Shown here: positions 1-64,000 of the stretch, one piece after another
How the letters are laid out: the number at the start of each line of letters is the position of its first letter
How positions within the stretch are numbered: position 1 is the stretch's first letter
Sequence record: PZ445488.1
Direction: 5' to 3' (one strand)
Length of the DNA stretch: 64,000 nucleotides
Origin: a phage
Made by a program: the position numbers and the translations under genes
Notes under the pieces: generated by a model
What the model was told of the DNA's origin: nothing
Database searches by the model: none
What the model saw: the letters and a program-made list of their open reading frames with translations, nothing else

Positions 1-514
1 AATCGGTAAGAGTCAAAGAATACTTAGGACGAGTCAAGCCAGAATCTTCAACTTTATTGTAACCATTGATAACAATTTTACCATCTTTATTTGTAATAGC
101 AATTGTATCAATCTGAAGACCACGTGAAACTCGAAGCAATTGTTGAAGGTCTTCGGCTTTAATTTCAGTAATCACAGAAGCCACTGGGAATTGAATTGGC
201 TTATTAGGAAAAACAATGGTGCTCTTGTCGGCAGCAGGCCAATAAACTGTGGAACGTGTATCTGCAATTTTAATATTGCCATCAGTGTGCATTGAAATTT
301 CAGCATCATCAGACACTAGACTCAAAATGCTTAAGAAGCTATTCAAATCATAAAGTGCTACGTCAAAATCAATTTCATCAGAGATATTTGCTTCTGCATA
401 AGTGGTGCCATTAACTGCACGAGTCATAATAAATTTACCTTGACTCAGCAGAATACCGGAGTTAATAGAGGCAAAGTTTTTCAGAATAGCGATAGTATCT
501 TTAGACAGTTTCAT
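1..514 (-). CDS. 45: DNA polymerase sliding clamp gp45, N-terminal ~171 aa; C-terminus lies beyond window edge
   Basis: Minus-strand ATG at 514 gives MKLSKDTIAILKNFASINSGILL...; close match to recalled T4 gp45 N-terminus; synteny with rpbA/46/47. Confidence 0.85.
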   Translation of the reverse strand, partial: MKLSKDTIAILKNFASINSGILLSQGKFIMTRAVNGTTYAEANISDEIDFDVALYDLNSFLSILSLVSDDAEISMHTDGNIKIADTRSTVYWPAADKSTIVFPNKPIQFPVASVITEIKAEDLQQLLRVSRGLQIDTIAITNKDGKIVINGYNKVEDSGLTRPKYSLTLTD

Positions 515-556
515 TTTATTTCCTTTCAAGACAATTCAAAGTTTATAACAAATTTA

Positions 557-973
557 TTATGCATCAACCATCTGCTTTTTAATAGCTTCAGGCAGTGATT
601 CAATATATTCTGGAATTTTAGAAGCAACAATTTCGCCAGCTGCAATTAATTGTTCGTCTGCATCAACACAGTAGAAATCTTCCAGACGCTCAGAACCGTC
701 TTTATCAAGAACGATTTTTCCACCGGCTTCAATAGAATCTTTATAGTGCTTACGCATCAGATGAATCCACATATCAGATACATCGTTATCAATAAAACCA
801 TAAATCATAAAACGAGTTTCTTGTGGCAAAGATTGAAGCTTTTTAGCACTTGCGTCATCACAATGCAGGACCCATGCTTTACGAACACGATTATGGTTAT
901 GCGGGTTAGCGTCAGTACGGATAGAAGTAACTTTCAGATCAGCAGCAGTGAAACCTTTAGCAGTAGTAAACAT
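557..973 (-). CDS. rpbA: RNA polymerase-binding protein RpbA-like (assigned by position)
   Basis: 138 aa ORF between gene 45 and gene 46 as in T4; ATG start. Confidence 0.5.
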   Translation of the reverse strand: MFTTAKGFTAADLKVTSIRTDANPHNHNRVRKAWVLHCDDASAKKLQSLPQETRFMIYGFIDNDVSDMWIHLMRKHYKDSIEAGGKIVLDKDGSERLEDFYCVDADEQLIAAGEIVASKIPEYIESLPEAIKKQMVDA

Positions 974-985
974 ATTATTTCTCTC

Positions 986-1186
986 TTATTCGTAGAAGTC
1001 AGTAACTGTCCATGCGGAATTGCGATTAGACATTATTTTATTATACTCATCTTTAAAAGCAGATTTGAGCATTTGTTCAGTAACAATATGTTCTTCACCT
1101 GAAAACGTATTGGTCAAAACATATTTTTTAATTTCAGGGACAACGAGAAGATGTTGTCCGGTTGAATACTCCATGTTGTTCTCCAT
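986..1186 (-). CDS. hypothetical small protein (T4 45.2 position)
   Basis: 66 aa ORF, ATG start, tightly packed between rpbA-like and 46. Confidence 0.45.
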   Translation of the reverse strand: MENNMEYSTGQHLLVVPEIKKYVLTNTFSGEEHIVTEQMLKSAFKDEYNKIMSNRNSAWTVTDFYE

Positions 1187-1228
1187 TTAATTTGATGTGG
1201 TCATTATAACCACATCGTGTTAAAGCGT

Positions 1229-2917
1229 TTATGAAACAGTCATTACCGTAAATCGTCCAACTTTGCTCATCTGAAGATGTTGTCCATAACGTTGAGGGTC
1301 ATGGTCTCGATGAGAGATAATGAACACATTAGTATTTTGTAAACTTCCAAGAATGGTATCTATAGCCTTAACAGCCTCAGAATCGACAGCACCATCAAAA
1401 ACCTCATCAAGAATCAGAGTGTTGATTTTAACGCCAGAGACCTTTTCAGCAATATCTCGCCATGTAAACAACAATGCGATATCGATACGTGCCTTTTCAC
1501 CTTGACTAAATGAAGCATAACTGAACTCTTCACGGCCACGTGATTTTATAGATTCATTGAATTCTTCGTCAATAGAAAACACGTAATCAGCTTCCATGAT
1601 TTTAAGATAGTGGTTAATCTGCTTGTTGAACAGAGGCACATATTTTTTAATGATAGCACCTTTAATACCAGAATCTTTTAACATATCTGTGATAATACCA
1701 CGATGGTATTTTTCAAGAACGATATCCGATTTTGTTTTAATGATTTTATCAAGTTCTTTTTGAAGCAAAGCTATCTCATCGGCGTGGTCGATAAATTCCG
1801 CCGAGGCTTGCTCTATTGCAGCTTTAACTTTCTTAGCTTTATCAATAGTGGCAATCATTGCTTGTTTCTTGGTACGGATATCGGATGCAAGGTCCTGTTT
1901 AGTCTTAACATTAGCTCGATATTCGTCCACTAGGACACTCAGATTATCTCTGTGGCAGGTAAGTTGCTCGAATGAGTGATTACATTCATGAAGCTTATCG
2001 GTAATCTTAGAGACAATAGGGTCACCCTGGTGCAACTGTGATGCGCAAGTAGGACATGTACCGCCATCATGATACATCTTAATAACTTTGTTATATGAGT
2101 CAATTTTAGATTTAATCAAGAATGCTTCTTGTCCGATCTTGTTGAATGCCTCAGTAGGGTCTTCGTCAAGAACGATATTAAGTAGACGCTCGTTAGCTTC
2201 TTCAATTTCTGCTTTTAATGAACGAGCTTCTTTGGCTAGGTCGTCATACATATTCTGTAGACGCGCTACATTATCGCCAGATAATTTCTTTTGACGTTCG
2301 ATATTCTCGTTATAAATCTTAATTTGTTGGATAATACCATCTTTCTTGGCATCGAGAACTTGTCCCTGGGAATTAAGTTCTCGAACTTGAGACTTATTGA
2401 TTTTATCCATTTCAGCTAGTGTTCCAACTTCTAATAAGTCTTCAACAAGCTTTCTGCGAGCAGGGGTGCTAAGAGCCATGAAAGGGGTATACCCTGCCGT
2501 CCCAAGCACAACGATCTGTTTAAAAGACGCGTATGACATTCTGATGCTACGTTCAAATTCTTCTTGGAAGTCACGACTGCTGGCAGATTCATCAAGACGA
2601 ACACCGTCAACGGAGATTTCGAAAATATTAGGCTTTTGGCCTCGTTTAATGAAGTATTTTTTATCATCGAATTCCATCCAAAGCTCAACTAAGAGCTCTT
2701 TCTTGTTCGTGCTATTAATGATTTGTCCTTTCTTAACATCACGAAATGGTTTACCGAAAAGTCCGAAAGTAATGGCTTCTAACATCGTAGATTTACCACC
2801 GCCATTTTTACCAGTGATTAATGTCTTTTGGACTTTATCTAATTGGATATCAATAGGATTCCCACCTACCGACATGATGTTTTGATAACGAACACGATTT
2901 AATTTAAATGATTTCAT
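1229..2917 (-). CDS. 46: recombination endonuclease subunit gp46 (Rad50/SbcC-like ATPase)
   Basis: 562 aa; Walker A GKNGGGKST; long coiled-coil middle; zinc-hook-like CPTC; C-terminal ABC signature region; T4 gp46 size. Confidence 0.92.
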   Translation of the reverse strand: MKSFKLNRVRYQNIMSVGGNPIDIQLDKVQKTLITGKNGGGKSTMLEAITFGLFGKPFRDVKKGQIINSTNKKELLVELWMEFDDKKYFIKRGQKPNIFEISVDGVRLDESASSRDFQEEFERSIRMSYASFKQIVVLGTAGYTPFMALSTPARRKLVEDLLEVGTLAEMDKINKSQVRELNSQGQVLDAKKDGIIQQIKIYNENIERQKKLSGDNVARLQNMYDDLAKEARSLKAEIEEANERLLNIVLDEDPTEAFNKIGQEAFLIKSKIDSYNKVIKMYHDGGTCPTCASQLHQGDPIVSKITDKLHECNHSFEQLTCHRDNLSVLVDEYRANVKTKQDLASDIRTKKQAMIATIDKAKKVKAAIEQASAEFIDHADEIALLQKELDKIIKTKSDIVLEKYHRGIITDMLKDSGIKGAIIKKYVPLFNKQINHYLKIMEADYVFSIDEEFNESIKSRGREEFSYASFSQGEKARIDIALLFTWRDIAEKVSGVKINTLILDEVFDGAVDSEAVKAIDTILGSLQNTNVFIISHRDHDPQRYGQHLQMSKVGRFTVMTVS

Positions 2918-3153
2918 ATGTATTCTCTTCGAATGAAGTCCTCTACATATTTTAACATGTCATCCCTATCAGCAAAATATTCATCTAGTTCTGCATACAT
3001 AACAACACCTGGGGCGTACTCACAGGTAACATACATTGTTCCAAAGAAACGAGGAGTTGATTCCTCGTAATTCTCAGTCCATTCAACTATACCAATATAA
3101 CCGTCACCAACACTAAATTCATGACGATGGATTTCATAATCAGTCTTCGTCAT
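2914..3153 (-). CDS. hypothetical protein
   Basis: ORF between 46 and 47; track start at 3168 is TTG, in-frame ATG at 3153 with GAGGA SD. Confidence 0.45.
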   Translation of the reverse strand: MTKTDYEIHRHEFSVGDGYIGIVEWTENYEESTPRFFGTMYVTCEYAPGVVMYAELDEYFADRDDMLKYVEDFIRREYI

Positions 3154-3397
3154 TATACGCATCCTCAATACACGCTTCAGCCATTTTAAGAATAGAGCCA
3201 GGAGTATCGTTGTCCATTATATTAAAGCTAAATTCAATAGCCCAGTCGGTACAGACATGAACGGCTTTAACTTCATTGCCTTCAACGCGTAATGGCTCAA
3301 TCCAATACTTGATAGTGTTCTCGAATCCATCATCATCTTTAACGTCTATTTCAACTTCAAGCCCGAGCCCAGCATTGTTAAATTCATCTAAAGTCAT
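3140..3397 (-). CDS. hypothetical protein
   Basis: 85 aa ORF, ATG start, stop/start overlap with gene 47. Confidence 0.45.
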   Translation of the reverse strand: MTLDEFNNAGLGLEVEIDVKDDDGFENTIKYWIEPLRVEGNEVKAVHVCTDWAIEFSFNIMDNDTPGSILKMAEACIEDAYNDED

Positions 3398-4413
3398 TGT
3401 GTTGCCTCAATATAAAGTTCGTTGGAATATTTGACCAGCGCTTCTCTGTCTTCGTCTGAGATATCTGGAATCGCGTCAATATATTCTTTAATGATATCTT
3501 GAAGTGATTTAATCTCGATTTCCTGGTCGTCATCAGATTCAACACTGTTATCAACTTTAGAAACCATACGAAGAGAGTGAACTACTTTTTCAAGTTCAGA
3601 TTCAAACTTAGTCAACTCTGAATCAATTTCTGATACTATAACACGTACGGCTAGATTAGTATAATCAGAATAATTAATTTTGCCTTTAAACGGATAAGTG
3701 ATTCGTCGATGCCATGTTGTTTCATTAGGAATAAATTCCATACGTTCAACATCAGTGTCAAATACCCAGAATCCGCGCGGATCGTTCTCATCACCTGCAG
3801 TAAGGGTCCATGGTGTCCCAATATATTTGACGTTAGCAGCTTCAGAGATTGTGTGGAAGTGGCCAGACCAGACTTGTTTATAGGTCTTTAAGAAATCAGG
3901 TTCAAGCCCATGAGACTTCATTCCTTTATAGAAATAAAAACCGTTCAGTTCCCAGTGACCAACACAATACGCAGCAGAAGAAGTCTTGATGTGCTCTAAG
4001 ATTTCACCTGTATTTTCTTCACACATCCACGGAACGATATCGATCAGACATCCGTCAAAATCTACAGTAGTTGGATGTTCGTAAATAGTAAAGTTTTCAA
4101 ATTGAGTTAACAATTCAGAAACAGTGTTAGGTGTTATTGTATTCTTAAACGCCATGTCATGGTTTCCTATCGTGACATGAACGTGAATGCCTGCCTTAGA
4201 AATCATATCAACGATTTCACGATTGAATTCCATTGTACGATGTGTTATTGCTTTACGGACGTCGAACCAATCACCGTACTGAATCCAAGTTTTAATCCCG
4301 TGTTTCTTAGAGTATTCAATTGCTTGACGAATACCATCGCGTTGAATATCTTGAACCCATGGGTCGTCTTGTTTGACTCCAATATGGAAGTCGCCTAAGT
4401 GCAAAATTTTCAT
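3394..4413 (-). CDS. 47: recombination endonuclease subunit gp47 (Mre11/SbcD-like phosphoesterase)
   Basis: 339 aa; N-terminal MKILHLGDFHIG and GNHD calcineurin-like phosphoesterase motifs; T4 gp47 size. Confidence 0.92.
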   Translation of the reverse strand: MKILHLGDFHIGVKQDDPWVQDIQRDGIRQAIEYSKKHGIKTWIQYGDWFDVRKAITHRTMEFNREIVDMISKAGIHVHVTIGNHDMAFKNTITPNTVSELLTQFENFTIYEHPTTVDFDGCLIDIVPWMCEENTGEILEHIKTSSAAYCVGHWELNGFYFYKGMKSHGLEPDFLKTYKQVWSGHFHTISEAANVKYIGTPWTLTAGDENDPRGFWVFDTDVERMEFIPNETTWHRRITYPFKGKINYSDYTNLAVRVIVSEIDSELTKFESELEKVVHSLRMVSKVDNSVESDDDQEIEIKSLQDIIKEYIDAIPDISDEDREALVKYSNELYIEATQ

Positions 4414-4457
4414 ATTATTTCCTCATTAGTTAATTCATTCTATCATCCGTTTATAAA

Positions 4458-4483
4458 GCAAAAAAGGAACTCCGAAGAGTTCC
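4458..4483 (-). terminator. rho-independent terminator-like hairpin (GGAACUC-UUCG-GAGUUCC + U6) on minus strand
   Basis: Perfect 7 bp stem with UUCG loop followed by TTTTTT on the minus strand, immediately after small ORF 4483..4656. Confidence 0.5.
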
Positions 4484-4656
4484 TATCCACATAGTACACC
4501 ATACAGAGGCTCATTTGAACTTTTAAATCGAATGGGCTTGTATGTAATAGTTCCTTCGGCTTTAGCTTTATCATAAGACTCTTTAAAACGTCTCATTCTT
4601 TCTGCTTTGCCTTTACGGATTTTATCGAAATTTTCAGAAGTCGGGATGTTCGTCAT
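4483..4656 (-). CDS. hypothetical small protein (57 aa, below ORF-track cutoff)
   Basis: ATG at 4656, translation MTNIPTSENFDKIRKGKAERMRRF..., stop abuts terminator hairpin. Confidence 0.35.
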   Translation of the reverse strand: MTNIPTSENFDKIRKGKAERMRRFKESYDKAKAEGTITYKPIRFKSSNEPLYGVLCG

Positions 4657-4695
4657 GCATAATCACCTCTCAGAAAATACCTAAATCGATTTCTC

Positions 4696-4902
4696 TCATC
4701 GTTTCCACCATTTCTTAACTTGAAATGAATCAACCCACACGAGTTGTTTTGGGTCTGCCTTTACAATAGGCGGACAAATTTCTGTAATAGAACCGTCGTG
4801 ATATTCCTTTTCAGAAATTTTAACACAAAGAGGACCTCCCAATTTAAGGGTGAACCCTGCATTCAGCTTCAGACGTTTAAACTTTGTTTGAACTAGCGCC
4901 AT
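4696..4902 (-). CDS. hypothetical protein
   Basis: Track start 4917 is TTG; in-frame ATG at 4902 preceded by GAGGA. Confidence 0.35.
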   Translation of the reverse strand: MALVQTKFKRLKLNAGFTLKLGGPLCVKISEKEYHDGSITEICPPIVKADPKQLVWVDSFQVKKWWKR

Positions 4903-5200
4903 TAATGATGTCCTCAATAGCCTGACGAGTAGTAACCCACTGGATTTTAATTAACTTGTCATTATATGGTTGTCGTAGAATATCCCGAGATTTCTTAATA
5001 GCATATTCGTAAGCTTCGAAGTTGTTTTGAATTGCTGCTTCTTGAGCATGAGCATAAAGACGGTTTAGTTCAAAACGATTCTTTTTAAGAATCTTTTCGG
5101 ATTTTTTACGTGCTTCAGCTTCATTTTTCTTTTGGATTTCTTGTAGCATTTTAGCTACTGCATCTTCTGCTTCTTTATTTTCAATAATCTCGGTAGTCAT
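4877..5200 (-). CDS. hypothetical protein
   Basis: 107 aa ORF with ATG start, Lys/Glu-rich. Confidence 0.45.
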   Translation of the reverse strand: MTTEIIENKEAEDAVAKMLQEIQKKNEAEARKKSEKILKKNRFELNRLYAHAQEAAIQNNFEAYEYAIKKSRDILRQPYNDKLIKIQWVTTRQAIEDIINGASSNKV

Positions 5201-5201
5201 A

Positions 5202-5417
5202 TTATCTCATTAAATTAAAATAAAAACGTCCATCCTCTTCAATACAGAACTCATACTCAACCGGAGTCCCATTTATCGAAAATGACACGTCATGTGGGTT
5301 CAAAGGGTCGATGTCAAAATTAATTTTAAATTCACGACCCAACAGTTTTACCAAATAAGGGATTGCTTCGTCAAAAGGTTCTTCTAAGTAGTTAGAGATG
5401 TCAATTGTCATCCTCAT
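5202..5417 (-). CDS. hypothetical protein (start uncertain)
   Basis: ORF immediately downstream of gene 55; internal Met chosen to avoid long overlap with 55. Confidence 0.35.
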
Positions 5418-5958
5418 ATAAAAAATCCAAACTAGGCGAATCGCTAACAACTTCCTTCTTTTCAGCCCCAGGAGCTTTATAAGCGGATTCTTCATAATGC
5501 GTCATTTTATCGTAGATGTCTTGAATAAACGTTTCATCTACCAACGCTACCATATCATCGTCATGACTGTCGTAGACATTATGAACGAAGTAACTATATT
5601 TCTTTGCAACTTCCTTACGTTCTTTTTTGATACGTTGGACAAAAGCATTAAAACAAGCTCGAGTTATGTATGCATGTGGGTTATTGTACTTAGTTTCGTC
5701 GAAATTATGAAGTCCCTTAATAGAGGCTTCAATCCCATCTGCAATCATCTCCTGCTTCCAAGACTGGGTATATCCTGAAAAGTTGAAACGTTTGGACAGG
5801 CCTTCGGCAATAAGCATAATTGCTAAACCGATGGTATCATTCTGACGAATAATTTTGTTTGGGTCTTTATTATTTAAGAGCTCCTTTTTCCACTCGATTA
5901 TAGCGGCGAGAAGCTCTTTATTATTCACATAGTTATTTTTAGGTTTTTGTTCAGTCAT
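5401..5958 (-). CDS. 55: late-transcription sigma factor gp55
   Basis: 185 aa from ATG at 5958 (track start 5976 is TTG): [24 protein letters not shown]...; near-identical to recalled T4 gp55. Confidence 0.92.
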
Positions 5959-5978
5959 AAGTACCTCTTGGCTCAATT

Positions 5979-6016
5979 CATAGGTCTATTATATCATAAT
6001 ATTTAGAGACCTATCT
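5979..6016 (-). promoter_or_regulatory. early-promoter-like element with flanking inverted repeat (PeSL-like) upstream of gene 55
   Basis: ATAGGTCT...AGACCTAT inverted repeat around a TATGATATAAT -10-like element on minus strand. Confidence 0.35.
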
Positions 6017-6030
6017 TAAAGCACGAGATA

Positions 6031-6300
6031 CTATCGGAGCAAACAATAAGCCTGAAACACTTTTTCCATTAAACGTTTGAACTCATGTATATCAATATAA
6101 AGCTCAGTAAGACCGGCATTATAAAGAAAATCTAAAAAGTTCTCATGTGTTTCGTTATAGTCGCCTTCATTTAATTGAGATACATGAGTTTCCCAAAAAC
6201 CAACACCTTTAACGAATGGAAAATACGTGACTTTCATGTATTCGTCAACATAAAATTCGCCCAGCTTTTCTTCAGTTATACTGATTCGAGTTAATTTCAT
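6031..6300 (-). CDS. hypothetical protein
   Basis: 89 aa ORF, ATG start. Confidence 0.45.
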   Translation of the reverse strand: MKLTRISITEEKLGEFYVDEYMKVTYFPFVKGVGFWETHVSQLNEGDYNETHENFLDFLYNAGLTELYIDIHEFKRLMEKVFQAYCLLR

Positions 6301-6524
6301 TCTAGTTCCTTTGCTGCTTCAAGAGCAGCATCAAGCGAATCAAATTGGTCAACGAAATCAATATTCAACGCATCGTCAACCGTAGCATATAGCCACCATT
6401 GTTTAAATTCATATTCTAGAATAAATCCAGGACCTTCGATCTGAGGAAGACCTAGACTATTTGTACCAACTTCGTAACCAGCTAGACGCAGATCATTAAT
6501 CAAAGTTTCTGTTAGTACGCTCAT
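6297..6524 (-). CDS. hypothetical protein
   Basis: 75 aa acidic ORF, ATG start, 4-nt overlaps with neighbours. Confidence 0.45.
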   Translation of the reverse strand: MSVLTETLINDLRLAGYEVGTNSLGLPQIEGPGFILEYEFKQWWLYATVDDALNIDFVDQFDSLDAALEAAKELE

Positions 6525-6853
6525 TTTACCGCCTTAACAATTTTCAAGTCAGCGAATTTTTTCTTACGTTGATTTTTCATACGACGGATAGTTTTTTCAG
6601 AGATTTCATGTTTCTGATAAGCTTTAGATTCAACACCAAATGCAGCAACGTCAAATTCAGAAAGAATATATTGTACTAGAATTTCGCGAATAGAATTACG
6701 TCCAATTTTCTGGTCGTGTTTTTGCATGATTTCATAAAGACGGAATTCCCACGCGTCAAGAACTTGAGGAGTAACAATACCACCTTTTTCTAGAAGACTA
6801 ACAACTTTATCGAAAGCGAAAGAGTTCACTACGTTTTTGATTTTAGTAGACAT
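6521..6853 (-). CDS. hypothetical protein
   Basis: Start moved to ATG 6853 (MSTKIKN...) preceded by GAGGAAA SD. Confidence 0.45.
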   Translation of the reverse strand: MSTKIKNVVNSFAFDKVVSLLEKGGIVTPQVLDAWEFRLYEIMQKHDQKIGRNSIREILVQYILSEFDVAAFGVESKAYQKHEISEKTIRRMKNQRKKKFADLKIVKAVK

Positions 6854-6871
6854 ATTATTTTCCTCTGTTAT

Positions 6872-6916
6872 TTTATTATCCAACGAGAGCATTATACTCT
6901 GCTCTCAAGAGTTTGT
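6872..6916 (-). repeat. 45-nt intergenic cassette, copy A (identical copy at 36283..36327)
   Basis: TTTATTATCCAACGAGAGCATTATACTCTGCTCTCAAGAGTTTGT on plus strand; contains GAGAGC/GCTCTC inverted repeat around GTATAAT (minus sense). Confidence 0.7.
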
Positions 6917-6919
6917 GCG

Positions 6920-7159
6920 TTATTTCGTGATAAGATAATGTAAATAGTTTGCTTGACGAACACTGATATCAACACCCATATCAAAGATACCTTTATAGAA
7001 CGGGTATTTGTTTTCAGTAGAATCTAGACTAAAAGCCTTTCCGCCACAACTAACGGTAATAGCATCAGTTAAAGTGTCATATGCAAACTTAATAGTTGAG
7101 CCGTTCACTACGACTTCAAGACGTTTTTTCGATGTAATAATGTCTAATTCTTGTTCCAT
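6920..7159 (-). CDS. hypothetical protein
   Basis: 79 aa ORF, ATG start. Confidence 0.45.
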   Translation of the reverse strand: MEQELDIITSKKRLEVVVNGSTIKFAYDTLTDAITVSCGGKAFSLDSTENKYPFYKGIFDMGVDISVRQANYLHYLITK

Positions 7160-7219
7160 GATATTTTCCTCATTTTAAGACGATAGGAAGATAACACTTC
7201 TTCCTACCATCGTAAACTA

Positions 7220-7420
7220 TTAACCGAACTTTTTAGCGCCTTTCCAGCCTTCGTACATAATTGCGCAAGTCAATAGCACAGCATGTTGGCATTCTTTGTA
7301 TTTGTAAATCCAGAACCAGCGTAAAAAGTCTTCATCCTCAACACCGTTGAGTTTCATATTGGCAAAGAATTCGGCACGTTCTTCACGAAGTTGCCATGAC
7401 ACAATATTTTCAGGATTCAT
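7220..7420 (-). CDS. hypothetical protein
   Basis: Start at in-frame ATG 7420 (MNPENIVSW...). Confidence 0.4.
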   Translation of the reverse strand: MNPENIVSWQLREERAEFFANMKLNGVEDEDFLRWFWIYKYKECQHAVLLTCAIMYEGWKGAKKFG

Positions 7421-7551
7421 TTTGTGTTCCACGCCCCATTTTCATCGATGAACTTAATCCAGTCATTTACAGACCATTTAGTTGTATCACCCTTTGGATT
7501 AACATTTAAAGTATATAATCCCTGCTTAAAAAGCATTCGTTTGATATTCAT
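7417..7551 (-). CDS. hypothetical small protein (44 aa)
   Basis: ATG 7551 with GAGGAAA SD; longer track ORF would overlap upstream gene by 86 nt. Confidence 0.3.
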   Translation of the reverse strand: MNIKRMLFKQGLYTLNVNPKGDTTKWSVNDWIKFIDENGAWNTK

Positions 7552-7558
7552 AATTTCC

Positions 7559-7852
7559 TCAACTGTAACGATAACATTCGTTAGCTTTACGTTTGGCTTC
7601 AGTATGAGAAGTATTATAATCATACTCTTCTTTACTGTAAACATCTTTTTTCAACTTACGAACCTCTTTGCGGAGTTGTCGATTCATTTCATTCTTGACT
7701 TCAGAATCAACACCTTTCATACGTTTCCATTTATCTGAGCGGAAGATGTTTTCAACCATGTCTTTGTGGCTAACACCGTCAGGAGCTTTACGCTTACCAA
7801 AATAGTCGTAATCGCGAACTTTCAAATCTTTACGACGATATGTTTTACCCAT
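7559..7852 (-). CDS. hypothetical basic protein
   Basis: ATG 7852 with GAGGT SD; Lys/Arg-rich. Confidence 0.4.
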   Translation of the reverse strand: MGKTYRRKDLKVRDYDYFGKRKAPDGVSHKDMVENIFRSDKWKRMKGVDSEVKNEMNRQLRKEVRKLKKDVYSKEEYDYNTSHTEAKRKANECYRYS

Positions 7853-7859
7853 AAGTACC

Positions 7860-8108
7860 TCAGAGGTTGATTGATACGACACGTTTGATAAAATTCACTT
7901 CACTTACTGAAAGGTCTTTGAGACCGATTGATTCTAAACGCTGAGTAAGCGTCAACATCGGGATATAATCCCATTGTGTTTTAGTCGTTTGATAAGTACG
8001 GACGCCATTAGCAATTTCAACATGTAAATCGGAAATGGTAATGAATACCAGTCGCTCGTCATTAACTTTAAGGGTTAGAACAACTTTCTTTGAATCTAAA
8101 CTAATCAT
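7860..8108 (-). CDS. hypothetical protein
   Basis: 82 aa ORF, ATG start overlapping upstream stop. Confidence 0.45.
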   Translation of the reverse strand: MISLDSKKVVLTLKVNDERLVFITISDLHVEIANGVRTYQTTKTQWDYIPMLTLTQRLESIGLKDLSVSEVNFIKRVVSINL

Positions 8109-8287
8109 GGCTTAATTTCCTTCGCAATTGAACAGAAGATACCACGGTCACAAAGCATTTCACCAATTTCTGGATATTTGATTGAACGGTACCAAACATC
8201 CAGGCTTGAAACTCTGGTTATCTGTACTGCATTACCGTTGACAGAATAATACTGGTCAACCTTAATTTCTTTATCTTCAATTGTCAT
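8105..8287 (-). CDS. hypothetical small protein
   Basis: ATG 8287 with GAGGAAAAT SD (MTIEDKEIKV...). Confidence 0.35.
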   Translation of the reverse strand: MTIEDKEIKVDQYYSVNGNAVQITRVSSLDVWYRSIKYPEIGEMLCDRGIFCSIAKEIKP

Positions 8288-8452
8288 TTTATTTTCCTCT
8301 ATAGTAGATGGTTTAATCTTAACACATCTATTGAGGATGTAAACTGTTTTATGAAAATATTTTTGATTTGAGAGGGGCACAAGGAGATAGTGAAGTGAGG
8401 ATTCCAATAGATTATATTAGAAATGGGATAAAGAAGACCAGGCGGCACCTGG

Positions 8453-8776
8453 TCAATCTTCTATGATATCAGAGTCGTATCCTAATGAAATCAAGGACTT
8501 TTTAAACTCTGCAATATTCTTTTGTTTCTTATCATTTAAAAATATGACAGGATAACGAATATTAAGTGAAGTGAATCCTGCACGTTTAGCAAGAGATACG
8601 ATTAAAGGACGATCATATTCAATCTTACCATTATTAGTGAGGACTTTATAAAATGTATAAGGAGCATTGAGCTCCTTTAAAAGTTTTGTAACAGTATAAC
8701 ATCCTGGACAACGACCTACTTCTTCAGGGATGCCATAAATTTCAATCTTGTTCTTTAAGTTCGAGTTTTGTTCCAC
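8453..8776 (-). CDS. glutaredoxin/NrdH-like redoxin (start uncertain, possibly GTG at 8776)
   Basis: CPGC active-site motif after beta-strand IEIYG; C-terminal YPVIFLNDKK glutaredoxin-fold pattern; lies upstream of nrdG/nrdD. Confidence 0.5.
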   Translation of the reverse strand: MEQNSNLKNKIEIYGIPEEVGRCPGCYTVTKLLKELNAPYTFYKVLTNNGKIEYDRPLIVSLAKRAGFTSLNIRYPVIFLNDKKQKNIAEFKKSLISLGYDSDIIED

Positions 8777-9059
8777 GAGAAATAATTCCTTGATAAGCCC
8801 AATAAGGAGGATTAACAGAATCATCACCAGAGTTTTCTTCAGGAAAATAAACCTGGATAACAAATCCAGATGCATCAAATGTAAAATAAACTGTAGGCAG
8901 TTCACCTAACAATTCGACACGAGCATTAATTTCTTCGAGATCTCGTTCGCGTTCAGCCCAAAAACTAGGATTTAGATTACATTCGTAAAAATAATAGTCA
9001 TTACCGAACATATCAAACCCATTCCAACTCTCTACCACGTACCGCTCAAAACTAATCAT
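8742..9059 (-). CDS. hypothetical protein
   Basis: 105 aa ORF, ATG start. Confidence 0.45.
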   Translation of the reverse strand: MISFERYVVESWNGFDMFGNDYYFYECNLNPSFWAERERDLEEINARVELLGELPTVYFTFDASGFVIQVYFPEENSGDDSVNPPYWAYQGIISRGTKLELKEQD

Positions 9060-9061
9060 AA

Positions 9062-9277
9062 TTAAGCCTTTTTATCAAGAACAGAATTCAGTCTGTTAGT
9101 AATTTTATCCAGACGCTCATTGAACTCATTAGAAGATAAGCCCTTTTCTGGAGAAATTAAACTAATCACGAAAAATACACCAGTAAAAGGAATAAGAAAA
9201 ATAGCTCCAACTGCCATAAACAAAAAGAACGTTACAGTTGTAAGAAAATCAGCTAAACCTTTACGAAATTTATACAT
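9062..9277 (-). CDS. hypothetical membrane protein
   Basis: 71 aa, one long hydrophobic segment. Confidence 0.45.
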   Translation of the reverse strand: MYKFRKGLADFLTTVTFFLFMAVGAIFLIPFTGVFFVISLISPEKGLSSNEFNERLDKITNRLNSVLDKKA

Positions 9278-9391
9278 ATTTACCCTTAATTAATTAACCA
9301 AGCATTGATAAGCACTAAACCATATTGCGAATAAAATTCTGGACCAAAATGAAAAATCATATCATTTATAGTATCCATAATGTAATTCAAT

Positions 9392-9862
9392 TTAATCATG
9401 TTTCCACACCCCATCGGTATTTGACCAAAGTCGCTGATTATCTGATCCTCGCCACAGCTTTTTGGTCGGAAGATTTTTCTCATACTTCCCATCAATAATA
9501 ACATCAACATATTTAAGCATTTCTAGCTGTTTAATATCTTCAAACTTATATCCTGTCCACAACCAAATGCTTTTATTGGGATAAAGATTTTTTACTGTTT
9601 GAACAATGTAATGAATAACATCTCGGTTATCAGGATAGAGAGGGTCTCCTCCGGTTATAGTTAATCCTTCTATATAATCATTATTCAAACATTCAATTAA
9701 TTGTTCTAGTGTTTCACCAGTGAATGGAATACCATTTCTAGCGTTCCATGTTGATTTATTATAACACCCTTCGCATTTATGCAAACAACCTGTAACGAAA
9801 AGAACGACCCTACAACCAGGGCCATTCACAAAATCGCAAGGATAAAATCTATCATAATTCAT
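9392..9862 (-). CDS. nrdG: anaerobic ribonucleotide reductase activating protein NrdG (radical SAM)
   Basis: 156 aa; CLHKCEGC radical-SAM cysteine cluster; immediately downstream of nrdD. Confidence 0.9.
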   Translation of the reverse strand: MNYDRFYPCDFVNGPGCRVVLFVTGCLHKCEGCYNKSTWNARNGIPFTGETLEQLIECLNNDYIEGLTITGGDPLYPDNRDVIHYIVQTVKNLYPNKSIWLWTGYKFEDIKQLEMLKYVDVIIDGKYEKNLPTKKLWRGSDNQRLWSNTDGVWKHD

Positions 9863-11676
9863 TGGTGTTTAACCCTATGCATGATTTCTTTATTTTTACC
9901 GAGATTAAATCCGCGTTCGTTCGGATTTCCAAGATAACCGCATGTTCTTCTTATGGTGTTCATCTTTTTAGGATCAGTTTCTCCACAAACTGAACAAACA
10001 AATCCGTTTTCAGTAGGAGTCATTTCATGGGTACTTCCACACGTAAAACATTTATCTACTGGCATATTAACACCAAAATAATCTAAATGTTGTGCAGCAT
10101 AATCCCACACAGCCTCAAGACCTTTTAGGTTATTTTTCATATCAGGAAGTTCAACATAAGAAATGTGACCACCTGTCGCAATGAAATGATATGGCGCTTC
10201 ACGAGAAATCTTTTCAAACGGAGTAATATTTTCTTCTACTGAAACATGGAAACTATTAGTGTACCAGCCTTTATCAGTGACATCCTTTACACTTCCATAT
10301 TTTTCTGTATCAAGTTTACAGAAACGATAACACAAGTTTTCAGCAGGAGTAGAATATAAACTAAAAGCAAATCCAGTTCTTTCAGTCCACTGTTTAAGAT
10401 GAGCATTCATTTTAGTTAAAATTTCTTGTCCAATATCACGACCAACAAGAATATTCAATTCATGAATACCAATATATCCTAAAGACACTGAACTTCTACC
10501 GTTTTTAAATAACTCAATTATATCATCGTCGGGTTTAAGACGAACACCAAATGCACCTTCTTGGTAAAGAATAGGAGCAACAGTAGCTTTAACTCCTTTT
10601 AAGGAACTAATTCTACACATCAAGGCTTCAAAGCACAGATCCATTCGTTCATTAAATAACTCAACAAATTTCTGTTCATTGAACTGTGTTCCAATATAAG
10701 AATCTAACGCGATGCGAGGAAGATTCAGTGTTACAACACCGAGATTATTACGTCCATCAAGAATTTCATTACCAGTCGAATCTTTCCATACACTCAAGAA
10801 ACTACGGCAGCCCATTGGAGAAACAGGAATAGATGAGCCGGTGATAGCTTTATTATTCTTAACAGAAATAATGTCAGGATACATTCTTTTGCTTGCACAC
10901 TCTAGAGCGAGTTGCTTAATATCATAGTTCGGATCGTCTTTATAAAGATTAACACCCTCTTCGACAAACATAACAAGTTTAGGGAAAATAGGAGTTATTC
11001 CATCACGACCAAGACCTTTAATCCGATTTTTCAGAATTGCTTTCTGAATCATTCGTTCGGTCCAATCAGTTCCAGTACCAAATGTAATTGTTACAAAAGG
11101 CGTTTGCCCGTTTGAACTAAAAAGAGTATTTACCTCATACTCATAAGCTTGAAATGCGTCATATACATCTTTTTCTGTTTTAGATTGAGCATAATTCAGA
11201 ATGTCTGGTATTTGCCATTTTTCTGCATCTTCAACATGTTTAGCGTATGTACGTTTAACATAAGGAGAAAGAACTTTATCGACATTCGCAAATGTAGTTC
11301 CGCCGTACTGATGTGAAGCAACTTGTGCAGTAATTTGTGCCATAATTGCAGTAGCAACACCAATCGATTTAGGCGTTTCAATTTGAGCATTGCCCAATTT
11401 AAATCCGTTCTCAAGCATCCCCTTTAAATCGACTAAACAGCAATTGGTAAACGGAAGAGCAGGAGAATAATCAATATCATGCATGTGGATAATTCCACTT
11501 TCATGCGCATTCATAATAAAAGACGGGACCATATTTTTGGCAATGTGCTTAGACACAATACCAGCCATAAGGTCCCGTTGAGTTGGAAAAACACGAGAAT
11601 CTTTATTAGCATTCTCGTTCAAAAGATCTTTATTAGTTTTATAAATTAATCCTTCAATTTCTTTTTCAATTTTCAT
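9859..11676 (-). CDS. nrdD: anaerobic ribonucleoside-triphosphate reductase NrdD (glycyl radical enzyme)
   Basis: 605 aa contiguous ORF; C-terminal zinc-ribbon CFTCG...CSVCG and glycyl-radical motif RTCGYLG; T4 NrdD length; no intron. Confidence 0.95.
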   Translation of the reverse strand: MKIEKEIEGLIYKTNKDLLNENANKDSRVFPTQRDLMAGIVSKHIAKNMVPSFIMNAHESGIIHMHDIDYSPALPFTNCCLVDLKGMLENGFKLGNAQIETPKSIGVATAIMAQITAQVASHQYGGTTFANVDKVLSPYVKRTYAKHVEDAEKWQIPDILNYAQSKTEKDVYDAFQAYEYEVNTLFSSNGQTPFVTITFGTGTDWTERMIQKAILKNRIKGLGRDGITPIFPKLVMFVEEGVNLYKDDPNYDIKQLALECASKRMYPDIISVKNNKAITGSSIPVSPMGCRSFLSVWKDSTGNEILDGRNNLGVVTLNLPRIALDSYIGTQFNEQKFVELFNERMDLCFEALMCRISSLKGVKATVAPILYQEGAFGVRLKPDDDIIELFKNGRSSVSLGYIGIHELNILVGRDIGQEILTKMNAHLKQWTERTGFAFSLYSTPAENLCYRFCKLDTEKYGSVKDVTDKGWYTNSFHVSVEENITPFEKISREAPYHFIATGGHISYVELPDMKNNLKGLEAVWDYAAQHLDYFGVNMPVDKCFTCGSTHEMTPTENGFVCSVCGETDPKKMNTIRRTCGYLGNPNERGFNLGKNKEIMHRVKHQ

Positions 11677-12146
11677 TTTAAACTCTTTCTAAGCTGCTTT
11701 TTGAATGAAGCTATTAATTGTGTTTTAGTATCAGATTCATTATATTCAAATCCTCTTTGAAGCATCTCAGTCATCATTTCCTCTTTACCTAGTCTTGAGA
11801 ACTCTTTAGTTTTGTCTGGAACAAAATTAGGATGGATATTATTATCAGAATAATCTTGTTTCAAATAAGCAAGAAGAGCTTCAAGCCATTCGAGGTAGTC
11901 GACATCACGACCTTTAAGACCAGAACGGTTGAACTTATGCTTCATTTGGCCTTCTGCTGCGTTGCACAGATTACAGAGTAATCCACGAACTCTACCGGCT
12001 TTTGGCCCGTTTAACTCGTGGTCGTGGTCAAGATGGTTACCTTGAACATCAGGGTCTAATTCACGGTGGCAAATAGGACACTTACCGTTCTGTGCATCAT
12101 AAAATTTTTGTTTTTCTTCTTTATATTTTGCGCCTGATAATAACAT
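11673..12146 (-). CDS. 49: endonuclease VII (Holliday junction resolvase) gp49
   Basis: 157 aa; MLLSGAKYKEEKQKFYDAQNGKCPIC...HLDHDHELNGPKAG; near-identical to recalled T4 gp49. Confidence 0.92.
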   Translation of the reverse strand: MLLSGAKYKEEKQKFYDAQNGKCPICHRELDPDVQGNHLDHDHELNGPKAGRVRGLLCNLCNAAEGQMKHKFNRSGLKGRDVDYLEWLEALLAYLKQDYSDNNIHPNFVPDKTKEFSRLGKEEMMTEMLQRGFEYNESDTKTQLIASFKKQLRKSLK

Positions 12147-12152
12147 GATAAA

Positions 12153-12183
12153 CCCTTACCTTAAATAGATAAGGGTATTTATA
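12153..12183 (-). promoter_or_regulatory. late promoter TATAAATA plus RBS-sequestering hairpin upstream of gene 49
   Basis: Minus strand TATAAATA (12183..12176) followed by CCCTTA-loop-TAAGGG hairpin whose 3' arm contains the SD of gene 49. Confidence 0.55.
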
Positions 12184-12185
12184 AT

Positions 12186-12356
12186 TTAGTAAATGTTATA
12201 AAAGTTACGATGAGAACGTTTAGCTTTGCGAAGCTGACGTTTAGTAGGACGAACTGTAAATGGTTGTCCAGAGAAAAAATTCGGATCGGTTTTAATAAGC
12301 AAATACCAATCACGCTTGCCATTTTTTAATAAACGGTACAATAATTTAACTTGCAT
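12186..12356 (-). CDS. hypothetical small protein (56 aa)
   Basis: Track start 12383 is TTG; in-frame ATG at 12356. Confidence 0.3.
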   Translation of the reverse strand: MQVKLLYRLLKNGKRDWYLLIKTDPNFFSGQPFTVRPTKRQLRKAKRSHRNFYNIY

Positions 12357-12484
12357 AATAATCTCTTCCCATTTCCATATCAATTAATTCATTTATTGAA
12401 GGTTCATCATAACATGGTTCTTCGTCGTTGTAAACCGTTTCGACGTCTGGCTCGACAGTCTCCCATCGAGCCGAATACCATGGT

Positions 12485-12841
12485 TTAACCCCGGAGTTTA
12501 TTGAGCTCTTCATAATCAATCCAGGATTCTAGCCCTGATGGCAGGTCACATTCAATGTTCCACAGAAGCTCTTCAATGGCTTGCAGGCGATTATATTCTT
12601 CAACGGTAATGGTAACCATTGGTGCAACCGGTTCTGCCTTTTTAACCATCATGTCGTTCATCAGGACGTAAAGGTCATCACGAACGACAGTGTCGTTCCA
12701 ACCCCATGATTTGGCTTCGTAAGCTAATGATGAAGGGAGCACATTTAAAACTTCAATAATAGTTGGAGCATCAGGACCAAGTTCATTGGCACAAACTTCG
12801 TATACATCTTGGAAATCTTTAAGATTTAATGAATATGTCAT
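12485..12841 (-). CDS. hypothetical protein
   Basis: 118 aa ORF, ATG start. Confidence 0.45.
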   Translation of the reverse strand: MTYSLNLKDFQDVYEVCANELGPDAPTIIEVLNVLPSSLAYEAKSWGWNDTVVRDDLYVLMNDMMVKKAEPVAPMVTITVEEYNRLQAIEELLWNIECDLPSGLESWIDYEELNKLRG

Positions 12842-12859
12842 TTAAAATATTCTCGCAGT

Positions 12860-13156
12860 TTATTGTTCTACCCAGGCACAGGAAACTTCGAAATCAGGAC
12901 CACCGTATTCCCAGTGATATTCACCAACAGGAATCCAGTCACCGTGCTCGTTTTCTTCATAGTCCTCAGCCTCAAGGCCAACGAATCGCCATTGGACACC
13001 GATGATTCGATTACCCATTAATATATGAAATTCACCCCATGGATTATCGATAGCATATTGGATATCGTTCTTAGCACGAGAACACATTTCTTGATATAAC
13101 AAAGCTTCTAATTCGCCCTGATCATAAGGGCCCGGGAAAGTTAAATCAATACTCAT
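12860..13156 (-). CDS. hypothetical protein
   Basis: 98 aa ORF, ATG start. Confidence 0.45.
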   Translation of the reverse strand: MSIDLTFPGPYDQGELEALLYQEMCSRAKNDIQYAIDNPWGEFHILMGNRIIGVQWRFVGLEAEDYEENEHGDWIPVGEYHWEYGGPDFEVSCAWVEQ

Positions 13157-13416
13157 TTAAAATATTCTCGTAGTTGGTCAAATCCACCAATATGACTTCC
13201 ATCAGGAGCAAATACTTGAGGCATAGTCAATCCAACTTGTGATTCACGTCCAAGCTTAACCAGAAGCTCAGCAATTTTCTCATCATCAAAAACACCTTTT
13301 TCTGGCATAACATTAATGAATTCGAATGGCTGTTTCTTAACAGTCAGCAATCGTTTCGCATTATCACAATAAATGCATTTATGAATAGTAGAGTCATACC
13401 CGTACACTTTAAACAT
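13153..13416 (-). CDS. nrdC: thioredoxin/glutaredoxin NrdC
   Basis: 87 aa from ATG 13416: MFKVYGYDSTIHKCIYCDNAKRLL...; near-identical to recalled T4 NrdC; AAAGGA SD. Confidence 0.9.
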   Translation of the reverse strand: MFKVYGYDSTIHKCIYCDNAKRLLTVKKQPFEFINVMPEKGVFDDEKIAELLVKLGRESQVGLTMPQVFAPDGSHIGGFDQLREYFK

Positions 13417-13822
13417 TATTTTTCCTTTCATCGATTAAATATGCAATGCCAAATACAATACATGTAATAAAACCTGTGATACAGATAGAAACCAACAACA
13501 CTGTACCAAAGAACCAAATCAAGTTATTTTTAGTAGTTTGTTTGATATCCATCTCACGAATTTCTATAGCTATCGTATCACCTTTATTCAGAAGCGTATA
13601 AAACGACGGTGATACACGCCTGTCAAAAACTCGTCCTTGCTCATCTTTATAGACTGCAATAAATTCTAATTTAGAATATTTTCCTGTAGATTGGCCTGAG
13701 ATTAATTCCACTACCTCCACAGGAATTACTTTAGTTTCCATGTAAGTATTCTGACTGTTCCAAATGAATGGAATAATGGCAAAAACTAAAGCTGCGATAA
13801 AACAACGAAGGCTATATCTCAT
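13409..13822 (-). CDS. hypothetical membrane protein
   Basis: 137 aa with N- and C-terminal hydrophobic segments. Confidence 0.5.
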   Translation of the reverse strand: MRYSLRCFIAALVFAIIPFIWNSQNTYMETKVIPVEVVELISGQSTGKYSKLEFIAVYKDEQGRVFDRRVSPSFYTLLNKGDTIAIEIREMDIKQTTKNNLIWFFGTVLLVSICITGFITCIVFGIAYLIDERKNNV

Positions 13823-14127
13823 TATAATATTCTCTCAAATTTGTGGAAGCATTTACGGCATTTCAATTTCAAGTTATCAGTGGTCCAGTTAACCAGTTGG
13901 ACTTGGATAGTTCCACATTCCGGGCATGGATGTTTTGCTGCTGATTTGGCAGCATTTTCACGTCGTTCAACCATTTTCATTATTTCGTTCCATGCCGGAG
14001 GAACGAACTCTTCTTCACCGTGGATTTTATCTCGCTGAACAAATTCAATCTTTGAACTATCGTCAATAAACTTAACCAAGCAGTGGTTAGTGTTCATATC
14101 AATATCCTCTAAAAGACGTAGTTTCAT
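13822..14127 (-). CDS. hypothetical zinc-ribbon protein
   Basis: 101 aa; CPECG...CRKC four-cysteine cluster at C-terminus. Confidence 0.5.
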   Translation of the reverse strand: MKLRLLEDIDMNTNHCLVKFIDDSSKIEFVQRDKIHGEEEFVPPAWNEIMKMVERRENAAKSAAKHPCPECGTIQVQLVNWTTDNLKLKCRKCFHKFERIL

Positions 14128-15077
14128 TATAACACCTCAATGGCATTTCGTAAACCATCCGCTTTTGCATTCAGAGCTTTTAATGATTTAGTTTGTTCTG
14201 CAATCTGGGCTTCGACTTCTTTCAGACGTGATTTGAGGTATTCACGTTCTTCGCTCAGGTTATCAACCTTTTCTGCTTTAGGTTCTTTAATAGGCTTAGA
14301 CTTAAACACATTAGGATTCTTCAGCTTAATTCGGGTGCGAGAACTATATAACATTGAACCGTTATCTTCGGATTCGTCGAACGTTTCAACAACATCCATA
14401 GTCTCTAACAATGTAATAAGTTTATAAGACAATGAACGAACGGTTTTGTTATGCTTATTAATTTCTTCAGCTTTCATGGTACCGAGATTACGTGAGTAGT
14501 AATAAGGAACCTGGATATCAATTGATAATGATGCGTTACCATTACCGGTTGGTTTGAATACTGCAGTAACCCAATCTTTAACATGAACTTTATTTGTACG
14601 GCCATCACCGCCAGTGAATAATTTACGAGAATGTTTAAAAAGCATATTCACTTGGTTATTGAATTCACAAGCAAATTTATCAGCAAATTTAGTTTCAGGA
14701 ATGGTAGATAACCAATCAGCCAAATGAGTCTTTTTAACATCATTAACAATAGTGAATTCAACCAAATCGGTTTTAGATGTCACAGATTTAATAAAGCTCG
14801 GCTTCATAAAGTTTTTAATGTTATCGCGAGCTACAGTAGAAGATAATAAACGAGAACGTTTGAACCATTGAAGCAGTGTCCCTAATGAATGAGAATACGC
14901 ATTCTGAGTATCTTTACAGATATGATTTTCTTGACCTGTGTATGTACCAAAATCGCGAAGAATACCACTTACTACATCTCGGTGTGGAACATCAAATCCT
15001 AGTGCACCAACAGCGCGCTTGGCATGAACGTTAGCGATAAGACCGGCAAAGTATTCAATGTAATGTGAACGTGTCAT
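14127..15077 (-). CDS. hypothetical protein with C-terminal coiled coil
   Basis: 316 aa; ATG start; heptad-like C-terminal ~50 aa; preceded by early-promoter repeat. Confidence 0.55.
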   Translation of the reverse strand: MTRSHYIEYFAGLIANVHAKRAVGALGFDVPHRDVVSGILRDFGTYTGQENHICKDTQNAYSHSLGTLLQWFKRSRLLSSTVARDNIKNFMKPSFIKSVTSKTDLVEFTIVNDVKKTHLADWLSTIPETKFADKFACEFNNQVNMLFKHSRKLFTGGDGRTNKVHVKDWVTAVFKPTGNGNASLSIDIQVPYYYSRNLGTMKAEEINKHNKTVRSLSYKLITLLETMDVVETFDESEDNGSMLYSSRTRIKLKNPNVFKSKPIKEPKAEKVDNLSEEREYLKSRLKEVEAQIAEQTKSLKALNAKADGLRNAIEVL

Positions 15078-15106
15078 AATATTTTCCTCTCGTTAAGATA
15101 GATTCA

Positions 15107-15132
15107 TTATACTCCAACCATCCTTGGTTGTA
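15107..15132 (-). promoter_or_regulatory. early-promoter-like repeat (GTTTAC - stem-loop - TATAAT), copy 1
   Basis: Minus sense GTTTACAACCAAGGATGGTTGGAGTATAAT; 26 nt identical to 16127..16152. Confidence 0.5.
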
Positions 15133-15139
15133 AACCGTT

Positions 15140-16099
15140 TTATGATTTTAATGCATTCATTGCATTAAAAAGTTTAGAATACTGCAACTGGAGATTCGTT
15201 ACAACACTTTGAGCATCACGAAGCTTAGCTTGTGCTTTGTCAAGTTCAACGGACAGTTGGTCCATAGTGGCCTTGATTTGATTGTAATGGTAATCTTCGA
15301 CCGGAAGAAGGTCATTAGAAACATTTAGTTTTACTGCAGACAGTTTGCACACATTTGGCAAACCTTTAAACATTGATTTACCCGAAGTAGAATATGAACC
15401 TAGAACTTCAGCATTACCAATTGGGGTTGCAGTAATTGACGCTTCAAATGTTGCATTTTCCTTTTTAAGATTTTGATAGTATTCAGAGTCTTTGTGCCAC
15501 CATGGCGCAGGAACCTTTTTACCAATAGATACACGAGCCTGGATAGCGATATGGCCCTTATTCTTGATAGGGTCGATAATATTAAGCTCACGAGAATAAA
15601 TTGCTTTAATCTGGTGGATATTATCACCTAAAACTTCCAACGCTTGGTGGAATACACGAGCAACGTTATCATTCTTAGGTTTATACGTAAGAGTGAACTC
15701 GTTCTCACTGATAACCATGATTTCCAACTTATCGTAAGTATATTTCAAATGTTTCATGTTAATTGCTTGAGGACGAATACGAGAAGCAATGGCCATCAGA
15801 TTGTTAAGGTTATTCCGGAACTGCTTAGCGAAATATTGTCCTTCACCGCCAATACAAAAATTACGAAGTTTCTGTTTGGCTAATAAACGGCTGAACTCAC
15901 CATTTTTAATGAACTCTTTAACGGGCGTGTTAGTAACACATTCAAATTGAGTAAACATACGAGAAGTAATCCCATAATACGAACAGACTTCCTCAATCTC
16001 TTCAGGAGTTTTTACAGGCATACGGATAGGATTAGGTCCTGGAGTATATGCGTTCGAGGTAAATTCTTTGATAAGTTCTCTACGTGTAATAAAAGCCAT
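15140..16099 (-). CDS. hypothetical protein with C-terminal coiled coil
   Basis: 319 aa; ATG start; C-terminal coiled-coil-like segment. Confidence 0.55.
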   Translation of the reverse strand: MAFITRRELIKEFTSNAYTPGPNPIRMPVKTPEEIEEVCSYYGITSRMFTQFECVTNTPVKEFIKNGEFSRLLAKQKLRNFCIGGEGQYFAKQFRNNLNNLMAIASRIRPQAINMKHLKYTYDKLEIMVISENEFTLTYKPKNDNVARVFHQALEVLGDNIHQIKAIYSRELNIIDPIKNKGHIAIQARVSIGKKVPAPWWHKDSEYYQNLKKENATFEASITATPIGNAEVLGSYSTSGKSMFKGLPNVCKLSAVKLNVSNDLLPVEDYHYNQIKATMDQLSVELDKAQAKLRDAQSVVTNLQLQYSKLFNAMNALKS

Positions 16100-16126
16100 T
16101 TTATATTCCTCATGTTGAAAAATTTA

Positions 16127-16152
16127 TTATACTCCAACCATCCTTGGTTGTA
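16127..16152 (-). promoter_or_regulatory. early-promoter-like repeat, copy 2
   Basis: Identical 26-nt core to 15107..15132 upstream of the next gene. Confidence 0.5.
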
Positions 16153-16154
16153 CA

Positions 16155-17150
16155 TCATTCCTTAAGAAGTTTTACTACTTGAATAAGATTAGCTCGTTCT
16201 GTTTTATTTTTACCATTTAAGCCTGCTAATCGTGAGATTTCATCGTCAGTCTGTTGAATAGTTACATTAAGTTCGTTAATCAAAGCTTCAAAGTATTTGA
16301 TTTGCTCAGCATGTTTTGATTCAAATTTCTGAACCGGAATAACGTCTTGGTTCAGTTCATCAATAAGGTCTTTAAGAGCATCTTCTTGGTTGATATCATA
16401 TTCAACTTCTTTTATTTCTTCAACGAGCTCGTCTTTATATCTAACGTCTTTTAGTCCTGGAGCTGGTCCTGAAATCTCTTCTTTAAGAGTACAAACATAC
16501 CCAATACGGTATCCAATGCCGTCTCGCTTGATATCAACTTCGTCGATAAATCCACAATGTTTAAGACCAGAGCCGATTATGTCAAAATATCCTTGACGTC
16601 GTCCTTCAAACGTTACACGAACTACTAAGACAGTTTTACCACCAACCTTTTGAAGCTCACATTTATAAAAGTCTGTTGAACCTGAATAACGTGGATGAGT
16701 TTTAAAGTTCATCTGACGATCTAGGCCCATTTGTAAACGTGCTGTTACGGCCATAAAACGTGTTTGGTTCTCGTTAAGATGAGCAACAATCCATTTCAAA
16801 GGCATTTTACACTGTTCACGACCGAACAAATCAGTACGTCCTAGATTACGCAGGATATTGTTAGAGTTAATCATCGACAGAACGTTAAGTTTATTCAGCG
16901 CGCTGAAGATTCCATCAGCCATTGATTTTCCATAACCTTTACACGCTTTAATAAGTGCTCGCGGCAGATTAGTATAGATTTCAGACGGCATATGAAAATC
17001 AAATTTACTAGTCAGTAATTGATGAACTTGGATAGCAATTTGCTCATAATTAAGTGCTCTGCGATCGTTATGGTCTTTAAACCACACTTTAATCTGTGAA
17101 GCACATAAACCGTTAATTTCATGTTTTACCGCATCAGATGTAATACTCAT
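16155..17150 (-). CDS. hypothetical protein with C-terminal coiled coil
   Basis: 331 aa; ATG start; C-terminal coiled-coil-like segment. Confidence 0.55.
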   Translation of the reverse strand: MSITSDAVKHEINGLCASQIKVWFKDHNDRRALNYEQIAIQVHQLLTSKFDFHMPSEIYTNLPRALIKACKGYGKSMADGIFSALNKLNVLSMINSNNILRNLGRTDLFGREQCKMPLKWIVAHLNENQTRFMAVTARLQMGLDRQMNFKTHPRYSGSTDFYKCELQKVGGKTVLVVRVTFEGRRQGYFDIIGSGLKHCGFIDEVDIKRDGIGYRIGYVCTLKEEISGPAPGLKDVRYKDELVEEIKEVEYDINQEDALKDLIDELNQDVIPVQKFESKHAEQIKYFEALINELNVTIQQTDDEISRLAGLNGKNKTERANLIQVVKLLKE

Positions 17151-17212
17151 AACTATTTCCTCAGATTGAATTGGAACTCAAAACCATTATAACCCGTCCT
17201 TGGGTAAAGCGT

Positions 17213-17740
17213 TTATGCGTGAACCGTCTTTAAACGTTCTTCAAATTTCCGAAGAGTACTAATACGTTCTGCTTTCTGTTTTGTATAGTTTGCAATACGT
17301 TCTGAAGTGAGAGCGTATCGTTCGTTTACTGTTTCTTTCATGAAGTCAGGGATTTCACGAGAAGCTTTAATTTCATCAAACTTGTCGAGTACTGCCTGGT
17401 CTTCAGCGATTAAATTTTCATACATCTCGATATCTTTCTTGATAAACTCGATATCTTCCTGAGTTACTTTGGATAAACGAGATGCTTTATCCTTTTTGTA
17501 CTGCTCGTTAGTTTCACGAGACCAGAATAATGTACGTTTTTTGTTAGTGTTTTTGTAGACTTCCACAATTCCAACTGAATCGATGATAACAATCCAATTC
17601 CAGCGAGATTTGAAAATCTGACCTCCATCCACGGTAATCTCGTTACCATAAGCAACGTCATTAAAGAACTTGCTCTGTGCTTCAGATTTAAATTTACCGT
17701 CGTTATAATTTACCAGGTTGAAAATATCTTTAGCGTTCAT
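17213..17740 (-). CDS. hypothetical protein
   Basis: 175 aa ORF, ATG start. Confidence 0.5.
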   Translation of the reverse strand: MNAKDIFNLVNYNDGKFKSEAQSKFFNDVAYGNEITVDGGQIFKSRWNWIVIIDSVGIVEVYKNTNKKRTLFWSRETNEQYKKDKASRLSKVTQEDIEFIKKDIEMYENLIAEDQAVLDKFDEIKASREIPDFMKETVNERYALTSERIANYTKQKAERISTLRKFEERLKTVHA

Positions 17741-17758
17741 GTTTTACCTCCAGTAGTT

Positions 17759-17796
17759 GATAGGTCTATAATAACATAACCATAGACCTTGTAAAC
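17759..17796 (-). promoter_or_regulatory. PeSL-like early promoter with stem-loop
   Basis: Minus sense GTTTAC...TATTATAGACCTATC with TAGGTCTAT/ATAGACCT inverted repeat. Confidence 0.5.
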
Positions 17797-17798
17797 AA

Positions 17799-18086
17799 CT
17801 AAAAGAAACTTTTTTCGGTATTTTTTCCACTGAACCAAACAGACTTCGGGATTTTTTGTAATTTTTCAGATTTAAGTTTCTCTTCCTGTTCTTTCTTATA
17901 TACACTCTTGTCGTACTGGAGCATCTCTATGGCATTCTTTTGCAAATGATCTAAGGTAATTAAGGCTTTAGTTTTTCCTTTCAAGGAAGAGTCCTGGCGA
18001 ACTTCCTCGCTATATTGCATCGTAGAACTAACCATACGATGTGCATAGAGTTCGACTGCGGCTTTAATTTTTTGCATAAAATCCAT
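17799..18086 (-). CDS. hypothetical protein
   Basis: 95 aa ORF, ATG start. Confidence 0.45.
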   Translation of the reverse strand: MDFMQKIKAAVELYAHRMVSSTMQYSEEVRQDSSLKGKTKALITLDHLQKNAIEMLQYDKSVYKKEQEEKLKSEKLQKIPKSVWFSGKNTEKSFF

Positions 18087-18223
18087 AACATATCCTCTTT
18101 GATTTGTACATCATTATTTTAAATATTTCTATGCCCTCAGTAGGTTCCTGGTGTCCTTCTTTGAGGTAAGCCATATGATTATTCATCTTTATGGCTTTTG
18201 TTACCTCAGGACTTCCTGTAAGC

Positions 18224-19225
18224 TTATTTCAGTAAAGTTACTTCAGAGATTTCCTCCCAACCATCTTTATCAGTTGAAATAAAATCTGCTACATAAAGAG
18301 CCGTACGTAATGATACATTGCGAAGACGAGATACGTTAGCCTTCATCCAGGACAATGCTTTGTACGTTTCAGCATCAGTCAAGCCACGTTTCTGCATCAT
18401 GTCAGTAGATAATATTACATCTTCAACTCGAACCATAATCTCTTCATTAGAGTGTACTCCAAGGTCCAAATACACTGAACGAGATACTAAAGCTTGAAGG
18501 TGTGGAGCAAGTTTCGAACCGCGTTCTAACTCTTTATCAATATCAACGTTTGTAATGAAAACGATAGTACCTTCAAACTCAAATTCTTTATCGATACCCT
18601 TATCCTCGAGATAAGATGACGCAGTGCTCCAACAAACTTTGCGTTTATCTCCGGTATCTAATGCTGCTTTAAGAAGGTTCAGGATGTCCATATCTGAGAA
18701 TACGTCAACGTCATCGATTAAGAGAACGCTGTCTTCATCACGGTTGAGCCAAAGTTGTTCGTAAAGGCCAATACCGGAGATTTTACCATTAATGCTTTTG
18801 TATTTGATGAAACCATTATCATTAGCATTATTAAGTGCTTTATCCAGAGAATACGTCTTACCAATACCAGCTGCACCTGAAATAATGAGTGAACGAATTT
18901 TGCCATCAATAATGCCATTCGTCATCATGTTCATTACTTTAAAGCGTTTGTTGATACGAGTTTTCATATCTTCAGTGCTTTCAACAACTGCAACTGGTGA
19001 CGTCTCAACTCCTTCCATTACGATGTCTGATTTGAAGACCCATACTCCACGTTCAGAACCATCAATCATAACGAAAATTTTACCGTCACCTAAGTGGGAA
19101 CATTCAGGATTAAGCTTTGCCGGGAACCATGTCTTTGTGGCAACATAAGAACCAGAGATTTCGTTATTACGATAGATACCTTTTTTGATTTGAACGTTGA
19201 ACATTTTATTCTCCAATTTACTCAT
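18224..19225 (-). CDS. P-loop NTPase (Walker A/B) of unknown function
   Basis: 333 aa; Walker A GAAGIGKT, Walker B-like LLIDDVD. Confidence 0.6.
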   Translation of the reverse strand: MSKLENKMFNVQIKKGIYRNNEISGSYVATKTWFPAKLNPECSHLGDGKIFVMIDGSERGVWVFKSDIVMEGVETSPVAVVESTEDMKTRINKRFKVMNMMTNGIIDGKIRSLIISGAAGIGKTYSLDKALNNANDNGFIKYKSINGKISGIGLYEQLWLNRDEDSVLLIDDVDVFSDMDILNLLKAALDTGDKRKVCWSTASSYLEDKGIDKEFEFEGTIVFITNVDIDKELERGSKLAPHLQALVSRSVYLDLGVHSNEEIMVRVEDVILSTDMMQKRGLTDAETYKALSWMKANVSRLRNVSLRTALYVADFISTDKDGWEEISEVTLLK

Positions 19226-19233
19226 TTCGTTTC

Positions 19234-19271
19234 GATAGGTCTATAGTATCATATCCTAAAAGCATGTACAC
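19234..19271 (-). promoter_or_regulatory. PeSL-like early promoter with stem-loop
   Basis: GATAGGTCTATAGTATCATATCC...GTACA motif upstream of ATPase gene. Confidence 0.45.
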
Positions 19272-19300
19272 TACTTTTTAAAAATATTTTAACCCCCTAA

Positions 19301-19318
19301 GGGGACCCGAAGGTCCCC
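19301..19318 (-). terminator. GGGGACC-UUCG-GGUCCCC hairpin at 3' end of late gene
   Basis: Perfect 7 bp GC stem with UUCG loop 5 nt after stop of 19323..19589; near-identical hairpin at 37209..37224. Confidence 0.45.
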
Positions 19319-19322
19319 ACAT

Positions 19323-19589
19323 TTACTTATCACACTTAGCAACATAATTAGGCATATCACAGAATACAGAGCGAGTAACTACTCGTCCCTTTGACCATGC
19401 TTCAGTTGCTTGTCCGGCCGTGCTATTAATATAGCTTGATTTAATGTTCTCAATACCCTGAGAATGTGATGCATTTACCGAACCGTTAGAAGGCGCAGGA
19501 GCCGGTGGTAACCAGTCTCCTGCGCCCGTGGTAGCACCAACAGAGAATGCCATCATTACTGCGAATAAACCAATTACTAATTTTTTCAT
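19323..19589 (-). CDS. small secreted protein (signal peptide), late-promoter driven
   Basis: 88 aa; N-terminal MKKLVIGLFAVMMAFSVGA signal-like segment; TATAAATA 29 nt upstream. Confidence 0.55.
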   Translation of the reverse strand: MKKLVIGLFAVMMAFSVGATTGAGDWLPPAPAPSNGSVNASHSQGIENIKSSYINSTAGQATEAWSKGRVVTRSVFCDMPNYVAKCDK

Positions 19590-19616
19590 ATTTACCTCAA
19601 GTTAATGGTTATTTAT

Positions 19617-20606
19617 CTATTTATAGTAAGAATTATGATTTTCGAGATAGACTTGCTCAAGGAAATCATCCCAGAAACTCATATCTACTTTTTGTTGCAT
19701 ACCATTCTTGGCAGCTTGTTCTGACGCATGTTCAACTTGGTCAACGATATCTTCTAGGAATTCTTGTACAGTTTTAAACGTATGTTTACCAAGCTTAACA
19801 TCGAGAATAAATGGAGCATCTTGAAGTGGGTAAACCAGGTCGCCGGTTTTGTAAATTTCCAATAATTGAAGTCCACCACGACATGCATGACTCAATGCTT
19901 TCCAGTCAATACCTTCGTTAGCTTCTGCCTTACGAGCACGTTCACCATAGTTCTCTTCCAGTTTAACCAGGATGGCATTGAACTCTTTATTGGTTAACGT
20001 GTCTTGGAATTTACGGTCTAACAGATTATAGAATGTTTGCTTACCTGTTTTCTCGTTTTCGGTTTCAACCCACGAAGCAAATTCACCTACAGGCAGAACA
20101 TTCTTCATATGTGATAAACGAATTACTGCACCATTATCAAAGTATTGTCCCCATTCATTAGAACGTTTAAGGGCTTGACGAAGAACAGCCAGTCGAGAAC
20201 CCTTGACACCGTATTTAGAAGCTTGCTTACGGACATACCCTAAATAAGATTTCATGTTAGTGGTATAGAAACGAGACCTGTTATCTTGAATATACTTCCA
20301 TACATCAGGCAAATCAGATTTAACTACTAGACTTGGTGGAGTGTGAAGCATATCTAATGCGACGGTTTCACCATCCGCAGCTAGTTTAAAGAAATATTTG
20401 AGACTATACAACTCATGGTCTACGTCGTCTTTTGTGTTCTTAGAAGATGTGTTATTCGTGTTCTTGCTCATGTGTTCTTTAACGTTACCGGTCAAGATAT
20501 CACGAGCATGAGGGACATAAATTTCTTTAAAATCGACGTCAGATTCAGGAGTAGACGTTCCATAAAGGTGGCTACCAAAGTAGCTTTTCATAATTGTTTT
20601 CATCAT
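19617..20606 (-). CDS. Pol-beta-superfamily nucleotidyltransferase-domain protein
   Basis: 329 aa; N-terminal YFGSHLYGTSTPESDVDF matches the minimal nucleotidyltransferase signature GS-x(10)-D-x-D. Confidence 0.6.
   Translation of the reverse strand: MMKTIMKSYFGSHLYGTSTPESDVDFKEIYVPHARDILTGNVKEHMSKNTNNTSSKNTKDDVDHELYSLKYFFKLAADGETVALDMLHTPPSLVVKSDLPDVWKYIQDNRSRFYTTNMKSYLGYVRKQASKYGVKGSRLAVLRQALKRSNEWGQYFDNGAVIRLSHMKNVLPVGEFASWVETENEKTGKQTFYNLLDRKFQDTLTNKEFNAILVKLEENYGERARKAEANEGIDWKALSHACRGGLQLLEIYKTGDLVYPLQDAPFILDVKLGKHTFKTVQEFLEDIVDQVEHASEQAAKNGMQQKVDMSFWDDFLEQVYLENHNSYYK
19618..19625 (-). promoter_or_regulatory. T4-type late promoter TATAAATA
   Basis: Exact TATAAATA on minus strand upstream of 19323..19589. 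Confidence 0.5.
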
Positions 20607-21076
20607 TTAGCCTTATATTCAAGAGTAGGACAGACTTTTTCTTTACGAGCTTTAAGGTATTCACCTATTAATGATTTCTTACGTTCAATAGGCTCAAGTC
20701 CATTTTTAATTCGTTCTTGGTTTTGCGCAATGAGCTCAATTTCTTTATAATATTTTCTGTCGTTATATTTGTCTAACAACCAAGACGGACCAATTACCAA
20801 CCCGGTAGCAATAAAAGCCATGACTGCTACAATTAAAATGCCTACACCAATTGAGGCTGGAACTAATGTCCATAGACTGCTAAAAACAAAGAATTTAGTT
20901 AAAATTTCCTGGCCAATGATTGTGACTGCTGCTAAAATCGCAAATCCAATAATTGAAACAGCCAATACCGGGATTAACGTTTTCCAAAAATAAGCACATA
21001 ATGTTTTCGGACGATTCCACGTACTATTGAACGCGGCATAAATTTTAAAGTGCCAAGAGTTTTCATTGATAATCAT
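20603..21076 (-). CDS. hypothetical multi-pass membrane protein
   Basis: 157 aa with several hydrophobic helices; 4-nt overlap with nucleotidyltransferase gene. Confidence 0.5.
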   Translation of the reverse strand: MIINENSWHFKIYAAFNSTWNRPKTLCAYFWKTLIPVLAVSIIGFAILAAVTIIGQEILTKFFVFSSLWTLVPASIGVGILIVAVMAFIATGLVIGPSWLLDKYNDRKYYKEIELIAQNQERIKNGLEPIERKKSLIGEYLKARKEKVCPTLEYKAK

Positions 21077-21085
21077 AATAATTCC

Positions 21086-21616
21086 TTATTTCAAAGTCGG
21101 GATAATAGAATCGAGATAAGCTTTAAGAGCAACTGCTTCATCTTTGTCTAATGTAACGATATGTTGACGAAGGTCATCAATTTGGCGAATAACTACGACA
21201 TCACCGTCTTCATAAGAAGGATTAACGCCTAGGACCGTTGTATAGTCAGGGCGGTCCTGATTTGTAATAAAAGCATTACGGCATTTAGCCCATTGAAGTT
21301 TGGCTTTTTTGACTGTTTCAGATTCCATGAATTCTTTCACCTTAGTGACAAATGTTTTCCAATTATTAATAGAAAAACATTTGTCTTCAGTTTCGATATT
21401 AACCCCACTATAAAGTCCGTGATAAAAACGAACTTGAAGGTCTTCATCAATGTTAATTACAGATGCATGGCCGGGTGGATTGAGTTTCAAAATCTTGTCC
21501 AGTTCCATAGGAAGAATAGTAACAGCATCATCTTCTTGTGTCAGAACGTAAGCATAACCACGTTTTTCGATACATAAATCACCAAACAACTCGGTTGTTT
21601 CAATTACAATTTTCAT
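21086..21616 (-). CDS. hypothetical protein
   Basis: Start at ATG 21616 (MKIVIETTEL...); first gene of a tight three-gene unit. Confidence 0.5.
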   Translation of the reverse strand: MKIVIETTELFGDLCIEKRGYAYVLTQEDDAVTILPMELDKILKLNPPGHASVINIDEDLQVRFYHGLYSGVNIETEDKCFSINNWKTFVTKVKEFMESETVKKAKLQWAKCRNAFITNQDRPDYTTVLGVNPSYEDGDVVVIRQIDDLRQHIVTLDKDEAVALKAYLDSIIPTLK

Positions 21617-21617
21617 A

Positions 21618-21797
21618 TTATTCACCAATTAAAGTTTCAACAAAATTCACCAAAGCATTCTGGCACGCATCAACCTGATTTTCATAAAAGTCTCCGTTAT
21701 CATTTACCGCGTGATAAGCTACATCATTCAAATCTGAATCGGCTTCACGTAGGTCACGGATAAGGCCCATCAATTTATTAGCTTGTTCACGGGTCAT
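21618..21797 (-). CDS. hypothetical small protein (59 aa, below ORF-track cutoff)
   Basis: ATG 21797, MTREQANKLMGLIRDLREADSDLNDVAYHAVN..., stop overlaps next start. Confidence 0.3.
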   Translation of the reverse strand: MTREQANKLMGLIRDLREADSDLNDVAYHAVNDNGDFYENQVDACQNALVNFVETLIGE

Positions 21798-21923
21798 TTT
21801 ACCATACTCGTTTCAATAAGATTCACTATGCCGTTTACCATGTTATAAGTAAACATCGGATAATTGTATTGTACTACAACATAAGCGATAAGCAAAAGTT
21901 TCATTTTGTTCTCCGTTCATTTT

Positions 21924-21962
21924 GGTAGGACTACTATAACATAATCCTACCAAGATGTAAAC
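21924..21962 (-). promoter_or_regulatory. PeSL-like early promoter with stem-loop
   Basis: GTAGGACTACTATAACATAATCCTAC...GTAAAC on plus (GTTTAC -35 on minus). Confidence 0.45.
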
Positions 21963-22195
21963 TACCGATTGTGTTTTAAATGTTGATAAAGTTCTTCAAC
22001 TTGTTTTGGGTCCAAAACAATTAGATCATTTTCTTGACGAAGATAAATCCATCCCTTATCCCCAGGGCCATTTTTACAAAACATCACCACCATATCATCA
22101 TCTTCAGCGCTTTCAGGTAAAAGTTCAAGTACACCGTCTTCAGATTTTCCAGTATAATCGTAAAGCATAATGTCCTCACATAATCTCGTTAACAT
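21962..22195 (-). CDS. hypothetical protein
   Basis: 77 aa acidic ORF, ATG start. Confidence 0.4.
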   Translation of the reverse strand: MLTRLCEDIMLYDYTGKSEDGVLELLPESAEDDDMVVMFCKNGPGDKGWIYLRQENDLIVLDPKQVEELYQHLKHNR

Positions 22196-22355
22196 ACATT
22201 TGCAATTCGGTGTGGGCGTCGGCCATCTTTTTCATAGCTCTGTTAATGTCGATGTCTCCATCTTCGCAACCATGAGCATTTTCCCAATCGGATACAGAAT
22301 TAGCATACTCTTCAATCAAAAACATCAACTTAGAAATCTTTTCTTTACGTGTCAT
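22176..22355 (-). CDS. hypothetical protein
   Basis: Start moved to ATG 22355 (MTRKEKISKL...) downstream of PeSL-like promoter. Confidence 0.4.
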   Translation of the reverse strand: MTRKEKISKLMFLIEEYANSVSDWENAHGCEDGDIDINRAMKKMADAHTELQMYVNEIM

Positions 22356-22359
22356 AACG

Positions 22360-22411
22360 TTCTCCTCTAGTAAGTAAGGACTACTATAACACAACCTGAG
22401 GAGAAGTAAAC
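22360..22411 (-). promoter_or_regulatory. PeSL-like early promoter with stem-loop
   Basis: TCTCCTC...GAGGAGA inverted repeat around TATAAC, GTTTAC on minus. Confidence 0.45.
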
Positions 22412-22456
22412 TGATAGATGCCAAAAAGCCCCAACCATAAGGAAGGGGCTAGTAAA

Positions 22457-22759
22457 TTAGATAGATGTAGGCTCTAATTTTATTTTCATGAACTCAGCAA
22501 ATTGTCTGGCAGTTTTTATGCCTTGTTCATGACATTCAAATGCATCATCACAGGGGCTATTTTTGTAATGCTTTGCCATATACTTATAGAATTTTTCAGA
22601 ATTCTCGACATTTTGAATTTCAAACAAAGTATATACGTTTTTAATCCCTGATTCCATAAAGTTATCAAAATATGGGTCAATATGTGCAGTACCAACGATA
22701 GGAGTTGTTGCTGCAAAAAACCCCAGCATCGCTATGACAGCTATCGCTCTTAAGGCCAT
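22457..22759 (-). CDS. rI: lysis inhibition regulator rI-like membrane protein
   Basis: 100 aa; N-terminal signal-anchor; similar to recalled T4 rI (MALKATALFAMLG...DPHFDKFMESGI...). Confidence 0.75.
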   Translation of the reverse strand: MALRAIAVIAMLGFFAATTPIVGTAHIDPYFDNFMESGIKNVYTLFEIQNVENSEKFYKYMAKHYKNSPCDDAFECHEQGIKTARQFAEFMKIKLEPTSI

Positions 22760-22771
22760 ATAGGCCTCCTG

Positions 22772-22984
22772 TTAATTTTGGCCAGTATTTATTTTTCGCC
22801 TTTGGACGGCCTTAACATCTGCGAGGTATTTTTCCAGCTTGCGCTTGCGTGTATAATCAGCTTTAGAACCGGTTTGACGGATATCCTCGTTTAAATGAGA
22901 AATAGAATGTCCTAATTCTCTTCGGATTTCGTCCAATTGGGTTACAGTAAGATTACGAAGTTGTCTTTCGTTTAATTGCTGCAT
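22772..22984 (-). CDS. hypothetical protein
   Basis: 70 aa basic ORF between rI and tk. Confidence 0.45.
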
Positions 22985-23011
22985 ATATACCTCTTGGTTA
23001 GATATTAGTAT

Positions 23012-23593
23012 TTATAACAACCCTGTCAAATCATTCCAATGCTTCCGGCATAATGACACGTATCTATCGGTATCACCAATTTCAATTTGACTGCCATCTG
23101 TAATTGGAAGTCCGTCTTCCGTGACTCTAGCTACCATTGTGGCCTTTTTACCGCAATGACAGACACCTTTAAGTTCAACAAGCTTATCGGCAATAGCCAT
23201 TAATGCTTGAGAACCTTCAAATAGATTACCTTTAAAATCTGTTCGTAGTCCATATGCCATTACTGGCACATTGTATACGTCAACAATACGACTAAGTTGA
23301 TACACCTTTTCAGTAGTTAAGAACTGAGCTTCGTCAACAAATACACAGTGAATATCCTTTTGTGCTGCAGCCCATTTATAGAATTCAAAGATATCCATGT
23401 CTTTTGTAATTATATTGGCATCCTGACGAATACCAATACGAGAGACTATTTCACCTTTTGAATCACGAGTATCAATAGCCGGTTTAAGAACTAATACACC
23501 CATGCCACGTTCTTTATAGTTATGTGCGGCAGTAAGTAATGAAGCAGACTTACCAGCGTTCATAGCGGCATAGGTAAAAATTAAACTAGCCAT
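23012..23593 (-). CDS. tk: thymidine kinase
   Basis: 193 aa; P-loop NAGKSASL, conserved TK motifs, C-terminal zinc ribbon CHCGKKA...LCRKH. Confidence 0.95.
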   Translation of the reverse strand: MASLIFTYAAMNAGKSASLLTAAHNYKERGMGVLVLKPAIDTRDSKGEIVSRIGIRQDANIITKDMDIFEFYKWAAAQKDIHCVFVDEAQFLTTEKVYQLSRIVDVYNVPVMAYGLRTDFKGNLFEGSQALMAIADKLVELKGVCHCGKKATMVARVTEDGLPITDGSQIEIGDTDRYVSLCRKHWNDLTGLL

Positions 23594-23783
23594 AAGAGTC
23601 CTTAGTTAAATTTTCTAAATATGTTTCTAAATCATTTTCAGCTTTATTGATAGATTTTACTAATTCGTAATATGTTTCGGCATCTCCATATTCAGAAGAT
23701 ATTTCAAAAGACAAATCCTTTTCTAAACTAATAATTTCACCAACTAAAAATAATATTTCGTTCTTTTGTTCGCGAGTAATCAT
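23586..23783 (-). CDS. hypothetical protein
   Basis: 65 aa acidic ORF, ATG start. Confidence 0.4.
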   Translation of the reverse strand: MITREQKNEILFLVGEIISLEKDLSFEISSEYGDAETYYELVKSINKAENDLETYLENLTKDSYG

Positions 23784-23971
23784 AAGGAATTTATATAATT
23801 AATAAGTTCTTGTTCTTTATTATCGAATTCTTTAGAAAGTTCTTCGTACTCGTTTTCACTAAAAGGACCGCATTCATTACAAACTTTTTCCAATTCACTA
23901 TTTTTATCCATAACTTCGTGGATAAGAGAAAAGAGTTTGTCTTTTTGTTCTTTACTTAAACTCATAACCAT
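23780..23971 (-). CDS. hypothetical protein
   Basis: 63 aa ORF, ATG start. Confidence 0.4.
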   Translation of the reverse strand: MVMSLSKEQKDKLFSLIHEVMDKNSELEKVCNECGPFSENEYEELSKEFDNKEQELINYINSL

Positions 23972-24174
23972 GTCACCTTTAAGCAGTATTCTTCTACATG
24001 CTGTTTACGACCTTTCTTATCAATAAAGGTATATTCAACGAATGTTCCGATGTAGTCTTTATCTACATCATGTGGACTATTAATTGGACATTTGGTACGA
24101 CAAATGCGTTCCCATTGACGAATAATTACTGCCTTATTCTTTGGGTCATATGGATGCGGATAATGTATATTCAT
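23962..24174 (-). CDS. hypothetical protein
   Basis: Track start is TTG; in-frame ATG at 24174. Confidence 0.4.
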   Translation of the reverse strand: MNIHYPHPYDPKNKAVIIRQWERICRTKCPINSPHDVDKDYIGTFVEYTFIDKKGRKQHVEEYCLKVTWL

Positions 24175-24638
24175 AATAATGGTTCCCAATCAACAATCAC
24201 AATTTCTAGTTTAGTGGAATACGTATCTAAAATCTCTTCGATGACATCCCAGTTTCCACCACCTATACCTGCACCAATTCTTGGCATATAAATTACAGGC
24301 TTTGCTATCTTATTCTTTCCGAATTTATTTAATTCTATTATACAATTCATTAAAGCAGAGTACTCAAAATTAGGTCCCGGCTCAAACTGCGTATAAAGAT
24401 TAAAGCAATAAGCTTTATGGGTCTTGAAATATTTTTCATAAACCGAATAGGAACCGAGTTTAGTCTCATCGCCGAATTCGGTTTGGAGCTTATCGGCTTC
24501 TAAAATCTTTGGAAAGGCCTTCGCTAATTGCCCGGCTACTCCTGCGCCCATTGTATGGAAACAGTTACAACCATGAGCAACATTTTTACCTTCAGAAAAC
24601 AGGGCGACAATATCGCCCTTGATATAGTTTTTAATCAC
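24171..24638 (-). CDS. TARG1/OARD1-like macrodomain protein (putative ADP-ribosyl hydrolase); apparent GTG start
   Basis: 155 aa; YIKGDIVALFSEGKNVAHGCNCFHTMGAGVAG and MPRIGAGIGGGNWDVIEEIL align with TARG1 motifs (KGDLF...AHC...MGAGIA; MPRIGCG...W..V..IEE). Confidence 0.7.
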   Translation of the reverse strand: MIKNYIKGDIVALFSEGKNVAHGCNCFHTMGAGVAGQLAKAFPKILEADKLQTEFGDETKLGSYSVYEKYFKTHKAYCFNLYTQFEPGPNFEYSALMNCIIELNKFGKNKIAKPVIYMPRIGAGIGGGNWDVIEEILDTYSTKLEIVIVDWEPLL

Positions 24639-24978
24639 TTGCTACAAGTCCTCTAGTATAAGAGTCAACTAGACGGTCCACCATAGAATTGCATGCTGCC
24701 TTATCTTTAGGTTCCGCCACCGAGCATTCTAATATTTGCCATTTTTTATAGTATCTTTTAATTAAGGTAGATGCCTTGAACCTACTAGACGCCCCATCTT
24801 TTTCTCCGTCTTTATACGCATATAACAATTTTTGTGAAAAATCTACTTTACACTCTTGACTTTTACCACAATAATCAGACGCCGTTCTGTTTGTATACTC
24901 CGTTACATCAGTATATGTAGTATTAGCAAGAGCGTTAAATGAAACCAAGCTAACTATTAAAGCCAACATTTTGGTCAT
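24631..24978 (-). CDS. small secreted protein; positional counterpart of T4 vs
   Basis: 115 aa (same length as T4 Vs by memory); N-terminal signal-like segment; position between macrodomain gene and vs.1-like gene. Confidence 0.4.
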   Translation of the reverse strand: MTKMLALIVSLVSFNALANTTYTDVTEYTNRTASDYCGKSQECKVDFSQKLLYAYKDGEKDGASSRFKASTLIKRYYKKWQILECSVAEPKDKAACNSMVDRLVDSYTRGLVASD

Positions 24979-25517
24979 TCTTTTATTTCCAGTAGTTTAT
25001 TTGATTTAAGGTAATTAGCCTTTTCTAGGACTTCAGAAGCATATTTACTTCCAGCACTTGTCTTCCATCCCGCATTATATGAGGATATAGCTTTTCTTAT
25101 ATCCCCGTTATGTATATTTAACCAATAAGAAAATTCGATATAAGCCCATCTTGCTGAATTAGACCGCTTAGATAGCATTTTCTTAATTTGGGCATCAGTC
25201 ATATTATAACCAAGCTGGTTAATTCTTGCCCTCATTGTTGGTAGATAGTTTTGGAACATTCCATACGCATGGTGACCTTTCTTATCTTTAAGATTAATAC
25301 CTGCGGATGATTCTTGCCATAGTATTGCGGCCATTATGTATCCAAGTCCTTTCTTATGCATATTTTCATGCGTTTTAAATTTTCCGTCCTTAGAAAACTG
25401 TTCCCCAAACTGATAAGCATAATTCAAGTTATCGAGTTGGACATTACTAAAAGTATGCTCGGAGCTATGTGCTGATAACGAAAGAGCAAATAGACCAGCG
25501 AGTAGTGCTTTTCTCAT
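24975..25517 (-). CDS. lytic transglycosylase (SLT-domain)-like protein with signal peptide (T4 vs.1 position)
   Basis: 180 aa; signal peptide; WQESS...GMFQ motif typical of soluble lytic transglycosylase catalytic region. Confidence 0.6.
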   Translation of the reverse strand: MRKALLAGLFALSLSAHSSEHTFSNVQLDNLNYAYQFGEQFSKDGKFKTHENMHKKGLGYIMAAILWQESSAGINLKDKKGHHAYGMFQNYLPTMRARINQLGYNMTDAQIKKMLSKRSNSARWAYIEFSYWLNIHNGDIRKAISSYNAGWKTSAGSKYASEVLEKANYLKSNKLLEIKE

Positions 25518-25525
25518 GTTTACCT

Positions 25526-25984
25526 CTAGATTTTAATCACTGCTTTAGAAGCTTTTCCTGGTAGTCGTTTACTGTTAATAATAGCCATTCTGCATTGAAG
25601 AGTCTTCATTTTGAATGCTGGATTTTCGCGACAGACTGTAAGTCCTAACCAAAGATTTCCATCAGTTATTTCTAAACGGCCTGGGCGATATTCGACACCT
25701 TCGACAAAATCTTCATCAACATCTGGACGTGCCGGCATTGATAAAAATTCTGCAACTTCTTTAACATGATTTTTTACTTTATGAAATAATTCAAAAACGT
25801 AATTCTCATCTATTTCTCTCTGGATGGCACGATCTAAGAGATGTTGAGAATACTTGATATGAAAGCCTGGTAGTCCAAGAGACTTTGCAGCATCTTTTAT
25901 ACCGGCATTTATTTTGCGGAACTCCGTTTCAAAGATTCGACGGAGTTTATTACGGCGGATAAAAACTTCCGAATTGATAGACAT
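25526..25984 (-). CDS. regB: site-specific endoribonuclease RegB
   Basis: 152 aa; MSINSEVFIRRNKLRRIFETEFRKIN...; highly similar to recalled T4 RegB. Confidence 0.9.
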   Translation of the reverse strand: MSINSEVFIRRNKLRRIFETEFRKINAGIKDAAKSLGLPGFHIKYSQHLLDRAIQREIDENYVFELFHKVKNHVKEVAEFLSMPARPDVDEDFVEGVEYRPGRLEITDGNLWLGLTVCRENPAFKMKTLQCRMAIINSKRLPGKASKAVIKI

Positions 25985-25991
25985 TTTGATT

Positions 25992-26041
25992 TCTCCTCTA
26001 GTTGACAGGTCTATAGTAACACAACTAGAGGAGAAGTAAAC
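25992..26041 (-). promoter_or_regulatory. PeSL-like early promoter with stem-loop upstream of regB
   Basis: 13-nt inverted repeat TCTCCTCTAGTTG/CAACTAGAGGAGA flanking TATAGT; GTTTAC on minus. Confidence 0.5.
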
Positions 26042-26045
26042 TACT

Positions 26046-26261
26046 TTATTGATAAAACGGAGTTAAAGCCCAAGATTCTTTAGATACCATATCGGTGAAA
26101 TGTCTCATCTCTTCGATTTGGCGACGACGCTGGTCAGCATAATCTTCTTCACCTTCTTCCTTACAATCTTCAAGGTCTTCTTCAAGATACTTTAAGTATT
26201 CACTACAAATTTTGTTGACCTTTTCTTGAAAGTCCAATAACCCAGTAATAGTAGAAGCCAT
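26046..26261 (-). CDS. hypothetical acidic protein
   Basis: 71 aa ORF, ATG start. Confidence 0.45.
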   Translation of the reverse strand: MASTITGLLDFQEKVNKICSEYLKYLEEDLEDCKEEGEEDYADQRRRQIEEMRHFTDMVSKESWALTPFYQ

Positions 26262-26527
26262 TAGTATTTTTCCTCAGGTCGAAATACTGCACGACACGCC
26301 CACATGCTGGCTTCTTTTAGATGTTGCTTAGCATACTTAAGAGCCTGTACTGCATCCATATCTTCTTTGGTTTGTTGCTCTGTTTCATTTTCTTTCAAGA
26401 TATAGGCTTCTTCAATCAGAGCATCAAACAACAATCCAAGACGGACTTCTGCATCTTTAATAGCGTTCACTTTACCGATTTTATCATCGGTATGCGGCTT
26501 GTAGCCTTTGATGTCTTCAATCGACAT
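26261..26527 (-). CDS. hypothetical protein; positional candidate for T4 vs.4 (Acb2 anti-CBASS sponge)
   Basis: 88 aa from ATG 26527 with GAGGAA SD; helical, acidic; position after regB matches T4 vs.3/vs.4 order from memory; no sequence confirmation. Confidence 0.35.
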   Translation of the reverse strand: MSIEDIKGYKPHTDDKIGKVNAIKDAEVRLGLLFDALIEEAYILKENETEQQTKEDMDAVQALKYAKQHLKEASMWACRAVFRPEEKY

Positions 26528-26741
26528 AAGGAATTTCCTCATCGGTGGCAAGGTCATATTCGACCAATTGGATAGGCTCATTAATACCATATCCACGTAC
26601 AATGATATCAGTTGTCGGATAGTTTCCAGTAATATCACCCATTCTAAATGCTTCAGTGAATGATTGCTCGCCAGAGCAACTAAACCAGGCGGCAAAACAT
26701 TTTAAAACATCTTCAGACCCTTCTATAATCAATTTAGCCAT
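26517..26741 (-). CDS. hypothetical protein
   Basis: 74 aa ORF, ATG start. Confidence 0.4.
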   Translation of the reverse strand: MAKLIIEGSEDVLKCFAAWFSCSGEQSFTEAFRMGDITGNYPTTDIIVRGYGINEPIQLVEYDLATDEEIPYVD

Positions 26742-27103
26742 TATAGGCTCTCAGTAAAGGTACGAGCGATAACGTCGCGCTGCTGTTCCGGAGTCAGAGA
26801 GTTAAAGCGAACTGCATAACCGGATACACGGATGGTCAGCTGAGGATATTTTTCCGGATGCTTAACTGCATCTTCCAGAGTTTCGCGACGCAGAACGTTA
26901 ACGTTCAGGTGTTGACCACCTTCAATTTTAACTTTAGGTTGATGTTCAATTTCAATTTCACGGGCATTCAAACCGTAGAAAATTTCCGGGTCTACAATAG
27001 CGTCTTCTTTAAAAGTCTTAGAGACAATAATCCGGGCTTGAGTACCGTCTTCAAAATAAATAGTGCCTTTGTGTGTGCCTTCAAGAATTTGATATGCTTT
27101 CAT
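26741..27103 (-). CDS. autonomous glycyl-radical cofactor (GrcA/YfiD-like; T4 Y06I-like)
   Basis: 120 aa; C-terminal glycyl-radical motif [27 protein letters not shown]. Confidence 0.8.
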
Positions 27104-27109
27104 ATAACC

Positions 27110-27418
27110 TCAATTAGAAAATAAATTTATCCAAGTTTTTTCTTTAATCAAAAATGGGTCAGAATTAAACGCCATTAAACTTTGAGTGATTAATCCCTTA
27201 AACGGCCCATCAATAAATTCCATTTTGAAATGCGGAATACTAGTCATCAACCGTGCATTAGGAGCAGTACAAAGAACCTGCTGCCCTGCGAACGGACCTT
27301 TAGTCAAACGATATCGTTTAGGTTTAAAATGGTAAATCTCGTAATTTTCTACAAGAGCCCTTTTATTGCATACTGGGCTGTTATAACAATACTCAAAAAC
27401 TTCAATAGTGGTCATCAT
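27110..27418 (-). CDS. hypothetical protein
   Basis: Track start is TTG; in-frame ATGs at 27418/27415. Confidence 0.35.
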   Translation of the reverse strand: MMTTIEVFEYCYNSPVCNKRALVENYEIYHFKPKRYRLTKGPFAGQQVLCTAPNARLMTSIPHFKMEFIDGPFKGLITQSLMAFNSDPFLIKEKTWINLFSN

Positions 27419-27954
27419 TGCATTCCAATCACAAAAAATTGAGGACGAGCAATACCGCCGATGCAATATTTGCTTTTGCAACAGTGTTGGACTGTTTTAA
27501 TATGGACATTGTAAATCTTATCCATATCAGGAGCTTTAATAGGCTCGTCAATTATGTACAGAATACGAGAAAGCGTTAATCCACGGAATTTAGAACCTTC
27601 ATTGCCAATAAAACTACGGACAGAATCAGTAAATAAACGGAATCGAATATCATCGCTAGAATAACGAGAAAATTCTTTTTTAATGTTGCCAGCAGAAATT
27701 TTAGCATAGGCTGAAGTATTAGAAAGAACAATAACTGTTCCACCGTCATACAGCCAATTAACAGCAAAATTAGTTACTGCAGTCGATTTACCTGATTGTC
27801 GGCCGCCGTCTAAACGAAGTGTACAGTACTGCTTGAGTACGTCTTCAAACGGTGGGATATAACCGTTCTTACAAATTTCTTCTACTCTAGCATCAGAATG
27901 GTGTGTAAAAGCATTCATCAGGGATAGATAAGGTCCAGTTAAAAATGTTCTCAT
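27415..27954 (-). CDS. hypothetical P-loop protein
   Basis: 179 aa; GGRQSGKST Walker A-like motif. Confidence 0.5.
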   Translation of the reverse strand: MRTFLTGPYLSLMNAFTHHSDARVEEICKNGYIPPFEDVLKQYCTLRLDGGRQSGKSTAVTNFAVNWLYDGGTVIVLSNTSAYAKISAGNIKKEFSRYSSDDIRFRLFTDSVRSFIGNEGSKFRGLTLSRILYIIDEPIKAPDMDKIYNVHIKTVQHCCKSKYCIGGIARPQFFVIGMQ

Positions 27955-28126
27955 TTAGTTTCTCTTAAGGTTGGGGCCATTCCGTGGCACATGTTAGGTC
28001 CTTCGACTCGCTATGTAAACCCATTACCGCATTGCGCTCGACCTTATTACAGGTTGGAAAAGGTACATCACTTAGAGGACTCGACGTTCATAAGGAGAGG
28101 TTGCGTTTCCCTTTATTAGACAAGAA

Positions 28127-28456
28127 TTATACTCTAGGCTTTTGAGCTTGTTTGGTATTGGATTCCCATGCGGCTTTGGTAATTTTGTTAGCGGCATAGC
28201 CAAAGGCATTAGATAGAACACCTTTAGAGTTGAATACATCCAATCCAATAAGTACACCTGCTGTGTTAAATTTAGGAGCAAAGTATGCATTAGTTTTAGA
28301 AAGAGCTTTTTTCAATTCAGGGTCTTGAACCAAGCCATCAAAAACGCCTTTACTATTTACTTTATATGTTACTTTGGGATTTTTACCTTCTTCGATAGCA
28401 GCTTTCTGTTCAGCAGATAATGTAACTTCAGTGATAAATTCTTGATACATTTTCAT
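28127..28456 (-). CDS. internal-protein-like protein with capsid-targeting N-terminus
   Basis: 109 aa; N-terminus MKMYQEFITEV resembles T4 internal protein CTS MKTYQEFIAE. Confidence 0.55.
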   Translation of the reverse strand: MKMYQEFITEVTLSAEQKAAIEEGKNPKVTYKVNSKGVFDGLVQDPELKKALSKTNAYFAPKFNTAGVLIGLDVFNSKGVLSNAFGYAANKITKAAWESNTKQAQKPRV

Positions 28457-28462
28457 TTTTCC

Positions 28463-28876
28463 TTAGTAAATTGATTTACCATAGTATTTGTACCAAGTCA
28501 GTCGTTGAGCAATTTTTTCATCTAAGCGTGCTTGACTTATCGCAATGGACGCTTCGGAAGGGACATAATTATTACGAAATTCGGCAGGGATGTCGGAAAT
28601 ATCCTGGACTGTCGTGTCCTTGATTTTGAAACCACGTTTCAAGCATTCAGCGATTAGCTCGATTTGTCGTAAACGTAAAAATTCAAGTTTGTCGTAAAAG
28701 AATGTTACGTGACCTGTGCCTAAGATAAATGTTGGAGAGATTTTAAAATCCTTTACACGTTTACCGTTTTGAACATGTTTACGGACTGCACCAAATACGC
28801 GTGGTAATTCACGATACTCAGCCATAAGATGTTGGTCGGTCAGTTCAGAAACAAGTGTTAAATTGATACGGGTCAT
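28463..28876 (-). CDS. denV: endonuclease V (pyrimidine dimer DNA glycosylase) DenV
   Basis: 137 aa from ATG 28876: [35 protein letters not shown]...; near-identical to recalled T4 endonuclease V. Confidence 0.92.
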
Positions 28877-28894
28877 AATTTCCTCCAAGTAGTT

Positions 28895-28933
28895 GATGAA
28901 TGTATAGTATCAAAGTCCTTGGAGGAAGTAAAC
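28895..28933 (-). promoter_or_regulatory. PeSL-like early promoter with stem-loop upstream of denV
   Basis: 9-nt inverted repeat TCCTCCAAG/CTTGGAGGA flanking TATAGTAT; GTTTAC on minus. Confidence 0.5.
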
Positions 28934-28934
28934 A

Positions 28935-29216
28935 CTATTTTTCTGAAGCGCCTGAAATATATTTTTCAAGACGTTGTTTCATTAACGAGCCGTTCTTAGC
29001 GATTTCTTCCGGTTTATCGCACATACGCAACAGTGCTTCAAGCTTAGCGATATCGCTGGTACGTTCAAATTTGCGAGTATCTATCTTACTGGCAAGTTCA
29101 GAAATACGTGCTAATAGACTTTCGGCTTCAACCAAAGCTGCACCTAGCTTAGTTGCAAATGTGTCAGTAGCTTCGTTAAGAATAGATTCTGATAAAAATT
29201 CACTATATGTTTTCAT
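28935..29216 (-). CDS. internal-protein-like protein with capsid-targeting N-terminus
   Basis: Start at ATG 29216 ([16 protein letters not shown]...), ATGA overlap with lysozyme stop. Confidence 0.5.
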
Positions 29217-29701
29217 ATATACGCTTTCCAAGTTCCTGTTTTAAATGTTGAGATTACGCGTTTCGCGCGATTAGGTGTCTGACGATACCATTTAGATTGG
29301 GCTAGATTTACTGCCGCTTCATCCCAACGTTTCTGTTGAAGCATACGAAGAGAATTAGTAAAACCAGCAACGCCTGCTACACCCATTTGGAAGACCATAT
29401 TGACCAATGCACATCGACGAACTGCATCTAAAGAATCATATACCGGTTTAAGTTTAGCATTACCCAAGATTCCGCGAACGGCTTTATCGACGTCTTCATT
29501 AAATAGCTTTTCAGCCTCATCAAGGGTAATTGTACCGTTGCATTTACGACCGATCATTCTGTCAAGTTCAGCTTTAGCTACGGCTAAAGACGGGTTCTTT
29601 GTTACTAAATGGCCTATGCCAATCGTCCAAAAGCCTTCAGTGTCTTTGTATAAAGTCAGTCTAAGACCTTCGTCATTACGAAGCATTTCAAATATATTCA
29701 T
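29213..29701 (-). CDS. e: endolysin (T4 lysozyme, gene e)
   Basis: 162 aa; [32 protein letters not shown]...; near-identical to T4 lysozyme including catalytic E11/D20/T26 context. Confidence 0.95.
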
Positions 29702-29729
29702 AATACCTCCTACGTTTATAGGAGGTATT
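29702..29729 (-). promoter_or_regulatory. 11-bp hairpin sequestering the Shine-Dalgarno of gene e
   Basis: AATACCTCCTA-loop-TAGGAGGTATT immediately 5' of the e start codon; SD AGGAGG lies in the 3' arm. Confidence 0.5.
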
Positions 29730-29735
29730 TATTAC

Positions 29736-30194
29736 TTATAGGAGGGTAGTGAGCACCTTATATAATGATTTGCCCATCACATATTCCCATTGAGAAGGTT
29801 TAATTAAAGCGAATGCATCAAATTCAGGAATCTGTCGTCCGTCTGGGAATGTATGATAGGAATTACAAACACTGTTTCTGAATTGCTCGTGCTCTACAGG
29901 GATGGTATATAGGAACAGATGAATATTCTTATTGTCTGAGTAATGATGTTCACCTAGGTCTTTCAGGAAGGCAGGGTCATATTGTGTAAACCCAGTTTCT
30001 TCTTCGCATTCACGAATAGCGGCTTCAATAGGAGATTCGCCAGGTTCGACACGGCCTTTAGGAATATCCCAGCGATGAGCTAATGCACCTTTAGGACGAG
30101 AACCAGTTACACGCCCCATGAATAATTCTTTATCTTCGGTAAGGAAAATAATACCGGCTGATAGCTCTTTCACTTTATTTTTCTTACTCATCAT
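29736..30194 (-). CDS. nudE: Nudix hydrolase NudE
   Basis: 152 aa; Nudix box GRVEPGESPIEAAIRECEEETG; position downstream of e as in T4. Confidence 0.85.
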   Translation of the reverse strand: MMSKKNKVKELSAGIIFLTEDKELFMGRVTGSRPKGALAHRWDIPKGRVEPGESPIEAAIRECEEETGFTQYDPAFLKDLGEHHYSDNKNIHLFLYTIPVEHEQFRNSVCNSYHTFPDGRQIPEFDAFALIKPSQWEYVMGKSLYKVLTTLL

Positions 30195-30435
30195 CTCGGT
30201 CCCATGATTTGGCCATTAATTCGGACATAAATTCTTCAATGCGCGTTTCTTTAGATGGACTTTCACTATTAGAGACCACAAGTTTGTAATCTGCAATAGG
30301 ACAGAACATATCAAGGTCCGTATTAAGGTCGTCTTTGATTTTTTCTTCTGACACATCTTTATCGTATGTGTACAGATAACTATCACATGATTCTGATTTA
30401 ATGTAAATTGCTATACTCATCTCAAATTCCTGCAT
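30184..30435 (-). CDS. hypothetical acidic protein
   Basis: 83 aa ORF, ATG start. Confidence 0.45.
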   Translation of the reverse strand: MQEFEMSIAIYIKSESCDSYLYTYDKDVSEEKIKDDLNTDLDMFCPIADYKLVVSNSESPSKETRIEEFMSELMAKSWDRDDE

Positions 30436-30908
30436 TCGGTAATAAAACGTTCAACTTCATTATTCTTGGCTTTTATCTTGTCTTTATGTTCTTGTAAACC
30501 ACTTTTAATAAGATTAATAATGATGGCGGCGGTACCGCCGCCAATGATGCCACCAACAACACTTACGATACTAGATGCTAATAAGATAGCAATAATATCA
30601 ACAAAACCGAAAGAACTCACCTTAGTACTGAAAAACCATACCGACGGTACAAATATAATCCATCCTGTTATCCATTGGCACTTATTGAAAAACTTTTCAA
30701 GCTCAGCTTGAGTTGTTCGTATTACTTCATCGATAGGTTGATATCCATTAATGTATCTGTTCACGATAATACCTGCTGGCTGGTCGATTTTAAATTCTTG
30801 GCAAATACGTTTCACTAAGTAGGATGGACATCCTGTCCAATCCACTGAATAGTACGAAATACCTTCGTTGCCATCGTCTATATTAGACCAATATGTTTTG
30901 TTAATCAT
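30417..30908 (-). CDS. hypothetical membrane protein, C-terminal E-x-F-I-x-E-C-R motif family
   Basis: 163 aa; hydrophobic core; ends ...VERFITECRNLR. Confidence 0.5.
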   Translation of the reverse strand: MINKTYWSNIDDGNEGISYYSVDWTGCPSYLVKRICQEFKIDQPAGIIVNRYINGYQPIDEVIRTTQAELEKFFNKCQWITGWIIFVPSVWFFSTKVSSFGFVDIIAILLASSIVSVVGGIIGGGTAAIIINLIKSGLQEHKDKIKAKNNEVERFITECRNLR

Positions 30909-31594
30909 TACCAGCCTTCCATAGGGAATTCCAGATAAACTTGAGCATTGACACGAATTTCATTGGTAATCTTTTTAACTCGGTCTGTATTACGAGATAC
31001 ACGTCCGAACCAACGCCATCCGTTACTAGTTGCACGAGAACCAGTGTGCCATGTTTGCCAATCAAACTGAAGAAGAGTACGATCTGGAGCTTCCCATTTC
31101 TCTAGTTCGCCTTTTTCGATTTTTTCGAGGACTTCTTTGTGCCACTGGCGATAGATAAGTTCGCCATCAGGAATCTGACTGAACTCTGCAGTTCCTGTTG
31201 CAAAATGAGTAGGACACACATCAGCGTTAACAAGACCAAGAATATGTTCAGACAAATAGCGAGGATTGTCATAGTCAGGTTGTCCTGCAGTAATAAAATG
31301 TTGACCAACCGGAATATCCGGGCGTGGTACGTCATCATGGTGATAACCAGGAATAGCAGGATACCAACCAGGCATCAGCATATGGACTCGTGAATCAAAT
31401 ACTACATCTGAGTCTTTCCAATCGTCAGGGAGATTTTGGATAAAGCTACGAGTAATTGGACCGCCGTTATCAAAAGCAAAATTCAAATCGCAATTAAAGA
31501 ACATAGGCTCGTTTTTAATCTGGTCATTTTTAATCGCATGAGCAAAACCACCTACTGCACGAGCTTGACTATTAAACACTTTAGAACTATTCAT
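30908..31594 (-). CDS. hypothetical protein
   Basis: 228 aa; Trp/His-rich; no confident domain assignment. Confidence 0.5.
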   Translation of the reverse strand: MNSSKVFNSQARAVGGFAHAIKNDQIKNEPMFFNCDLNFAFDNGGPITRSFIQNLPDDWKDSDVVFDSRVHMLMPGWYPAIPGYHHDDVPRPDIPVGQHFITAGQPDYDNPRYLSEHILGLVNADVCPTHFATGTAEFSQIPDGELIYRQWHKEVLEKIEKGELEKWEAPDRTLLQFDWQTWHTGSRATSNGWRWFGRVSRNTDRVKKITNEIRVNAQVYLEFPMEGW

Positions 31595-31595
31595 A

Positions 31596-31901
31596 TTATT
31601 TTCCTCGACATTCTTTAATGAAATTTTCTAGATTGGTAGATTCAATAGCTTTTTTACGAGCTTCTGCGTGTTCTTCTTCAGACAATTTACATTTATAATT
31701 GACCCAGACGTTATGGTCGAAACTAGTCGTGGCATATAATAACAATGCTCCAACGAATAGCAAAAACGGCGATAAGAATACAAAACCAGGAACACCATCC
31801 ATACTGTAAGCCTTTTGTAATACTGCAACAGAAAGAGCTGCGTAAAAAAGTGATACAAATATTGTTAAAAGACCAATTCGGTTGGTTTCGCCTAATTTCA
31901 T
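31596..31901 (-). CDS. hypothetical membrane protein, C-terminal E-x-F-I-x-E-C-R motif family
   Basis: 101 aa; two hydrophobic helices; ends ...LENFIKECRGK. Confidence 0.5.
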   Translation of the reverse strand: MKLGETNRIGLLTIFVSLFYAALSVAVLQKAYSMDGVPGFVFLSPFLLFVGALLLYATTSFDHNVWVNYKCKLSEEEHAEARKKAIESTNLENFIKECRGK

Positions 31902-31922
31902 AATATTCTCCTCATGTTTTAA

Positions 31923-31958
31923 TAGGACTACTATAACATAGTCCTATCAGTTTGTACA
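31923..31958 (-). promoter_or_regulatory. PeSL-like early promoter with stem-loop
   Basis: TAGGACTACTATAACATAGTCCTA inverted repeat around -10-like element. Confidence 0.45.
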
Positions 31959-31959
31959 C

Positions 31960-32160
31960 TTATTTTGACATTTCTTCGATGTCACGACGATACCCATCAC
32001 GAACTTCACGAAGAGCTTCAAGGCCACACATAGGCTCGATACCAGTAATGTGAACTTGATTAATCTGATACTCTACATCTTCTAACTGAGCGAAAACATA
32101 ACGACGTTCTGCTGCACAACCAGGTTTAGCTTTACCGAAACGTTTATTCAAAGTAGTCAT
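31960..32160 (-). CDS. hypothetical protein
   Basis: Track start is GTG; in-frame ATG at 32160 with GGAG SD. Confidence 0.4.
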   Translation of the reverse strand: MTTLNKRFGKAKPGCAAERRYVFAQLEDVEYQINQVHITGIEPMCGLEALREVRDGYRRDIEEMSK

Positions 32161-32189
32161 TTTTATATCTCCATTCACTCATTTGTTTT

Positions 32190-32228
32190 GATAGGTCTAT
32201 AGTATCAACAACTACAGACCTTGTAAAC
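32190..32228 (-). promoter_or_regulatory. PeSL-like early promoter with stem-loop
   Basis: GATAGGTCTATAGTATCAACAACTACAGACCTTGTAAAC on plus. Confidence 0.5.
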
Positions 32229-32240
32229 TGTTTTGTGAAA

Positions 32241-33197
32241 TTATTTGAAAGGTTTTACCATATGAAAGTTTTGTTTGAAACGCTTGACGTAATCGTCGTG
32301 TCCTAAGCTTTGGTACATACTTACTACTTTGCTATAATTTTCCCAAGCGAACTCACGGAACCATCCTGATGTGATTGATGTACAGACCTTTTCAAGGGCC
32401 ATCATAAAACTATCACGTGGATGGATTTCAAAGTTATTAGGAATCTGAGAACGTTCTAACGCTAGTACACATGATTCTTCGTATACGCCGGCCAATTTGA
32501 CCATTTCTGGTAATGATTCGAACTTCTCGCGTGAGGTCATGACTTCAGAACCATCTTTCATATAAAATGTATACGCTGGACGGTCTGTTAGTGCAATGGC
32601 TTCATGAATAGTATCATGGTCATATGTATAGATGTCATCTTTAAAGAACGCACTTTTAGAAGTGTCAAGAACTGGGTGAGCATAATTCAAGGTTTCTTTC
32701 TGGCGTTTCAGCATAATTTCAGTAAGTTCATCGTTCAGTGTAACACCTTTACCACGAAGATACTGAATATGGTTCATAGTCTTTAAAAAGAATGGATTAT
32801 TTTTCTTGAAACGATGAGACATCTTAATTGCAAGACATATCTCAGGAGTTGCCCAGTAAAACCCGTTCAAACGGTCTTTAGTCAAATTTTTCTTGGCGTA
32901 TTTTAAAAGGTCATAAGAAGACGTGAAATCTTCAGGAGTGAGTTCACCGACTAGTTCGCGAACGTTAGTGATAGCCGGAACGATGTATGCTTCAAAATGA
33001 GTTTCGCGTCCATTATGGAAGCATTTGAAAACTTGGACATCAGGGTTATCTTGGTGAACATATACACCCATCATTTGATTTTTGAATGCATTCCAAGAAC
33101 CTTGGTCCGCAATAAAGTCCCAATCACTATTTTTAATAGCGCTAGAATCAATAAGACCGTGATAGTGAAGTGCACGAGAACCAATAACTAACATCAT
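32241..33197 (-). CDS. hypothetical protein with weak nucleotidyltransferase-like N-terminal motif
   Basis: 318 aa; IGSRALHYHG...SDWDF loosely fits GS...DxD pattern; low confidence in the domain. Confidence 0.5.
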   Translation of the reverse strand: MMLVIGSRALHYHGLIDSSAIKNSDWDFIADQGSWNAFKNQMMGVYVHQDNPDVQVFKCFHNGRETHFEAYIVPAITNVRELVGELTPEDFTSSYDLLKYAKKNLTKDRLNGFYWATPEICLAIKMSHRFKKNNPFFLKTMNHIQYLRGKGVTLNDELTEIMLKRQKETLNYAHPVLDTSKSAFFKDDIYTYDHDTIHEAIALTDRPAYTFYMKDGSEVMTSREKFESLPEMVKLAGVYEESCVLALERSQIPNNFEIHPRDSFMMALEKVCTSITSGWFREFAWENYSKVVSMYQSLGHDDYVKRFKQNFHMVKPFK

Positions 33198-33225
33198 AAT
33201 ATTTTCCTCGGATTAATTCATTAAC

Positions 33226-33477
33226 TTAAATTTCGCGACATGCGATATTATATTCATCCCAGAGGTCGTCATGTGAAGCCTCTACCAATGGAACGATTGT
33301 GCCGTTTATGTCTTCATTATAAGGGCAAATTGTACAGTGCGCATCTTCGAATCGGATGTCTTTGTGTTCAGATTTTTTATAACGCATATCGAATATCTTT
33401 GCAAACTTTTCACGAGTAATAGTTTTAGCAACTACTTCGGTTCCGATACTTTCGTAATAAATCATTGTGGACTCCAT
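33226..33477 (-). CDS. hypothetical protein
   Basis: 83 aa ORF, ATG start. Confidence 0.45.
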   Translation of the reverse strand: MESTMIYYESIGTEVVAKTITREKFAKIFDMRYKKSEHKDIRFEDAHCTICPYNEDINGTIVPLVEASHDDLWDEYNIACREI

Positions 33478-33484
33478 TTGTTTT

Positions 33485-33523
33485 GATAGGACTACTATAA
33501 CATAGCCCTATCTTGTTGTAAAC
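33485..33523 (-). promoter_or_regulatory. PeSL-like early promoter with stem-loop
   Basis: GATAGGACTACTATAACATAGCCCTATC...GTAAAC on plus. Confidence 0.5.
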
Positions 33524-33527
33524 TGTT

Positions 33528-33725
33528 TTAGCAAGAATAACTAGATGATACCCAGCCTTGAACAGTGATACTATTGTGGGATAATGAGATCGCGTCCTGG
33601 AGATTCAGACCTGCGTTATCTTCAATCCACAATGTAACTTCTTCACGCTCTTCGGTTGCAATCTGGAACAGGTTTTCCAGGGCAGCTACTGCCGTACGTA
33701 CAGCACAATCTAATTCACGAGACAT
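33528..33725 (-). CDS. small protein, C-terminal GWVSSSxxC family, paralog 1
   Basis: 65 aa ending ...VQGWVSSSYSC. Confidence 0.5.
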   Translation of the reverse strand: MSRELDCAVRTAVAALENLFQIATEEREEVTLWIEDNAGLNLQDAISLSHNSITVQGWVSSSYSC

Positions 33726-33734
33726 ATGATTTCC

Positions 33735-34007
33735 TTAACAAGTGTGAGAAGATGCAACCCAACCACCATCTTCAAGGCTCAGGTTGTAGTCGTATTGGTA
33801 AACGTCAGCCCATTCAGCCTGGCCGTTTTTTGTACAACGTTCAAGATCGGCTTTAAGATGTCCGGGTGAATGATAGGTTCCACCCATGCCATAAGCTGGA
33901 TACAAGTTGAATGTTGTGTTTTGTTTATCAGCAATTTCTTTGGCAGCCTCAATAGCTGCATAGATTTTTGCTACAGCTTCAGCCAGTTCGGTTTGTTCTT
34001 TAGACAT
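33735..34007 (-). CDS. small protein, C-terminal GWVSSSxxC family, paralog 2
   Basis: 90 aa ending ...DGGWVASSHTC; shares YxxGxGxTY motif with paralog 3. Confidence 0.5.
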   Translation of the reverse strand: MSKEQTELAEAVAKIYAAIEAAKEIADKQNTTFNLYPAYGMGGTYHSPGHLKADLERCTKNGQAEWADVYQYDYNLSLEDGGWVASSHTC

Positions 34008-34016
34008 AATGATTCC

Positions 34017-34322
34017 TTAGCACAACGCAGAAGACGAAACCCAAGCACCTTCAGTAATAACGTATCCATTACCTTCACGCTTAACATCGCCGCCATTATT
34101 TTCAATTTCATCTTTCATCCACTGGGATACGATTTCACCCTTAGGATAATAAGTACGACCGCTACCATAATCACCTACAGAAAATGATACGGCATATTGG
34201 TCTGCGATCTTTGTTGCTTCTTCTTCGATACGTTCAGCTTGATTCAGAAGTTTATAAATTGCATCTGAAGCGGATTTGGCATCATTAAACTCTGGTACTT
34301 TAATTTCAATAATCTTACTCAT
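34017..34322 (-). CDS. small protein, C-terminal GWVSSSxxC family, paralog 3
   Basis: 101 aa ending ...EGAWVSSSALC. Confidence 0.5.
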   Translation of the reverse strand: MSKIIEIKVPEFNDAKSASDAIYKLLNQAERIEEEATKIADQYAVSFSVGDYGSGRTYYPKGEIVSQWMKDEIENNGGDVKREGNGYVITEGAWVSSSALC

Positions 34323-34678
34323 TTTCTACATTCCTTAATAAAGTTTTCGATTGTTTCATTTTCACGTCTAGCTAGGAGTTCATTATAACTAATCATTTGA
34401 GAAGCGTAAACCTTTTTATTTTTCTTGTTGTGGTTTATAAAATCGTAGTAAAAATAGACTACAGTAAAAAATGATGCGATGGATGCAAAGGCTTGGGTAT
34501 ACCGTAAGTCCTGCCATTGGTCTGTGAATCCACCAGTGTTCCCTATAAATCCTAACACAACGCCGTCAATAAGAAATCCAACTAATCCAAAGGCAAATCC
34601 CATGCCAATACTCATAATAAAAATTAGAATGTTCTCACCAAGAGAAGGCCATACGGTTAAGAGTTGAGGCTTTTGCAT
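34319..34678 (-). CDS. hypothetical membrane protein, C-terminal E-x-F-I-x-E-C-R motif family
   Basis: 119 aa; hydrophobic; ends ...IENFIKECRK. Confidence 0.5.
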   Translation of the reverse strand: MQKPQLLTVWPSLGENILIFIMSIGMGFAFGLVGFLIDGVVLGFIGNTGGFTDQWQDLRYTQAFASIASFFTVVYFYYDFINHNKKNKKVYASQMISYNELLARRENETIENFIKECRK

Positions 34679-35052
34679 CTTATTTCCTTAACGAATTCCA
34701 TAGCTTCTTCATATTCATACTTTTTAACAGCTTCATCATACTGAGCTTGGGCTTTTGCGCACTGAACTTTCCATTCTCTTAATCGGGCTCTGTGATGACG
34801 TCCTTGGTACCAATATCCCATCCAGTTAATAGGCATTAATAAAAACGGTACAATAAGTGGTGCGACGAACATTAATGAAAATGCTGCATCGGACGATATA
34901 ACTTCACTAGAATCTAAAACGGCTCCTATAATCATAAAGATTAAAAATGCTAAAGCTAAAATAGGGCCAAATAGTACTTCATTTGGGATTAATTTACGCT
35001 TGTATTCATACGCCCAGGGCTTACTTGGCATGTACAGGGTTGGCTTTGACAT
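34657..35052 (-). CDS. hypothetical membrane protein (start uncertain)
   Basis: Start placed at ATG 35052 inside the C-terminal codons of the upstream gene; ends ...EFVKEIRCKSLNS. Confidence 0.4.
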   Translation of the reverse strand: MSKPTLYMPSKPWAYEYKRKLIPNEVLFGPILALAFLIFMIIGAVLDSSEVISSDAAFSLMFVAPLIVPFLLMPINWMGYWYQGRHHRARLREWKVQCAKAQAQYDEAVKKYEYEEAMEFVKEIRCKSLNS

Positions 35053-35617
35053 ATTCTCTACATTCCATAATAAATTGCTCAAGGATTAAATTGTTAGTGA
35101 AATTAGGACTAACAACCATAGTTTCATAAAGCGCATCAATAGAACTTAAAGCATCAACTCTTTTAAGCAAAGGCTTGCCTTCATACATAGTTTCAGAATC
35201 GACGATTAACGTAAAGTAGTATTTTTTATTATCGACTAGAACTTCTGTATCGATATAAAACATATTAGACCTCAGAAGCTTATCTCTAAAACCATAATAA
35301 TCTTCAGAGCGTTCGCTGATATATTCCCATTCAGTGTTTAAACAACAAACAGACCACGTAGGAGCAACGAAATCAGTGAATCTAATATCATGGTCTGCAA
35401 CTAGTTTAGCAATAGCTCCGATATCATTAATCATGATACCTGGGGCTAATAAAGATTTTCGGTTATTTGCATATTCAGTTGTCTCATAAGAAGACGACCA
35501 GTACCATTTACGTCCAGTTGCAACATATCGTAATGAATCAACTAAAGACGTAGGTGGATTTACCTTATTTCGGAACTCTTCGAACATTGAGTCAATATCA
35601 TTATTTTGGTTTCGCAT
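35021..35617 (-). CDS. hypothetical protein, C-terminal E-x-F-I-x-E-C-R motif
   Basis: Start at ATG 35617 with AAGGAG SD; ends ...LEQFIMECREYVKANPVHAK. Confidence 0.5.
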   Translation of the reverse strand: MRNQNNDIDSMFEEFRNKVNPPTSLVDSLRYVATGRKWYWSSSYETTEYANNRKSLLAPGIMINDIGAIAKLVADHDIRFTDFVAPTWSVCCLNTEWEYISERSEDYYGFRDKLLRSNMFYIDTEVLVDNKKYYFTLIVDSETMYEGKPLLKRVDALSSIDALYETMVVSPNFTNNLILEQFIMECREYVKANPVHAK

Positions 35618-35640
35618 GTTAACTCCTTTATTATCCAAAA

Positions 35641-35658
35641 GGAGGACCGGAGTCCTCC
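35641..35658 (-). terminator. GGAGGAC-UCCG-GUCCUCC hairpin followed by U-rich tract (minus sense)
   Basis: Perfect 7 bp stem between genes 35667..36260 and 35021..35617, followed by UUUUGG. Confidence 0.45.
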
Positions 35659-35666
35659 GTATTATT

Positions 35667-36260
35667 TTATTTCAAAGAGTTAATATATTCTTGTACATCA
35701 GCAGAAGTGGTTTCGACACCGGTTGGAGTGCCATTGAACGTTTCAACACGAGTCAGAGTGTCTTCGATATCAACCTTGGTCAGTGCAGCGATTTCAATTA
35801 CATCATCAGCCGTAGAGATACCAAGGGCATTAGCTGCTCGAGTTTCACGAATGTATTCGAGTTTGATTGCCAGGTTCTGACGAGCATCGTCAAGTTCAAC
35901 CACCTTACGAGCAATTTCAATTCGCATAGCGGCATACCCGTCAGCTTTTGTATTAAGTTGTTCGGCAGTTCGACGATACAGAAGACCAAGCTTAGCATGC
36001 ATAGTAACATCTTGTCCTTCAGCCAGGAGCTTACGAATTTCACGTTCCTTAGAAGCGGCTTGCTTGTTCTTTTCATTAACAAGTTCGCGAATACGTTTTT
36101 CTTCGTTAATAGATTTAACAGAAGCCGTTTTTAGTTCTTTGATTTGGGTAATCAACTTATCTGCAGCTGCGTTATACTGTTCTTCGACAGTCAGATTTTT
36201 AGCCATAACAGTACCCAGTTTAGTGCGGATGAATTCAACAAGTTTCTTCAGTGTGTTCAT
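35667..36260 (-). CDS. hypothetical coiled-coil protein
   Basis: Start at ATG 36260 ([10 protein letters not shown]...); track start is TTG. Confidence 0.5.
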
Positions 36261-36282
36261 ATTATTACCTTTCAATTGGTGG

Positions 36283-36327
36283 TTTATTATCCAACGAGAG
36301 CATTATACTCTGCTCTCAAGAGTTTGT
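36283..36327 (-). repeat. 45-nt intergenic cassette, copy B (identical to 6872..6916)
   Basis: Exact 45-nt identity with copy A, same position relative to downstream start codon. Confidence 0.7.
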
Positions 36328-36330
36328 AAA

Positions 36331-36558
36331 TTATTTTTTAATCAAATTAACATAAAACTTGGCGTCTTCCGGGTGCATTCCTTCGCAGTATTCTTCAACC
36401 ATGAACTTCTTAACAGCTTCATAAGGACCACTCAGATTAAGCTCAGTTGTCCAGAACTTGGAATCTTGTACTGAATCGATACGAACTTCAGGGTGACGGT
36501 TGCGAATAACTTCTTCTGTGTATTCATAATCAACGACATCAATACTAACTTTAGCCAT
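36331..36558 (-). CDS. hypothetical protein
   Basis: 75 aa ORF, ATG start. Confidence 0.45.
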   Translation of the reverse strand: MAKVSIDVVDYEYTEEVIRNRHPEVRIDSVQDSKFWTTELNLSGPYEAVKKFMVEEYCEGMHPEDAKFYVNLIKK

Positions 36559-36588
36559 TTTGTTTCTCCTCTTGATTTGATAGGTCTA

Positions 36589-36620
36589 TAGTAACACCGT
36601 CCATGGTGTTTGTACATCAT
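36589..36620 (-). promoter_or_regulatory. PeSL-like early promoter element
   Basis: GATAGGTCTATAGTAACACC...TGTACA motif on plus. Confidence 0.4.
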
Positions 36621-37120
36621 TTATTTTTAATTTTGCAAATTTTTCCAGCTTCGATACATGCAGCATAGATGATGCTCTGGGCAATTTTATTGCTAGTAGA
36701 CCTTGCAATCACACTAAGAACAATTTCTTTTTCTTCACCACCACAACCCCAGGACCTTTGCTCATGAGTACCTTTAACTACGGCTGAAACTTCAACAGAA
36801 CGTCCGCCATCAGAAGTTTTAACATCTACAACCCAATCGCCATCTTTCTCTTCAACCTGTGGTTTATCCCAAGAAATACTAATATATGATTCACTGTCAA
36901 TAGAAGTCGCCGGGTTTTTCTTTACTGTAAGGCCTTCACTTTCCAGCCATTCAATAGTATTTGCGCATAAATCAGAAGAACACCTCATCGGAAACCGGCA
37001 AGATTTTTCACCTTTAGCTGCAGTGTTATACATCTTTTCTAAAATACGCTTTTGCACGTTTTTAAAAATAGTTTCAGCAGATTCTTCAGATTTTTTATTC
37101 AGTTCAGTGTAAAGACTCAT
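36617..37120 (-). CDS. hypothetical protein
   Basis: Start at ATG 37120 (MSLYTELNKK...) with GAGGAAAAT SD; longer track ORF would overlap upstream gene and hairpin. Confidence 0.5.
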   Translation of the reverse strand: MSLYTELNKKSEESAETIFKNVQKRILEKMYNTAAKGEKSCRFPMRCSSDLCANTIEWLESEGLTVKKNPATSIDSESYISISWDKPQVEEKDGDWVVDVKTSDGGRSVEVSAVVKGTHEQRSWGCGGEEKEIVLSVIARSTSNKIAQSIIYAACIEAGKICKIKNK

Positions 37121-37138
37121 AATATTTTCCTCTGTGGT

Positions 37139-37177
37139 TGATAAATCTATAGTATCACATCTAGGGAAGAAGTAAAC
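37139..37177 (-). promoter_or_regulatory. PeSL-like early promoter
   Basis: GTTTAC...TACTATAGA on minus sense upstream of 36617..37120. Confidence 0.45.
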
Positions 37178-37208
37178 AACTTTTTCAGTAAGTTGTAGAC
37201 CCCCTAAT

Positions 37209-37224
37209 GGGGACCGAAGTCCCC
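37209..37224 (-). terminator. GGGGAC-UUCG-GUCCCC hairpin at 3' end of late gene
   Basis: 6 bp GC stem with UUCG loop, 6 nt after stop of 37230..37856; near-identical to 19301..19318. Confidence 0.45.
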
Positions 37225-37229
37225 ATTCT

Positions 37230-37856
37230 TTACTTACGAGTTTTTGCATACTGAGCAGCGTCAGCAGCCAAACGACCTGCTTGTCGAAGTTTTTCTTTAA
37301 TCTCATCATGAAGTGGTTGAGTATACTTCAAACCTTCGATAGTCAAATAAAGACGATAAAGGTCTGGGGTATCAAGGTTGTTGATATGTTGGCCATTACG
37401 AAGACTATTGAATTCACGAACGAGTGAAGATGTATCAGATTCAATATCACGAACAAGCGAAGATAGTTGTTTATATTTTTTTTCCAGGCTAGAAGTATCA
37501 AACTTAAGAGCAGGAGCTTTAGGAGTTGCTTTTACTTCCGGCTTAGGCTCAGGTTTTGCTACTGCTTTAGGGGTCGCAGGTTTAGGAGTGGTAGGAGCAG
37601 GTTTTACTTTAGGCGAACCAGATTTAGCAGAAACACCACCACTAACAATATCTTTGAATGCTTTAGAAGCTCTGTAATATTCTTTTTGGCTGGAAGTGTC
37701 GATACCGTACATGGCTTGAACGTTTTTGAAAAACTCTGTACTAGTTTTTGTACCAGAAATAGCATCGTAAGCAGCTTGCCATTTCTCTTTTGTCATACGT
37801 ACACCGGCTTCGGTGATTACTTCCGTTTCGGCTAAAAATTCATTAAAAGTATACAT
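37230..37856 (-). CDS. internal-protein-like protein (CTS-like N-terminus, Pro/Lys-rich linker), late-promoter driven
   Basis: 208 aa; N-terminus MYTFNEFLAETEVITEAG; PKPATPKAVAKPEPKPEVKATPKAP low-complexity linker; TATAAATA upstream. Confidence 0.55.
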   Translation of the reverse strand: MYTFNEFLAETEVITEAGVRMTKEKWQAAYDAISGTKTSTEFFKNVQAMYGIDTSSQKEYYRASKAFKDIVSGGVSAKSGSPKVKPAPTTPKPATPKAVAKPEPKPEVKATPKAPALKFDTSSLEKKYKQLSSLVRDIESDTSSLVREFNSLRNGQHINNLDTPDLYRLYLTIEGLKYTQPLHDEIKEKLRQAGRLAADAAQYAKTRK

Positions 37857-37891
37857 TGATGGTCCTTAGAAAGTAGGTTTATTGTTTACTA

Positions 37892-37899
37892 TATTTATA
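37892..37899 (-). promoter_or_regulatory. T4-type late promoter TATAAATA
   Basis: Exact TATAAATA on minus strand ~36 nt upstream of ATG 37856. Confidence 0.5.
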
Positions 37900-37900
37900 C

Positions 37901-37928
37901 AAAAAAGCCCCAACCTTTCGGAAGGGGC
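37901..37928 (-). terminator. rho-independent terminator (GC hairpin + U6) at distal end of tRNA region
   Basis: GCCCC..CCTT-TCGG-AAGG..GGGGC hairpin followed by TTTTTT on minus strand. Confidence 0.55.
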
Positions 37929-37971
37929 TATATACCTTGTCGGGGTTTCCACCTACTAGGTAAGTGTTTGT

Positions 37972-38063
37972 ACGAAACGCCGGGATTCGAACCCGGTTAT
38001 TAAGCAGTTGACGCTACTCAATATTTTTAAAAGGCCATATCTCTACCATATCCGAACGTCCCG
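37972..38063 (-). ncRNA. tRNA-like element: canonical T-arm and acceptor 3' strand but no convincing cloverleaf (tRNA remnant or stable RNA)
   Basis: Minus sense CCGGG-TTCGAAT-CCCGG followed by CGTTTCG-T; possible 5' partner CGGGACG 85 nt upstream gives 92 nt; D and anticodon arms not convincing. Confidence 0.3.
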
Positions 38064-38231
38064 TCAAAAACGCTACTCGGCTTACGGCAAAGATATTTCC
38101 TCGAATCGATAATTCTGTGCGCCGTTTCTGCTGTGATGTAAGGGGATATTAACGAATCATAAAGATTTATTAAGACCAGTCCTTACTCAGGGAACATCAG
38201 TCCGACGACTTGCCGGTAGCGACCCGGCTTC

Positions 38232-38576
38232 TTATTTTGGCATATCATCAATTTGCTCTCGACGCCGATGCCATAGATTAATCGCTTCATAAACACATTC
38301 AGCATTTGGTATATGGCGACAATAGTATAGTGATTCGCGTTTCTGGAACCGATGTTGCAATGGGATTTCGTTTAAAAGGTCTTTACGGTCAAAGTATTCA
38401 AAACTAGTTAACCCGGAACGGTTTTTAAGAAACTTCCAATGGCCAAATTCATTTTGGAAATAAACGTAATCAGCGTGTTGATATAATGAATTAATCAACC
38501 GGTCGGAAATAACTGTATCCTGTTCGTTAAAATAAAACGTTAAATCATGAACTACCAGATAAATATTACCTTTCAT
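38232..38576 (-). CDS. hypothetical protein in tRNA region
   Basis: Start at ATG 38576 (MKGNIYLVVHDL...) with GAGGAAA SD; avoids overlap with tRNA-Arg. Confidence 0.45.
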   Translation of the reverse strand: MKGNIYLVVHDLTFYFNEQDTVISDRLINSLYQHADYVYFQNEFGHWKFLKNRSGLTSFEYFDRKDLLNEIPLQHRFQKRESLYYCRHIPNAECVYEAINLWHRRREQIDDMPK

Positions 38577-38594
38577 ATTTTCCTCACTTGAAGT

Positions 38595-38671
<77 letters not shown>

Positions 38672-38674
38672 AAT

Positions 38675-38749
38675 TGGTGACCCTGGCTGGTTTCGATCCA
38701 GCTACCTATCAGTTATGAGCTGACAGCTCTCCCATTGAGCTACAGGGCC
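38675..38749 (-). tRNA. tRNA with CAU anticodon (Ile2-type as in T4, or Met), CCA encoded
   Basis: Minus strand GGCCCTG-TA-GCTCAATGGGAGAGC-T-GTCAG-CTCATAA-CTGAT-..-GCTGG-ATCGAAA-CCAGC-CAGGGTC-A-CCA; manual cloverleaf. Confidence 0.75.
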
Positions 38750-38828
38750 TTAATAACTTTCTATTATGAAAGGCACTTTAGAGCACCTTTGGTAATAGAG
38801 GGTATGAATTAATAATAACACATAATTC

Positions 38829-39344
38829 TTAAAGCAAATCAATCATTTTAACAGTTGGCAAAACAATTTCTTCTTCAATATAAGCAAATTCGACACGTTC
38901 AACTACACGCAAGAAATCGTAATCATAGTATTCAGAAGCATAGCCAAGAATATCAATAAGTCCTTGAGATATCTCATCGCCTTTCACAAAGAACAGGTCG
39001 AATACGCGGGCTTCGTCTTCTTCAGATTTATCACCAAGGTCTACTTCGATGCCAAAGACCTTTTTAATAAATTCCGGTTGGAGTTGGTCTGAGAACAGTC
39101 CTTCAACCAGATATTCGTAGATAATAAGCGAGCAACGACCGAATGGTGTATTACCGCAATAACGTTCGGCTTTGGTGCTAGAATGACGGCTCTTAAATTT
39201 CTTCAAGAGATATTTAAACTGTTGGAGCTCATGCTCTTCCACTTCAAACAATGTTTTGGTTTTATAGTTGTCACCATCACTTTCATAGGTAGTGACATCA
39301 ATTACGTAGCCCTTAGGAATTGTACTGCCTAATCGAATATTCAT
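38829..39344 (-). CDS. hypothetical protein
   Basis: 171 aa ORF, ATG start. Confidence 0.5.
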   Translation of the reverse strand: MNIRLGSTIPKGYVIDVTTYESDGDNYKTKTLFEVEEHELQQFKYLLKKFKSRHSSTKAERYCGNTPFGRCSLIIYEYLVEGLFSDQLQPEFIKKVFGIEVDLGDKSEEDEARVFDLFFVKGDEISQGLIDILGYASEYYDYDFLRVVERVEFAYIEEEIVLPTVKMIDLL

Positions 39345-39348
39345 TTAA

Positions 39349-39639
39349 TCACCGTACCATATTAATGTAATTATATTCAATGCAACGTAATTTCAAAGGA
39401 TTCTTGAAAATATCATATTCAAGAGGGCCTTTTTCTGTTTCAATAAAGAAATCAAAGTTAACTGTGTTAAATTTATCATCTTCACAGAGTAATTTAACCT
39501 GTGAAGACGAACGGTCAATGTAAACCTTTTCAACTTCAAAATATGTTAAAATGCCATAATCATCGACTAGTGCTTTAGCTGCACGTTGATCGCTTTCGTA
39601 TCCATTCTCGACAGATTTTACTTTAGCATAAAGAATCAT
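39349..39639 (-). CDS. hypothetical protein
   Basis: 96 aa ORF, ATG start. Confidence 0.45.
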   Translation of the reverse strand: MILYAKVKSVENGYESDQRAAKALVDDYGILTYFEVEKVYIDRSSSQVKLLCEDDKFNTVNFDFFIETEKGPLEYDIFKNPLKLRCIEYNYINMVR

Positions 39640-39998
39640 GAGTGTTCCACCACTTCAAAGGTATGAGCATCAACAATATGATACCAGTCAAAATTTTCTT
39701 CTGCGTTTTTATAAATTTCGCGAAGAGCTTCAACAGTTTTTCCTGTAGCAACAAGGTCGTCAATACCACCAAGAGGATAACAGTCATAACCAGCAAACAG
39801 AAGGAAATTAATAGTTTCTGTAGGTTCTGGATGCAAAACACCATTATCATCTACCACTTCAAAGAAAGTGTAAGAAGGAGTACAAGTTTTAATCCAGGCC
39901 CATGCTTGAGCTGCTGAATCAAACGGATTACGGAATAAACGACAATCCGGGTCTTTAGAAGGATTTGCTTCAAAATCCGCATATATGTGATATTTCAT
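39636..39998 (-). CDS. hypothetical protein
   Basis: Track start is TTG; in-frame ATG at 39998 with AAGGTGAG SD. Confidence 0.45.
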   Translation of the reverse strand: MKYHIYADFEANPSKDPDCRLFRNPFDSAAQAWAWIKTCTPSYTFFEVVDDNGVLHPEPTETINFLLFAGYDCYPLGGIDDLVATGKTVEALREIYKNAEENFDWYHIVDAHTFEVVEHS

Positions 39999-39999
39999 T

Positions 40000-40206
40000 T
40001 TACTCACCTTTTGCAATTTTATCCATAACGATAGCGATTAAGCCGATTAGAAATGCTACTACCAATGAGATAGAGTTTTCAGTTGTTGTCAGTAGTCCAC
40101 AAATGAATCCTACAAACATCGAAAAACTAAAAGCCATTGAAGCAATTACTACAGCAACATTACGAATCAGTTCAGCGCGTTTCATTTTATTTCTCCATTT
40201 ACTCAT
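40000..40206 (-). CDS. hypothetical membrane protein
   Basis: 68 aa, two hydrophobic helices. Confidence 0.45.
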   Translation of the reverse strand: MSKWRNKMKRAELIRNVAVVIASMAFSFSMFVGFICGLLTTTENSISLVVAFLIGLIAIVMDKIAKGE

Positions 40207-40213
40207 TTGATTT

Positions 40214-40249
40214 GATAGGACTACTATAACATAGTCCTATCATGTAAAC
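40214..40249 (-). promoter_or_regulatory. PeSL-like early promoter with stem-loop
   Basis: GATAGGACTACTATAACATAGTCCTATC + GTAAAC (plus); same core as 40542..40580. Confidence 0.5.
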
Positions 40250-40251
40250 TA

Positions 40252-40515
40252 TTAAATACCAGCTTCGCGTTTAACATAATCGACGTAAGCTTGGATAGCT
40301 TTCTTGCTGGTAATTTTTACCTGGCCTCGTCCGTTGCCTTCTTTAGAGTTTTTCTTAACAACTACATTACCATCTTTAACACCCCATACATGGACATAAG
40401 TACCGATGTTTCGGTCGTAGAACATTGCATGGTCGTTGTTGTAAGAGAATGATTCGTAGTTCTCTGACAGAGTAGAAGATTGAGATTCAGCGATAAATTC
40501 TTTATAGGTTTTCAT
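40252..40515 (-). CDS. internal-protein-like protein with capsid-targeting N-terminus (ipI position)
   Basis: 87 aa; N-terminus MKTYKEFIAES matches T4 IP CTS. Confidence 0.6.
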   Translation of the reverse strand: MKTYKEFIAESQSSTLSENYESFSYNNDHAMFYDRNIGTYVHVWGVKDGNVVVKKNSKEGNGRGQVKITSKKAIQAYVDYVKREAGI

Positions 40516-40541
40516 TTGTTTTTCCGTTTGGTTGTTGATTT

Positions 40542-40580
40542 GATAGGACTACTATAACATAGTCCTATCAGCATGTAAAC
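40542..40580 (-). promoter_or_regulatory. PeSL-like early promoter with stem-loop
   Basis: GATAGGACTACTATAACATAGTCCTATC...GTAAAC; minus sense GTTTAC-N17-TATAGT. Confidence 0.5.
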
Positions 40581-40583
40581 TAC

Positions 40584-40871
40584 TTACAGAAGAGTTTTTG
40601 CAATAATTTTAAGCTGAGCTACAGAAATATGCTTAGCTTTAAACAGTGCGGTCTCTTCGGCCGGAGAGATAACAACAGTAGCGCCATCTTTCTTAGCAGA
40701 CCATCCGTCCCCTAAGTAAACAGTACCTTTTACTTCTTCACCATCAACCAGACTAATCATCGGTTTACCCTCACGTCCTTTATTTGCTTTAATAACTTCG
40801 GAAGTAAGGGTTGCTTCGGTCAGAGTAGAAACGTTAGCAACAGGTGATATAAATTCTTTATAGGTTTTCAT
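40584..40871 (-). CDS. internal-protein-like protein with capsid-targeting N-terminus
   Basis: 95 aa; N-terminus MKTYKEFISPV. Confidence 0.55.
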   Translation of the reverse strand: MKTYKEFISPVANVSTLTEATLTSEVIKANKGREGKPMISLVDGEEVKGTVYLGDGWSAKKDGATVVISPAEETALFKAKHISVAQLKIIAKTLL

Positions 40872-40906
40872 TTTATTTCCTTGAGGTTGTTTATTTGATA
40901 GGATGA

Positions 40907-40935
40907 TAGTATCACACCATCATCCTTATGTAAAC
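40907..40935 (-). promoter_or_regulatory. PeSL-like early promoter with stem-loop
   Basis: GATAGGATGATAGTATCACACCATCATCC...GTAAAC. Confidence 0.45.
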
Positions 40936-40948
40936 TGTTTTGTGAAAA

Positions 40949-41634
<686 letters not shown>

Positions 41635-41638
41635 TTTA

Positions 41639-42373
41639 TTACCTTAAGATTGTTTCAATTTTAGAATAAAGCTCTTCTAAAGAGCCGTCGTTTGTAATAA
41701 CTAAATCGCCTTCTTCAATAGGCAACCCAGCTTCTGTAATATGTTTATCGGTGGATTCCGTACCAGAGCGAACCACATGAATAACTGTAGCACCCATCGC
41801 TCTAGCGGTTTCCATTTCATGGACTTGGCGTGTATCGGTTACAACATAGTAATCGAAATCACTTCCAATATAATCCATATAATTTAATGCAAAAAGTTTA
41901 ACCCAATACATACGGTCAAATAAATTAACGACAACATCCGTACCGAGGGCTTGCATAAGACGGCGGATTGACCATGTGTCGTTGATATTATTTATAGCTT
42001 CACGCAGGGCTTCATATGGTTTAATATCTAGATATGAATATCCACCTTCTAACGATGATAATACTTTAACATTATTAATTGGTAAATATTGACTTTGTAA
42101 ATAAATTAGCGCTTCTTCCAATAATTCAATAACATCCAACTTATTGAGATTTAATGGTGTTTCACGGTCATATCCAACACCTTCAAAGTATTCGTATTTC
42201 AACTCGGTGAATACGTTGGGGTTTTCAGCATGTTTACGCTCCCAGGCTATTGCTAGAGCGTCTTTAATTGGATATGCCAATTGGTATTTTACGGATTTAA
42301 AGTTTGAATTGATGTAATCAGCAGTAGTGTCTTTACCACTACGTTTGATGCCACTTAAAAAGATTAGCTCCAT
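41639..42373 (-). CDS. 1: deoxynucleoside monophosphate kinase gp1
   Basis: 244 aa; P-loop SGIKRSGKDT; T4 gp1-like. Confidence 0.85.
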   Translation of the reverse strand: MELIFLSGIKRSGKDTTADYINSNFKSVKYQLAYPIKDALAIAWERKHAENPNVFTELKYEYFEGVGYDRETPLNLNKLDVIELLEEALIYLQSQYLPINNVKVLSSLEGGYSYLDIKPYEALREAINNINDTWSIRRLMQALGTDVVVNLFDRMYWVKLFALNYMDYIGSDFDYYVVTDTRQVHEMETARAMGATVIHVVRSGTESTDKHITEAGLPIEEGDLVITNDGSLEELYSKIETILR

Positions 42374-42426
42374 AGGTTTTCCTCATATAATTTATGAATG
42401 ATTATAACATACAGAGCTAGAAGCGA

Positions 42427-43011
42427 TTAACGCAAAGAAGGGTGTCTAGAAATGGATTTAGATTCGACCGCTTGACGTGGTTGTTGAGATACAATGACTT
42501 CGCCGTCTTTTTCTATCGTCATATACGCGAAGTGAATAGTTGCTACGCACGTAACGGCAGGGTCAGAATCTTCAGTGTAACTAAATTCAATTTCGCTCAG
42601 ATCGGAAATCCATGGTTTATAGAAATTCGCAGTCAAAACTACTTCGGTCTTATTGTTGTTTAAAATGTGCAAAGTAACAAACTCAGGACCATCGGCATGT
42701 GCCGTATTATGTCCGGTTATATAGTTATTAGTGCTGAGCATCCATTTATACATGTTCATCCAGGACGTCATGTCTTCATCAACTATAAATCGTACAATAA
42801 AAGGGTCATATTCAAATGTAGTGCCTGCACGCATTGCACGCCCTAGCCCCATTGTGCCTGTCACAGTTTCAACAACAGGAATTCTCACACCTGGCAGTGG
42901 AGCCGTTTGGGCATTGAGCACAAAACCTGAAGTTCGTGTACTATCCGGGATATCCACAACAAAGTTTGTTATATTTGTTTGGTTAAAAATCTGTCTCGCT
43001 GGACGAGTCAT
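42427..43011 (-). CDS. 3: tail completion/sheath stabiliser protein gp3
   Basis: Start at ATG 43011 (track start is GTG); position between 1 and 2 as in T4. Confidence 0.7.
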   Translation of the reverse strand: MTRPARQIFNQTNITNFVVDIPDSTRTSGFVLNAQTAPLPGVRIPVVETVTGTMGLGRAMRAGTTFEYDPFIVRFIVDEDMTSWMNMYKWMLSTNNYITGHNTAHADGPEFVTLHILNNNKTEVVLTANFYKPWISDLSEIEFSYTEDSDPAVTCVATIHFAYMTIEKDGEVIVSQQPRQAVESKSISRHPSLR

Positions 43012-43113
43012 AAGCACCTCAAAAACGCTTTAATAAAAATGCAGTATAATGGTTTTAGGTCTCTTCCATTAATCCGGTTCAACAGAATATCAGAAGAACG
43101 GAAGAGAATAGAA

Positions 43114-43935
43114 TTAAGATTTCCAAACAGTATTCGCAGAGAAACGTTTTCCTTTTGACATAAACTGCTGAGTAGGTAACATGATTATGTTAGCCCAGTC
43201 TTTAGGAGCGATTTCTGTTATTGTTCCTCTAATGTGGCCTGGCAGGTATGCTTTAATCATTTTGTCAGCACCTTGAAATCCTTTCACCTTGCTCCAGTCT
43301 ATCTTCAACTTTGTGTTATTAGTAATAGTAGTTGTGCTAGCATATTGCTTCAGCAATTCTTCAAGAAACTGTTGTCGTGCTTTAGGTGGGATATAGTGCA
43401 AGTTTAACCCATACATCAAATTATGTTTACCTAATCCTAAATAAATAATCAAAGGATATCTGTCCCAATACGGCAGAGTATCTTTATGTTTAGCATCATA
43501 CACGTAAGTATAAATTTTGCCTGGCGTAGGCTTGACTACTTTATGACCTTTTACACTTTTCTTAATTGTTTCAACAAACCACTTAGATGATTTGTTGTTT
43601 ACTGCTGCGCCTTCATTTCTAATCTTTTCTCGTATTGAACTGCGAAACGAGTTTATCATCAGAAGTTGACGTTCTTGCTTATTAAGTTTATTTTTAGGTT
43701 TAGATTCAAGCGTTTCAATTTTCTGTGCAGTCTTAATAGATGATGCATATCTAGACATTGCAGATGTAAACGACGAGTATTTTATTCCTTTTGATTCTGC
43801 AAATGCTTTTGCAGTGATTCCTTTCTCTTTAGCTTTCTTGTATTCTAATCCTATCTCAATCCATTTTCTTTCATTCATAGACTGAGCAATCTTAGGGGCT
43901 TGTACGCCTTCAGATATAATTTGGAATATGCTCAT
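43114..43935 (-). CDS. 2: DNA end protector protein gp2
   Basis: 273 aa; T4 gp2 size and position. Confidence 0.8.
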
Positions 43936-43937
43936 AA

Positions 43938-44387
43938 TTACCCCTTGTATCCGAGTTTCCTAAGTCCGTCTTCGGTTAGAACTCGAAATTTTATATTTCT
44001 CTTTTCAGCAACAGCTGAAGCAGCTTTCCATTTGTCACAGTTCACAGACCAGGTGTATATTTCATTCATATAACGTTTCTTTGCTGCGGTAGTAAGATTT
44101 GCAGGCTTAATAGGTGGTTGAGTTTCTTTCTTTGGTTTTATTTCTACAAAGAACTCTTGACCTGATGCATCTTTCATCCATATATCCATAAAGTATCGAC
44201 GTTTTTTACCTTCTGCGTTACAGAAATATGGAATTACTGCCGTTTCGCTGCCCCATGCAATAATTTCTGGATTTTTATCTAACCATTCGAAAAAGAATTT
44301 TTCCCAGTTTGAACGGTACGTTATTTTGGTATGGTCTCCACGGTATTTTTTTAAATTTTTTGGGACCCATTTACCAGAGTAGGCCAT
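43938..44387 (-). CDS. 4: head completion protein gp4
   Basis: 149 aa; [18 protein letters not shown]... matches recalled T4 gp4 N-terminus. Confidence 0.85.
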
Positions 44388-44398
44388 GTTGTCCTCCT

Positions 44399-44406
44399 TA
44401 TAAATA
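44399..44406 (+). promoter_or_regulatory. T4-type late promoter TATAAATA for gene 53 / baseplate operon
   Basis: Exact TATAAATA on plus strand in the 4/53 divergent intergenic region. Confidence 0.5.
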
Positions 44407-44413
44407 GTATTAT

Positions 44414-44421
44414 TATTTATA
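44414..44421 (-). promoter_or_regulatory. T4-type late promoter TATAAATA for gene 4
   Basis: Exact TATAAATA on minus strand ~27 nt upstream of gp4 ATG. Confidence 0.5.
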
Positions 44422-44448
44422 CCAATTTAATATTGGAAGGAGACTATT

Positions 44449-45024
44449 TTGTTATTTACATTCTTCGACCCAATAGGATATAGTGCTAAAACAGTTGATA
44501 AGAATGCACCTACTATTCCTATGACAGACATATTTCGTAACTATAAAGAGTACTTTAAACGTGTTGCTGCCAATTATAGATTACGTTCTTATTACATTAA
44601 AGGCTCTCCACGTCCTGAAGAACTAGCAAACATAATTTATGGCAACCCTCAATTATACTGGGTCCTTTTGATGTGTAATGATAACTATGATCCGTATTAT
44701 GGTTGGATTACATCTCAGGAAGCAGCGTATCAAGCGTCTATTCAGAAATATGCAAATGCTGGTGGAGACCAAATTCTTTACCATATTAACGAGAACCGTG
44801 AGAAATTTTACAATTTAGTTTCATATCCAGACGAGCCTTTAGTGTGGTATGATAAAGGTGATGAAGCTCGTAAGTATCCGCAATATAAAGGACCTTTAGC
44901 TGCAGTAGATACTTATGAAGCGGCAATATTAGATAATGAAAAACTTCGTAAAATAAAAATTGTTGCAAAAGAAGATATAAACTCGTTTATTACTGATTTG
45001 ATTCGTGAGATGGAGATTGCATAA
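44449..45024 (+). CDS. 53: baseplate wedge protein gp53 (apparent TTG start)
   Basis: 191 aa; MLFTFFDPIGYSAKTVDKNAPTIPMTDIFRNY...; GGAAGGAG SD 7 nt upstream of TTG. Confidence 0.8.
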   Translation: MLFTFFDPIGYSAKTVDKNAPTIPMTDIFRNYKEYFKRVAANYRLRSYYIKGSPRPEELANIIYGNPQLYWVLLMCNDNYDPYYGWITSQEAAYQASIQKYANAGGDQILYHINENREKFYNLVSYPDEPLVWYDKGDEARKYPQYKGPLAAVDTYEAAILDNEKLRKIKIVAKEDINSFITDLIREMEIA

Positions 45025-46760
45025 TGGAAATGATTAGCAGTAGCCTTAATTGGTTCGTGGGTGTTGTTGAGGACAGAATGGACCCATTAAAACAAGGGCG
45101 AGTTCGAGTTCGAGTCGTTGGTCTTCATCCAGCACAGAGAGCACAAGGTGATGTACAAGGTATTCCTACAGAAAAACTTCCGTGGATGACTGTTATTCAA
45201 CCTATTACGTCTGCATCAATTTCAGGTATTGGTGGTTCTGTTACAGGTCCTGTTGAAGGAACTCGAGTATATGGTCATTTCTTAGACAAATGGAAAACAA
45301 ACGGGATTGTACTTGGTACATACGGCGGAATCGTACGTGAAAAGCCTAATAGACTTGAAGGTTTTTCAGACCCGACTGGCCAATATCCGCGACGTTTAGG
45401 TAATGATACGAACGTATTAAACCAAGGTGGTGAAGCTGGTTATTATTCAAACTCTAACGTAATTCAAGATAACAACTTGGATTATGGTATAAACCCAGAT
45501 GATACAGATTTAGCAAATATTCCAGAAGATGATGACCCTAATTTTACAATAACAGAAATGTTACGTCGTGACGAAGGACTTCGTGATAAAGTGTATTGGG
45601 ACCATCTAGGGTATCCTACAGTAGGTATTGGACACCTTATCGTAATGGAAAAGACCCGAGATATGTCTCGAATTAATAAATTGTTATCTGATCAAGTAGG
45701 GCGTGAAGTAACAGGAAATCCCGGGACTATTACATTAGAAGAAGCAACAGCGTTATTTGAGAAAGACCTTGCTAAGATGCAGAAAGATATTCGTTCTAAT
45801 TCTAAAGTAGGTCCTGTTTATGCCAAAATGAATAGGTCTCGCCAAATGGCATTAGAAAACATGTGCTTCCAAATGGGTGTTGGCGGTGTAGCAAAATTCA
45901 ATACTATGCTTAAAGCAATGGCCGCAGGCGATTGGAAAACTGCATACAAATCTGGGCGTGATTCGTTATGGTTCCAACAGACTAAAGGACGTGCTTCACG
46001 CGTAACAACAATTATTTTAACTGGTAACATGGAATCATACGGTGTTCCTGTTAAAACACCACCTTCGCCTGGTGTTGGTGCCGATTTAGTTACTAGAAAT
46101 ACAGATCCAGAAGATCCGGCTAGTCCTCCTGTTCCATTAGATTCACGTATCCTTTTTAAAGAACCGGAATCAAGTTATCGTGGTGAATACCCGTATGTTC
46201 ATGCTATGGAAACAGAAAGCGGACATATCCAAGAGTTTGACGACACTCCAGGTAATGAACGTTATCGCTTAGTTCATCCAACAGGGTCATATGAGGAAGT
46301 TTCTCCATCCGGTCGTCGTACTCGTAAAACTGTAGAAGACCTTTTTGACATCACTAATGGCGATGGGAACTTCTTGATTTCTGGTGATAAACTTGTTAAC
46401 GTTGGTGCTAATGAAATATATTATAACATGGCAGACCGCCTCCATCAAATAGATGGCAGCGACACAATCTTTATTCGTGGTAACCAAACTAAAACTGTTG
46501 AAGGCGATGGAACTCTTTACGTTAAGGGCAATATCAAAATAGTTGTTGACGGAAATGCAGATATTCTTGTTAAAGGTGATGCTAAAACTCAGGTTGAAGG
46601 GAATCATGATTACACCGTCAACGGAAACGTTAAATGGACTGTTAATGGTAATGTTGATATGACTGTTGCCGGGAATTGGGCAGAAACAATGTCTACAATG
46701 AGCTCAGTAGCTTCAGGACAATACACAATTGATGGTAGCCGTGTGGATGTCGGGTTATAA
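45024..46760 (+). CDS. 5: baseplate hub subunit and tail lysozyme gp5
   Basis: 578 aa; N-terminal OB domain, central T4-lysozyme-like domain (GIGHLIV...), C-terminal VxGxxxxxx beta-helix repeats. Confidence 0.93.
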   Translation: MEMISSSLNWFVGVVEDRMDPLKQGRVRVRVVGLHPAQRAQGDVQGIPTEKLPWMTVIQPITSASISGIGGSVTGPVEGTRVYGHFLDKWKTNGIVLGTYGGIVREKPNRLEGFSDPTGQYPRRLGNDTNVLNQGGEAGYYSNSNVIQDNNLDYGINPDDTDLANIPEDDDPNFTITEMLRRDEGLRDKVYWDHLGYPTVGIGHLIVMEKTRDMSRINKLLSDQVGREVTGNPGTITLEEATALFEKDLAKMQKDIRSNSKVGPVYAKMNRSRQMALENMCFQMGVGGVAKFNTMLKAMAAGDWKTAYKSGRDSLWFQQTKGRASRVTTIILTGNMESYGVPVKTPPSPGVGADLVTRNTDPEDPASPPVPLDSRILFKEPESSYRGEYPYVHAMETESGHIQEFDDTPGNERYRLVHPTGSYEEVSPSGRRTRKTVEDLFDITNGDGNFLISGDKLVNVGANEIYYNMADRLHQIDGSDTIFIRGNQTKTVEGDGTLYVKGNIKIVVDGNADILVKGDAKTQVEGNHDYTVNGNVKWTVNGNVDMTVAGNWAETMSTMSSVASGQYTIDGSRVDVGL

Positions 46761-46778
46761 ATAATTCAGAGGTAAATT

Positions 46779-47240
46779 ATGAAGAAATCCAAAACCATAC
46801 AATTCCGTTACATTTATAAATCAACAGTAACCAACCCAAAGGGGTTGGTTCGAATATATATAGGAAAGCATGAATCCAGATATTTTAATCTAGAGGATGA
46901 TAATTACGTAGGAAGCGGGGATTATATACAAAAGATTAAAAACAAACCAGGCTATGCTATAGATTTCGAAATTATCGAATTCGTTTCAACACTCGATGTT
47001 TTAAATGAAAGAGAAAAATTTTGGATATCTGAATATAGAAAAACAGGCCAGTGTGTTAATATAAAAGACGGTGGAGATGGATTTTCTTCAAACGATTTAA
47101 AACGAATGTGGTCTAATCCTGAGTATCGAGAAACTCAACTTAAAGCTTTGGCAAAAGGAAAATCTACAAAAGAATTTTCAGAAAAATTTCAAAAATTAAT
47201 AAACTTAGATGTTCGGAATCTGAATATCGAAAGAAAATGA
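46779..47240 (+). CDS. GIY-YIG homing endonuclease, catalytic N-terminal part (frame 1 of split gene)
   Basis: RYIYKSTVTNPKGLVRIYIGKHES...YVGSG...EREKFWISEY = GIY-YIG motifs; C-terminus begins NUMOD-like repeats. Confidence 0.65.
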   Translation: MKKSKTIQFRYIYKSTVTNPKGLVRIYIGKHESRYFNLEDDNYVGSGDYIQKIKNKPGYAIDFEIIEFVSTLDVLNEREKFWISEYRKTGQCVNIKDGGDGFSSNDLKRMWSNPEYRETQLKALAKGKSTKEFSEKFQKLINLDVRNLNIERK

Positions 47241-47641
47241 GTAATGCGATGAAAACTGCTTTTGAAAATGATCCCACATTAAAAATTCGTATTTCTAATA
47301 CTGTCAAATCTTTATGGAAATCCGATGAATATAGAAACAAATTAATTAATCATCCAGGAAAAATAGAAGGAACGAAAAAATCCTGGAATAATCCTTTAAT
47401 AAGAAAATCAAGATTAGATACTAGAAATAAAAAACTAAGATCAGTTGAACCTTGGATTAGTATTGAAAAAGTCAAAAAACTTTGGGAGGATTTGGGAAAA
47501 CCTCATCCGCAGAAATATAAATGGTTTAGAGAAAAAGCAATTGAACATAATCTACCGGATGTAAGTTATAACGCAATTTTAAAAGCATTGAAAAAATGTG
47601 ATTATAAATTTACACCATTGGAGAATTCAATAATTGGCTAA
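47237..47641 (+). CDS. homing endonuclease C-terminal DNA-binding part (frame 2 of split gene)
   Basis: Repeated W-x-[SN]-x-E-Y-R-x-K-L-like modules; reading frame is open upstream of its ATG back to 47144. Confidence 0.5.
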   Translation: MSNAMKTAFENDPTLKIRISNTVKSLWKSDEYRNKLINHPGKIEGTKKSWNNPLIRKSRLDTRNKKLRSVEPWISIEKVKKLWEDLGKPHPQKYKWFREKAIEHNLPDVSYNAILKALKKCDYKFTPLENSIIG

Positions 47642-47675
47642 TATACTTCCTTTAAATACCGACTTAGGAGAAGAC

Positions 47676-48149
47676 ATGGAAGGGGCGTCTATTGACGTCC
47701 TTTTTACTCCACAGTTAGAAACAACCGAAACTTTAGTGTCAATAAATATAACAGATTATGAACCGACACAAGGCATTACGGTGGACGGTAATCGTTTATA
47801 TGGAACATATGAAAGTGTGTTTAGCTTTTCTTCTGATGCATTGAAATACCGATTAAATGATGATTTTGAAACCGCATCTTCATGGGATGATTTACCAAAA
47901 GATGAGTCAACACAGTTATATTTGTGGAGAGCTCCTCAGAATCTTCGTAAAGTGTTTAGTTATACGGTTGAAATGATTTATAACCACCAAGAAGAAAGTT
48001 CATCAGGCGGTTCTAGAAGTGACTCTGGTACAGAACCTCCACCGGCTCCAGTACAAAAAACTCTTACTAAGGTTTATACAAAAACTATAGTAGGAAATTG
48101 GAGCAAATGGGCTCATCAATTACGAAACTATGTTTATGTGAGGCCGTGA
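47676..48149 (+). CDS. hypothetical protein
   Basis: Track start is TTG; ATG at 47676 with AGGAG SD ([10 protein letters not shown]...). Confidence 0.5.
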
Positions 48150-48151
48150 AA

Positions 48152-48445
48152 ATGTCTGGTTTAAGTTACGACAAGTGCGTTACAACAGGTCATGAAGCAT
48201 GGCCTCCTACTGTAATAAATGCTTCCCAATCTAAAGTGTTCACCGGCGGTATTCCTGTTCTTGTGGCAGGAGACCAAATAACACCTCATACAGAAATTAA
48301 AAAACCATACGAGACTCATGGAGGTGTTACTGAACCTCGTACATCTAAAGTATACATCACCGGTAAAAAGGCCGTTCAAATGGCTGATCCAATTTCATGC
48401 GGTGATACTGTTTCTCAGGCCTCGTCAAAAGTCTTTATAAAATAG
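48152..48445 (+). CDS. 5.4: PAAR-repeat spike tip protein gp5.4
   Basis: 97 aa from ATG 48152: [21 protein letters not shown]...; near-identical to recalled T4 gp5.4. Confidence 0.85.
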
Positions 48446-48453
48446 GAATTAAA

Positions 48454-50424
48454 ATGGCAAACACTCCTGTAAATTATCAATTAGCCAGAACAGCGAATGC
48501 TATTCCCGAGATTTTTATCGGTGGTACATTTGCCGAAATCAAACAAAACATTATCGAATGGCTCAATGGGCAGAATGAATTTCTTGATTATGATTTTGAA
48601 GGTTCACGCTTAAATGTATTGTGCGACCTTTTAGCATATAATACTCTTTATATCCAACAGTTCAGTAATAGTGCAGTGTATGAAAGTTTTATGCGTACTG
48701 CAAACTTGCGTAGTTCTGTTGTACAAGCGGCTCAAGATAACGGATATCTGCCTTCATCTAAATCAGCAGCACAAACAGAAATTATGCTCACATGTACGGA
48801 TGCATTAAATAGAAACTATATCACTATTCCACGTGGTACTCGTTTCCTGGCGTATGCTAAAGGTACTTCTGTAAATCCATATAACTTTGTTTCCACCGAA
48901 GACGTCATTGTAGTTAAAGACAAAAATAATCAATATTTCCCACGTCTTAGGTTAGCTCAGGGACGTATTGTTCGCACTGAATTAACATTTGATAAATTAA
49001 AACCTATCATTATTCGTGATAAGAACATTGACCGTAATTTGGTTAAATTGTATGTTGACGGAGCAGAATGGATTAACTGGACTCGCAAATCGATGGTTCA
49101 TGCTGGTTCTACTTCAACCATTTATTATATGCGAGAAACTGTTGACGGGAACACTGAATTTTATTTTGGTGAAGGTGAAATCTCTATTAACACATCAGAA
49201 GGTGCTTTAACATCCAACTACATTGGTGGCCTTAAACCTGTCCAGGGTTCTAAAATCGTAATTGAATATATTTCTACTAATGGTGCTGAAGCAAATGGTG
49301 CAGTAGGATTCTCTTATGCTGATACATTAGCTAATATCACAGTTATTGGAATTAATGAAAACCCAAGTAATAACCCTGACTTCGTTGGTGCGGATGGTGG
49401 TGGCGACCCTGAAGATATTGAACGTATCCGTGAATTAGGTACAATTAAACGTGAAACTCAACAACGATGTGTGACTGCAACCGATTACGACACATTCGTC
49501 TCTGAACGATTTGGTTCTATTATTCAAGCGGTTCAGACATTTACGGATTCATCTAAGCCTGGGTACGCATTTATTGCTGCTAAACCTAAGTCTGGGTTAT
49601 ATTTGACTTCCGTCCAACGAGACGATATTAAAAATTATCTTAATGAGTATAACTTAGGGACGATAACTCCTGTTGTTATTTCTCCTGATTATTTGTTTAT
49701 TAAAATGAATATTCGCGTTACGTATGCATTGAACAAATTACAAGAATCTGAACAATGGTTAGAAGGCCAAATTATTAATAAAATCGACCGGTATTATATT
49801 GAAGACGTGGAAATTTTTAACTCGTCATTCGCAAAATCTAAAATGCTAACATATGTCGATGACGCAGATATTTCTATCATTGGTTCGTCTGCGACTATTC
49901 AAATGGTTCGCGAGGTACAGAACTTCTACAAAACACCTGAAATAGGTATTAAATACAATAACCAGATTAAAGATAGAACATTAGAATCTAACGTGTTTTC
50001 ATTTGATAGTTTACGCGTTGACCCTGAAACAGAAGCTACTATTAAATACGACGTTCGCATTGTAGGTTCAGATAGAAATGACCGTGGCATTGGACAAGTT
50101 ATCATTGGTCCGTTTGCAGATGGCGACGTTATAGAAAACGCTTATATTCAACCATATACTGGTGACGATTTTAATAAACTTCATGTTACGGACGGAAGAA
50201 ACAAATATTACTCTATAGGTGAAGTAAATTATCCGGCTGATTCAATTTATTGGAATATAGCTAAAATTGATTTAACTTCTGATAGGTTTGAAGTTCAAAC
50301 TATTGAACTCTATTCAGACCCAGCTGATGATGTTATCTTTACTAAAGACGGGTCATTAATTGTATTTGAAAATGACTTACGTCCACAATATTTAACCATA
50401 GATTTGGAGCCTATTTCACAATGA
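48454..50424 (+). CDS. 6: baseplate wedge protein gp6
   Basis: 656 aa; MANTPVNYQLARTANAIPEIF...; T4 gp6 size and order. Confidence 0.9.
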   Translation: MANTPVNYQLARTANAIPEIFIGGTFAEIKQNIIEWLNGQNEFLDYDFEGSRLNVLCDLLAYNTLYIQQFSNSAVYESFMRTANLRSSVVQAAQDNGYLPSSKSAAQTEIMLTCTDALNRNYITIPRGTRFLAYAKGTSVNPYNFVSTEDVIVVKDKNNQYFPRLRLAQGRIVRTELTFDKLKPIIIRDKNIDRNLVKLYVDGAEWINWTRKSMVHAGSTSTIYYMRETVDGNTEFYFGEGEISINTSEGALTSNYIGGLKPVQGSKIVIEYISTNGAEANGAVGFSYADTLANITVIGINENPSNNPDFVGADGGGDPEDIERIRELGTIKRETQQRCVTATDYDTFVSERFGSIIQAVQTFTDSSKPGYAFIAAKPKSGLYLTSVQRDDIKNYLNEYNLGTITPVVISPDYLFIKMNIRVTYALNKLQESEQWLEGQIINKIDRYYIEDVEIFNSSFAKSKMLTYVDDADISIIGSSATIQMVREVQNFYKTPEIGIKYNNQIKDRTLESNVFSFDSLRVDPETEATIKYDVRIVGSDRNDRGIGQVIIGPFADGDVIENAYIQPYTGDDFNKLHVTDGRNKYYSIGEVNYPADSIYWNIAKIDLTSDRFEVQTIELYSDPADDVIFTKDGSLIVFENDLRPQYLTIDLEPISQ

Positions 50425-53400
50425 CAGTAAAAGCGCCAGCAGTCACGAGTCTCAGATTATCTAAATTGTCCGCAAACCAAGTTCAAATTCGCTGGGATGA
50501 GGTTGGCGCTAATTTCTACTATTTTGTGGAAATAGCTGAGACCAAAACAGCTAACGGGGAAGTAATTCCACGTAATAGCTATAGATGGACTAATTTAGGA
50601 TATACCGCTGATAACAATTTCTTTGAGTCTGGTTTAAATTCATTAACAACATATATGATGCGTGTGGCTACAGCAGCGGAGGGATTTGAGCAGTCTGATT
50701 GGAGATATACCGAAGAGTTTGAAACATTTGAAATAAACGCTTATACATTCCAACATATGATTGAAATGCAATTAGCTAATGAGTTTATTTCTGAAAAATT
50801 TACAAAAAATAATACAAACTACGTTGATTTTAATAATGACACGATCATGGCAGCACTGATGAGCGAGTCGTTCCAATTTAGTCCTGCATACACCGATGTG
50901 TCATCGATTAGAAATTTTATAATTGGCGAAAATCAGTATCATGAAATCCAGGGGCATATCCAAGATGTATGTAAAGATATAAATCGAGTATATCTAATGG
51001 AATCTGAAGGAATTCTTTACCTTTTTGAAAGATTCCAACCTATTGTAAAAGTGTCTAATGATAAAGGCCAAACATGGAAAGCGGTTAAATTGCTTAATGA
51101 CCGTGTAGGATATCCACTTTCACGAACTGTATATTACCAATCAGAATATACGACGTATTTGCTCGGCTATGATAAGATTTTTTACGGGCGTAAATCATCC
51201 GATATTCGTTGGTCTGCTGATGATGTTCGTTTCAGTTCACAAGATGTAACATTTGCTAAAATCGGGGATCGATTAAATTTAGGTTTTGATGTAGAGATTT
51301 TCGGTACATACGCGTCATTACCAGGAAACGTATCACGTATTGCAGAAGCTATTACTTGTAATGATGACTATGTTTATATTGCGGCCAGAGATAAAGTTCG
51401 CTTCGTTAAAACCAGTAACGCTCCTATTGATTCAGATCCATTATCTCCGACCTATTCCGAACGGTTGTTTGAACCTGAGACGTTTACAATAACAGGCAAC
51501 CCTAAAGCAGTTTGTTATAAAATGGATTCTGTTGGTGGAAGAATATTCGCTCTTATTATTGGTGAAGTCGAAAACGTTAATGACGACCCAAGAACAAAGC
51601 CTATTTTAGATTCCGTTGATAAAGGTGTATACGTTTTAGACCATGACGCTGGAACATTTAAAAGGATATTTGGTAATACCGAAGAAGAACGCCGTCGTAT
51701 AGAACCGGCTTTCACCAATATGTCTACTGACGGTGTTGAGCTTTATATCTCTTCTAGTAATTTTAAATTTTTGGAATCTGATATTGTTGACGACCCAGAA
51801 ACGCAATCTAAGTATGGACTTTTAGGAGCAGTTAAGTACGAATATCCTAGAGAATGGCTCGCAGATAAACATTACCATATGATGATTTTCGCATCAAACG
51901 AAGAAAGTAATTGGGAAACTTTTTCACCAACTCCTATGCAGTATTATGCAGAACCTTTCTTTAGTTATTCTAGAAAATCAGGCACACGTTCTTGGATTAA
52001 TAACTCTGATAGAGCGGTAGTGATTTATTCTGATTTGCTTTACACAAAGGTAGTGGAAAGCCACCCTAGCACTTCACCTGATCGTAAAGTTCATGAATAC
52101 TGGAATGATGGCGATTGTAAGATTGTTATGCCGAATATAGAATTCACTGGATTTAAAAAATACGCATCTGGTATGTTGTTTTATAAATCATCAGGTGAAA
52201 TAATTTCATATTACGATTTTAGTTATCGTGTTAGAGATAACGTTTCTATAATTTGGAAGCCCACTAATGTATTTTTGACCTCCTCATTACAAAACCAAGA
52301 AAAAGAAACTTCTTGGGTTCCTGTTGAAGAGACAGGTCTAGCTGACCCGGATTTACGCCCATTACTCACTACAATGATGCCAGAGTCTTATCTGTTGGAT
52401 AATACAAACTTTGAAGCATTTTGTGAAGCGTATATTCAATATCTTTCTGATGGATACGGGACTCATTATAATAACTTATTGAATTTGATTAAAAATAAAT
52501 ACCCACGAGAAGAACACGCATGGGAATATCTTTGGTCCGAAATTTATAAACGGAACATTTATTTGAATGCTGAGAAACGTGATTTAGTTTCTAGGTTCTT
52601 TGAGTCCAGAAGTTATGATTTTTATTCTACTAAAGGAACTGAAGCGTCGTATAAGTTTTTGTTTAAAGTTCTTTATAACGAAGACGTTGAAGTGGAAATT
52701 GAGTCATCTGCTGGAACAGAGTACGATATCATAATTCAATCTGATTCTATAAGTGAAGATTTGGTTGGACAAACTATATACACCGCTACAGGTAGATGTA
52801 ATGTTACATATTTAGAAAGAAGCTATTCTAAAGGTAAATTACAATGGACTGTGACTATTCATAACCTTTTAGGTAGGCTTTTAGTCGGTCAAGAAGTAAA
52901 AGCCGAAAGACTAGCAGATTTTGAAGGTGAAATAGTTCGCGGTATTAAAGGTAAAGAACTTGCCCAAAACACTATCGATTATTTTAATCGTGGTAGAGCT
53001 TATTACGTCATGAAAATAAAGTCAAATCTTCCGTCCTCTCGTTGGAAATCTGACGTACTACGTTTTGTACATCCGGTAGGATTTGGATTTATTGCAATAA
53101 CCTTATTAACAATGTTTATTAATACAGGATTAACGCTTAAACATGTTGAAACTATTATTAATAAATATAAAAATTATAAGTGGGATTCCGGACTGCCTAC
53201 GGAATATGCAGACCGCGTCGCTCGTTTAGACCCTCAAGGTAATGTAGAATTCAATCCTGTTACAGGTGAAGTAATTTATGATGCTGGGCCTTATGCCGGT
53301 ATCGAATACCCTTTACCTGCAAATTATAACGAAGAAAATGATAACTCTATTTTCCAAGGACAATTACCGTCCGAACGACGCAAGCCAATGAGCCCATTAT

Positions 53401-53519
53401 TTGACGCATCAGGTACAACGTTCTCTAGATTTAGAGAGCTTGTTAATGAAAGATTGTTAGATAACGTGGGAAATCCTAGAGACCCGATTAATCCACCACA
53501 GGTTAAATTAGATGAATGA
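50421..53519 (+). CDS. 7: baseplate wedge protein gp7
   Basis: 1032 aa; MTVKAPAVTSLRLSKLSANQVQIRW...; same length as T4 gp7. Confidence 0.92.
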   Translation: MTVKAPAVTSLRLSKLSANQVQIRWDEVGANFYYFVEIAETKTANGEVIPRNSYRWTNLGYTADNNFFESGLNSLTTYMMRVATAAEGFEQSDWRYTEEFETFEINAYTFQHMIEMQLANEFISEKFTKNNTNYVDFNNDTIMAALMSESFQFSPAYTDVSSIRNFIIGENQYHEIQGHIQDVCKDINRVYLMESEGILYLFERFQPIVKVSNDKGQTWKAVKLLNDRVGYPLSRTVYYQSEYTTYLLGYDKIFYGRKSSDIRWSADDVRFSSQDVTFAKIGDRLNLGFDVEIFGTYASLPGNVSRIAEAITCNDDYVYIAARDKVRFVKTSNAPIDSDPLSPTYSERLFEPETFTITGNPKAVCYKMDSVGGRIFALIIGEVENVNDDPRTKPILDSVDKGVYVLDHDAGTFKRIFGNTEEERRRIEPAFTNMSTDGVELYISSSNFKFLESDIVDDPETQSKYGLLGAVKYEYPREWLADKHYHMMIFASNEESNWETFSPTPMQYYAEPFFSYSRKSGTRSWINNSDRAVVIYSDLLYTKVVESHPSTSPDRKVHEYWNDGDCKIVMPNIEFTGFKKYASGMLFYKSSGEIISYYDFSYRVRDNVSIIWKPTNVFLTSSLQNQEKETSWVPVEETGLADPDLRPLLTTMMPESYLLDNTNFEAFCEAYIQYLSDGYGTHYNNLLNLIKNKYPREEHAWEYLWSEIYKRNIYLNAEKRDLVSRFFESRSYDFYSTKGTEASYKFLFKVLYNEDVEVEIESSAGTEYDIIIQSDSISEDLVGQTIYTATGRCNVTYLERSYSKGKLQWTVTIHNLLGRLLVGQEVKAERLADFEGEIVRGIKGKELAQNTIDYFNRGRAYYVMKIKSNLPSSRWKSDVLRFVHPVGFGFIAITLLTMFINTGLTLKHVETIINKYKNYKWDSGLPTEYADRVARLDPQGNVEFNPVTGEVIYDAGPYAGIEYPLPANYNEENDNSIFQGQLPSERRKPMSPLFDASGTTFSRFRELVNERLLDNVGNPRDPINPPQVKLDE

Positions 53520-54516
53520 TTCAAGTGTTGTCTATCGTTCGATAGTTACTTCAAAATTTAGAACTGAAAAAATGTTGAATTTCTACAATTCAATAGGTGA
53601 TGGTGATAATAAAAACACCATCTTTATAACGTTTGGTCGGTCTGAACCATGGGCTGCTAATGAAAATGAGGTGGGCTTCGCCCCGCCGTATCCAACAGAC
53701 TCGGTTTTAGGCGTAACAGATATGTGGACTAACATGATGGGTTTAGTTAAAGTTATCCCATCTATGTTAGACTCGGTTATTCCTAGACGTGACTGGGGAG
53801 ATATTCGTTATCCAGACCCTTATACATTCAAAATAAATGATATAGTCGTATGTAATACAGCCCCTTATAATGCTACTGAAGTCGGTGCCGGGTGGTTAGT
53901 ATATCGTTGCGTAGATGTTCCTGATGTTGGGATGTGTTCTATTGAGTCTCTCGACAACAAAGAAGAATGTCTTAAATTAGGTGGTAAATGGACTCCGTCT
54001 GTTAGGTCTTTAACCCCTCCTGAAGGCCGTGGAGATGCTGAAGGGATTATCGAAGTTGGTGATGGATATATATGGGAGTATCTTTATGAGATTCCACCTG
54101 ATGTGTCTATAAACCGATGTACTAATGAATATATAGTCGTTCCATGGCCGGAAGAAGTTAAAGAAGACCCTGCTCGTTGGGGATACGAAAACAATCTAAC
54201 CTGGCAACAAGATGATTTTGGCCTTGTGTATAGAGTTAAAGCAAACATAATTCGTTTTAAAGCCTATTTAGACTCAGTTTATTTCCCTAATGCAGCACTG
54301 CCTGGTAATAAAGGATTTAGACAAATTTCTATTATCACAAACCCATTGGAAGCTAAACTCCGTCCTAATGACCCTAATATAAAAGCTGAAAAGGATTATT
54401 ATGACCCCAGAGATTTACAGCGTCATTCTGGTGAAATGATTTATATGGAAAACCGTCCACCTATTATTATGGCAATGGACCAAACCGAAGAGATCAATAT
54501 TTTGTTTATGTTCTAA
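53512..54516 (+). CDS. 8: baseplate wedge protein gp8
   Basis: 334 aa; same length and position as T4 gp8. Confidence 0.9.
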   Translation: MNDSSVVYRSIVTSKFRTEKMLNFYNSIGDGDNKNTIFITFGRSEPWAANENEVGFAPPYPTDSVLGVTDMWTNMMGLVKVIPSMLDSVIPRRDWGDIRYPDPYTFKINDIVVCNTAPYNATEVGAGWLVYRCVDVPDVGMCSIESLDNKEECLKLGGKWTPSVRSLTPPEGRGDAEGIIEVGDGYIWEYLYEIPPDVSINRCTNEYIVVPWPEEVKEDPARWGYENNLTWQQDDFGLVYRVKANIIRFKAYLDSVYFPNAALPGNKGFRQISIITNPLEAKLRPNDPNIKAEKDYYDPRDLQRHSGEMIYMENRPPIIMAMDQTEEINILFMF

Positions 54517-54520
54517 TTTA

Positions 54521-54538
54521 GGGAGACTTCGGTCTCCC
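54521..54538 (+). terminator. GGGAGAC-UUCG-GUCUCCC hairpin + U-rich tail between genes 8 and 9
   Basis: Perfect 7 bp stem, UUCG loop, followed by TTTCGTG then late promoter. Confidence 0.45.
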
Positions 54539-54545
54539 TTTCGTG

Positions 54546-54553
54546 TATAAATA
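54546..54553 (+). promoter_or_regulatory. T4-type late promoter TATAAATA upstream of gene 9
   Basis: Exact TATAAATA 26 nt upstream of gp9 ATG. Confidence 0.55.
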
Positions 54554-54578
54554 GTATAAACTATTAAGGATTAGCCAC

Positions 54579-55442
54579 ATGTATATTCAAACTCCAAAAC
54601 AATTGATTGACGTTGGCGAAATTGGTAACGCTTCTACAGGCGATATCCTTTTTGACGGCGGTGTTAAAATAAACAATGATATAAATGCTATTTACAATGC
54701 GTTTGGTGACCAACGAAAAATGGCAACTGCTAATGGGACAGGACCAAATGGACAAATAATCCATGCCACTGGATACTATCAAAAAGGAGGCCCTACTGAT
54801 TATTTCACCCCTGTTCCAGTAGGAAGTAGACACGACATAGATGCTTCTACCGGTGGTGTTATTGTTACTGTTGCTAGAGGTGAACTCGGCGATTCCGTGG
54901 AATTTATAAATTCAAACGGGTCAATTTCTGTAAACAACCCATTAAGTATCCAAGCATTAGATTCTATTAAAGGTGTTGCAGGTAATTTAGTTATAACTAC
55001 ACCTTATACTAAAGTTACTCTTCGTTGTATTTCTTCTGGTGCAGGCGGTTCAATATGGGATTATTCTACAGAAAGTATGTTTAGTCATACCGAAATTCCT
55101 GTAGACGGGACATGGAATATTATTTCAGACTATGTCAATATTCCTCTATTTTATAAAACCGAATATAATGCTGCTAAACTTTTGGTTACATGCCAATCTG
55201 CCAACGGCAGAAAAATTAAATCATGTGAAATAAATATTCTAATAGATACAATTAATTCAAGAGTTATTTCAACCGAATACGCAGTGATGCGCGTTGGTAA
55301 TGATAACGAAGAAGACGAAATTGCTAATATTAGTTTTTCGATAATTAACAATTTTGCCACTATGACAGTTTCTTCACATATAAATGGTCTTCGAGTGGCA
55401 GCTAAAGTTATTTCAACTCAGAAAATTAGGGTCGCTCAATAA
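54579..55442 (+). CDS. 9: baseplate wedge / long tail fibre connector gp9
   Basis: 287 aa; MYIQTPKQLIDVGEIGNASTGDILFDGG...; T4 gp9-like. Confidence 0.9.
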   Translation: MYIQTPKQLIDVGEIGNASTGDILFDGGVKINNDINAIYNAFGDQRKMATANGTGPNGQIIHATGYYQKGGPTDYFTPVPVGSRHDIDASTGGVIVTVARGELGDSVEFINSNGSISVNNPLSIQALDSIKGVAGNLVITTPYTKVTLRCISSGAGGSIWDYSTESMFSHTEIPVDGTWNIISDYVNIPLFYKTEYNAAKLLVTCQSANGRKIKSCEINILIDTINSRVISTEYAVMRVGNDNEEDEIANISFSIINNFATMTVSSHINGLRVAAKVISTQKIRVAQ

Positions 55443-57256
55443 TGAAACAAAATATTAAAATTGGGAACGTCGTTGATGACGGACAAGGCGATTACCTTCG
55501 TCGTGGTGGTGCAAAAATTAATGAAAACTTTGATGAGTTGTATTATGAATTAGGCGATGGCGAAGTTCCATATTCCGCTGGTGCCTGGAAAACATACCAT
55601 TCTTCAGATGGACTTAATTTAGCTGCTGAATGGGGTAAATCATACGCAATTGATACTTCAACAGGGCGTGTTTCTATAAATTTACCTAAAGGAACAGTGG
55701 AAGATTATAATAAAGTAATTAGAGCCCGTGATGTATTCGCCACATGGAATATTAACCCTGTAACATTAATTGCTGCCAGCGGTGATACTATTAAAGGTTC
55801 TTCTAGCCCAGTAGAAATCAATGTGCAGTTTTCAGACTTAGAATTAGTTTACTGTTCTCCTGGGCGCTGGGAATACGTTAAAAATAAACAAATAGACAAA
55901 ATTACTAGTTCTGATATTAGTAGTGTAGCTCGTAAAGAATTTTTAGTCGAAGTTCAAGGTCAAACTGATTTTCTTGATGTATTTGGGTCTGTTTCTTATA
56001 ATGTGAATAATATCCGTGTAAAACATCGTGGTAACGAATTATACTACGGTGACGTGTTCAGTGACAATAGTGACTTTGGTTCTCCAGGAGCTAATCCTGG
56101 TGAAATCGTTGCATTAGATGGTAAAAACATCCGTTTAAGACAACCATGTAATATCGGCGACACCGTACAAATTGAAACCTTTTTAGATGGGATTACACAA
56201 TTACGTAGTTCTTATTCTCGCCGCCAAATACGTATTTTAGATTCGAAATTAACAACCCGTCCTTCCTTAGAAGGAAGTGTATATGTCGCGGATTTGTCAA
56301 CTTTGAAATCTATTCCTTTTTCGGCATTTGGAGTTAATCCTTCAGAACCGGTCAATACCAATTCTTTAGAAGTTCGTTTTAACGGTATTCTTCAAGAATT
56401 AGCTGGTACTGTTGGTTTACCTATGTTCAGATGTGAAGGTGCTGATGCAGAAACTTCTACCGAGTGTTCAGCTTTAGGTGGGACTTGGGTTACATCTAAC
56501 ACCGATTATTCTATTGAATATGATGATAACGATGCAACTATTGCACGTGCTTTAGTCTTTGACCGTAAGTTTGAAGACCAAGACATTATTGATATTACAT
56601 GGTTTAATAACGATTTAGGCACTTTATTAAGTATCGATGACATTTTAGATACAACTGATGAAAGGTATGTCGCACAAGGTGCAACCGTAAATGTGACCGG
56701 CGATGTGGCTTTGACCGATTTCAATAATATCGGATGGCCTAATGTAGAATCTGTTCCGGCATATAGCAGGGAATTCTCATCTATTGCAAATATTTTTAAC
56801 ACTATTTACCCTGTCGGTACTATTTACGAAAATGCAGTGAACCCTAATAACCCAGCCACGTATTTAGGATTTGGTTCTTGGAAATTATGGGGACAAGGAA
56901 AAGTATTAGTTGGATGGAACGACGATATTAGCGATCCTAATTTTGCATTAAATAATAACGACCTTGATTCTAGCGGGAATCCTACACATACCGCCGGTGG
57001 AACAGTCGGAACAACGTCTAACACACTAACTAATTCTGATTTACCTCCTACTCAAACTGACGAGAAAGTTCTTATTTCCGATGAGAACGGTACAATTATT
57101 ATTGGTGGCTGTCAATACGACCCTGATGCAGAAGGTCCTATATACACCAAATACCGTGAAGGCCACGTCACAACGAATAGTACACACGTACCGCCTCAAG
57201 CCGTAAATAATATTCAACCGTCAATTACCGTATACCGTTGGGTAAGGATTGCATAA
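55442..57256 (+). CDS. 10: baseplate wedge subunit and tail pin gp10
   Basis: 604 aa; T4 gp10 size and order. Confidence 0.9.
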
Positions 57257-57915
57257 TGACCATACTTAATACTAAAGCGGGAGTAATATCCCGCGAAGCA
57301 GATTTTTTAGGATTTAGAAAAAATCCTACTCAAATTGATATTTTAAACAACCAAGGCGTAGGTTCTGTAACTATTTCTCAATTGGCAAAAGGATTCTACG
57401 ATGATAACGTAGAATCTGCAATAAACGATGTTCATAATATTGCTAGAGCAGATGTAGGAACAGTTACAATTAACACCTCAGGTGTATCTCCTGAAGGAAC
57501 TTCACAGGTAGATTATTGGTCCTTTAGTGGAAGTGTAACTGACCCTAGTTTGCCCGATGGAAGCCCTGTTATTGTAAAAGTTTACGGGCTTCCTGTTAAT
57601 GCTACTGTAGGTATGACAGCCGACGAATTTGTTGTACAATTACGTACTACTCTCCGGAATGCGATTTCCGACCAATTGGCTATTGCAGAGTATAAAGATG
57701 ACCCTACTGTTGGGACTAAATTACAAATAACATATTTAGATAACCAAAGACACGTACTCCCAACGTATTCCGCTTATGGTATCACGGTTTCTCAAGAAAT
57801 AGTGTCTCAGGCTAAGTCCGGATACGGCACTTGGAATTTACTAGGTGCGCAAACCCTTACTCTTGACAACCATACTTCACCTACAACCTTTTATTATTTT
57901 GTGAGAACCGCATGA
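57256..57915 (+). CDS. 11: baseplate wedge subunit and tail pin gp11
   Basis: 219 aa from ATG 57256 (TAATG overlap with gp10 stop): [20 protein letters not shown]... Confidence 0.9.
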
Positions 57916-59462
57916 GTAACAATACATATCAACACGTTTCGAACGAATCTGTATATGTTGAATTTGACCCTACTGGGTCAAATTTTGATAGTTCAATAAC
58001 CAATGTCCAGACGGCCTTAGCCTCAATTAGCGCATATGGTGTTAAAGGTGTTCCGGACGCAAGCGAAGCAGAAAAAGGTGTAATTCAATTAGCGACAGAA
58101 CAAGAAGTTCTTGATGGATTTAATAGTACTAAAGCCGTTACACCCGCCACATTAAATGCAAGACTTCAGTATCCGAACGCGTCAGAAACACAATACGGTG
58201 TAACTAAATACGCAACACAAGAGGAAGCCATTGCCGGCACTTTAGACACTGTTTCTATTACTCCGCTTAAATTAAACCAAACTATTGATAACACGTTCTC
58301 TACTCGTTATTCAACAGAAACAACTAACGGTGTTATTAAAATTGCAACTCAAACCGCTGCACTTGCCGGGTCCGATGACACCACAGCAATGACTCCGCTT
58401 AAAACGCAGCAATTAGCAATAAAATTAATTTCTCAAATAGCTCCTAATAACGACCCGGCTTCAGAATCTATTACCGGTGTTGTGCGTTTAGCTACTGTGG
58501 CTCAAACACGTCAAGGAACTCTTCGCGAAGGATATGCAATTTCCCCGTATACCTTTATGAATTCTGTTGCAACACAAGAATATAAAGGTGTTATACGTCT
58601 AGGAACACAAGCGGAAATTAATAGTAATTTGGGAGATGTTGCTGTAACAGGTGAAACGCTAAATGGTAGAGGAGCTACCGGTTCTATGCGTGGAGTCGTA
58701 AAATTAACGACGCAGGCCGGTGTTGCACCCGAAGGCGATAGTTCTGGAGCATTAGCATGGAACGCAGATGTAATTAATACACGCGGTGGGCAAACTATTA
58801 ATGGTTCTTTAAATTTAGACCATCTCACAGCAAATGGAATTTGGTCACGTGGTGGAATGTGGAAAAACGGTGACCAGCCGGTTGCAACAGAGCGATACGC
58901 ATCTGAACGTGTTCCTGTTGGAACAATTCAAATGTTCGCAGGTGATAGCGCTCCTCCAGGTTGGGTTTTATGTCATGGCGGGACCATTTCTGGGAACCAA
59001 TTTCCGGACTATCGAAATGTGGTTGGAACGAGATTTGGCGGTGATTGGAATAATCCTGGAATTCCAGACATGCGCGGTCTTTTTGTTAGAGGAGCTGGTA
59101 CAGGCAGCCATATTTTAAATAATCGCGGTCAAGACGGCTATGGAAAGGATAGATTAGGTGTAGGATGTGACGGCATGCATGTTGGCGGTGTCCAAGCACA
59201 ACAAATGTCATATCATAAACATGCCGGTGGATGGGGCGAATATAGTCGGCATGAGGCACCGTTCGGAGCATCTGTATATCAAGGTTATTTGGGTACTAGA
59301 AAATACTCTGATTGGGATAACGCATCATATTTCACAAATGACGGCTTCGAATTAGGTGGTCACCGCGACGCAACAGGCACTCTTAACCGTGAAGGACTTA
59401 TCGGATATGAGACTCGTCCATGGAATATATCTTTAAATTATATTATTAAAGTCCATTACTAA
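57912..59462 (+). CDS. 12: short tail fibre protein gp12
   Basis: 516 aa; [22 protein letters not shown]...; T4 gp12-like. Confidence 0.92.
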
Positions 59463-59471
59463 GGGTAAAAA

Positions 59472-60914
59472 ATGATCGAATTAAAAAGTCTACCATATGT
59501 TGATGGCCCTCCTGATGAGGGTCAAAAACGTTTAAACTGGATTAAAAATTCAGAAGAAATAACTGGCGCTGATACGTTATACGGTTCCGAAGGAGTAATG
59601 AACCGTCCAATAACAGAAGTTCAACGAAATGTAGAAACAATTAACGATAACGTTAAGACTATCGCAGAATCTTTAGATACCGCTAATGCCGATATTGTCA
59701 CAATTAAAAGTATCTTGGATGTTTCTGGTGACGTAGATGCTTTAGCACAAATTGGACATAACACTGATGATATTGAAGTATTAAAACACACTGTAAATTC
59801 ACACAGTGTTGATATTTTAAACACTGAAGAAAAACTAGATGATACTATTGCTAATATCGGAGTAGTTAATCCAGAAACAGATTCAGTGTATCGTACTGTG
59901 CGTAACGACCTTCTTTGGATTAAAACCGAATTAGGGCAATATACTGGTCAAGATATTAATGGTGTCCCGACCGAAGGTAATGAAAGCACCGGGATGAAAC
60001 GACGTATTATTACTAACAGCTCAGTGTTGGTTGACCAAGGCGTTCGTTTAACCGAGTTAGAAAATAAATTTGCCGATTCTGATGTTGGGGCTCTGACAAC
60101 CGAAGTTGAAAACCTCCGTCAAGAAATAGGTCCTAGACCATCGTTAACAGTACCGGTTTACACTCGTTTATCTGGTATTGATTCATCCATTTCTATCCAA
60201 ACTAGAGATATTGCAGCGTTAAAAGATTTTGTTGGATATCCTAATTCAACCGCTATTAAAACTCAAGTCGAGGCCAATCGTCTTTCTATATCAACAATAA
60301 ATTCAGACATTAACTCGCCTGGCGGTATTAAACCACGTTTGACAACGTTAGAAACTACTATAGGCTCTCCAGATTTACCGACTACTCTTCAGGGTAAGAT
60401 CAAATTAAATACCGATTCCATTTCAGGTATTAACACAGTTTTAGGTGTTGATTCTTCTAGTGGTTTACGTTTTAACGTAGCATGGCTTAATCAGGTGGTT
60501 GGCGTTGATTCAAATGGTGGACAACCTGAACCGGCTGGTTCACTTTTATATAGGACTCGTATTCTTGAAACTGGTGTTACTGACCTAGGCAATAACATTC
60601 AAAACGTTCAAACCGAATTGGGAACTAATTCGTCCGGTATTAAAGGACAAGTGACTAGTTTAAATAAACTTATAAGCGGCACTAACCCAAACGGTCAAAC
60701 CATAGAAGAACGTGGTATATTGCCAACAGTTAAAAACCATGACACGACAATTACGGATTTAACTACGCGTGTTACCACTTTAGAAACAGACCTTGCTGCA
60801 GCAGAAGCAGAAATTCAAGCCCTTAAAGAGGCTGGATATATCGAAGATGCTCCTTCAGACGGTAAATTCTATGTTCGTAAAGATGGTGCTTGGGTTGAAC
60901 TTCCTACAGCTTAA
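59472..60914 (+). CDS. wac: fibritin (whisker antigen control, wac)
   Basis: 480 aa; coiled-coil repeats; C-terminal foldon GYIEDAPSDGKFYVRKDGAWVELP. Confidence 0.92.
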   Translation: MIELKSLPYVDGPPDEGQKRLNWIKNSEEITGADTLYGSEGVMNRPITEVQRNVETINDNVKTIAESLDTANADIVTIKSILDVSGDVDALAQIGHNTDDIEVLKHTVNSHSVDILNTEEKLDDTIANIGVVNPETDSVYRTVRNDLLWIKTELGQYTGQDINGVPTEGNESTGMKRRIITNSSVLVDQGVRLTELENKFADSDVGALTTEVENLRQEIGPRPSLTVPVYTRLSGIDSSISIQTRDIAALKDFVGYPNSTAIKTQVEANRLSISTINSDINSPGGIKPRLTTLETTIGSPDLPTTLQGKIKLNTDSISGINTVLGVDSSSGLRFNVAWLNQVVGVDSNGGQPEPAGSLLYRTRILETGVTDLGNNIQNVQTELGTNSSGIKGQVTSLNKLISGTNPNGQTIEERGILPTVKNHDTTITDLTTRVTTLETDLAAAEAEIQALKEAGYIEDAPSDGKFYVRKDGAWVELPTA

Positions 60915-60920
60915 TGAAAA

Positions 60921-60934
60921 GGGCCTTCGGGCCC
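60921..60934 (+). other. GGGCC-UUCG-GGCCC hairpin between wac and gene 13
   Basis: Perfect 5 bp GC stem with UUCG loop in a 32-nt intergenic spacer. Confidence 0.4.
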
Positions 60935-60946
60935 TAAAGGATTTAT

Positions 60947-61873
60947 ATGTCAGGTTATAATGCACAAAACCCTAAAGAATTAAAGGATGTAATATTACGT
61001 CGTTTAGGCGCTCCTATTGTAAATGTTGAATTAACTACAGACCAAATTTATGACTGTATTTCACGGGCATTAGAACTTTATGGCGAATACCATTTTGACG
61101 GGTTGAATAAAGGTTTCCACGTATTTTTTGTTGACGACGAAGAAAAATATCGTCATGGTGTGTTTGATATGCGTGGTTCTAACGTATTTGCCGTAACAAG
61201 AATTATAAGAACAAACGTTGGCTCTATTACTTCAATGGACGGTAATGCAACTTATCCTTGGTTCACTGATTTCCTTTTAGGAATGGCCGGTGTTTCTGGC
61301 GGTATGGGTAGTAATTGTGGTAAATTCTACGGTCCGAACGCTTTTGGTGCCGACCTCGGATATTATTCTCAATTAGTATCTTATATGGGTATGCTTCAAG
61401 ATATGATTGCTCCTCTTCCGGATTTTTGGTTTAACTCTGCAAACGAGCAATTAAAAGTAATGGGTAACTTTAGACAGAAAGATGTCATTATCGTTGAATC
61501 GTATGTTCGCTCTTATATCGAGACCCATAAGATGGTAGGAAATACAGTAGGGTACGGACAGGTCGGTCCTCGTGATTCATGGTCTATTTCTGAACGTTAT
61601 GATAATCCAGACCATAATTTGGTCGGACGTCGAGTTGGTGAAGATCCTGCAACTAAACAAGGCGCATATAACAACCGCTGGGTTAAAGATTATGCAACTG
61701 CATTAGCTAAAGAGCTTAATGGACAAATTCTTGCTAAACATCAAGGTATGATGTTACCTGGTGGTGTCACTGTTGATGGTGTTCGATTAATTGAAGAAGC
61801 TCGTTTAGAGAAAGAAGCTTTACGAGAAGAGTTATATTTACTGGACCCTCCTGCAGGTATTTTGGTAGGTTAA
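60947..61873 (+). CDS. 13: neck protein gp13
   Basis: 308 aa; T4 gp13 size and order. Confidence 0.88.
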
Positions 61874-61874
61874 T

Positions 61875-62639
61875 ATGGCAACTTATGATAAAAATCTTTT
61901 CGCCAAGCTGGAAAATCGTGGTGGCTATTCTAAAACTAATGAAACTGAGATTTTAAACAAATACGTGAACTTCAACAAATACGAAAATAGTCAAACCCTA
62001 GCTGATGTTTTAGTGGCAGAAAGCATACAGATGCGCGGTATTGAATGTTTTTATGTTCCACGTGAATATGTTGCCGTGGACCTTATCTTTGGTGAGGACC
62101 TTAAAAATAAATTTACTAAAGCATGGAAATTTGCTGCATATCTGAACTCTTTTGAAGGTTATGAAGGAGCGAAATCGTTCTTCAGCAACTTCGGAATGCA
62201 AGTTCAAGACGAAGTTACATTATCTATTAACCCGGGTCTTTTCAAACACCAGGTCAACAATCAGGAGCCCAAGGAAGGTGATTTAATATACTTCCCAATG
62301 GACAACAGTTTGTTTGAGATTAACTGGGTTGAACCATATGACCCATTCTATCAAGTAGGTAAAAATGCGATTCGTAAAATTACTGCAGGCAAGTTTATTT
62401 ACTCTGGTGAAGAAATCAATCCGGTGCTTCAGAAAAATGAAGGTATCAATATACCTGAATTTAGTGACTTGGAACTTAATCCTGTTAGAAATCTTGACGG
62501 TATCCATGACATTAATATCGATGAATATTCTGAAGTTGAGCAAATCAATTCAGAGGCAAGTGAATACGTTGAACCATACGTAGTAGTTAACAACCGTGGT
62601 AGACAAAATTCACCGTTTGACGATTGGTTTATGAATTAA
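61875..62639 (+). CDS. 14: neck protein gp14
   Basis: 254 aa; T4 gp14 size and order. Confidence 0.88.
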
Positions 62640-62661
62640 TAAATAGATAAGATAAAGCAAA

Positions 62662-62679
62662 CACCGGTCGAAAGGCCGG
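62662..62679 (+). other. ACCGGUC-GAAA-GGCCGGU hairpin immediately upstream of gene 15 RBS
   Basis: 7 bp stem (one G-U) with GAAA loop, 2 nt before TAGGAG SD. Confidence 0.35.
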
Positions 62680-62691
62680 TTAGGAGAAATG

Positions 62692-63513
62692 ATGTTTGGC
62701 TATTTTTACAACTCGTCGTTCAGGCGATATATCACAATGATGGGCGATTTGTTTTCAAATATCCAAGTTAACCGTCAATTGTCTACAGGCAATAAATTAA
62801 TTAGAGTTCCTATTACGTATGCATCTAAAGAGCACTTTATGATGAAACTTAATAAATGGACCTCTATAAACTCACAAGAAGATGTGGCTAAAGTCGAAAC
62901 TATTCTACCACGTATAAATCTCCAAATGGTAGATTTCGTTTATAACCCAACGTTTAAAACGAATATATTGAATAACTCTCTTTTGAGTAAATCGTCTAAG
63001 GATATTGTAGACCAATACAACCCATCACCAATTAAAATGATTTTTGAACTGAGCATTTTTACTCGTTACGAAGATGATATGTTCCAAATCGTTGAGCAAA
63101 TTATTCCATATTTTCAGCCGCATTTTAATACGACTATGATTGAGCAATATGGGCAGGATATTCCATTTGAAAGGGATATTAAAGTCGTATGGATGGCAGC
63201 AGCAATGGATGAACAAATAGACGGCGATAATTTATCCCGTCGACGTTTAGAGTGGTCATTAACATTTGAAGTAAATGGATGGATGTATCCTCCGGTAGGC
63301 GCAGCTGAAGGCCTTATTAAAACGACTTATCTTGATTTTCATGCTAATGAACGAGACCTTCAAACAGCCGCCAGCGTTTTTGAATCAGTTGATACAGAAA
63401 TTAAACCGAGAGACGTTGAAGCACAAGATTGGAATGGTGAAGTTGAACAAACTTATACTCATGATATTCCAATCCCGACTCCACCAACCCCTCCTGGTCC
63501 TAGAAAACAATAA
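62692..63513 (+). CDS. 15: tail sheath stabiliser / tail terminator gp15
   Basis: 273 aa from second ATG (MFGYFYNSSFRRY...) with TAGGAG SD; matches recalled T4 gp15. Confidence 0.9.
   Translation: MFGYFYNSSFRRYITMMGDLFSNIQVNRQLSTGNKLIRVPITYASKEHFMMKLNKWTSINSQEDVAKVETILPRINLQMVDFVYNPTFKTNILNNSLLSKSSKDIVDQYNPSPIKMIFELSIFTRYEDDMFQIVEQIIPYFQPHFNTTMIEQYGQDIPFERDIKVVWMAAAMDEQIDGDNLSRRRLEWSLTFEVNGWMYPPVGAAEGLIKTTYLDFHANERDLQTAASVFESVDTEIKPRDVEAQDWNGEVEQTYTHDIPIPTPPTPPGPRKQ

Positions 63514-64000
<487 letters not shown>

Follow-up and report, generated by a model that had tools for sequence, protein, structure and literature searches.

The window, by which we mean the whole 64,000-nt stretch of phage DNA that was analyzed, carries an orthologue of the T4 gene vs.6 together with the genes of the anaerobic ribonucleotide reductase (RNR) NrdD and its activase NrdG, all on the minus strand:

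26741..27103, minus strand: vs.6 coding sequence (120 aa plus stop), an ATG-started open reading frame (ORF) orthologous to T4 Vs.6/Y06I; its product is a phage-encoded autonomous glycyl-radical cofactor
27108..27111, minus strand: Shine-Dalgarno sequence GAGG, 4 nt upstream of the vs.6 ATG and overlapping the vs.7 stop codon, as read from the sequence
26810..26830, minus strand: RVSGYAV, the glycyl-radical loop (residues 92-98), without variation among 48 aligned homologues
26819..26821, minus strand: radical glycine G95, aligned to YfiD G102 and PflB G734
9859..11676, minus strand: nrdD, class III (anaerobic, formate-dependent) RNR, 605 aa, ~98% identical to T4 NrdD (PDB 1h78)
9392..9862, minus strand: nrdG, ORF for the radical-SAM activase of NrdD, 156 aa

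The original prediction, which gave no strand, had called the ORF at 26741-27103 a GrcA/YfiD-like glycyl-radical protein and had quoted a C-terminal motif as its radical loop. Both assignments were confirmed. Vs.6 matched the Pfam family Gly_radical (PF01228) over residues 59-101 with E=2e-18 and 67.3 bits (cutoff 22.2), the NMR structure of E. coli GrcA/YfiD (6owr) with E=2e-42 and PflB with 3e-26, and it matched PHROG 1209 over its full length (6e-63). By these profile scores the glycyl-radical match is far beyond chance. The quoted motif covers residues 90-108 and contains the radical glycine G95. The T4 homologue Y06I, also named in the prediction, exists as vs.6 (NP_049730.1, 120 aa), and nrdD and nrdG proved to be intact ORFs. 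The score against the NCBIfam equivalog TIGR04365 (spare_glycyl; aligned residues 18-120) was 159.1 bits and stayed under the 170-bit cutoff because the N-terminal half of Vs.6 is divergent; this shortfall notwithstanding, RefSeq calls the RB69 and T4 orthologues GrcA. The gene is an ordinary one for a T-even phage, and what its T4 orthologue does biochemically is already known.

The gene order vs.8-vs.7-vs.6-vs.5-vs.4-regB in the window is the same as in RB69 and T4, and the phage is an RB69-like T-even. The vs.6 DNA is 98.1% identical to that of RB69 and 98-99% identical to those of RB69-like phages (Mosigvirus), and megablast-level matches were found in 731 phage records. The vs.6 stop codon overlaps the vs.5 start as TAATG, again as read from the sequence. 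A scan for consensus promoters and terminators around vs.6 gave 7 promoters against 7.1 in shuffled sequences and 2 terminators against 2.0; the counts do not exceed those of the shuffles, and the scan is therefore uninformative. Two other ORFs of this region have features of their own. The vs.8 orthologue (27415..27954, minus strand), a conserved T-even ORF, contains a P-loop-like GGRQSGKST motif; it forms its own family (phrog_1488) and has a weak PHROG match to the ATPase region of the large terminase (phrog_2, E=1e-5). The vs.1 orthologue (24975..25517, minus strand; 180 aa) begins with a signal-peptide-like N-terminus (MRKALLAGLFALSLSAHS), and a likeness of T4 Vs.1 to SLT lytic transglycosylases has been reported.

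Homologues of Vs.6 were found in 1592 phage records, spread over three groups of phages that are unrelated to each other. When 48 homologues were aligned, 40 columns were invariant, including those of the RVSGYAV loop. All phage copies examined, whether from T4-like, T5-like, jumbo or Aeromonas phages, have kept a domain of the pyruvate formate-lyase (PFL) type. Three metagenomic T-even-like copies (P0015, P0017, P0018) are 100-105 aa long, in-frame internal deletions having removed the glycyl loop wholly or in part; such copies may be alleles that lost their function in nature, or else errors of assembly. On the bacterial side, an E. coli-type GrcA of 137 aa in NCBI (P0039) has a 10-residue tandem duplication that doubles the radical loop. 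Bacterial grcA is normally chromosomal and adjoins ung; a full-length grcA is, however, annotated on a 275-kb replicon of Klebsiella sp. WOUb02 labelled as a plasmid ('plasmid unnamed4', L030).

The two halves of vs.6 were compared separately with E. coli grcA. Codons 1-60 are 27% identical in amino acids and 48% in nucleotides with a GC content of 0.36, and codons 61-120 are 100% identical in amino acids and identical at 177/180 nucleotides with a GC content of 0.50. Two of the three nucleotide differences from K-12 in the C-terminal half lie in the last three codons, where the phage has GAG and CTA against GAA and CTG in the host. Since GAG and CTA are common to the Klebsiella phage KMI12, the host-like patch was delimited to codons 61-117, over which vs.6 agrees with E. 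coli K-12 grcA at 170/171 nucleotides and the GC content is ~0.50 against ~0.36 in the flanks. The gene can be divided as follows:

26924..27103, minus strand: phage-specific N-terminal half, codons 1-60 (MKAYQILEG...ARIIVSKT...), corresponding to the YfiD N-terminal half
26753..26923, minus strand: codons 61-117, putative patch of host origin; it makes up the structured glycyl-radical domain and corresponds to YfiD 68-124 and PflB 700-756
26741..26752, minus strand: phage-type 3' end, codons 118-120 (GAG AGC CTA) plus TAA, the right-hand edge of the patch

The junction at codon 60/61 nearly coincides with the published domain boundary of YfiD. Many Enterobacterales have the identical 60 residues, so the protein identity of the C-terminal domain is no evidence for an origin from E. 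coli, and only the DNA comparison bears on it. Over the 180-nt C-domain, K-12 grcA is identical to that of another Escherichia species at 177/180 positions, of Citrobacter at 166/180 and of Salmonella at 150/180, and the segment was matched at 95-99% by all 5426 complete E. coli genomes. As a control, the same 60 residues are encoded by three further phage copies whose DNA identity is only 150/180. By these comparisons, plain conservation of the gene does not account for the likeness. The DNA comparisons indicate that vs.6 is a mosaic, the catalytic half of which was copied recently from host grcA.

The same comparison was extended to phages of Klebsiella. Bacteria of the Klebsiella group have a variant of the C-terminal half (...TLLDAVEHPEKY...) that is matched exactly in the Klebsiella Jiaodaviruses KMI12 and L119, in which a C-terminal half of 57% GC sits atop an N-terminal half of 35-36% GC. 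The best 80 loci of the contig scan included no grcA of the K. pneumoniae group, and the Klebsiella grcA DNA was taken from contigs located by another protein search. Identities to E. coli K-12 grcA and to Klebsiella grcA over the 171-nt interior were:

Window copy: 170 of 171 to E. coli K-12, 149 of 171 to Klebsiella
T4 copy: 169 of 171 to E. coli K-12, 148 of 171 to Klebsiella
KMI12 copy: 148 of 171 to E. coli K-12, 161 of 171 to Klebsiella
L119 copy: 149 of 171 to E. coli K-12, 163 of 171 to Klebsiella

Twenty-one sites discriminate E. coli from Klebsiella grcA. All 21 were E. coli-like in each of four T-even copies, the window included (p ~1e-6), and 16-17 were Klebsiella-like against 3 E. 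coli-like in the Jiaodaviruses (p ~0.003); other phage lineages were mixed at these sites. Because the patch is of the E. coli type in the T-evens and of the Klebsiella type in the Jiaodaviruses, the host has apparently supplied a new catalytic half on no fewer than two occasions. Between the window and T4 there are 18 differences in the 180 nucleotides of the N-terminal half versus 3 in 170 in the patch (Fisher p=0.001; p=0.009 for third positions), which indicates that the patch of the Escherichia phages is younger than the split between Tequatrovirus and Mosigvirus (T4/RB69). Repeated conversion in each genus and a single conversion followed by spread through phage-phage recombination cannot be told apart for this patch. 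A mosaic with host tracking appears to be undescribed within the searchable literature. As it stands, vs.6 offers a clean and datable case of a virulent phage gene of which the functional half has been renewed with chromosomal DNA of the host, specifically for each host genus, and the mosaic shows a way in which lytic phages hold auxiliary metabolic genes compatible with their host partners.

The N-terminal half has a different history. A signature, MKAYQIL.G..GTI...ARIIVSK, is common to the copies of T4-like, T5-like, jumbo and Aeromonas phages and is absent from bacterial GrcA, and this half could be aligned to YfiD by HMM from residue 18-21, at only 27% identity. Its dN/dS between the window and T4 is ~0.12, indicating that it is under purifying selection. 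AlphaFold2 (AF2) predicted a small beta domain for residues 1-50 with a pLDDT of ~90, a confidence that may partly stem from bacterial sequences in the alignment; the linker (residues 56-67) scored <50 and the C-terminal half ~70-79. In Foldseek searches with the AF2 model, the C-terminal half matched 6owr (E=9e-6), the sole significant match, and superposed on the glycyl loops of glycyl-radical enzymes (GREs) with an rmsd of ~1 A. A KOW/SH3-like fold was considered for the N-terminal half and no assignment was made, the matches being insignificant (E>0.1).

These properties bear on two other ways in which the protein could act. In the first, Vs.6 would be a decoy that titrates the PFL-activating enzyme (PFL-AE) or blocks PFL to stop host fermentation, or simply a neutral passenger, the remnant of a captured host gene, as half of the gene being a recent copy of host DNA might suggest. 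We regard this as very improbable. A passenger would hardly stay intact in so many phage records of three unrelated groups with a conserved N-terminal half, an invariant radical glycine and an entirely invariant loop, nor would it be expected to have its own ribosome-binding site and translational coupling to its neighbours; as for a decoy, the T4 protein is described in PMC8683613 as restoring, not inhibiting, PFL activity.

In the second, Vs.6 would also switch on intact, radical-free PFL or serve TdcE and similar enzymes, so that fermentation and formate would rise quickly once a cell is infected, with or without prior damage by oxygen, and the N-terminal half would choose the targets. GrcA is reported to restore the full-length inactive PflB variant G734A in vivo (strain table of PMC12338860; Kammel and Sawers 2022), and the YfiD N-terminal half governs binding and activation according to PMC8683613. 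Since that half of YfiD is described there as important for binding of cleaved PFL, the phage N-terminal half, which is phage-specific, selected and confidently predicted to be folded, could behave differently. The fold search, however, returned no significant match for it, and the AF2 confidence is subject to the alignment effect mentioned above. We consider such a wider action a serious candidate, although on balance rather unlikely.

The original prediction had treated it as unresolved whether the phage protein services host PFL or the phage's own NrdD. As regards PFL this is outdated, because rescue by T4 Y06I has been reported (PMC8683613). As regards NrdD, Vs.6 would have to dock on oxygen-cleaved NrdD and be activated by NrdG, and ribonucleotide reduction would thereby be restored. 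There are grounds for this idea. The same oxygen cleavage hits all GREs, and spare parts for GREs other than PFL have been proposed (PMC8683613). A role in "nucleotide metabolism" was suggested by Nolan et al. 2006, only from a shared Pfam domain; a survey of phage RNRs leaves the vs.6 gene unmentioned. The pair nrdD/nrdG was also present in every GrcA-carrying lineage inspected, and in three of these the gene lies within the nrd operon. The order is nrdD-nrdG-vs.6-nrdC-nrdH in the Aeromonas phage PX29, where vs.6 overlaps the end of nrdG, nrdD-grcA-nrdG in the Salmonella jumbo phage SE_PL and nrdD-grcA-DUF4326-nrdG in K64-1-like jumbo phages. In the window, vs.6 is located ~15 kb from nrdD and ~17 kb from nrdG.

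The sequences of the two proteins nevertheless argue strongly against repair of NrdD. The glycyl domain of T4 NrdD (PDB 1h78/1hk8) resembles Vs.6 in having a glycyl-radical loop and in belonging to the GRE superfamily, and both proteins are encoded by the phage of the window. The NrdD loop, however, reads RRTCGYLG and is preceded immediately by a CxxC...CxxC zinc ribbon, whereas that of Vs.6 reads RVSGYAV; Vs.6 contains no cysteine, and therefore the zinc ribbon of NrdD cannot form in it. BLASTP of Vs.6 against the NrdD of the window gave a best E of 6.3, at NrdD residues 403-446, away from the C-terminus and the glycyl site. A spare part of the NrdD type was sought across the window and none was found: glycyl loops occur in Vs.6 and NrdD only, and RxxCGY in NrdD only. 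Even the grcA copies within nrd operons encode PFL-type domains (GGQHLNVNV...RVSGYA[VI]RF), which agree with E. coli GrcA at 41-53 of 60 residues, and host grcA, rather than nrdD, was apparently the source of the catalytic half. The distribution points the same way, since 2914 phage records contain NrdD versus the 1592 that contain a Vs.6 homologue, which leaves at least ~1300 NrdD records without one; 324 of the NrdD records come from Vibrio phages, which do not figure in the ten commonest organism names of the Vs.6 matches. Direct repair of NrdD is, in our judgment, hardly credible. What stands of the proposed link to the anaerobic reductase is the location of the gene within the nrdD-nrdG operons of other phages. 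This placement suggests a coupling at the level of the pathway, not a physical repair of NrdD, and the synteny appears to be undescribed within the searchable literature.

Several further observations were made at these loci. The DUF4326 protein whose gene separates the grcA homologue from nrdG in K64-1-like jumbo phages (L176-L178, 5368..5715) is 115 aa long and has no NCBIfam match. In the T5-like phage OSYSP (one IMG/VR contig; L153, L161) a grcA homologue is present at both ends of the record and is possibly part of the long terminal repeat, and in the T5-like phage Stitch it is located among tRNA genes, away from nrdD. In a lineage of ~150-kb phages (L174, 3484..4308; P0036 context), a radical-SAM gene of 274 aa lies two genes upstream of the grcA homologue. 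It was considered as a phage PflA and rejected, since it is QueE-like (7-carboxy-7-deazaguanine synthase family, E=1e-14), which suggests that this lineage may modify its DNA with deazaguanine.

The operon order also raises the question of the activase. Vs.6 could dock on PFL and receive its radical from NrdG instead of, or besides, host PflA, and the phage would then be freed from the level of the host activase. The overlap with the end of nrdG in PX29 and the position between nrdD and nrdG in SE_PL and the K64-1-like phages would fit such an activation, as would the radical-SAM core common to NrdG and E. coli PflA, which are 34% identical over the 73 aa of this core. The two enzymes are alike only in this cluster-binding region, however, NrdG having 156 aa against 246 aa in PflA, and the genes vs.6 and nrdG are far apart in the window. 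Moreover, the loop of Vs.6 is the exact substrate peptide of PFL-AE, which accepts even the bare RVSGYAV heptapeptide as a substrate mimic (PMC10665898), and PFL-AE is the reported activator of the T4 protein (PMC8683613). Activation by NrdG is thus considered improbable.

According to PMC8683613, which cites Wagner et al. 2001 (Knappe and co-workers), YfiD and T4 Y06I are spare-part proteins on which PFL-AE installs a glycyl radical and which, in vitro, return activity to PFL that oxygen has cleaved; they are named there as the only two validated spare-part cases. We consider it likely, with a probability of about 0.78, that Vs.6 is the phage version of GrcA/YfiD, a spare glycyl-radical domain for host PFL, and we infer in addition a supply of formate to NrdD and a catalytic half derived from the host. 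After cleavage of PflB by oxygen at Gly734, residues ~54-120 of Vs.6, its C-terminal half, would substitute for the PflB segment 693-759 that has been lost. Host PflA would abstract a hydrogen from Gly95 in the RVSGYAV loop, the radical would be handed to Cys419 of PflB, and pyruvate would again be converted into acetyl-CoA plus formate.

T-even infection shuts off host gene expression, so that host grcA could not be induced. The phage would keep its own copy because neither could damaged PFL be replaced nor host grcA be induced during infection. Formate is a product of PFL, and running PFL would provide both energy and the electron donor of the phage NrdD. T4 NrdD uses formate as electron donor (PMC4390871; PMC4493059), and a supply of formate to NrdD would explain why the gene is found within the nrdD-nrdG operons of other phages. 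We found no paper in the literature search that ties PFL-derived formate via Vs.6 to phage NrdD, and a search for a vs.6 phenotype returned none; the coupling of Vs.6 to NrdD at the level of the pathway is plausible. The catalytic half may stay host-like through overwriting recombination with host grcA, from E. coli in the T-evens and from Klebsiella in the Jiaodaviruses.

A more comprehensive scheme combines these elements. The gene would consist of two modules, a phage-specific N-terminal half for targeting that is inherited vertically or exchanged among phages and a catalytic C-terminal half that is repeatedly overwritten by the grcA of the host genus; it would serve to secure PFL-derived formate for NrdD, hence its placement with nrdD and nrdG elsewhere. 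We put this combined scheme forward tentatively, at somewhat less than even odds. As for the target itself, we regard the question as closed in favor of host PFL and not NrdD. The proposed route from PFL through formate to NrdD links a host fermentation enzyme to the synthesis of DNA precursors by an anaerobic phage enzyme, is testable, and would be relevant to the replication of T4-like and T5-like phages in the low-oxygen gut.

Among the known systems, T4 Vs.6/Y06I is an orthologue with the same gene position and the same length (120 aa), and both genes contain the E. coli-type host patch. The two proteins are 90% identical in the N-terminal half and 98% in the C-terminal half (T4-type copies ~95% overall), and the 6-7 amino-acid differences are nearly all in the N-terminal half. 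One that is not is Arg73 in the window, where T4 has His; with Arg73, the C-terminal domain of the window protein is identical to that of E. coli GrcA.

PflB shares with Vs.6 the C-terminal domain. In its residues 700-759 (within 693-759; PDB 1h16, 2pfl), 48 of 60 (80%) are the same as in Vs.6 61-120, including GGQHLNVNV. Vs.6 differs in being a free-standing protein of 120 aa without the 690-residue barrel, and the DNA of its C-terminal half is far closer to grcA (177/180) than to pflB (137/180).

E. coli GrcA/YfiD has the same two-part architecture, the RVSGYAV loop, and the same expected activase (PflA) and target (cleaved PflB). Its residues 68-127 correspond to residues 61-120 of Vs.6, over which the proteins are identical. 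The N-terminal half of Vs.6 is 7 residues shorter and diverges as described, starting with the phage signature MKAYQILEG where GrcA has MITGIQITKA..NSFWLL. It is also predicted to be folded, whereas residues 1-60 of YfiD are reported in PMC8683613 to be disordered and needed for binding of cleaved PFL and for efficient activation, and residues 61-127 to be structured. E. coli grcA lies at the chromosomal ung-grcA locus, whereas vs.6 is phage-encoded and part of a phage operon. Judged by domain, loop and C-terminal half, Vs.6 belongs with the GrcA/YfiD autonomous glycyl radical cofactors.

Follow-up and report, generated by a model that had tools for sequence, protein, structure and literature searches.

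Introduction

No phage proteins arrive in the host cytoplasm earlier than the internal proteins. In the T4 group they share a family signature, a conserved address label joined to unrelated, fast-diverging cargo (PMC3012670, PMC9026906). The first ten residues of T4 IPIII suffice for packaging, also of foreign proteins, according to PMC9026906; as that source summarises Mullaney & Black 1996, the targeting determinants are positions 4 and 7 (Tyr and Phe), positions 8 and 10 specify the cut made by gp21, the prohead protease, which does not cleave when position 10 is Asp. The T4 internal proteins have been described as basic (PMC9026906). For the T-even phages as a group, PMC12373910 puts the number of internal proteins at 'at least 10', with reference to Repoila et al. 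1994. One that occurs in T2 and PP01 is Ip5, which the same source, again following Repoila et al. 1994, places among the alternative internal proteins found at the polymorphic ipI locus. Shuffling of these genes is a long-standing proposal (Repoila 1994, as discussed in PMC4122927).

The T4 proteins Ip1, Ip2 and Ip3 each inhibit a different GmrSD-type enzyme, without cross-protection (PMC12373910). Such enzymes belong to the type IV restriction class and target hmC DNA that carries sugars. Inhibition of GmrSD by internal proteins has also been described elsewhere, together with the finding that IPIII lacking its tag works in the cytoplasm, where its expression in the host rescues a host-specific plating defect (PMC9391042). 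Similarly, RB69 IPI protects against GmrSD, and the DNA of RB69-group phages, RB69 included, contains ara-hmC and is attacked by some GmrSD enzymes (PMC6024577). Because all three T4 internal proteins are anti-restriction proteins, each uncharacterised tagged protein becomes a candidate defence inhibitor and host-range determinant. This is of practical relevance, as CEV1 and other RB69-like phages are in use against E. coli O157.

Here we describe two genes, ORF-A and ORF-B, in a 64,000-nucleotide stretch of phage DNA (sequence record PZ445488.1; hereafter the window). A sequence-only reading had singled them out as internal-protein-like genes that flank denV, and had taken them as signs of an expanded internal-protein set.

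Results

Genome setting and gene order

The phage that the window comes from belongs to the T4 family and, within it, to the genus Mosigvirus (RB69 group). Across positions 27900-29800, the sequence is 100% identical to a contig of Escherichia phage CEV1, and 29 other Mosigvirus genomes among the matches listed are 97.5-98.1% identical over the same interval. Every gene from nudE to the vs.8 homologue is encoded on the minus strand, in the transcription order nudE (29736-30194, NUDIX), gene e for a T4-type lysozyme (29213..29701, Pfam Phage_lysozyme), ORF-B (28935..29216), denV (28463..28876), ORF-A (28127..28456), a non-coding stretch of ~170 nt and the vs.8 homologue (27415-27954). The identity of denV, which encodes endonuclease V, a pyrimidine-dimer glycosylase, is supported by Pfam PF03013 (Pyr_excise, E=3e-14) and by the annotation of the same gene in relatives. 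The coordinates and N-termini previously given for the two ORFs are thus correct, and the ORFs do lie on either side of denV.

ORF-B encodes 93 amino acids and corresponds to RB69ORF127c; its capsid-targeting sequence (CTS) occupies 29187..29216 on the minus strand. The start of ORF-B overlaps the stop codon of gene e (ATGA), which suggests translational coupling. ORF-A encodes 109 amino acids, corresponds to RB69ORF123c, and starts 6 nt past denV behind the ribosome-binding site AAGGA, with its CTS, MKMYQEFITE, at 28427..28456 (minus strand).

Four window genes carry the capsid-targeting tag

The proposal that the two ORFs share a capsid-targeting N-terminus is supported by sequence. The motif MK[TMS]YxEF[ILV] occurs four times in a six-frame translation of the window versus 0.0 times in 100 shuffles, and the looser K[TMS]YxEF likewise occurs four times versus 0.07 by shuffling. 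All four occurrences form the first residues of a small ORF behind a ribosome-binding site, and the 30 nt that encode the tag are identical at 21-26 of 30 positions among the four genes. Targeting residues Y4 and F7 are kept in both ORF-A and ORF-B, and the predicted gp21 site, (L/I)-x-E at residues 8-10, reads I-T-E in ORF-A and L-S-E in ORF-B. A second site of this kind in ORF-B, L-N-E, ends at residue 15.

The other two tagged genes also lie on the minus strand. The gene at 40252..40515, in the ipI locus, encodes 87 amino acids beginning MKTYKEFIAE, and a homologue of its mature part is encoded without a tag at another place in a Dhakavirus genome, which indicates that this cargo can function without a tag. 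The gene at 40584..40871 encodes a 95-residue IPI homologue (Pfam IPI_T4, E=3e-50) with a 19-residue propeptide ending in L-T-E. Residues 20-95 can be aligned over their full length with mature T4 IPI* as solved by NMR (2JUB), and the 76-residue mature protein differs from T4 IPI* by four substitutions, the same four-position difference that has been reported for RB69 IPI (PMC6024577).

The window therefore holds four tagged genes, versus three in T4, and not the five that had been counted. Both strict and loose scans give four: four regular-expression scans of all six frames, relaxed as far as M[KR]x[YF]xx[FY], found no fifth CTS gene. The likeliest sources of the miscount are the ORFs at 40949-41404 (MKFEDF...), which is gene 57B/Acb1, and at 26741-27103 (MKAYQILEG...), a Vs.6/GrcA homologue; both lack the motif.

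ORF-B is an Ip5 homologue

ORF-B belongs to an already recognised family. It matches phrog_3499, 'internal head protein', with E=2e-46, and is named likewise in many GenBank records. Over 84 of its 93 residues, ORF-B is 48-51% identical to Ip5 of PP01 and T2 (E about 1e-17 to 1e-20); the CTS is present in both proteins, and a BLASTP comparison of the mature parts returned PP01 Ip5 as the sole match (49% identity, E=6e-20). Ip5 is encoded beside 57B, at the ipI locus, and ORF-B between e and denV, so that the same cargo gene is found at a different ip locus. The predicted mature ORF-B protein comprises 83 amino acids (about 9.2 kDa) and is near neutral, with a pI of 6.3. Structures were predicted with AlphaFold2 in single-sequence mode, as both families are too narrow for deeper alignments. 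The ORF-B model is all-helical, with three helices and a pLDDT of 71.6, and a Foldseek search of this model against the PDB gave nothing below E=2.7.

ORF-A has a diverged Dhakavirus orthologue

ORF-A falls into phrog_3966, 'unknown function' (E=1e-30), and matches 91 phage records. In a spread sample of these matches, the product is named 'hypothetical' in all annotated records listed bar one, whose product names are visibly scrambled. Cleavage after Glu10 would leave a mature protein of 99 amino acids and about 10.7 kDa, with 15 K+R versus 8 D+E and a pI of 9.7. The AlphaFold2 model of ORF-A was unusable (pLDDT 48). An exhaustive HMMER search with mature ORF-A recovered the phage orthologues and, in addition, weak multi-stretch matches to long repeat proteins (MBG_2, cadherin-like and YD-like), which we set aside as repeat-inflated; ORF-A has no match to the corresponding Pfam models even at E<=1.

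A diverged orthologue of ORF-A is ORF054 of the Dhakavirus AnYang, at 38% identity in the alignment, or 33% (E=2e-16) when the mature parts are compared by BLASTP. Nine of the ten tag residues are identical between these orthologues, and the residues that follow the tag diverge. This orthologue was also the only match of mature ORF-A when compared with the other tagged window proteins, T4 IPII and IPIII, Ip5, and the extra tagged proteins of RB69 and the Dhakavirus.

A pairwise comparison of mature regions with known internal proteins, which the sequence-only reading had called for, was consistent with this picture. The mature parts of the four window proteins, T4 IPII and IPIII, and the extra RB69 and Dhakavirus proteins are mutually unrelated, the two exceptions being the pairs ORF-A/AnYang ORF054 and ORF-B/Ip5. 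Against IPI*, IPII and IPIII, neither mature ORF-A nor mature ORF-B gave anything better than E=0.6. Conservation of the tag on unrelated or diverged mature parts indicates that it is selected independently of its cargo. Pfam, NCBIfam and PDB sequence searches gave no match for either ORF, and sequence and fold searches revealed no likeness to any characterised inhibitor. A word-indexed search of 5.8 billion proteins recovered near-identical phage proteins only, for both. Dozens to hundreds of phages isolated independently have both ORFs in intact form, with 96-100% conservation, and diverged orthologues occur in other genera. Overall, the tag residues, the position in the e-denV ip locus and the unrelated mature domains support the description of both as internal-protein-like genes, and this evidence is enough to warrant re-annotation of ORF-A as a putative internal head protein.

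A deletion junction inside the tag-coding sequence

Both ORFs are small cassettes in the e-denV region, the content of which varies among related phages. Between e and vs.8 there are two tagged genes in the window, two in T4, four in RB69, and five each in the Mosigvirus S143_2 and in AnYang. In the window, RB69, S143_2 and AnYang, denV has tagged genes to either side, which is not the case in T4. In close relatives, two or three further CTS genes separate denV from ORF-A; in RB69, for instance, ORF124c and ORF125c, both CTS genes, lie between denV and ORF123c.

DNA alignment of the denV/ORF-A junction points to the origin of the shorter layout. On its 5' side, through ATGAAAATGTATCAAGAATTTATCA, the junction is identical to the RB69 denV/ORF125c junction, which is also the S143_2 type; past ATGAAAATGTATCAAGAATTTATCA, it is identical to the body of an ORF123c-type gene. 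The alignment places a crossover, from one CTS to another, within about 10 nt of tag-coding sequence (28431-28440, minus strand). As judged from this junction, the crossover removed two or three tagged genes and yielded the hybrid MKM...ITEV N-terminus of ORF-A. A recombinant junction inside the tag-coding sequence means that genes were deleted here, not added, and several sequenced relatives have the same deleted layout in one-piece alignments. The claim of an expansion is consequently not supported: the number of tagged genes at the locus, two, equals that of T4, and the junction is a deletion scar. The sequence comparison instead describes a set that has been swapped and partly deleted. Placement of the crossover within the tag also provides sequence-level support for the shared 30 nt as a recombination handle.

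The tags themselves are altered in RB69. That of ORF123c bears an E10A change, and in ORF127c paired -1 and +1 frameshifts have scrambled residues 5-12. Unless these changes stem from sequencing errors, they mean that RB69 can dispense with the tag.

Expression signals

The roughly 4 kb of sequence to each side of ORF-A and ORF-B contain no canonical late promoter, TATAAATA, and late synthesis of the two proteins is therefore an assumption. Upstream of e are degenerate versions, with one and two mismatches, of T4's two late promoters (AATAAATA and TATAAACG). In T4 these two promoters of gene e lie inside a hairpin that sequesters the ribosome-binding site, and the same hairpin is conserved in the window. 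The coupling of ORF-B to gene e, taken with this hairpin, counts in favour of an internal protein. ORF-A follows denV, with an early-promoter/hairpin element like that of T4 upstream; in T4, ipII and ipIII are also behind early promoters.

A conserved RNA-like element between ORF-A and vs.8

Separately, we observed an RNA-like element of about 150 nt, conserved and covarying, just downstream of ORF-A and before vs.8. With a covariance model, exactly one copy is detected in the window (27958-28116, minus strand; 171.6 bits), and blastn of the stretch between ORF-A and vs.8 matched 905 phage records. Klebsiella T4-like phages retain 87% identity over 148 nt, far above the expectation for spacer DNA, and the invariant core reads ACCUGUAAUAAGGUCRAGC...GCGGUAA. 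Aligned across 16 diverse copies, the element fits a seven-helix structure with 94.5% pairing, versus 16-47% with the partners slid. Both partners have changed in five of the pairs, and none of 500 shuffles attained the observed value on any of five measures. In the window copy itself a C-G pair has become U-A, a double change whose U·G intermediate is seen in S143_2. The helices persist, built from different sequences, in shorter T4-type copies and in divergent metagenomic ones, and in divergent phages the element lies near tRNA clusters.

The element has no match in Rfam, at the gathering threshold or at E<=10, and is unrelated to T4 rnaC and rnaD. The 18-mer core also has 11 matches in bacterial genomes, a number within chance expectation, and none of them is accompanied by the remainder of the motif. 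In T4, the covariance model places the copy under the annotated 5' end of vs.8. The corresponding N-terminal extension of T4 vs.8 is broken across three frames in the window and stopped by TAG in some T4-type phages, and is therefore probably non-coding.

Discussion

A probable pair of packaged and injected proteins

The evidence from tag, locus and cargo argues that ORF-A and ORF-B are packaged, gp21-processed internal proteins, a reading to which we assign a probability of roughly 0.75. As for T4 IPII and IPIII, the first ten residues (CTS) would bind the prohead scaffolding core, after which gp21 would cut behind Glu10, at I-T-E in ORF-A and at L-S-E in ORF-B. Mature ORF-A, a basic protein of ~10.7 kDa, and mature ORF-B, a near-neutral helical protein of ~9.2 kDa, would then remain in the head with the DNA and enter the host together with it. 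By analogy with T4, we infer packaging, cleavage and injection for both. The window ends short of the expected position of gene 21, and gp21 is present, along with the gp22/67/68 scaffold genes, in ATK47, a phage with the same locus layout and 97.8% identity at the locus. The searchable literature yielded no virion proteome for a Mosigvirus or any phage of the RB69 group.

Once in the host cell, the likeliest role of each mature protein would be to neutralise a 'first-response' defence, which makes the additional host-targeting functions suggested by the sequence-only reading plausible. By analogy with the T4 proteins, we hold the odds of such an anti-defence role for injected ORF-A and ORF-B to be about even, and any specific defence target of either protein is speculative. 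A further, tentative suggestion is that the two are inhibitors with new specificities beyond those of Ip1-3, directed against defences that act on the arabinosyl-hmC DNA of RB69-group phages (GmrSD/BrxU-like or other first-response systems), and that the 30 nt of the tag are a built-in recombination handle through which such genes are swapped or deleted in a single step, as at the denV/ORF-A junction.

Alternative roles

An alternative, which we judge unlikely, accepts packaging and processing but places the main role of the proteins inside the head, in assembly kinetics or in DNA charge neutralisation and condensation. There is precedent for this view, as T4 IPIII mutants assemble heads more slowly, their burst is reduced to about 40% of normal, and at low salt DNA is bound by internal proteins (PMC9026906), whose lysines touch DNA phosphates (PMC3012670). 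At pI 9.7, mature ORF-A is suitably basic and fits the description of the T4 proteins; mature ORF-B, at pI 6.3, is not basic and is unlike them. Moreover, these genes come and go among near-identical phages, which fits poorly with a needed structural role, and anti-restriction targets are now known for three of three T4 internal proteins (PMC12373910).

Less probable still is that one or both ORFs encode cytoplasmic early proteins whose CTS-like 5' end is a by-product of shuffling, kept as a recombination substrate or as a translation-initiation region. The tag-coding sequence is demonstrably a recombination site, and RB69 tolerates damaged tags in both genes. The tag-less Dhakavirus homologue of the 40252-40515 cargo points the same way, as does the lack of a canonical late promoter nearby. 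ORF-A is co-transcribed with denV, an early gene, downstream of an early promoter and hairpin of the T4 type, which would likewise suit an early protein, but T4 ipII and ipIII are similarly placed. Against this interpretation, the residues mapped as tag determinants are kept across orthologues that are 38% identical, whereas the residues that follow diverge. In addition, ten such residues package foreign proteins in T4, according to PMC9026906, so an intact tag is expected to package any protein that is present late.

That the ORFs are unexpressed, their likeness being chance or a degenerate remnant, can be dismissed as highly improbable: small size and the lack of a Pfam or NCBIfam family are all that favour it, and against it stand 96-100% conservation of intact ORFs across dozens to hundreds of isolates, diverged orthologues in other genera, ribosome-binding sites and a motif count far above chance.

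Comparison with known internal proteins

Both window genes have orthologues in RB69 (GenBank AY303349), the type phage of the genus. RB69ORF123c is 97% identical to ORF-A and occupies the same locus, as RB69ORF127c does for ORF-B. Both RB69 genes are annotated as hypothetical and, unlike the window copies, have altered tags.

In T4, the counterparts by position are IPII and IPIII, which are encoded on the same segment and strand as ORF-A and ORF-B. Their tag, MKTYQEFIAE, compares closely with the MKMYQEFITE of ORF-A, and Y4, F7, an aliphatic residue 8 and E10 are common to these and to ORF-B. Size is also similar, with 100 amino acids in T4 IPII. In contrast, the mature domains have no detectable similarity to those of the window proteins, and the arrangement differs: both T4 genes lie between e and denV, whereas the window has one on each side of denV. 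ORF-B further departs from T4 ipII and ipIII in that it overlaps e, is without an intergenic promoter or hairpin of its own, and encodes a protein that is not basic.

T4 IPI* (PDB 2JUB, Pfam IPI_T4), a GmrSD inhibitor, is the sole structurally characterised member of the class. Its similarity to ORF-A and ORF-B ends with the first eight residues, and its propeptide of 19 residues differs from the 10-residue type of the window proteins. IPI* nevertheless provides the mechanistic template for both: a tagged protein is cut by gp21 at (L/I)-x-E, is injected, and inhibits a modification-dependent nuclease. The internal-protein concept, known since 1994-1996, is unchanged by these two genes, the products of which may act like Ip1-3 yet lie outside those protein families.

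An apparently structured RNA-like element downstream of ORF-A

The interval between the stop codon of ORF-A, the tagged gene that follows denV, and the start of the vs.8 homologue is occupied by an element of ~150 nt (27958-28116, minus strand) that is conserved, RNA-like and apparently structured. We found it in 905 phage records, with 87% identity to the copies in Klebsiella T4-like phages, and its core (ACCUGUAAUAAGGUCRAGC..GCGGUAA) is without variation. A seven-helix model affords 94.5% pairing versus 16-47% in slid controls. Compensatory changes were observed at five pairs, and none of 500 shuffles attained the observed values. Furthermore, helices P1, P2 and P6 are retained with different sequences in T4-type and divergent metagenomic copies.

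A CM scan of the window revealed one copy of the element, and in IMG/VR it is present on 31 contigs, as a single copy at each locus fetched. Searches of Rfam at E<=10 yielded no match to the element, comparison ruled out T4 rnaC or rnaD as its identity, and bacterial matches to one of its 18-mers were rejected as chance. In the divergent phages, tRNA clusters lie near the element, and in the Tevenvirinae genera examined it forms the downstream edge of the variable internal-protein cassette array.

The annotated start of T4 vs.8

As annotated, T4 vs.8 (220 aa) runs through the T4 copy of the element (2804-2941 of the T4 segment L002; about 64803-64940 of NC_000866). Comparison of this T4 interval with window positions 27955-28126 placed the vs.8 start in the window and in RB69 at Met42 of the T4 protein. 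The 41 codons upstream are broken across three frames in the window, and the same stretch is closed by TAG in other T4-type phages. Judged from these sequences, the N-terminal extension of T4 vs.8 is probably an annotation artefact.

Altered tags in the RB69 reference record, and the ipI locus

Both RB69 orthologues of the tagged genes flanking denV carry changes in the capsid-targeting N-terminus. In RB69ORF127c, the orthologue of ORF-B (the tagged gene between e and denV), the tag-coding sequence has, relative to the window, lost one nucleotide and gained another ~22 nt away (2076-2120 of the RB69 segment L003 versus window 29170-29216); this pair of changes scrambles residues 5-12, such that RB69 reads MKTYMNFYQNLS. 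The tag of RB69ORF123c, the ORF-A orthologue, carries E10A. Either the 2003 record contains sequencing errors here, or the laboratory strain has lost these packaging signals. Separately, the GenBank product names of Escherichia phage ESCO10 (OM386655) are visibly out of register and should not be relied on; its lysozyme, denV and internal-protein genes bear names such as baseplate, ADP-ribosylase and DNA ligase.

At the ipI locus, the third tagged gene (40252-40515) encodes a mature part with 62% identity to ORF188 of Dhakavirus AnYang (1195-1416 of segment L007), a small gene adjoining topoisomerase gene 52 that has no tag and begins MKTLNIN. The pair looks like a natural instance in which an existing gene either acquired a tag by grafting or lost the one it had. 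The locus adjoins gene 57B (40949-41404, minus strand; Pfam PF23474, E=6.5e-59), which encodes the anti-CBASS nuclease Acb1 and thus places ipI in an anti-defence neighbourhood. This ORF (MKFEDF...) may be the one that the sequence-only reading counted as a fifth tagged gene.

tRNA genes, hairpins and promoters compared with T4

The tRNA genes of the window (38595-38749, minus strand) number only two, for Arg-tct and Met-cat, compared with eight, together with rnaC and rnaD, at this site in T4. Upstream of e, the RBS-sequestering hairpin (AATACCTCCTA-TAAACG-TAGGAGGTATT; 29702-29740, minus strand) is kept, but the two exact late promoters of T4 at this hairpin (TATAAATA) are replaced by AATAAATA and TATAAACG. 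Ahead of each of the two ipI-locus tagged genes, and of denV, lies a hairpin with TATCAA(A/C)T...SD after it (40516-40583, 40872-40948 and 28877-28934, minus strand); examples are AGGACTATGTTATAGTAGTCCT and GGATGAT...ATCATCC. These elements are similar to the promoter-early stem-loop (PeSL) cassettes reported in T4-type phages (PMC4122927).

Follow-up and report, generated by a model that had tools for sequence, protein, structure and literature searches.

T4 is known for compact gene junctions, in which stop and start codons overlap as ATGA and the Shine-Dalgarno (SD) sequence lies within the upstream coding sequence (translational coupling). The cleavage rule of gp21 is [LI]-x-E, and the MKTY-x-EF[IL]xE leaders of internal-protein genes presumably act as capsid-targeting sequences. 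PeSLs are small regulatory cassettes composed of a strong sigma-70-like promoter and a stem-loop terminator, according to PMC2839356; our comparison with them draws on that 2010 paper and on PMC4122927.

Gene block and tailed proteins

The window (the whole 64 kb stretch of DNA analysed) belongs to a Mosigvirus, an RB69-like T4-type phage, and shows 100% identity to phage CEV1. Five ORFs on its minus strand encode homologues of T4 e.2, e.3, e.4 and e.5 and of RB69ORF133c (Table 1). The genes themselves are already catalogued, as orthologues of the T4 e.2-e.5 ORFs, which are listed as proteins of unknown function. Overall identity between window and T4 proteins is 28-55% (35% for e.3), and similarity to the T4 e.2, e.4 and e.5 families extends over the full length, with E-values of 1e-11, 3e-57 and 9e-67, respectively. 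Gene order in annotated relatives and in T4T is e.6-e.5-e.4-e.3-(inserts)-e.2-nudE-e, and the window keeps this order between nudE/e and e.6. The e.2 homologue is named e.2 in OL960577 and matches phrog_2203. Database homologues of the window e.2, e.4 and e.5 proteins at E 1e-119 to 1e-31 carry PF26896 (Phage_T4_Y06M), PF26873 (Phage_T4_Y06O) and PF26876, respectively, these names coming from precomputed annotation of the homologues. A second tandem family (WVSSSxxC) is present in the same region.

Since the N-terminus MSKP[TS]LY[ML]PSKP of e.4 is kept in T4, the sequence supports the ATG at 35052 as the e.4 start, and not 35031 as annotated in relatives. The five ORFs proposed by the sequence-only reading were recovered with the boundaries given in Table 1, but not all of them end in the motif as it had claimed: e.5 continues for 11 codons beyond it (EYVKANPVHAK, the protein ending in ...FIMECREYVKANPVHAK at the stop) and overlaps the start of the next gene, e.4, by 32 nt. 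T4 e.5, with 47% identity, has the same C-terminal extension.

Table 1 Tailed ORFs, motif copies and PeSL-like repeats of the window
Feature	Position	Strand	Description
e.2 homologue	30417..30908	-	163 aa; conserved N-terminal domain; K/R-rich tail to ...NNEVERFITECRNLR (stop)
RB69ORF133c homologue	31596..31901	-	101 aa; two TM-like segments; tail to ...STNLENFIKECRGK (stop); phrog_9798
e.3 homologue	34319..34678	-	119 aa membrane protein; tail to ...NETIENFIKECRK (stop)
e.4 homologue	34657..35052	-	131 aa; two TM-like segments; tail to ...EEAMEFVKEIRCKSLNS (stop)
e.5 homologue	35021..35617	-	198 aa; soluble; no TM-like segment; PF26876 Phage_T4_Y06P
Motif F-I-T-E-C-R (e.2)	30429..30446	-	TTT ATT ACC GAA TGC AGG
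Motif F-I-K-E-C-R (ORF133c)	31605..31622	-	TTC ATT AAA GAA TGT CGA
Motif F-I-K-E-C-R (e.3)	34325..34342	-	TTT ATT AAG GAA TGT AGA
Variant motif F-V-K-E-I-R (e.4)	34678..34695	-	TTC GTT AAG GAA ATA AGA
Motif F-I-M-E-C-R (e.5)	35057..35074	-	TTT ATT ATG GAA TGT AGA
PeSL-like repeats	31877-31965, 33441-33529, 32180-32227		intergenic, with promoter-like hexamers and hairpin; elsewhere than the motif

A conserved C-terminal peptide

The motif has the consensus hydrophobic-x-x-F-[IV]-x-[E]-[C/V/I/L]-[R], and in many cases an aromatic residue precedes it by about 13-16 positions. We favour, with a probability of roughly 55%, the reading that it is a protein-level C-terminal module on adjacent T-even accessory proteins encoded in one compact gene block. 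Translated in all six frames, the whole window contains four exact copies of FIxECR, all of them in these ORFs and 1-11 codons ahead of the stop. In 200 first-order Markov simulations the mean number was 0.035 and the maximum 1; the DNA-level pattern has four matches with at most two mismatches vs. 0.63 expected. A six-frame scan of the whole T4T genome found the motif only in e.2, e.3 and e.5, together with the e.4 variant, and neither there nor in the window does it occur outside this gene cluster. When 1.84 billion representatives were searched with an HMM of the tail, the hits at E <= 1e-3 were these T-even families alone, apart from two repeat-protein artefacts. Dhakavirus, Gaprivervirus and Kanagawavirus encode further tailed proteins in the same region. 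No tail common to these families was found in Pfam, NCBIfam, PHROG annotation or the literature searched, whose coverage was incomplete.

Codon usage was analysed in 20 motif instances from five genera. Phe is invariant (20/20), Ile and Val alternate, Arg is written with five codons (AGA 6, CGT 5, AGG 3, CGA 3, CGC 1) and Cys with both of its own (TGT 8, TGC 8), and third-position entropy peaks at the Cys and Arg codons. Cys is not universal, as e.4-type tails carry I, S, V or L in its place, and this fifth position (C, V, I, L or S) behaves like a small hydrophobic residue; nor is Glu, which is replaced by Q, N or G in Kanagawavirus tails. Among e.2-family cluster representatives F[IV]x[EG]CR is kept in 50 of 50, and F155, C159 and R160 are the only invariant e.2 residues outside the N-terminal domain. 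The T4 tails read NNFITECRKLK (e.2b), KEFVIDCRKIK (e.3), MKFVKESRCKSQS (e.4) and EKFVKECREYVKAITIPSK (e.5), each running to the stop, and the tail is kept also in IME08, VR26, CIP9 and one metagenomic relative. This shows that purifying selection maintains F, I/V, E, C and R as amino acids and does not act on the nucleotides. Because the codons vary synonymously and orthologues in five genera retain the motif at 28-55% overall identity, the protein-level signature that the sequence-only reading had suggested is strongly supported. The comparison of gene 3' ends that it had proposed gave conserved amino acids and variable codons, and the loss of the motif from orthologues, with SD requirements as the whole explanation, was not what we found.

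Relationship among the carriers

The tailed proteins had been described beforehand as a family of membrane proteins that could be paralogous. One or two TM-like segments are indeed present in e.2 (two, residues 92-135), ORF133c, e.3 and e.4, but e.5 has no hydrophobic segment and so does not belong among membrane proteins. Paralogy holds for e.3 and e.4, which are homologous over about 93 columns comprising TM segments and tail (hhalign probability 91%), and the ORF133c homologue also matches the e.2 family phrog_2203 weakly, again over TM segments and tail (E = 1.2e-4). For e.2 or e.5 against the others only the 9-15-residue tail aligns, by profile-profile comparison and by BLAST; the e.2 vs. 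e.3 comparison, for example, is limited to 15 tail columns (E = 1.6e-5). The tail is found also on the soluble proteins e.5, IME08 orf125 and CIP9 gp242 in the absence of other detectable similarity. At the level of sequence similarity, these alignments show that the carriers otherwise have little (e.3/e.4 excepted) or nothing in common. It may be that e.5, IME08 orf125 and CIP9 gp248 are very diverged orthologues and not independent acquisitions, and there would therefore be fewer truly unrelated carriers.

One explanation that we consider unlikely, though it deserves to be weighed, is that the tail is a relic of paralogy without a common function, i.e. what stays recognisable after tandem duplication and fast divergence of small membrane-protein genes, each tail being kept for structural reasons of its own such as a membrane-proximal helix or helix capping. 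The e.3/e.4 homology and the ORF133c match fit this explanation, as does the upstream aromatic residue, which points to a homologous module some 25 residues long; the WVSSSxxC family shows that duplication is common in the region, and members are lost individually. It accounts less well for a tail on otherwise dissimilar soluble proteins, for e.2 invariants that are, beyond the N-terminal domain, restricted to the motif, and for retention at 28% identity across five genera, which implies constraint above that on the rest of each protein.

The individual losses are of several kinds: phiC120 and OLB35 carry an internal deletion in e.3, T4T has a split e.2, and L015 lacks e.2 and has a frameshifted e.5. 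That single members can be dispensed with, or are decaying, in some phages speaks against an obligatory multi-subunit complex.

Gene junctions and embedded Shine-Dalgarno sequences

At all five window junctions the next ATG lies -1 to 10 nt from the end of the Arg codon, roughly the 5-15 nt noted earlier, and the SD lies within the upstream ORF; this close apposition of stop and start is that of coupled gene pairs, with ATGA overlaps at two of the five. The motif adjoins the next start codon because of the tight packing of these genes, in which stops and starts overlap. Downstream of e.2, the SD AGGAA (30431-30427) is drawn from the Arg and Asn codons and the next ATG, at 30420, overlaps the stop (ATGA); the start of that gene is fixed as the MSIAIY start, conserved in IME08 and VR26. 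The ORF133c junction has GAGGA (31606-31602) in the Arg and Gly codons and the ATG at 31594. At the e.3 junction the SD of the next gene is AAGGAA (34336-34331), made of the Lys and Glu codons, with the ATG at 34322 overlapping the stop (ATGA), and at the e.5 junction the e.4 ATG lies 4 nt beyond the Arg codon. The variant EFVKEIRC ascribed to the fifth ORF was confirmed; here AAGGAA (34689-34684) serves as the SD of e.3, whose ATG (34678-34676) spans the boundary between the Arg codon and the Cys codon after it. The TG of this overlapping e.3 start codon (AG-ATG-C) supplies the displaced Cys (EIR-C), which probably arose as a side effect of the overlap rather than as a motif residue that has shifted.

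Across instances the motif lies -1 to 28 nt from the next ATG, usually at most 10, and 1-15 codons from its own stop. The codons for x and E contain GGA in 11 of the 12 instances whose next ATG follows within 5 nt and in none of the 8 with a more distant one (Fisher p = 7e-5); collapsed to orthologous groups, the counts are 5/6 vs. 0/6 (p = 0.015). The e.2 orthologues illustrate this, with ACC/ACT-GAA at a spacing of 8 nt, GAG-GAA at 2 nt and AAA-GGA at 1 nt. Where the spacing is unsuitable, the SD nucleotides sit downstream of the motif. Judged from these codons, the motif is dual-coding, the downstream SD using the free position x and wobble bases only when the spacing fits. Dual coding is not the reason for the existence of the motif; the peptide comes first.

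Could the nucleotides be primary after all, as an initiation or coupling cassette or a short recombination homology in which the peptide is incidental? The motif is always within 28 nt of the next ATG, even in e.5, AAGGAA is a good SD in some of the copies, a 22-nt direct-repeat family (D2) is made up of three of them, and T4-type hyperplastic regions are described in PMC2839356 as shuffling at short repeated cassettes. Such an origin is nevertheless very improbable, given a variable spacing, SD nucleotides confined to fitting distances, and amino acids kept through five Arg codons, both Cys codons and I/V alternation; codon usage has largely refuted it. Nucleotide similarity among the copies ends at about 22-24 nt, RNA structure at the junctions does not exceed that of shuffled sequences (91-nt windows, z -0.85 to +1.89), and relatives bear no signature of junction swaps, the rearrangements of phiC120 and OLB35 lying inside e.3, away from the motif. 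No promoter-like site overlapping the e.3, e.4 or e.5 copies was found; weak 9/12 hits near e.2 (minus strand, 30407-30379, just downstream) and ORF133c (plus strand, 31605-31634, opposite to the gene) are within shuffle expectation (about 25 per region). A nucleotide cassette as the cause, one option of the sequence-only reading, is not supported, and its proposal that both levels apply survives in the narrower sense that position x and wobble bases build the downstream SD.

Conservation of a peptide just ahead of a downstream start among overlapping genes would also be expected of a regulatory nascent chain, whose tail in the exit tunnel would slow or stall the ribosome close to the upstream ORF's end and modulate termination-reinitiation at the overlapping start. 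From the sequences this appears more doubtful still: distances vary widely both to the stop and to the ATG, a stall over the start would occlude rather than expose it, and there is no sequestering RNA structure in need of unwinding. To our knowledge, the motif bears no resemblance to known arrest peptides.

Structure and possible role

AlphaFold2 models place the tail in a helix in e.5 (177-192, after a loop) and in e.2 (102-161), both models being of low to moderate confidence (pLDDT 62-63, with 62 for e.5; pTM 0.63 and 0.36). The segment after the last TM-like segment contains 7-11 K+R residues. The hydrophobic moment does not consistently exceed that of shuffled controls, only one tail in 16 being below 0.01 in this comparison, and positive and negative charges balance.

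We infer a possible role for the peptide in cytoplasmic helical docking. The tail would be a short helix facing the cytoplasm, a side suggested because K/R-rich segments precede it after the last TM segment and e.5 is soluble. A hydrophobic stripe (positions -3, 0, +1 and +4) flanked by E and R could serve as the common docking element, the target being either a single partner common to all tails, from host or phage, or other members of the cluster; in the latter case docking would tether the soluble e.5 to the membrane proteins. The module may have spread by tandem duplication (e.3/e.4) and probably also by retention on, or fusion to, other domains.

A kinship with the capsid-targeting and gp21-protease site (MKTYQEFIAE/A, cut at the slash), in which F-I-x-E/C-R would be a recognition element of the prohead protease or prohead core, is in our view the least credible of the readings. 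The MKTY-x-EF[IL]xE leaders of the flanking ipII- and ipIII-type internal-protein genes have the core F-[IL]-x-E in common with the tails, but a PSSM of 15 leaders places the tails at background (1.8 bits for the best tail vs. 20-29 for the true leaders), and a C-terminal motif, mostly on membrane proteins, makes packaging implausible.

Comparison with known systems

The genes that carry the proposed protein-level module are orthologues, in the same order, of T4 e.2, e.3, e.4 and e.5 and of RB69ORF133c, which the databases keep as separate families without a common tail. The T4 capsid-targeting sequence (MKTYQEFIAE) is likewise a short peptide on unrelated hypervariable proteins of the same region with the core F-I-x-E, but it is N-terminal and cleaved off, whereas the window tails are C-terminal and score at PSSM background. 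As candidates for such a sequence the tails were rejected, being neither N-terminal nor of the MKTY-x-E-F-[IL]-x-E consensus, with a best PSSM rank of 21. Amphipathic helices of the MinD/FtsA type have a high moment and usually a net positive charge; the tails here are charge-balanced, and the moment is clearly above shuffles in 1 of 16.

Like PeSLs, the motif is a short sequence repeated where genes meet, in a hypervariable region of the same kind; it differs in being coding, conserved as amino acids and free of stem-loop and promoter. It was rejected as a PeSL cassette on all three counts of sigma-70-like promoter, stem-loop and extended non-coding similarity. The D1 repeat, unlike the motif with its 22-24 nt, extends over 89 nt at 71% and is mostly intergenic. 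The five window junctions resemble the coupled junctions of T4 in having the SD in the upstream ORF and in two ATGA overlaps; the difference is that here the SD is written into a selected peptide motif, in which the residue at x and the wobble bases change together with the spacing.

Gene map and occurrence of the C-terminal tail

The window was identified as Mosigvirus (RB69-like, Tevenvirinae), and its segment 30100-36300 matches Escherichia phage CEV1 at 100% identity and many Mosigvirus genomes at 96-99%. All genes of interest lie on the minus strand, with names taken from annotated relatives and from T4T, the T4 genome used for comparison. The tail-bearing genes e.2-e.5 are catalogued T4 ORFs; precomputed annotation assigns them to the Pfam families Phage_T4_Y06M, Y06O and Y06P, and no functional annotation was found for them in Pfam, NCBIfam or PHROGs. 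A published description of the shared tail, or anything relevant on e.2-e.5, was not found in the searchable literature, whose coverage is incomplete, so that this absence is no proof of novelty.

Positions of the features in the window
Feature	Position	Strand
denV	28463-28888	-
e lysozyme	29213-29701	-
nudE	29736-30194	-
78-aa ORF	30184-30420	-
e.2	30417-30908	-
GC-rich palindrome in e.2	30524-30543	
228-aa ORF	30908-31594	-
RB69ORF133c (ORF133c)	31596-31901	-
PeSL-like repeats, 89-nt pair	31877-31965, 33441-33529	-
PeSL-like repeats, further pair	32180-32199, 33475-33494	-
DUF7277/DUF7275 protein	32241-33197	-
WVSSSxxC family (33528-34322)	34017-34322, 33735-34007, 33528-33725	-
e.3	34319-34678	-
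e.4	34657-35052	-
Variant motif of e.4	34678-34695	-
e.5/e.4 overlap	35021-35052	-
e.5	35021-35617	-
e.6	35667-36275	-

In six-frame translation of the 64 kb, F-I-x-E-C-R (x, a free third position) matches exactly four times, in e.2, ORF133c, e.3 and e.5, each time 1-11 codons before the stop, against a chance mean of 0.035 in Markov simulations, none of which, out of 200, gave more than 1. The DNA pattern, with up to two mismatches, likewise has four matches against 0.63 expected. The motif picked out by the sequence-only reading is real, non-random and conserved. The carriers had all been described there as membrane proteins, which is right for e.2, ORF133c, e.3 and e.4, with one or two TM-like segments each, and wrong for e.5, which has no hydrophobic segment and is soluble by a hydrophobic segment scan. 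Neither does e.5 end at the motif, as had been supposed: its sequence continues ...FIMECREYVKANPVHAK to the stop, sharing the final 32 nt with e.4. The same overlap is found in T4 (ECREYVKA... vs MSKP...). The variant at the end of e.4 reads F-V-K-E-I-R-C. The Cys after its Arg comes from the TG of the e.3 start codon, which overlaps e.4 here (AG-ATG-C), and this overlap is the simplest explanation for it.

Inside e.2, a terminator scan flagged a 20-nt perfect GC-rich palindrome, TGGCGGCGGTACCGCCGCCA, with 8-bp arms and a central GGTACC; it falls where the gene encodes the glycine-rich TM segment GGIIGGGTAA.

Peptide or nucleotide conservation

We compared 20 motif instances from five genera, namely Mosigvirus (the window), Tequatrovirus (T4T and IMG/VR relatives), Dhakavirus IME08, Gaprivervirus VR26 and Kanagawavirus CIP9. 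Phe is invariant (TTT 17, TTC 3), position 2 is I or V from five codons, Cys is written TGT in eight and TGC in eight, and Arg is encoded by AGA (6), CGT (5), AGG (3), CGA (3) and CGC (1), with Lys in 2 of the 20. An amino acid kept across both Arg codon families cannot owe its conservation to the nucleotides. The tail is kept in orthologues of T4 and the window phage despite 28-55% overall identity, and F-[IV]-x-[EG]-C-R plus 1-4 residues ends all 50 of 50 e.2-family cluster representatives in a collection of 5.8 billion proteins; in the e.2 alignment, nothing beyond the N-terminal domain is invariant except F155, C159 and R160. The motif is therefore not missing from the orthologues of relatives, and Shine-Dalgarno (SD) requirements do not by themselves explain it.

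A nucleotide cassette, for translational coupling or recombination, had been proposed as one origin of the motif, beside a protein signature or both together. This origin has a low probability: the codons vary, nucleotide likeness among the window's five copies is confined to about 22-24 nt, and in 91-nt windows over the junctions no RNA structure was found, folding being no better than that of shuffled sequence.

A ribosome-binding site inside the peptide

Counted from the last base of the Arg codon, and with the starts downstream of e.2 moved to the conserved MSIAIY and MKTLSAG, the next ATG follows at -1 to 10 nt in 17 of 20 instances; in the remaining three it lies 22-28 nt away. At spacings of at most 5 nt the x and E codons contain GGA (AAGGAA, GAGGAA, AAGGAG, AAAGGA, ATGGAA) in 11/12 instances, and at larger spacings in 0/8, where the SD sits within or beyond the Arg codon (Fisher p = 7e-5; 5/6 vs 0/6, p = 0.015, when collapsed to orthologous groups). 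The e.2 codons at these positions are ACC/ACT-GAA at 8 nt in Mosigvirus and T4, GAG-GAA at 2 nt in IME08 and VR26, and AAA-GGA at 1 nt in CIP9, while e.3 has AAG-GAA at 2 nt and, in T4, ATT-GAT at 8 nt. As the codons shift with spacing within one orthologue, the downstream ribosome-binding site is written into the free position and the wobble bases of a selected peptide.

The feature is in the first place a peptide motif, into which a downstream SD is built according to the spacing, and the option of both levels holds in this limited sense. That the motif acts as a nascent peptide stalling the ribosome has a low probability. The region is a clean natural example of dual coding, in which the ribosome-binding site inside a selected peptide varies with spacing. 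The embedded SD also aids annotation by helping to fix the start codons of e.4 and of the genes downstream of e.2, which are inconsistent among relatives. Several GenBank relatives start e.4 at a later ATG (35031); conservation of the N-terminal sequence MSKP[TS]LY[ML]PSKP supports the start at 35052. An ATG within the GAA-TGY codons was considered as a consistent alternative start and rejected, being directly followed by TAG in e.3 and e.5 and absent in T4 e.3.

Distribution and kinship of the carriers

In the complete T4T genome (169 kb, six-frame), F[IV]x[ED]CR is confined to e.2b, e.3 and e.5, with the variant form in e.4. A tail profile searched against 1.84 billion representative proteins (E <= 1e-3) gave no carrier families beyond these T-even families, a result that may miss distant carriers, as about 9 residues are too few to give a significant match by themselves. 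Two further matches to the profile were discarded as low-complexity or repeat-protein artefacts. A homologue search with a 43-aa tail profile returned only short fragments from known carrier families, and an e.5-based search for related loci yielded six IMG/VR loci. The tail was found on three kinds of proteins that have no other BLAST similarity to window genes: a soluble 180-184-aa protein at the e.5 position in IME08 and VR26 (tail ...LNRFIAECREYAKE...), a soluble 99-aa CIP9 protein (tail ...LDKFIKQCRRNQNVS up to the stop) and further small membrane proteins.

By profile comparison, e.3 and e.4 are homologous across about 93 columns (probability 91%), the match of e.2 to e.3 and ORF133c is confined to 13-15 tail columns, and e.5, IME08 orf125 and CIP9 gp248 show a weak collinear similarity, according to which they may be very diverged orthologues. 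In a MAFFT alignment most tails also share an aromatic residue lying 13-16 positions before the Phe, which hints at a homologous module of about 25 residues. Kinship of the tails with the capsid-targeting sequence of internal proteins has a low probability, their likeness to those leaders being at background.

Tandem duplication (e.3/e.4), and the keeping of the tail on other domains or its fusion to them, would account for how the tail spread. The phages phiC120 and OLB35, matched only in the last 30 residues of e.3, were considered as modular swaps and proved to be internal deletions or duplications within e.3/e.4: e.3 is internally deleted in phiC120 (L004, 5900-6120), and OLB35 (L020, 2850-3300) has the duplicated order e.4 tail, e.3 remnant, e.4 tail, e.3 tail. 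In T4T (L003, 5360-5847) e.2 is split into e.2a and e.2b, and in a T4-like contig (L015, 6986-8743) e.2 is absent and e.5 frameshifted. Cluster members are decaying in some phages.

Structure and possible role of the tail

Segments rich in K and R, with 7-11 of these residues, follow the last TM segment, and by the positive-inside rule the tails would be cytoplasmic. In AF2 models the motif lies in helix 177-192 of e.5, preceded by a loop (pLDDT 62, pTM 0.63), and at the end of a long helix 102-161 of e.2 that runs from the last TM segment into the tail (pLDDT 63, pTM 0.36); it is thus predicted to be helical in both, at low to moderate confidence. Conservation falls on -3 (hydrophobic), F, I/V and +4 (C/V/I/L), spaced i, i+3, i+4, i+7; the hydrophobic moment of the tails is not consistently significant. 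Besides the tail Cys159, e.2 has a conserved N-terminal Cys27.

The tail is most likely a protein-level C-terminal module common to side-by-side accessory proteins in a compact same-strand gene block, and in its most likely role it would be a helical docking element in the cytoplasm, serving either to bind a partner common to the carriers or to assemble the cluster members with one another. More specifically, and with a probability of roughly one in four, it may be a common address tag, a helical docking peptide that would bring several early T-even proteins, the soluble ones of e.5 type as well as the membrane-bound e.2, e.3, e.4 and ORF133c, to a single target on the cytoplasmic side of the inner membrane. 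The target could be a host protein or other cluster members, the latter as a modular phage-encoded membrane complex whose subunits are swappable in a hypervariable region while the tag is kept. The loss of individual members in some phages counts against an obligatory complex. The main rival explanation is that the tail is no more than the remnant by which paralogy can still be recognised, each protein retaining it for structural reasons of its own. Lineage-specific co-variation with a common partner, suggested by the missing Glu in 4/4 CIP9 tails, was dismissed, as a related contig (L021) has Glu in two of the corresponding tails.

The e-to-tRNA hyperplastic region of T-even phages holds many genes without assigned function, and a peptide kept by five neighbouring products in at least five genera, while the remainder diverges to about 30% identity, offers a concrete handle on it. 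The shared tail predicts a common interactor, supplies a short bait peptide and joins Pfam families now treated as separate.

Neighbouring families and shuffling elements

The region holds a second tandem paralogue family, whose C-terminal signature reaches the last residue (...GAWVSSSALC, ...GGWVASSHTC and ...QGWVSSSYSC in the order of the table). It corresponds to phrog_899 and phrog_4882, which have no assigned function, and the T4 e region lacks it; IME08, VR26, CIP9 and the contig L021 have 4-6 consecutive copies (WVSSSxxC, WFSSSMSC, IWYPSSC, WQSSSYxC). Inserted between ORF133c and this family is a 318-aa protein with Pfam DUF7277 (E = 1e-28) and DUF7275 (E = 3e-79), also absent from the T4 e region. 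A capsid-targeting leader of internal-protein type opens ORFs 28127-28456, 28935-29216, 40252-40515, 40584-40871 and 37230-37856 (-), so that polymorphic internal-protein-like genes appear to flank the e.2-e.5 cluster on both sides.

Intergenic repeats resembling PeSL (promoter plus stem-loop) occur as an 89-nt pair, 71% identical, and a further short pair, each with a promoter-like TTTACA/TGTACA-17-TATAGT on the minus strand beside a hairpin TAGGACTA...TAGTCCTA. These repeats may be the cassettes that shuffle the region at the nucleotide level, and they are distinct from the peptide motif. PeSL is a known shuffling element at the nucleotide level in T4-type hyperplastic regions (PMC2839356), and the tail motif differs from it on every criterion.

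Follow-up and report, generated by a model that had tools for sequence, protein, structure and literature searches.

Why should three consecutive small genes of a T4-like phage all end in nearly the same few residues, and what might such an end be for? The question arises at positions 33528 to 34322 of the window (the whole 64,000-nucleotide stretch of phage DNA analysed here, record PZ445488.1), where a first-pass annotation had picked out tandem ORFs of 65, 90 and 101 aa and read their common C-terminus as a shared binding or modification determinant. The three ORFs lie on the minus strand, and we refer to them by length as p101 (34017..34322), p90 (33735..34007) and p65 (33528..33725). Their tails read AWVSSSALC, GWVASSHTC and GWVSSSYSC, respectively, with the codons for W-V-S-S-S-A-L-C and stop at 34017..34043 in p101, for W-V-A-S-S-H-T-C and stop at 33735..33761 in p90, and for W-V-S-S-S-Y-S-C and stop at 33528..33554 in p65. 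This common end is real, goes far beyond chance and is peculiar to the trio: when all six frames of the window were cut into stop-to-stop segments, 967 of them 30 aa or longer, W..SS..C ends were found in p101, p90 and p65 only, and even the looser SS..C end was confined to them.

Outside the tail, p101, which is of the RB69ORF139c type, has an N-terminal helix and a DYGSGRTYY hairpin, and p90, the nearest of the three to the family consensus described below, has an AYGMGGTY hairpin. The divergent member p65 consists of a helix, a beta-strand and the tail; it carries a second invariant Cys (C7) and has lost the hairpin. The loop motif that had been proposed as common to two of the ORFs is thus present in p90 (AYGMGGTY) and p101 (DYGSGRTY), although its correct form is Y-G-x-G-x-T-Y and not Y-x-x-G-x-G-x-T-Y. 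Similarly, the MS(K/R)E start proposed for all three holds for two of them (MSRE and MSKE), whereas the third begins with MSKI.

The window derives from a T4-like coliphage of the RB69/Mosigvirus type; Escherichia phage CEV1 is 100% identical over the region, and many Mosigvirus genomes are ~98% identical to the window. The trio, the counterparts of RB69ORF136c-139c, sits between the e.2-side genes and e.3, in an accessory stretch with the lysozyme gene e on one side and tRNA genes on the other (tRNA-Arg and tRNA-Met, 38595-38749). The start codon of p101 overlaps the stop codon of e.3 (ATGA); the p101 to p90 junction (34008-34016, minus strand) reads TGC TAA GGAATCATT ATG, and the p90 to p65 junction (33726..33734, minus strand) has the same architecture, TGT TAA GGAAATCAT ATG, with the stop codon lying in the Shine-Dalgarno sequence. 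A promoter-like site (34382..34410, minus strand) lies within e.3, upstream of the trio; its equivalent in phage SA79RD is annotated as T4 middle-promoter-like. Directly after the p65 stop, on the same strand, there is an RNA hairpin (33485..33512) with an 11-bp stem (-16 kcal/mol, z -4.5) and without a U-tract; the equivalent site in SA79RD carries a terminator annotation, and another promoter-like match (33522 to 33494) overlaps the hairpin.

The likeness of the three proteins extended beyond their last residues. BLASTP aligned p90 with p101 across 73 aa (E 2e-6), and against the family HMM the complete sequences of p90 and p101 scored 76.6 and 66.1 bits, of which 62.7 and 55.4 bits, respectively, were kept once the last 9 residues had been removed. 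Taken alone, p65 scored weakly against this HMM (9.4 bits, falling to 2.9 once the tail was removed). Its link came from profiles: the profile of p65 orthologues matched the family profile over its full length (hhalign probability 87%, E 3.8e-6, 58 columns), pairing helix with helix, strand with strand and tail with tail. In PHROG, p90 and p101 fell into phrog_899 (E 5.3e-19 and 1.3e-22) and p65 into phrog_4882 (E 8e-37). The tandem paralogy that had been surmised from the tails is therefore borne out: p101, p90 and p65 are paralogues of ancient origin in a large, phage-restricted family of small acidic alpha/beta proteins (about 60-120 aa), which is defined by an exposed tail, G-W-x-[S/A/P]-S-S-x-x-Cys-COOH. 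The codons also speak to how the tail has been kept. Because the Ser(-3) codon is AGT in p65 and TCT in p90 and p101, and the tail Cys codon is TGC in p65 and p101 and TGT in p90, the tail is upheld at the protein level and not by gene conversion.

Separate orthologues of p101, of p90 and of p65 occur in other T4-like genera, at 42-63% identity in Dhakavirus-like phages and in T4-like phages of Klebsiella and Enterobacter; in this comparison the partner protein introduced below shows 66-75% and the flanking accessory genes 27-87%. For this reason the paralogues are old lineages, each conserved in its own right, and not fast-evolving copies, which runs counter to the first-pass annotation's picture of diversification under selection. 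Judged from these sequence comparisons, an old triplication in which every copy is conserved suggests subfunctionalisation.

How general is the tail? Profile searches of 1.84 billion representative proteins retrieved 579 family representatives, clustered at 50% identity, at E<=1e-3; tail statistics were drawn from the best 146 of these 579. Lengths are nearly all 60-140 aa, and the profile match reaches the final residue. The family consensus comprises an N-terminal helix ending in (E)AExIADE, an F-x-F element, the hairpin A-Y-G-M-G-G-T-Y-Y-P, a variable acidic linker and the tail G-W-x-S-S-S-x-x-C; its C-terminal pattern, W-x-[SAP]-S-S-x-x-C at the chain end, is present in p101, p90 and p65. 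Among the best 146, the chain ends exactly at the Cys in 136 (93%), W..S...C with no more than one extra residue is found in 144, and there is next to no variation at W(-7), S(-4), S(-3) and C(0); the tail is the most conserved feature of the family. The same set has a median pI of 4.56; 90 of the 146 have a single Cys, and 128 carry the Y-G-x-G-x-T-Y hairpin, which is therefore common and not obligatory. Some members have other tail spacings (WVQSSC, WDSSSC, WASSRC, WYESRC), and a few copies in multi-copy arrays are without the Cys (...WSNSEA). Since the spacing varies and some array copies have lost the Cys, one rigid S-x-x-C chemistry is unlikely. To our knowledge, a folded protein with an exactly terminal, invariant Cys is rare, and such an ending suggests a specific chemistry or a metal-directed docking.

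Structure prediction, a check that had been proposed earlier, gave a confident AF2 model for p101 (pLDDT 89.6, pTM 0.76), with a long helix packed against a small beta-sheet whose last strand is formed by W94 to S97; pLDDT is 58 at the final residue. The model had no match to any solved fold. Consistently, searches of the small proteins against Pfam, NCBIfam and PADLOC returned noise only, and the family profile met nothing but low-complexity helical matches in the PDB. The label given by PHROG and Pfam to phrog_899, phrog_4882, DUF7277 (PF23942), DUF7275 (PF23940) and phrog_2141 is 'unknown function'. One 'sulfurtransferase' annotation (phage JK45) belongs instead to an e.4-like membrane protein and looks spurious.

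On the same strand as the three genes, and within about 1.5 kb downstream of them, the window carries a single-copy, full-length gene of the RB69ORF134c type (32241..33197, 318 aa), which starts 330 nt downstream of p65 and which we call the partner. Neither this gene nor the minus-strand orientation of the small ORFs figured in the first-pass annotation. The protein matched DUF7275 (E 3e-79), DUF7277 (E 1e-27) and phrog_2141 (E 2e-150), and homologues were found in at least 734 phage records, T4-like coliphages included. The hairpin and an 83-aa ORF (33226..33477, minus strand; phrog_3723) intervene between the paralogues and the partner in the window. Because this ORF is present in just 3 partner lineages, we regard it as a T4-like-specific insert and not as a conserved part of the arrangement.

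In alignments of 16-28 lineages, the partner has invariant G6-S7, D25-x-D27, K125, H128-R129, K139, H174-P175, H194-D195, H198, E240-E241 and E248-R249, together with a TSITSGW block, and D215 is nearly invariant; this pattern of conservation looks enzyme-like. At the level of motifs, G6-S7, D25-x-D27 and E69 resemble pol-beta nucleotidyltransferases, and the H...HD arrangement (H128, H194-D195) resembles HD hydrolases; one GenBank record names the protein 'putative nucleotidyltransferase'. Profiles of the full-length partner and of its N- and C-domains, searched against Pfam, PDB, NCBIfam and PADLOC, recovered only DUF7275 and DUF7277, with no nucleotidyltransferase family in Pfam, PDB or NCBIfam and no HD-domain match for DUF7275 in Pfam or PDB, and the single-sequence AF2 model was unusable (pLDDT 35.9). 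Both readings are therefore motif-level guesses. The nucleotidyltransferase reading is further weakened by shorter homologues (some 250-265 aa) from phages of Streptomyces and Gordonia and from Schizotequatrovirus phages, which have DUF7275 and just the first ~30-35 residues of DUF7277 (about 45 DUF7277 residues are kept in the 301-aa DSS3_VP1 homologue), because these short forms retain only the G-S...D-x-D element of the N-domain; this argues against a complete classical nucleotidyltransferase/pol-beta fold in the short forms.

The association of the small genes with the partner was assessed by three routes. When 30 IMG/VR loci were fetched by way of the partner (41-98% identity), 29 carried one to three Cys-tail ORFs, which lay upstream of the partner and shared its strand. 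Family ORFs were detectable by HMM in 26 of the 30, and in 3 they had diverged (...WVQSSC, ...WSSSSAHC/...WASSRC and ...WDSSSC); one locus, L018, had a full-length partner without a detectable small neighbour. In the opposite direction, a degenerate DNA pattern for YGMGGTY recovered 43 loci with true family ORFs, of which 10 partnerless ones with no more than 815 nt of downstream sequence were left out as unassessable; in all 33 assessable loci the partner was present and shared its strand with the small genes, which lay upstream of it in 32 and were separated from it by a median of 213 nt. For eight distant members, exact-protein look-ups likewise placed the partner (the DUF7275 gene) downstream in 8/8, usually 0-200 nt away. 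Often the small gene and the enzyme-like gene, 4-60 nt apart, are translationally coupled.

The partner was single-copy at every locus, whereas the number of small genes varied. The earlier suggestion to check conservation and copy number in related phages proved informative here: besides the orthologues in other T4-like genera, strict HMM counts gave one copy at 16 loci, two at 15, three at 1 and six at 1. The pairing also recurred in GenBank phages of unrelated groups, namely phAPEC8, phiWec186, PsgM04F, Mokit, Apostate, AB1I1T, Mendera and Pseudoalteromonas H101, with three small-gene copies each in phAPEC8 and phiWec186 and copies downstream of the partner in Mendera. Among bacterial and archaeal genomes of 185,579 species, the partner was found on five MAG contigs only, all of phage-like size, and in four of these five Cys-tail genes lay directly upstream of it. 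When all neighbours were clustered, the small family was the sole recurrent companion, present in 26 of 31 partner lineages; there was no third conserved gene, each of the other neighbour clusters occurring in at most 5 of the 31. Thus the small genes and the single-copy DUF7277+DUF7275 gene form a phage-restricted two-gene module.

The presence of Cys-tail genes correlated with the length of the partner, and the phages named above with short homologues, DSS3_VP1 included, had no such neighbour. Across the pooled loci, 74 full-length partners had a Cys-tail gene and 2 did not, a table partly biased in that many loci had been fetched via the small protein, which inflates the first of these counts; of the short partners, 4 had no Cys-tail gene and the single one scored 'with' was a spurious 39-aa regex match. 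Counted by lineage, full-length partners were 36 with and 1 without, and short partners 1 with (the spurious match) and 3 without (Fisher p 0.0015).

Two other recurrent features of these neighbourhoods were tried and rejected as consistent links. NAMPT, NMNAT, Sir2, ART and PRPP-synthetase-like genes, which would connect the module to NAD metabolism, lie near it in several phages and are absent in five further contexts, and the recurrence of RNA-repair and tRNA neighbours is loose and not constant. Searches of the literature by ORF names, Pfam and PHROG identifiers and concepts gave no description of the families or the module in the searchable library, and we found no searchable source in which the linkage of the small family to its partner had been noted.

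Taken as a whole, these results are in our view best explained by a module in which the Cys tail docks into a metal-dependent enzyme partner, an explanation in which our confidence and our doubt are evenly balanced. The partner, with its invariant G-S, D-x-D, H, H-D, H, E-E and E-R residues, would then be a metal-dependent enzyme, and the tail would be a docking element entering the conserved His/Asp/Glu site, probably through the terminal thiol and the alpha-carboxylate. A terminal Cys supplies both of these groups, and such docking would therefore explain why the chain ends at the Cys. The small proteins are likely to contact the partner through the middle DUF7277 subdomain (about residues 30-115), because partner homologues that do not have it have no Cys-tail neighbours. 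The one to six diversified small proteins of a phage might be substrates that the enzyme matures, interchangeable subunits that regulate it or set its specificity, or its inhibitors. The position of the module among early/middle genes, in accessory stretches with many genes for RNA repair, tRNAs and NAD metabolism, would fit a host-interaction or counter-defence function. The reading of the invariant C-terminus as a shared determinant is in this way supported by the exact Cys endings across the family, and the tie to a single conserved, enzyme-like neighbour fits a determinant of binding or of modification.

Several other explanations have to be weighed against docking. The small proteins could be stand-alone effectors acting on host targets, such as anti-defence or host-takeover proteins or nucleic-acid mimics, with the tail binding a host protein and the adjacency to DUF7275 simply inherited. 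Their small size, acidity (pI 4.2-4.8), early/middle-region location and one to six copies per genome are what such effectors might look like, as are the NAD-salvage, Sir2, ART, RNA-ligase and PNK genes that share their accessory regions in several phages. Yet the pairing is kept in those 26 of 31 partner lineages, between partners as little as about 40% identical, and spans T4-like phages, Phapecoctavirus, Menderavirus, Myxococcus phage Mx1 and metagenomic phages of 27-130 kb. These genomes have no further synteny in common, and inheritance alone would not be expected to preserve the pairing. With paralogues that are not fast-evolving, no PADLOC match and no support in the literature, we consider this account improbable, and the first-pass suggestion of an anti-defence or host-takeover family found no link in PADLOC, Pfam or published work. 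Just as improbable, in our estimate, is control of the toxin-antitoxin or zymogen kind, whereby a potentially harmful enzyme would be inhibited by the small acidic proteins encoded upstream, and the thiolate and carboxylate of the terminal Cys would plug the metal site, much like a cysteine switch. The order of a small acidic gene before an enzyme gene, often with translational coupling, recalls type II/VII modules, and the partner's invariant His/Asp/Glu clusters suit metal binding, but the module belongs to lytic phages and hardly ever turns up in bacterial genomes (the five MAG matches above), up to six anciently diverged 'antitoxins' per enzyme would be unusual, and no similarity to known toxin-antitoxin families was found.

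Lower again we place the possibility that the small proteins are matured by the partner or act as carriers, so that the enzyme modifies the tail or builds on the terminal Cys, for example by activation of Ser(-3) or Ser(-4) and closure of a thioether ring with Cys(0), by nucleotidylylation, or by having the tail work as a swinging arm like those of LysW, ThiS or ACP. The ring-forming C-terminal ends of epidermin and cypemycin have Ser(i)/Cys(i+3) spacing, and the tail with its C-terminal Cys has, by analogy, the same; one enzyme serving several precursors with a shared recognition element would follow the logic of RiPPs, and the exact Cys ending is kept in 93% of members. Against this, the neighbourhood has no conserved gene of the LanB, LanM, LanKC, LanD, HFCD, ATP-grasp or E1-like kind, the proteins fold as domains and are not leader-core peptides, and the non-canonical tails break the spacing. 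Very unlikely, finally, is a purely structural role with nothing directed at the partner, in which the Trp would be packed into the core and the terminal Cys would help the protein to fold or to form oligomers bridged by metal or disulfide. The last beta-strand that W94 to S97 make in the p101 model would agree with it, and the C7 of p65-type proteins could pair with the terminal Cys; however, most of the best representatives (90/146) have one Cys only, the cytoplasm is reducing, and the exact ending at the Cys, the near-obligate linkage to the partner and the correlation with the partner's subdomain would be left unexplained.

A bolder claim would be that DUF7277-DUF7275 is a new kind of protein-modifying enzyme that recognises the W-x-S-S-S-x-x-Cys-COOH tail and acts on it, for instance by activating a Ser and closing a thioether ring or by attaching an adduct to the Cys or the carboxylate; to this we assign a small chance. 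If it were true, hundreds of large lytic phages would be deploying either effectors of a new, enzyme-matured class or a new carrier-protein system. If the module were a plain regulator-enzyme pair, the gain would be more modest, namely the annotation of several DUF and PHROG families. With two components, the module is simple, abundant and experimentally tractable, the partner being present in easily manipulated T4-like coliphages (RB69, CEV1, JS98 and phAPEC8), and assigning its function would cover two large 'dark' phage families and might reveal a new mechanism by which an enzyme and its partner interact.

How does the module compare with what has been described? As far as sequence profiles place them, membership of the small proteins and the partner is established solely in phrog_899, phrog_4882, DUF7277 and DUF7275, and the PHROG and Pfam entries draw no link between the small family and the partner, make no mention of the Cys tail and keep phrog_4882 and phrog_899 apart. 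Lanthipeptide and AviCys RiPPs (EpiA with EpiD, and cypemycin) are alike in their S-x-x-C-COOH spacing and in having several precursor-like genes per enzyme gene, but they differ in that the proteins here are folded, of 60-120 aa, with some tails off-spacing; no Lan-type dehydratase/cyclase or HFCD decarboxylase Pfam family was present in 8 annotated neighbourhoods. The type II/VII toxin-antitoxin pairs AbiE, MenAT and MntA-HepT share the small acidic upstream gene and the enzyme-like downstream gene, and the partner's N-terminal G-S...D-x-D element recalls their nucleotidyltransferase components. They differ in showing no HMM similarity and in that the module is phage-restricted, with multiple anciently diverged small genes; unlike those nucleotidyltransferase components, moreover, the short partner homologues have an N-domain too reduced for a complete pol-beta fold. 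ThiS/MoaD with their E1-like enzymes offer a looser likeness, in which the Gly-Gly tail would be the analogous handle, although the beta-grasp fold, the C-terminal Gly-Gly and the E1-like partner that define them are not features of the Cys-tail proteins. In the LysW-LysX pair, LysW is likewise small and acidic, and its invariant C-terminal tail (EDWGE) is a handle for the co-encoded enzyme, much as the Cys tail may be for DUF7277-DUF7275. Set beside all of these, the module is unlike any described system with which we compared it.

Within the p65 subtype of the small Cys-tail proteins (window 33528-33725 and its orthologues, alignment A7), we found a second invariant cysteine, C7, which lies in a strongly conserved N-terminal helix (MSRELDCAVRTA), together with a conserved tyrosine at position -2 (SSSY.C). 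Both residues are particular to this subtype and are absent from the others. Directly after the p65 stop codon, a hairpin with an 11-bp stem is encoded on the minus strand (window 33485-33512; -16 kcal/mol, z -4.5); it is followed by AAAACAAA in place of a U-tract and is overlapped by a promoter-like match, and the equivalent site is an annotated terminator in a close relative.

The terminal cysteine itself can be lost. In Acinetobacter T4-like phages it is gone from the second array copy and kept in the flanking copies, the Cys-less proteins ending ...WSNSEA, ...WSNSES or ...WSSSNE (compared loci L040 2996-3187, L124 1125-1376, L129 2320-2589 and L066 2661-2852). The p101 orthologue of the RB69 reference (RB69ORF139c, P0002) is annotated at 71 aa, as compared to window 34017-34322 for p101, from which it departs past residue 68 (...SQWYEK), losing the Cys tail. 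Behind this loss is either a frameshift in the laboratory strain or an error of sequencing or annotation.

As for the neighbourhood of the module, formed by the small genes and their DUF7277+DUF7275 partner, genes of NAD+/ADP-ribose metabolism lie within a few kilobases in about ten of the loci examined, while five further module contexts have none nearby. These are NAMPT/NMNAT-Nudix/PRPP-synthetase-like genes and NAPRT (L003, L039, L042, L129), Sir2 (L038, L127, L128, L130), ART (L124) and Macro (L135); the window carries the e.1 Nudix gene (29736-30194). Such proximity may merely indicate a common accessory or counter-defence region. RNA-repair and tRNA-related genes also recur, in a loose association, near the module or near short DUF7275 homologues: Rnl1 and PNKP (L004 3206-5990), RNA ligase with RlaP and DUF488 (L134), RNA ligase (L042, L125), PNK (L043), tRNA arrays (L044, L126), peptidyl-tRNA hydrolase (L127) and, in the window, tRNAs (38595-38749). 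A metagenomic phage contig has, ~2 kb upstream of its Cys-tail gene, genes that match Amidoligase_2 and GATase_4 faintly or weakly (L007 1347-3882). The e.4-like membrane protein (window 34657-35082; phage JK45 equivalent, L001 7458-7853) is labelled 'sulfurtransferase' in two JK phage records, a name that is probably spurious because neither Pfam nor PHROGs supports it.

The short DUF7275 homologues of Streptomyces, Gordonia and Vibrio phages have as their neighbour another kind of small ORF, without a Pfam match, that shares the motif R[FY]F[RK]K.G.Y.S..G...G...EV.P..K.ITV (L043 4594-4893, L044 4872-5357, L045 3360-3653, L125 4133-4468 and, as a weaker case, L042 5217-5612) and may represent an alternative partner family.

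The number of family members per phage varies. The 9.5-kb metagenomic phage contig L079 carries, at 6081-9089, six members around a single partner gene, five upstream and one downstream, with tails as varied as GWQPSAGTC, GGWYSSHC, GWKNSSSYC, GWTNSSTYC, GWEGSAC and EWMSSSDQC. Whereas the window phage has only three members, Dhakavirus and Klebsiella/Enterobacter T4-like phages encode, besides the p101, p90 and p65 orthologues, a fourth of 69-80 aa ending ...FW[FY][ST]SSM..C (L009 3874-4095, L014 3489-3698, L012 3899-4135, L015 3933-4166 and L016 3919-4161).
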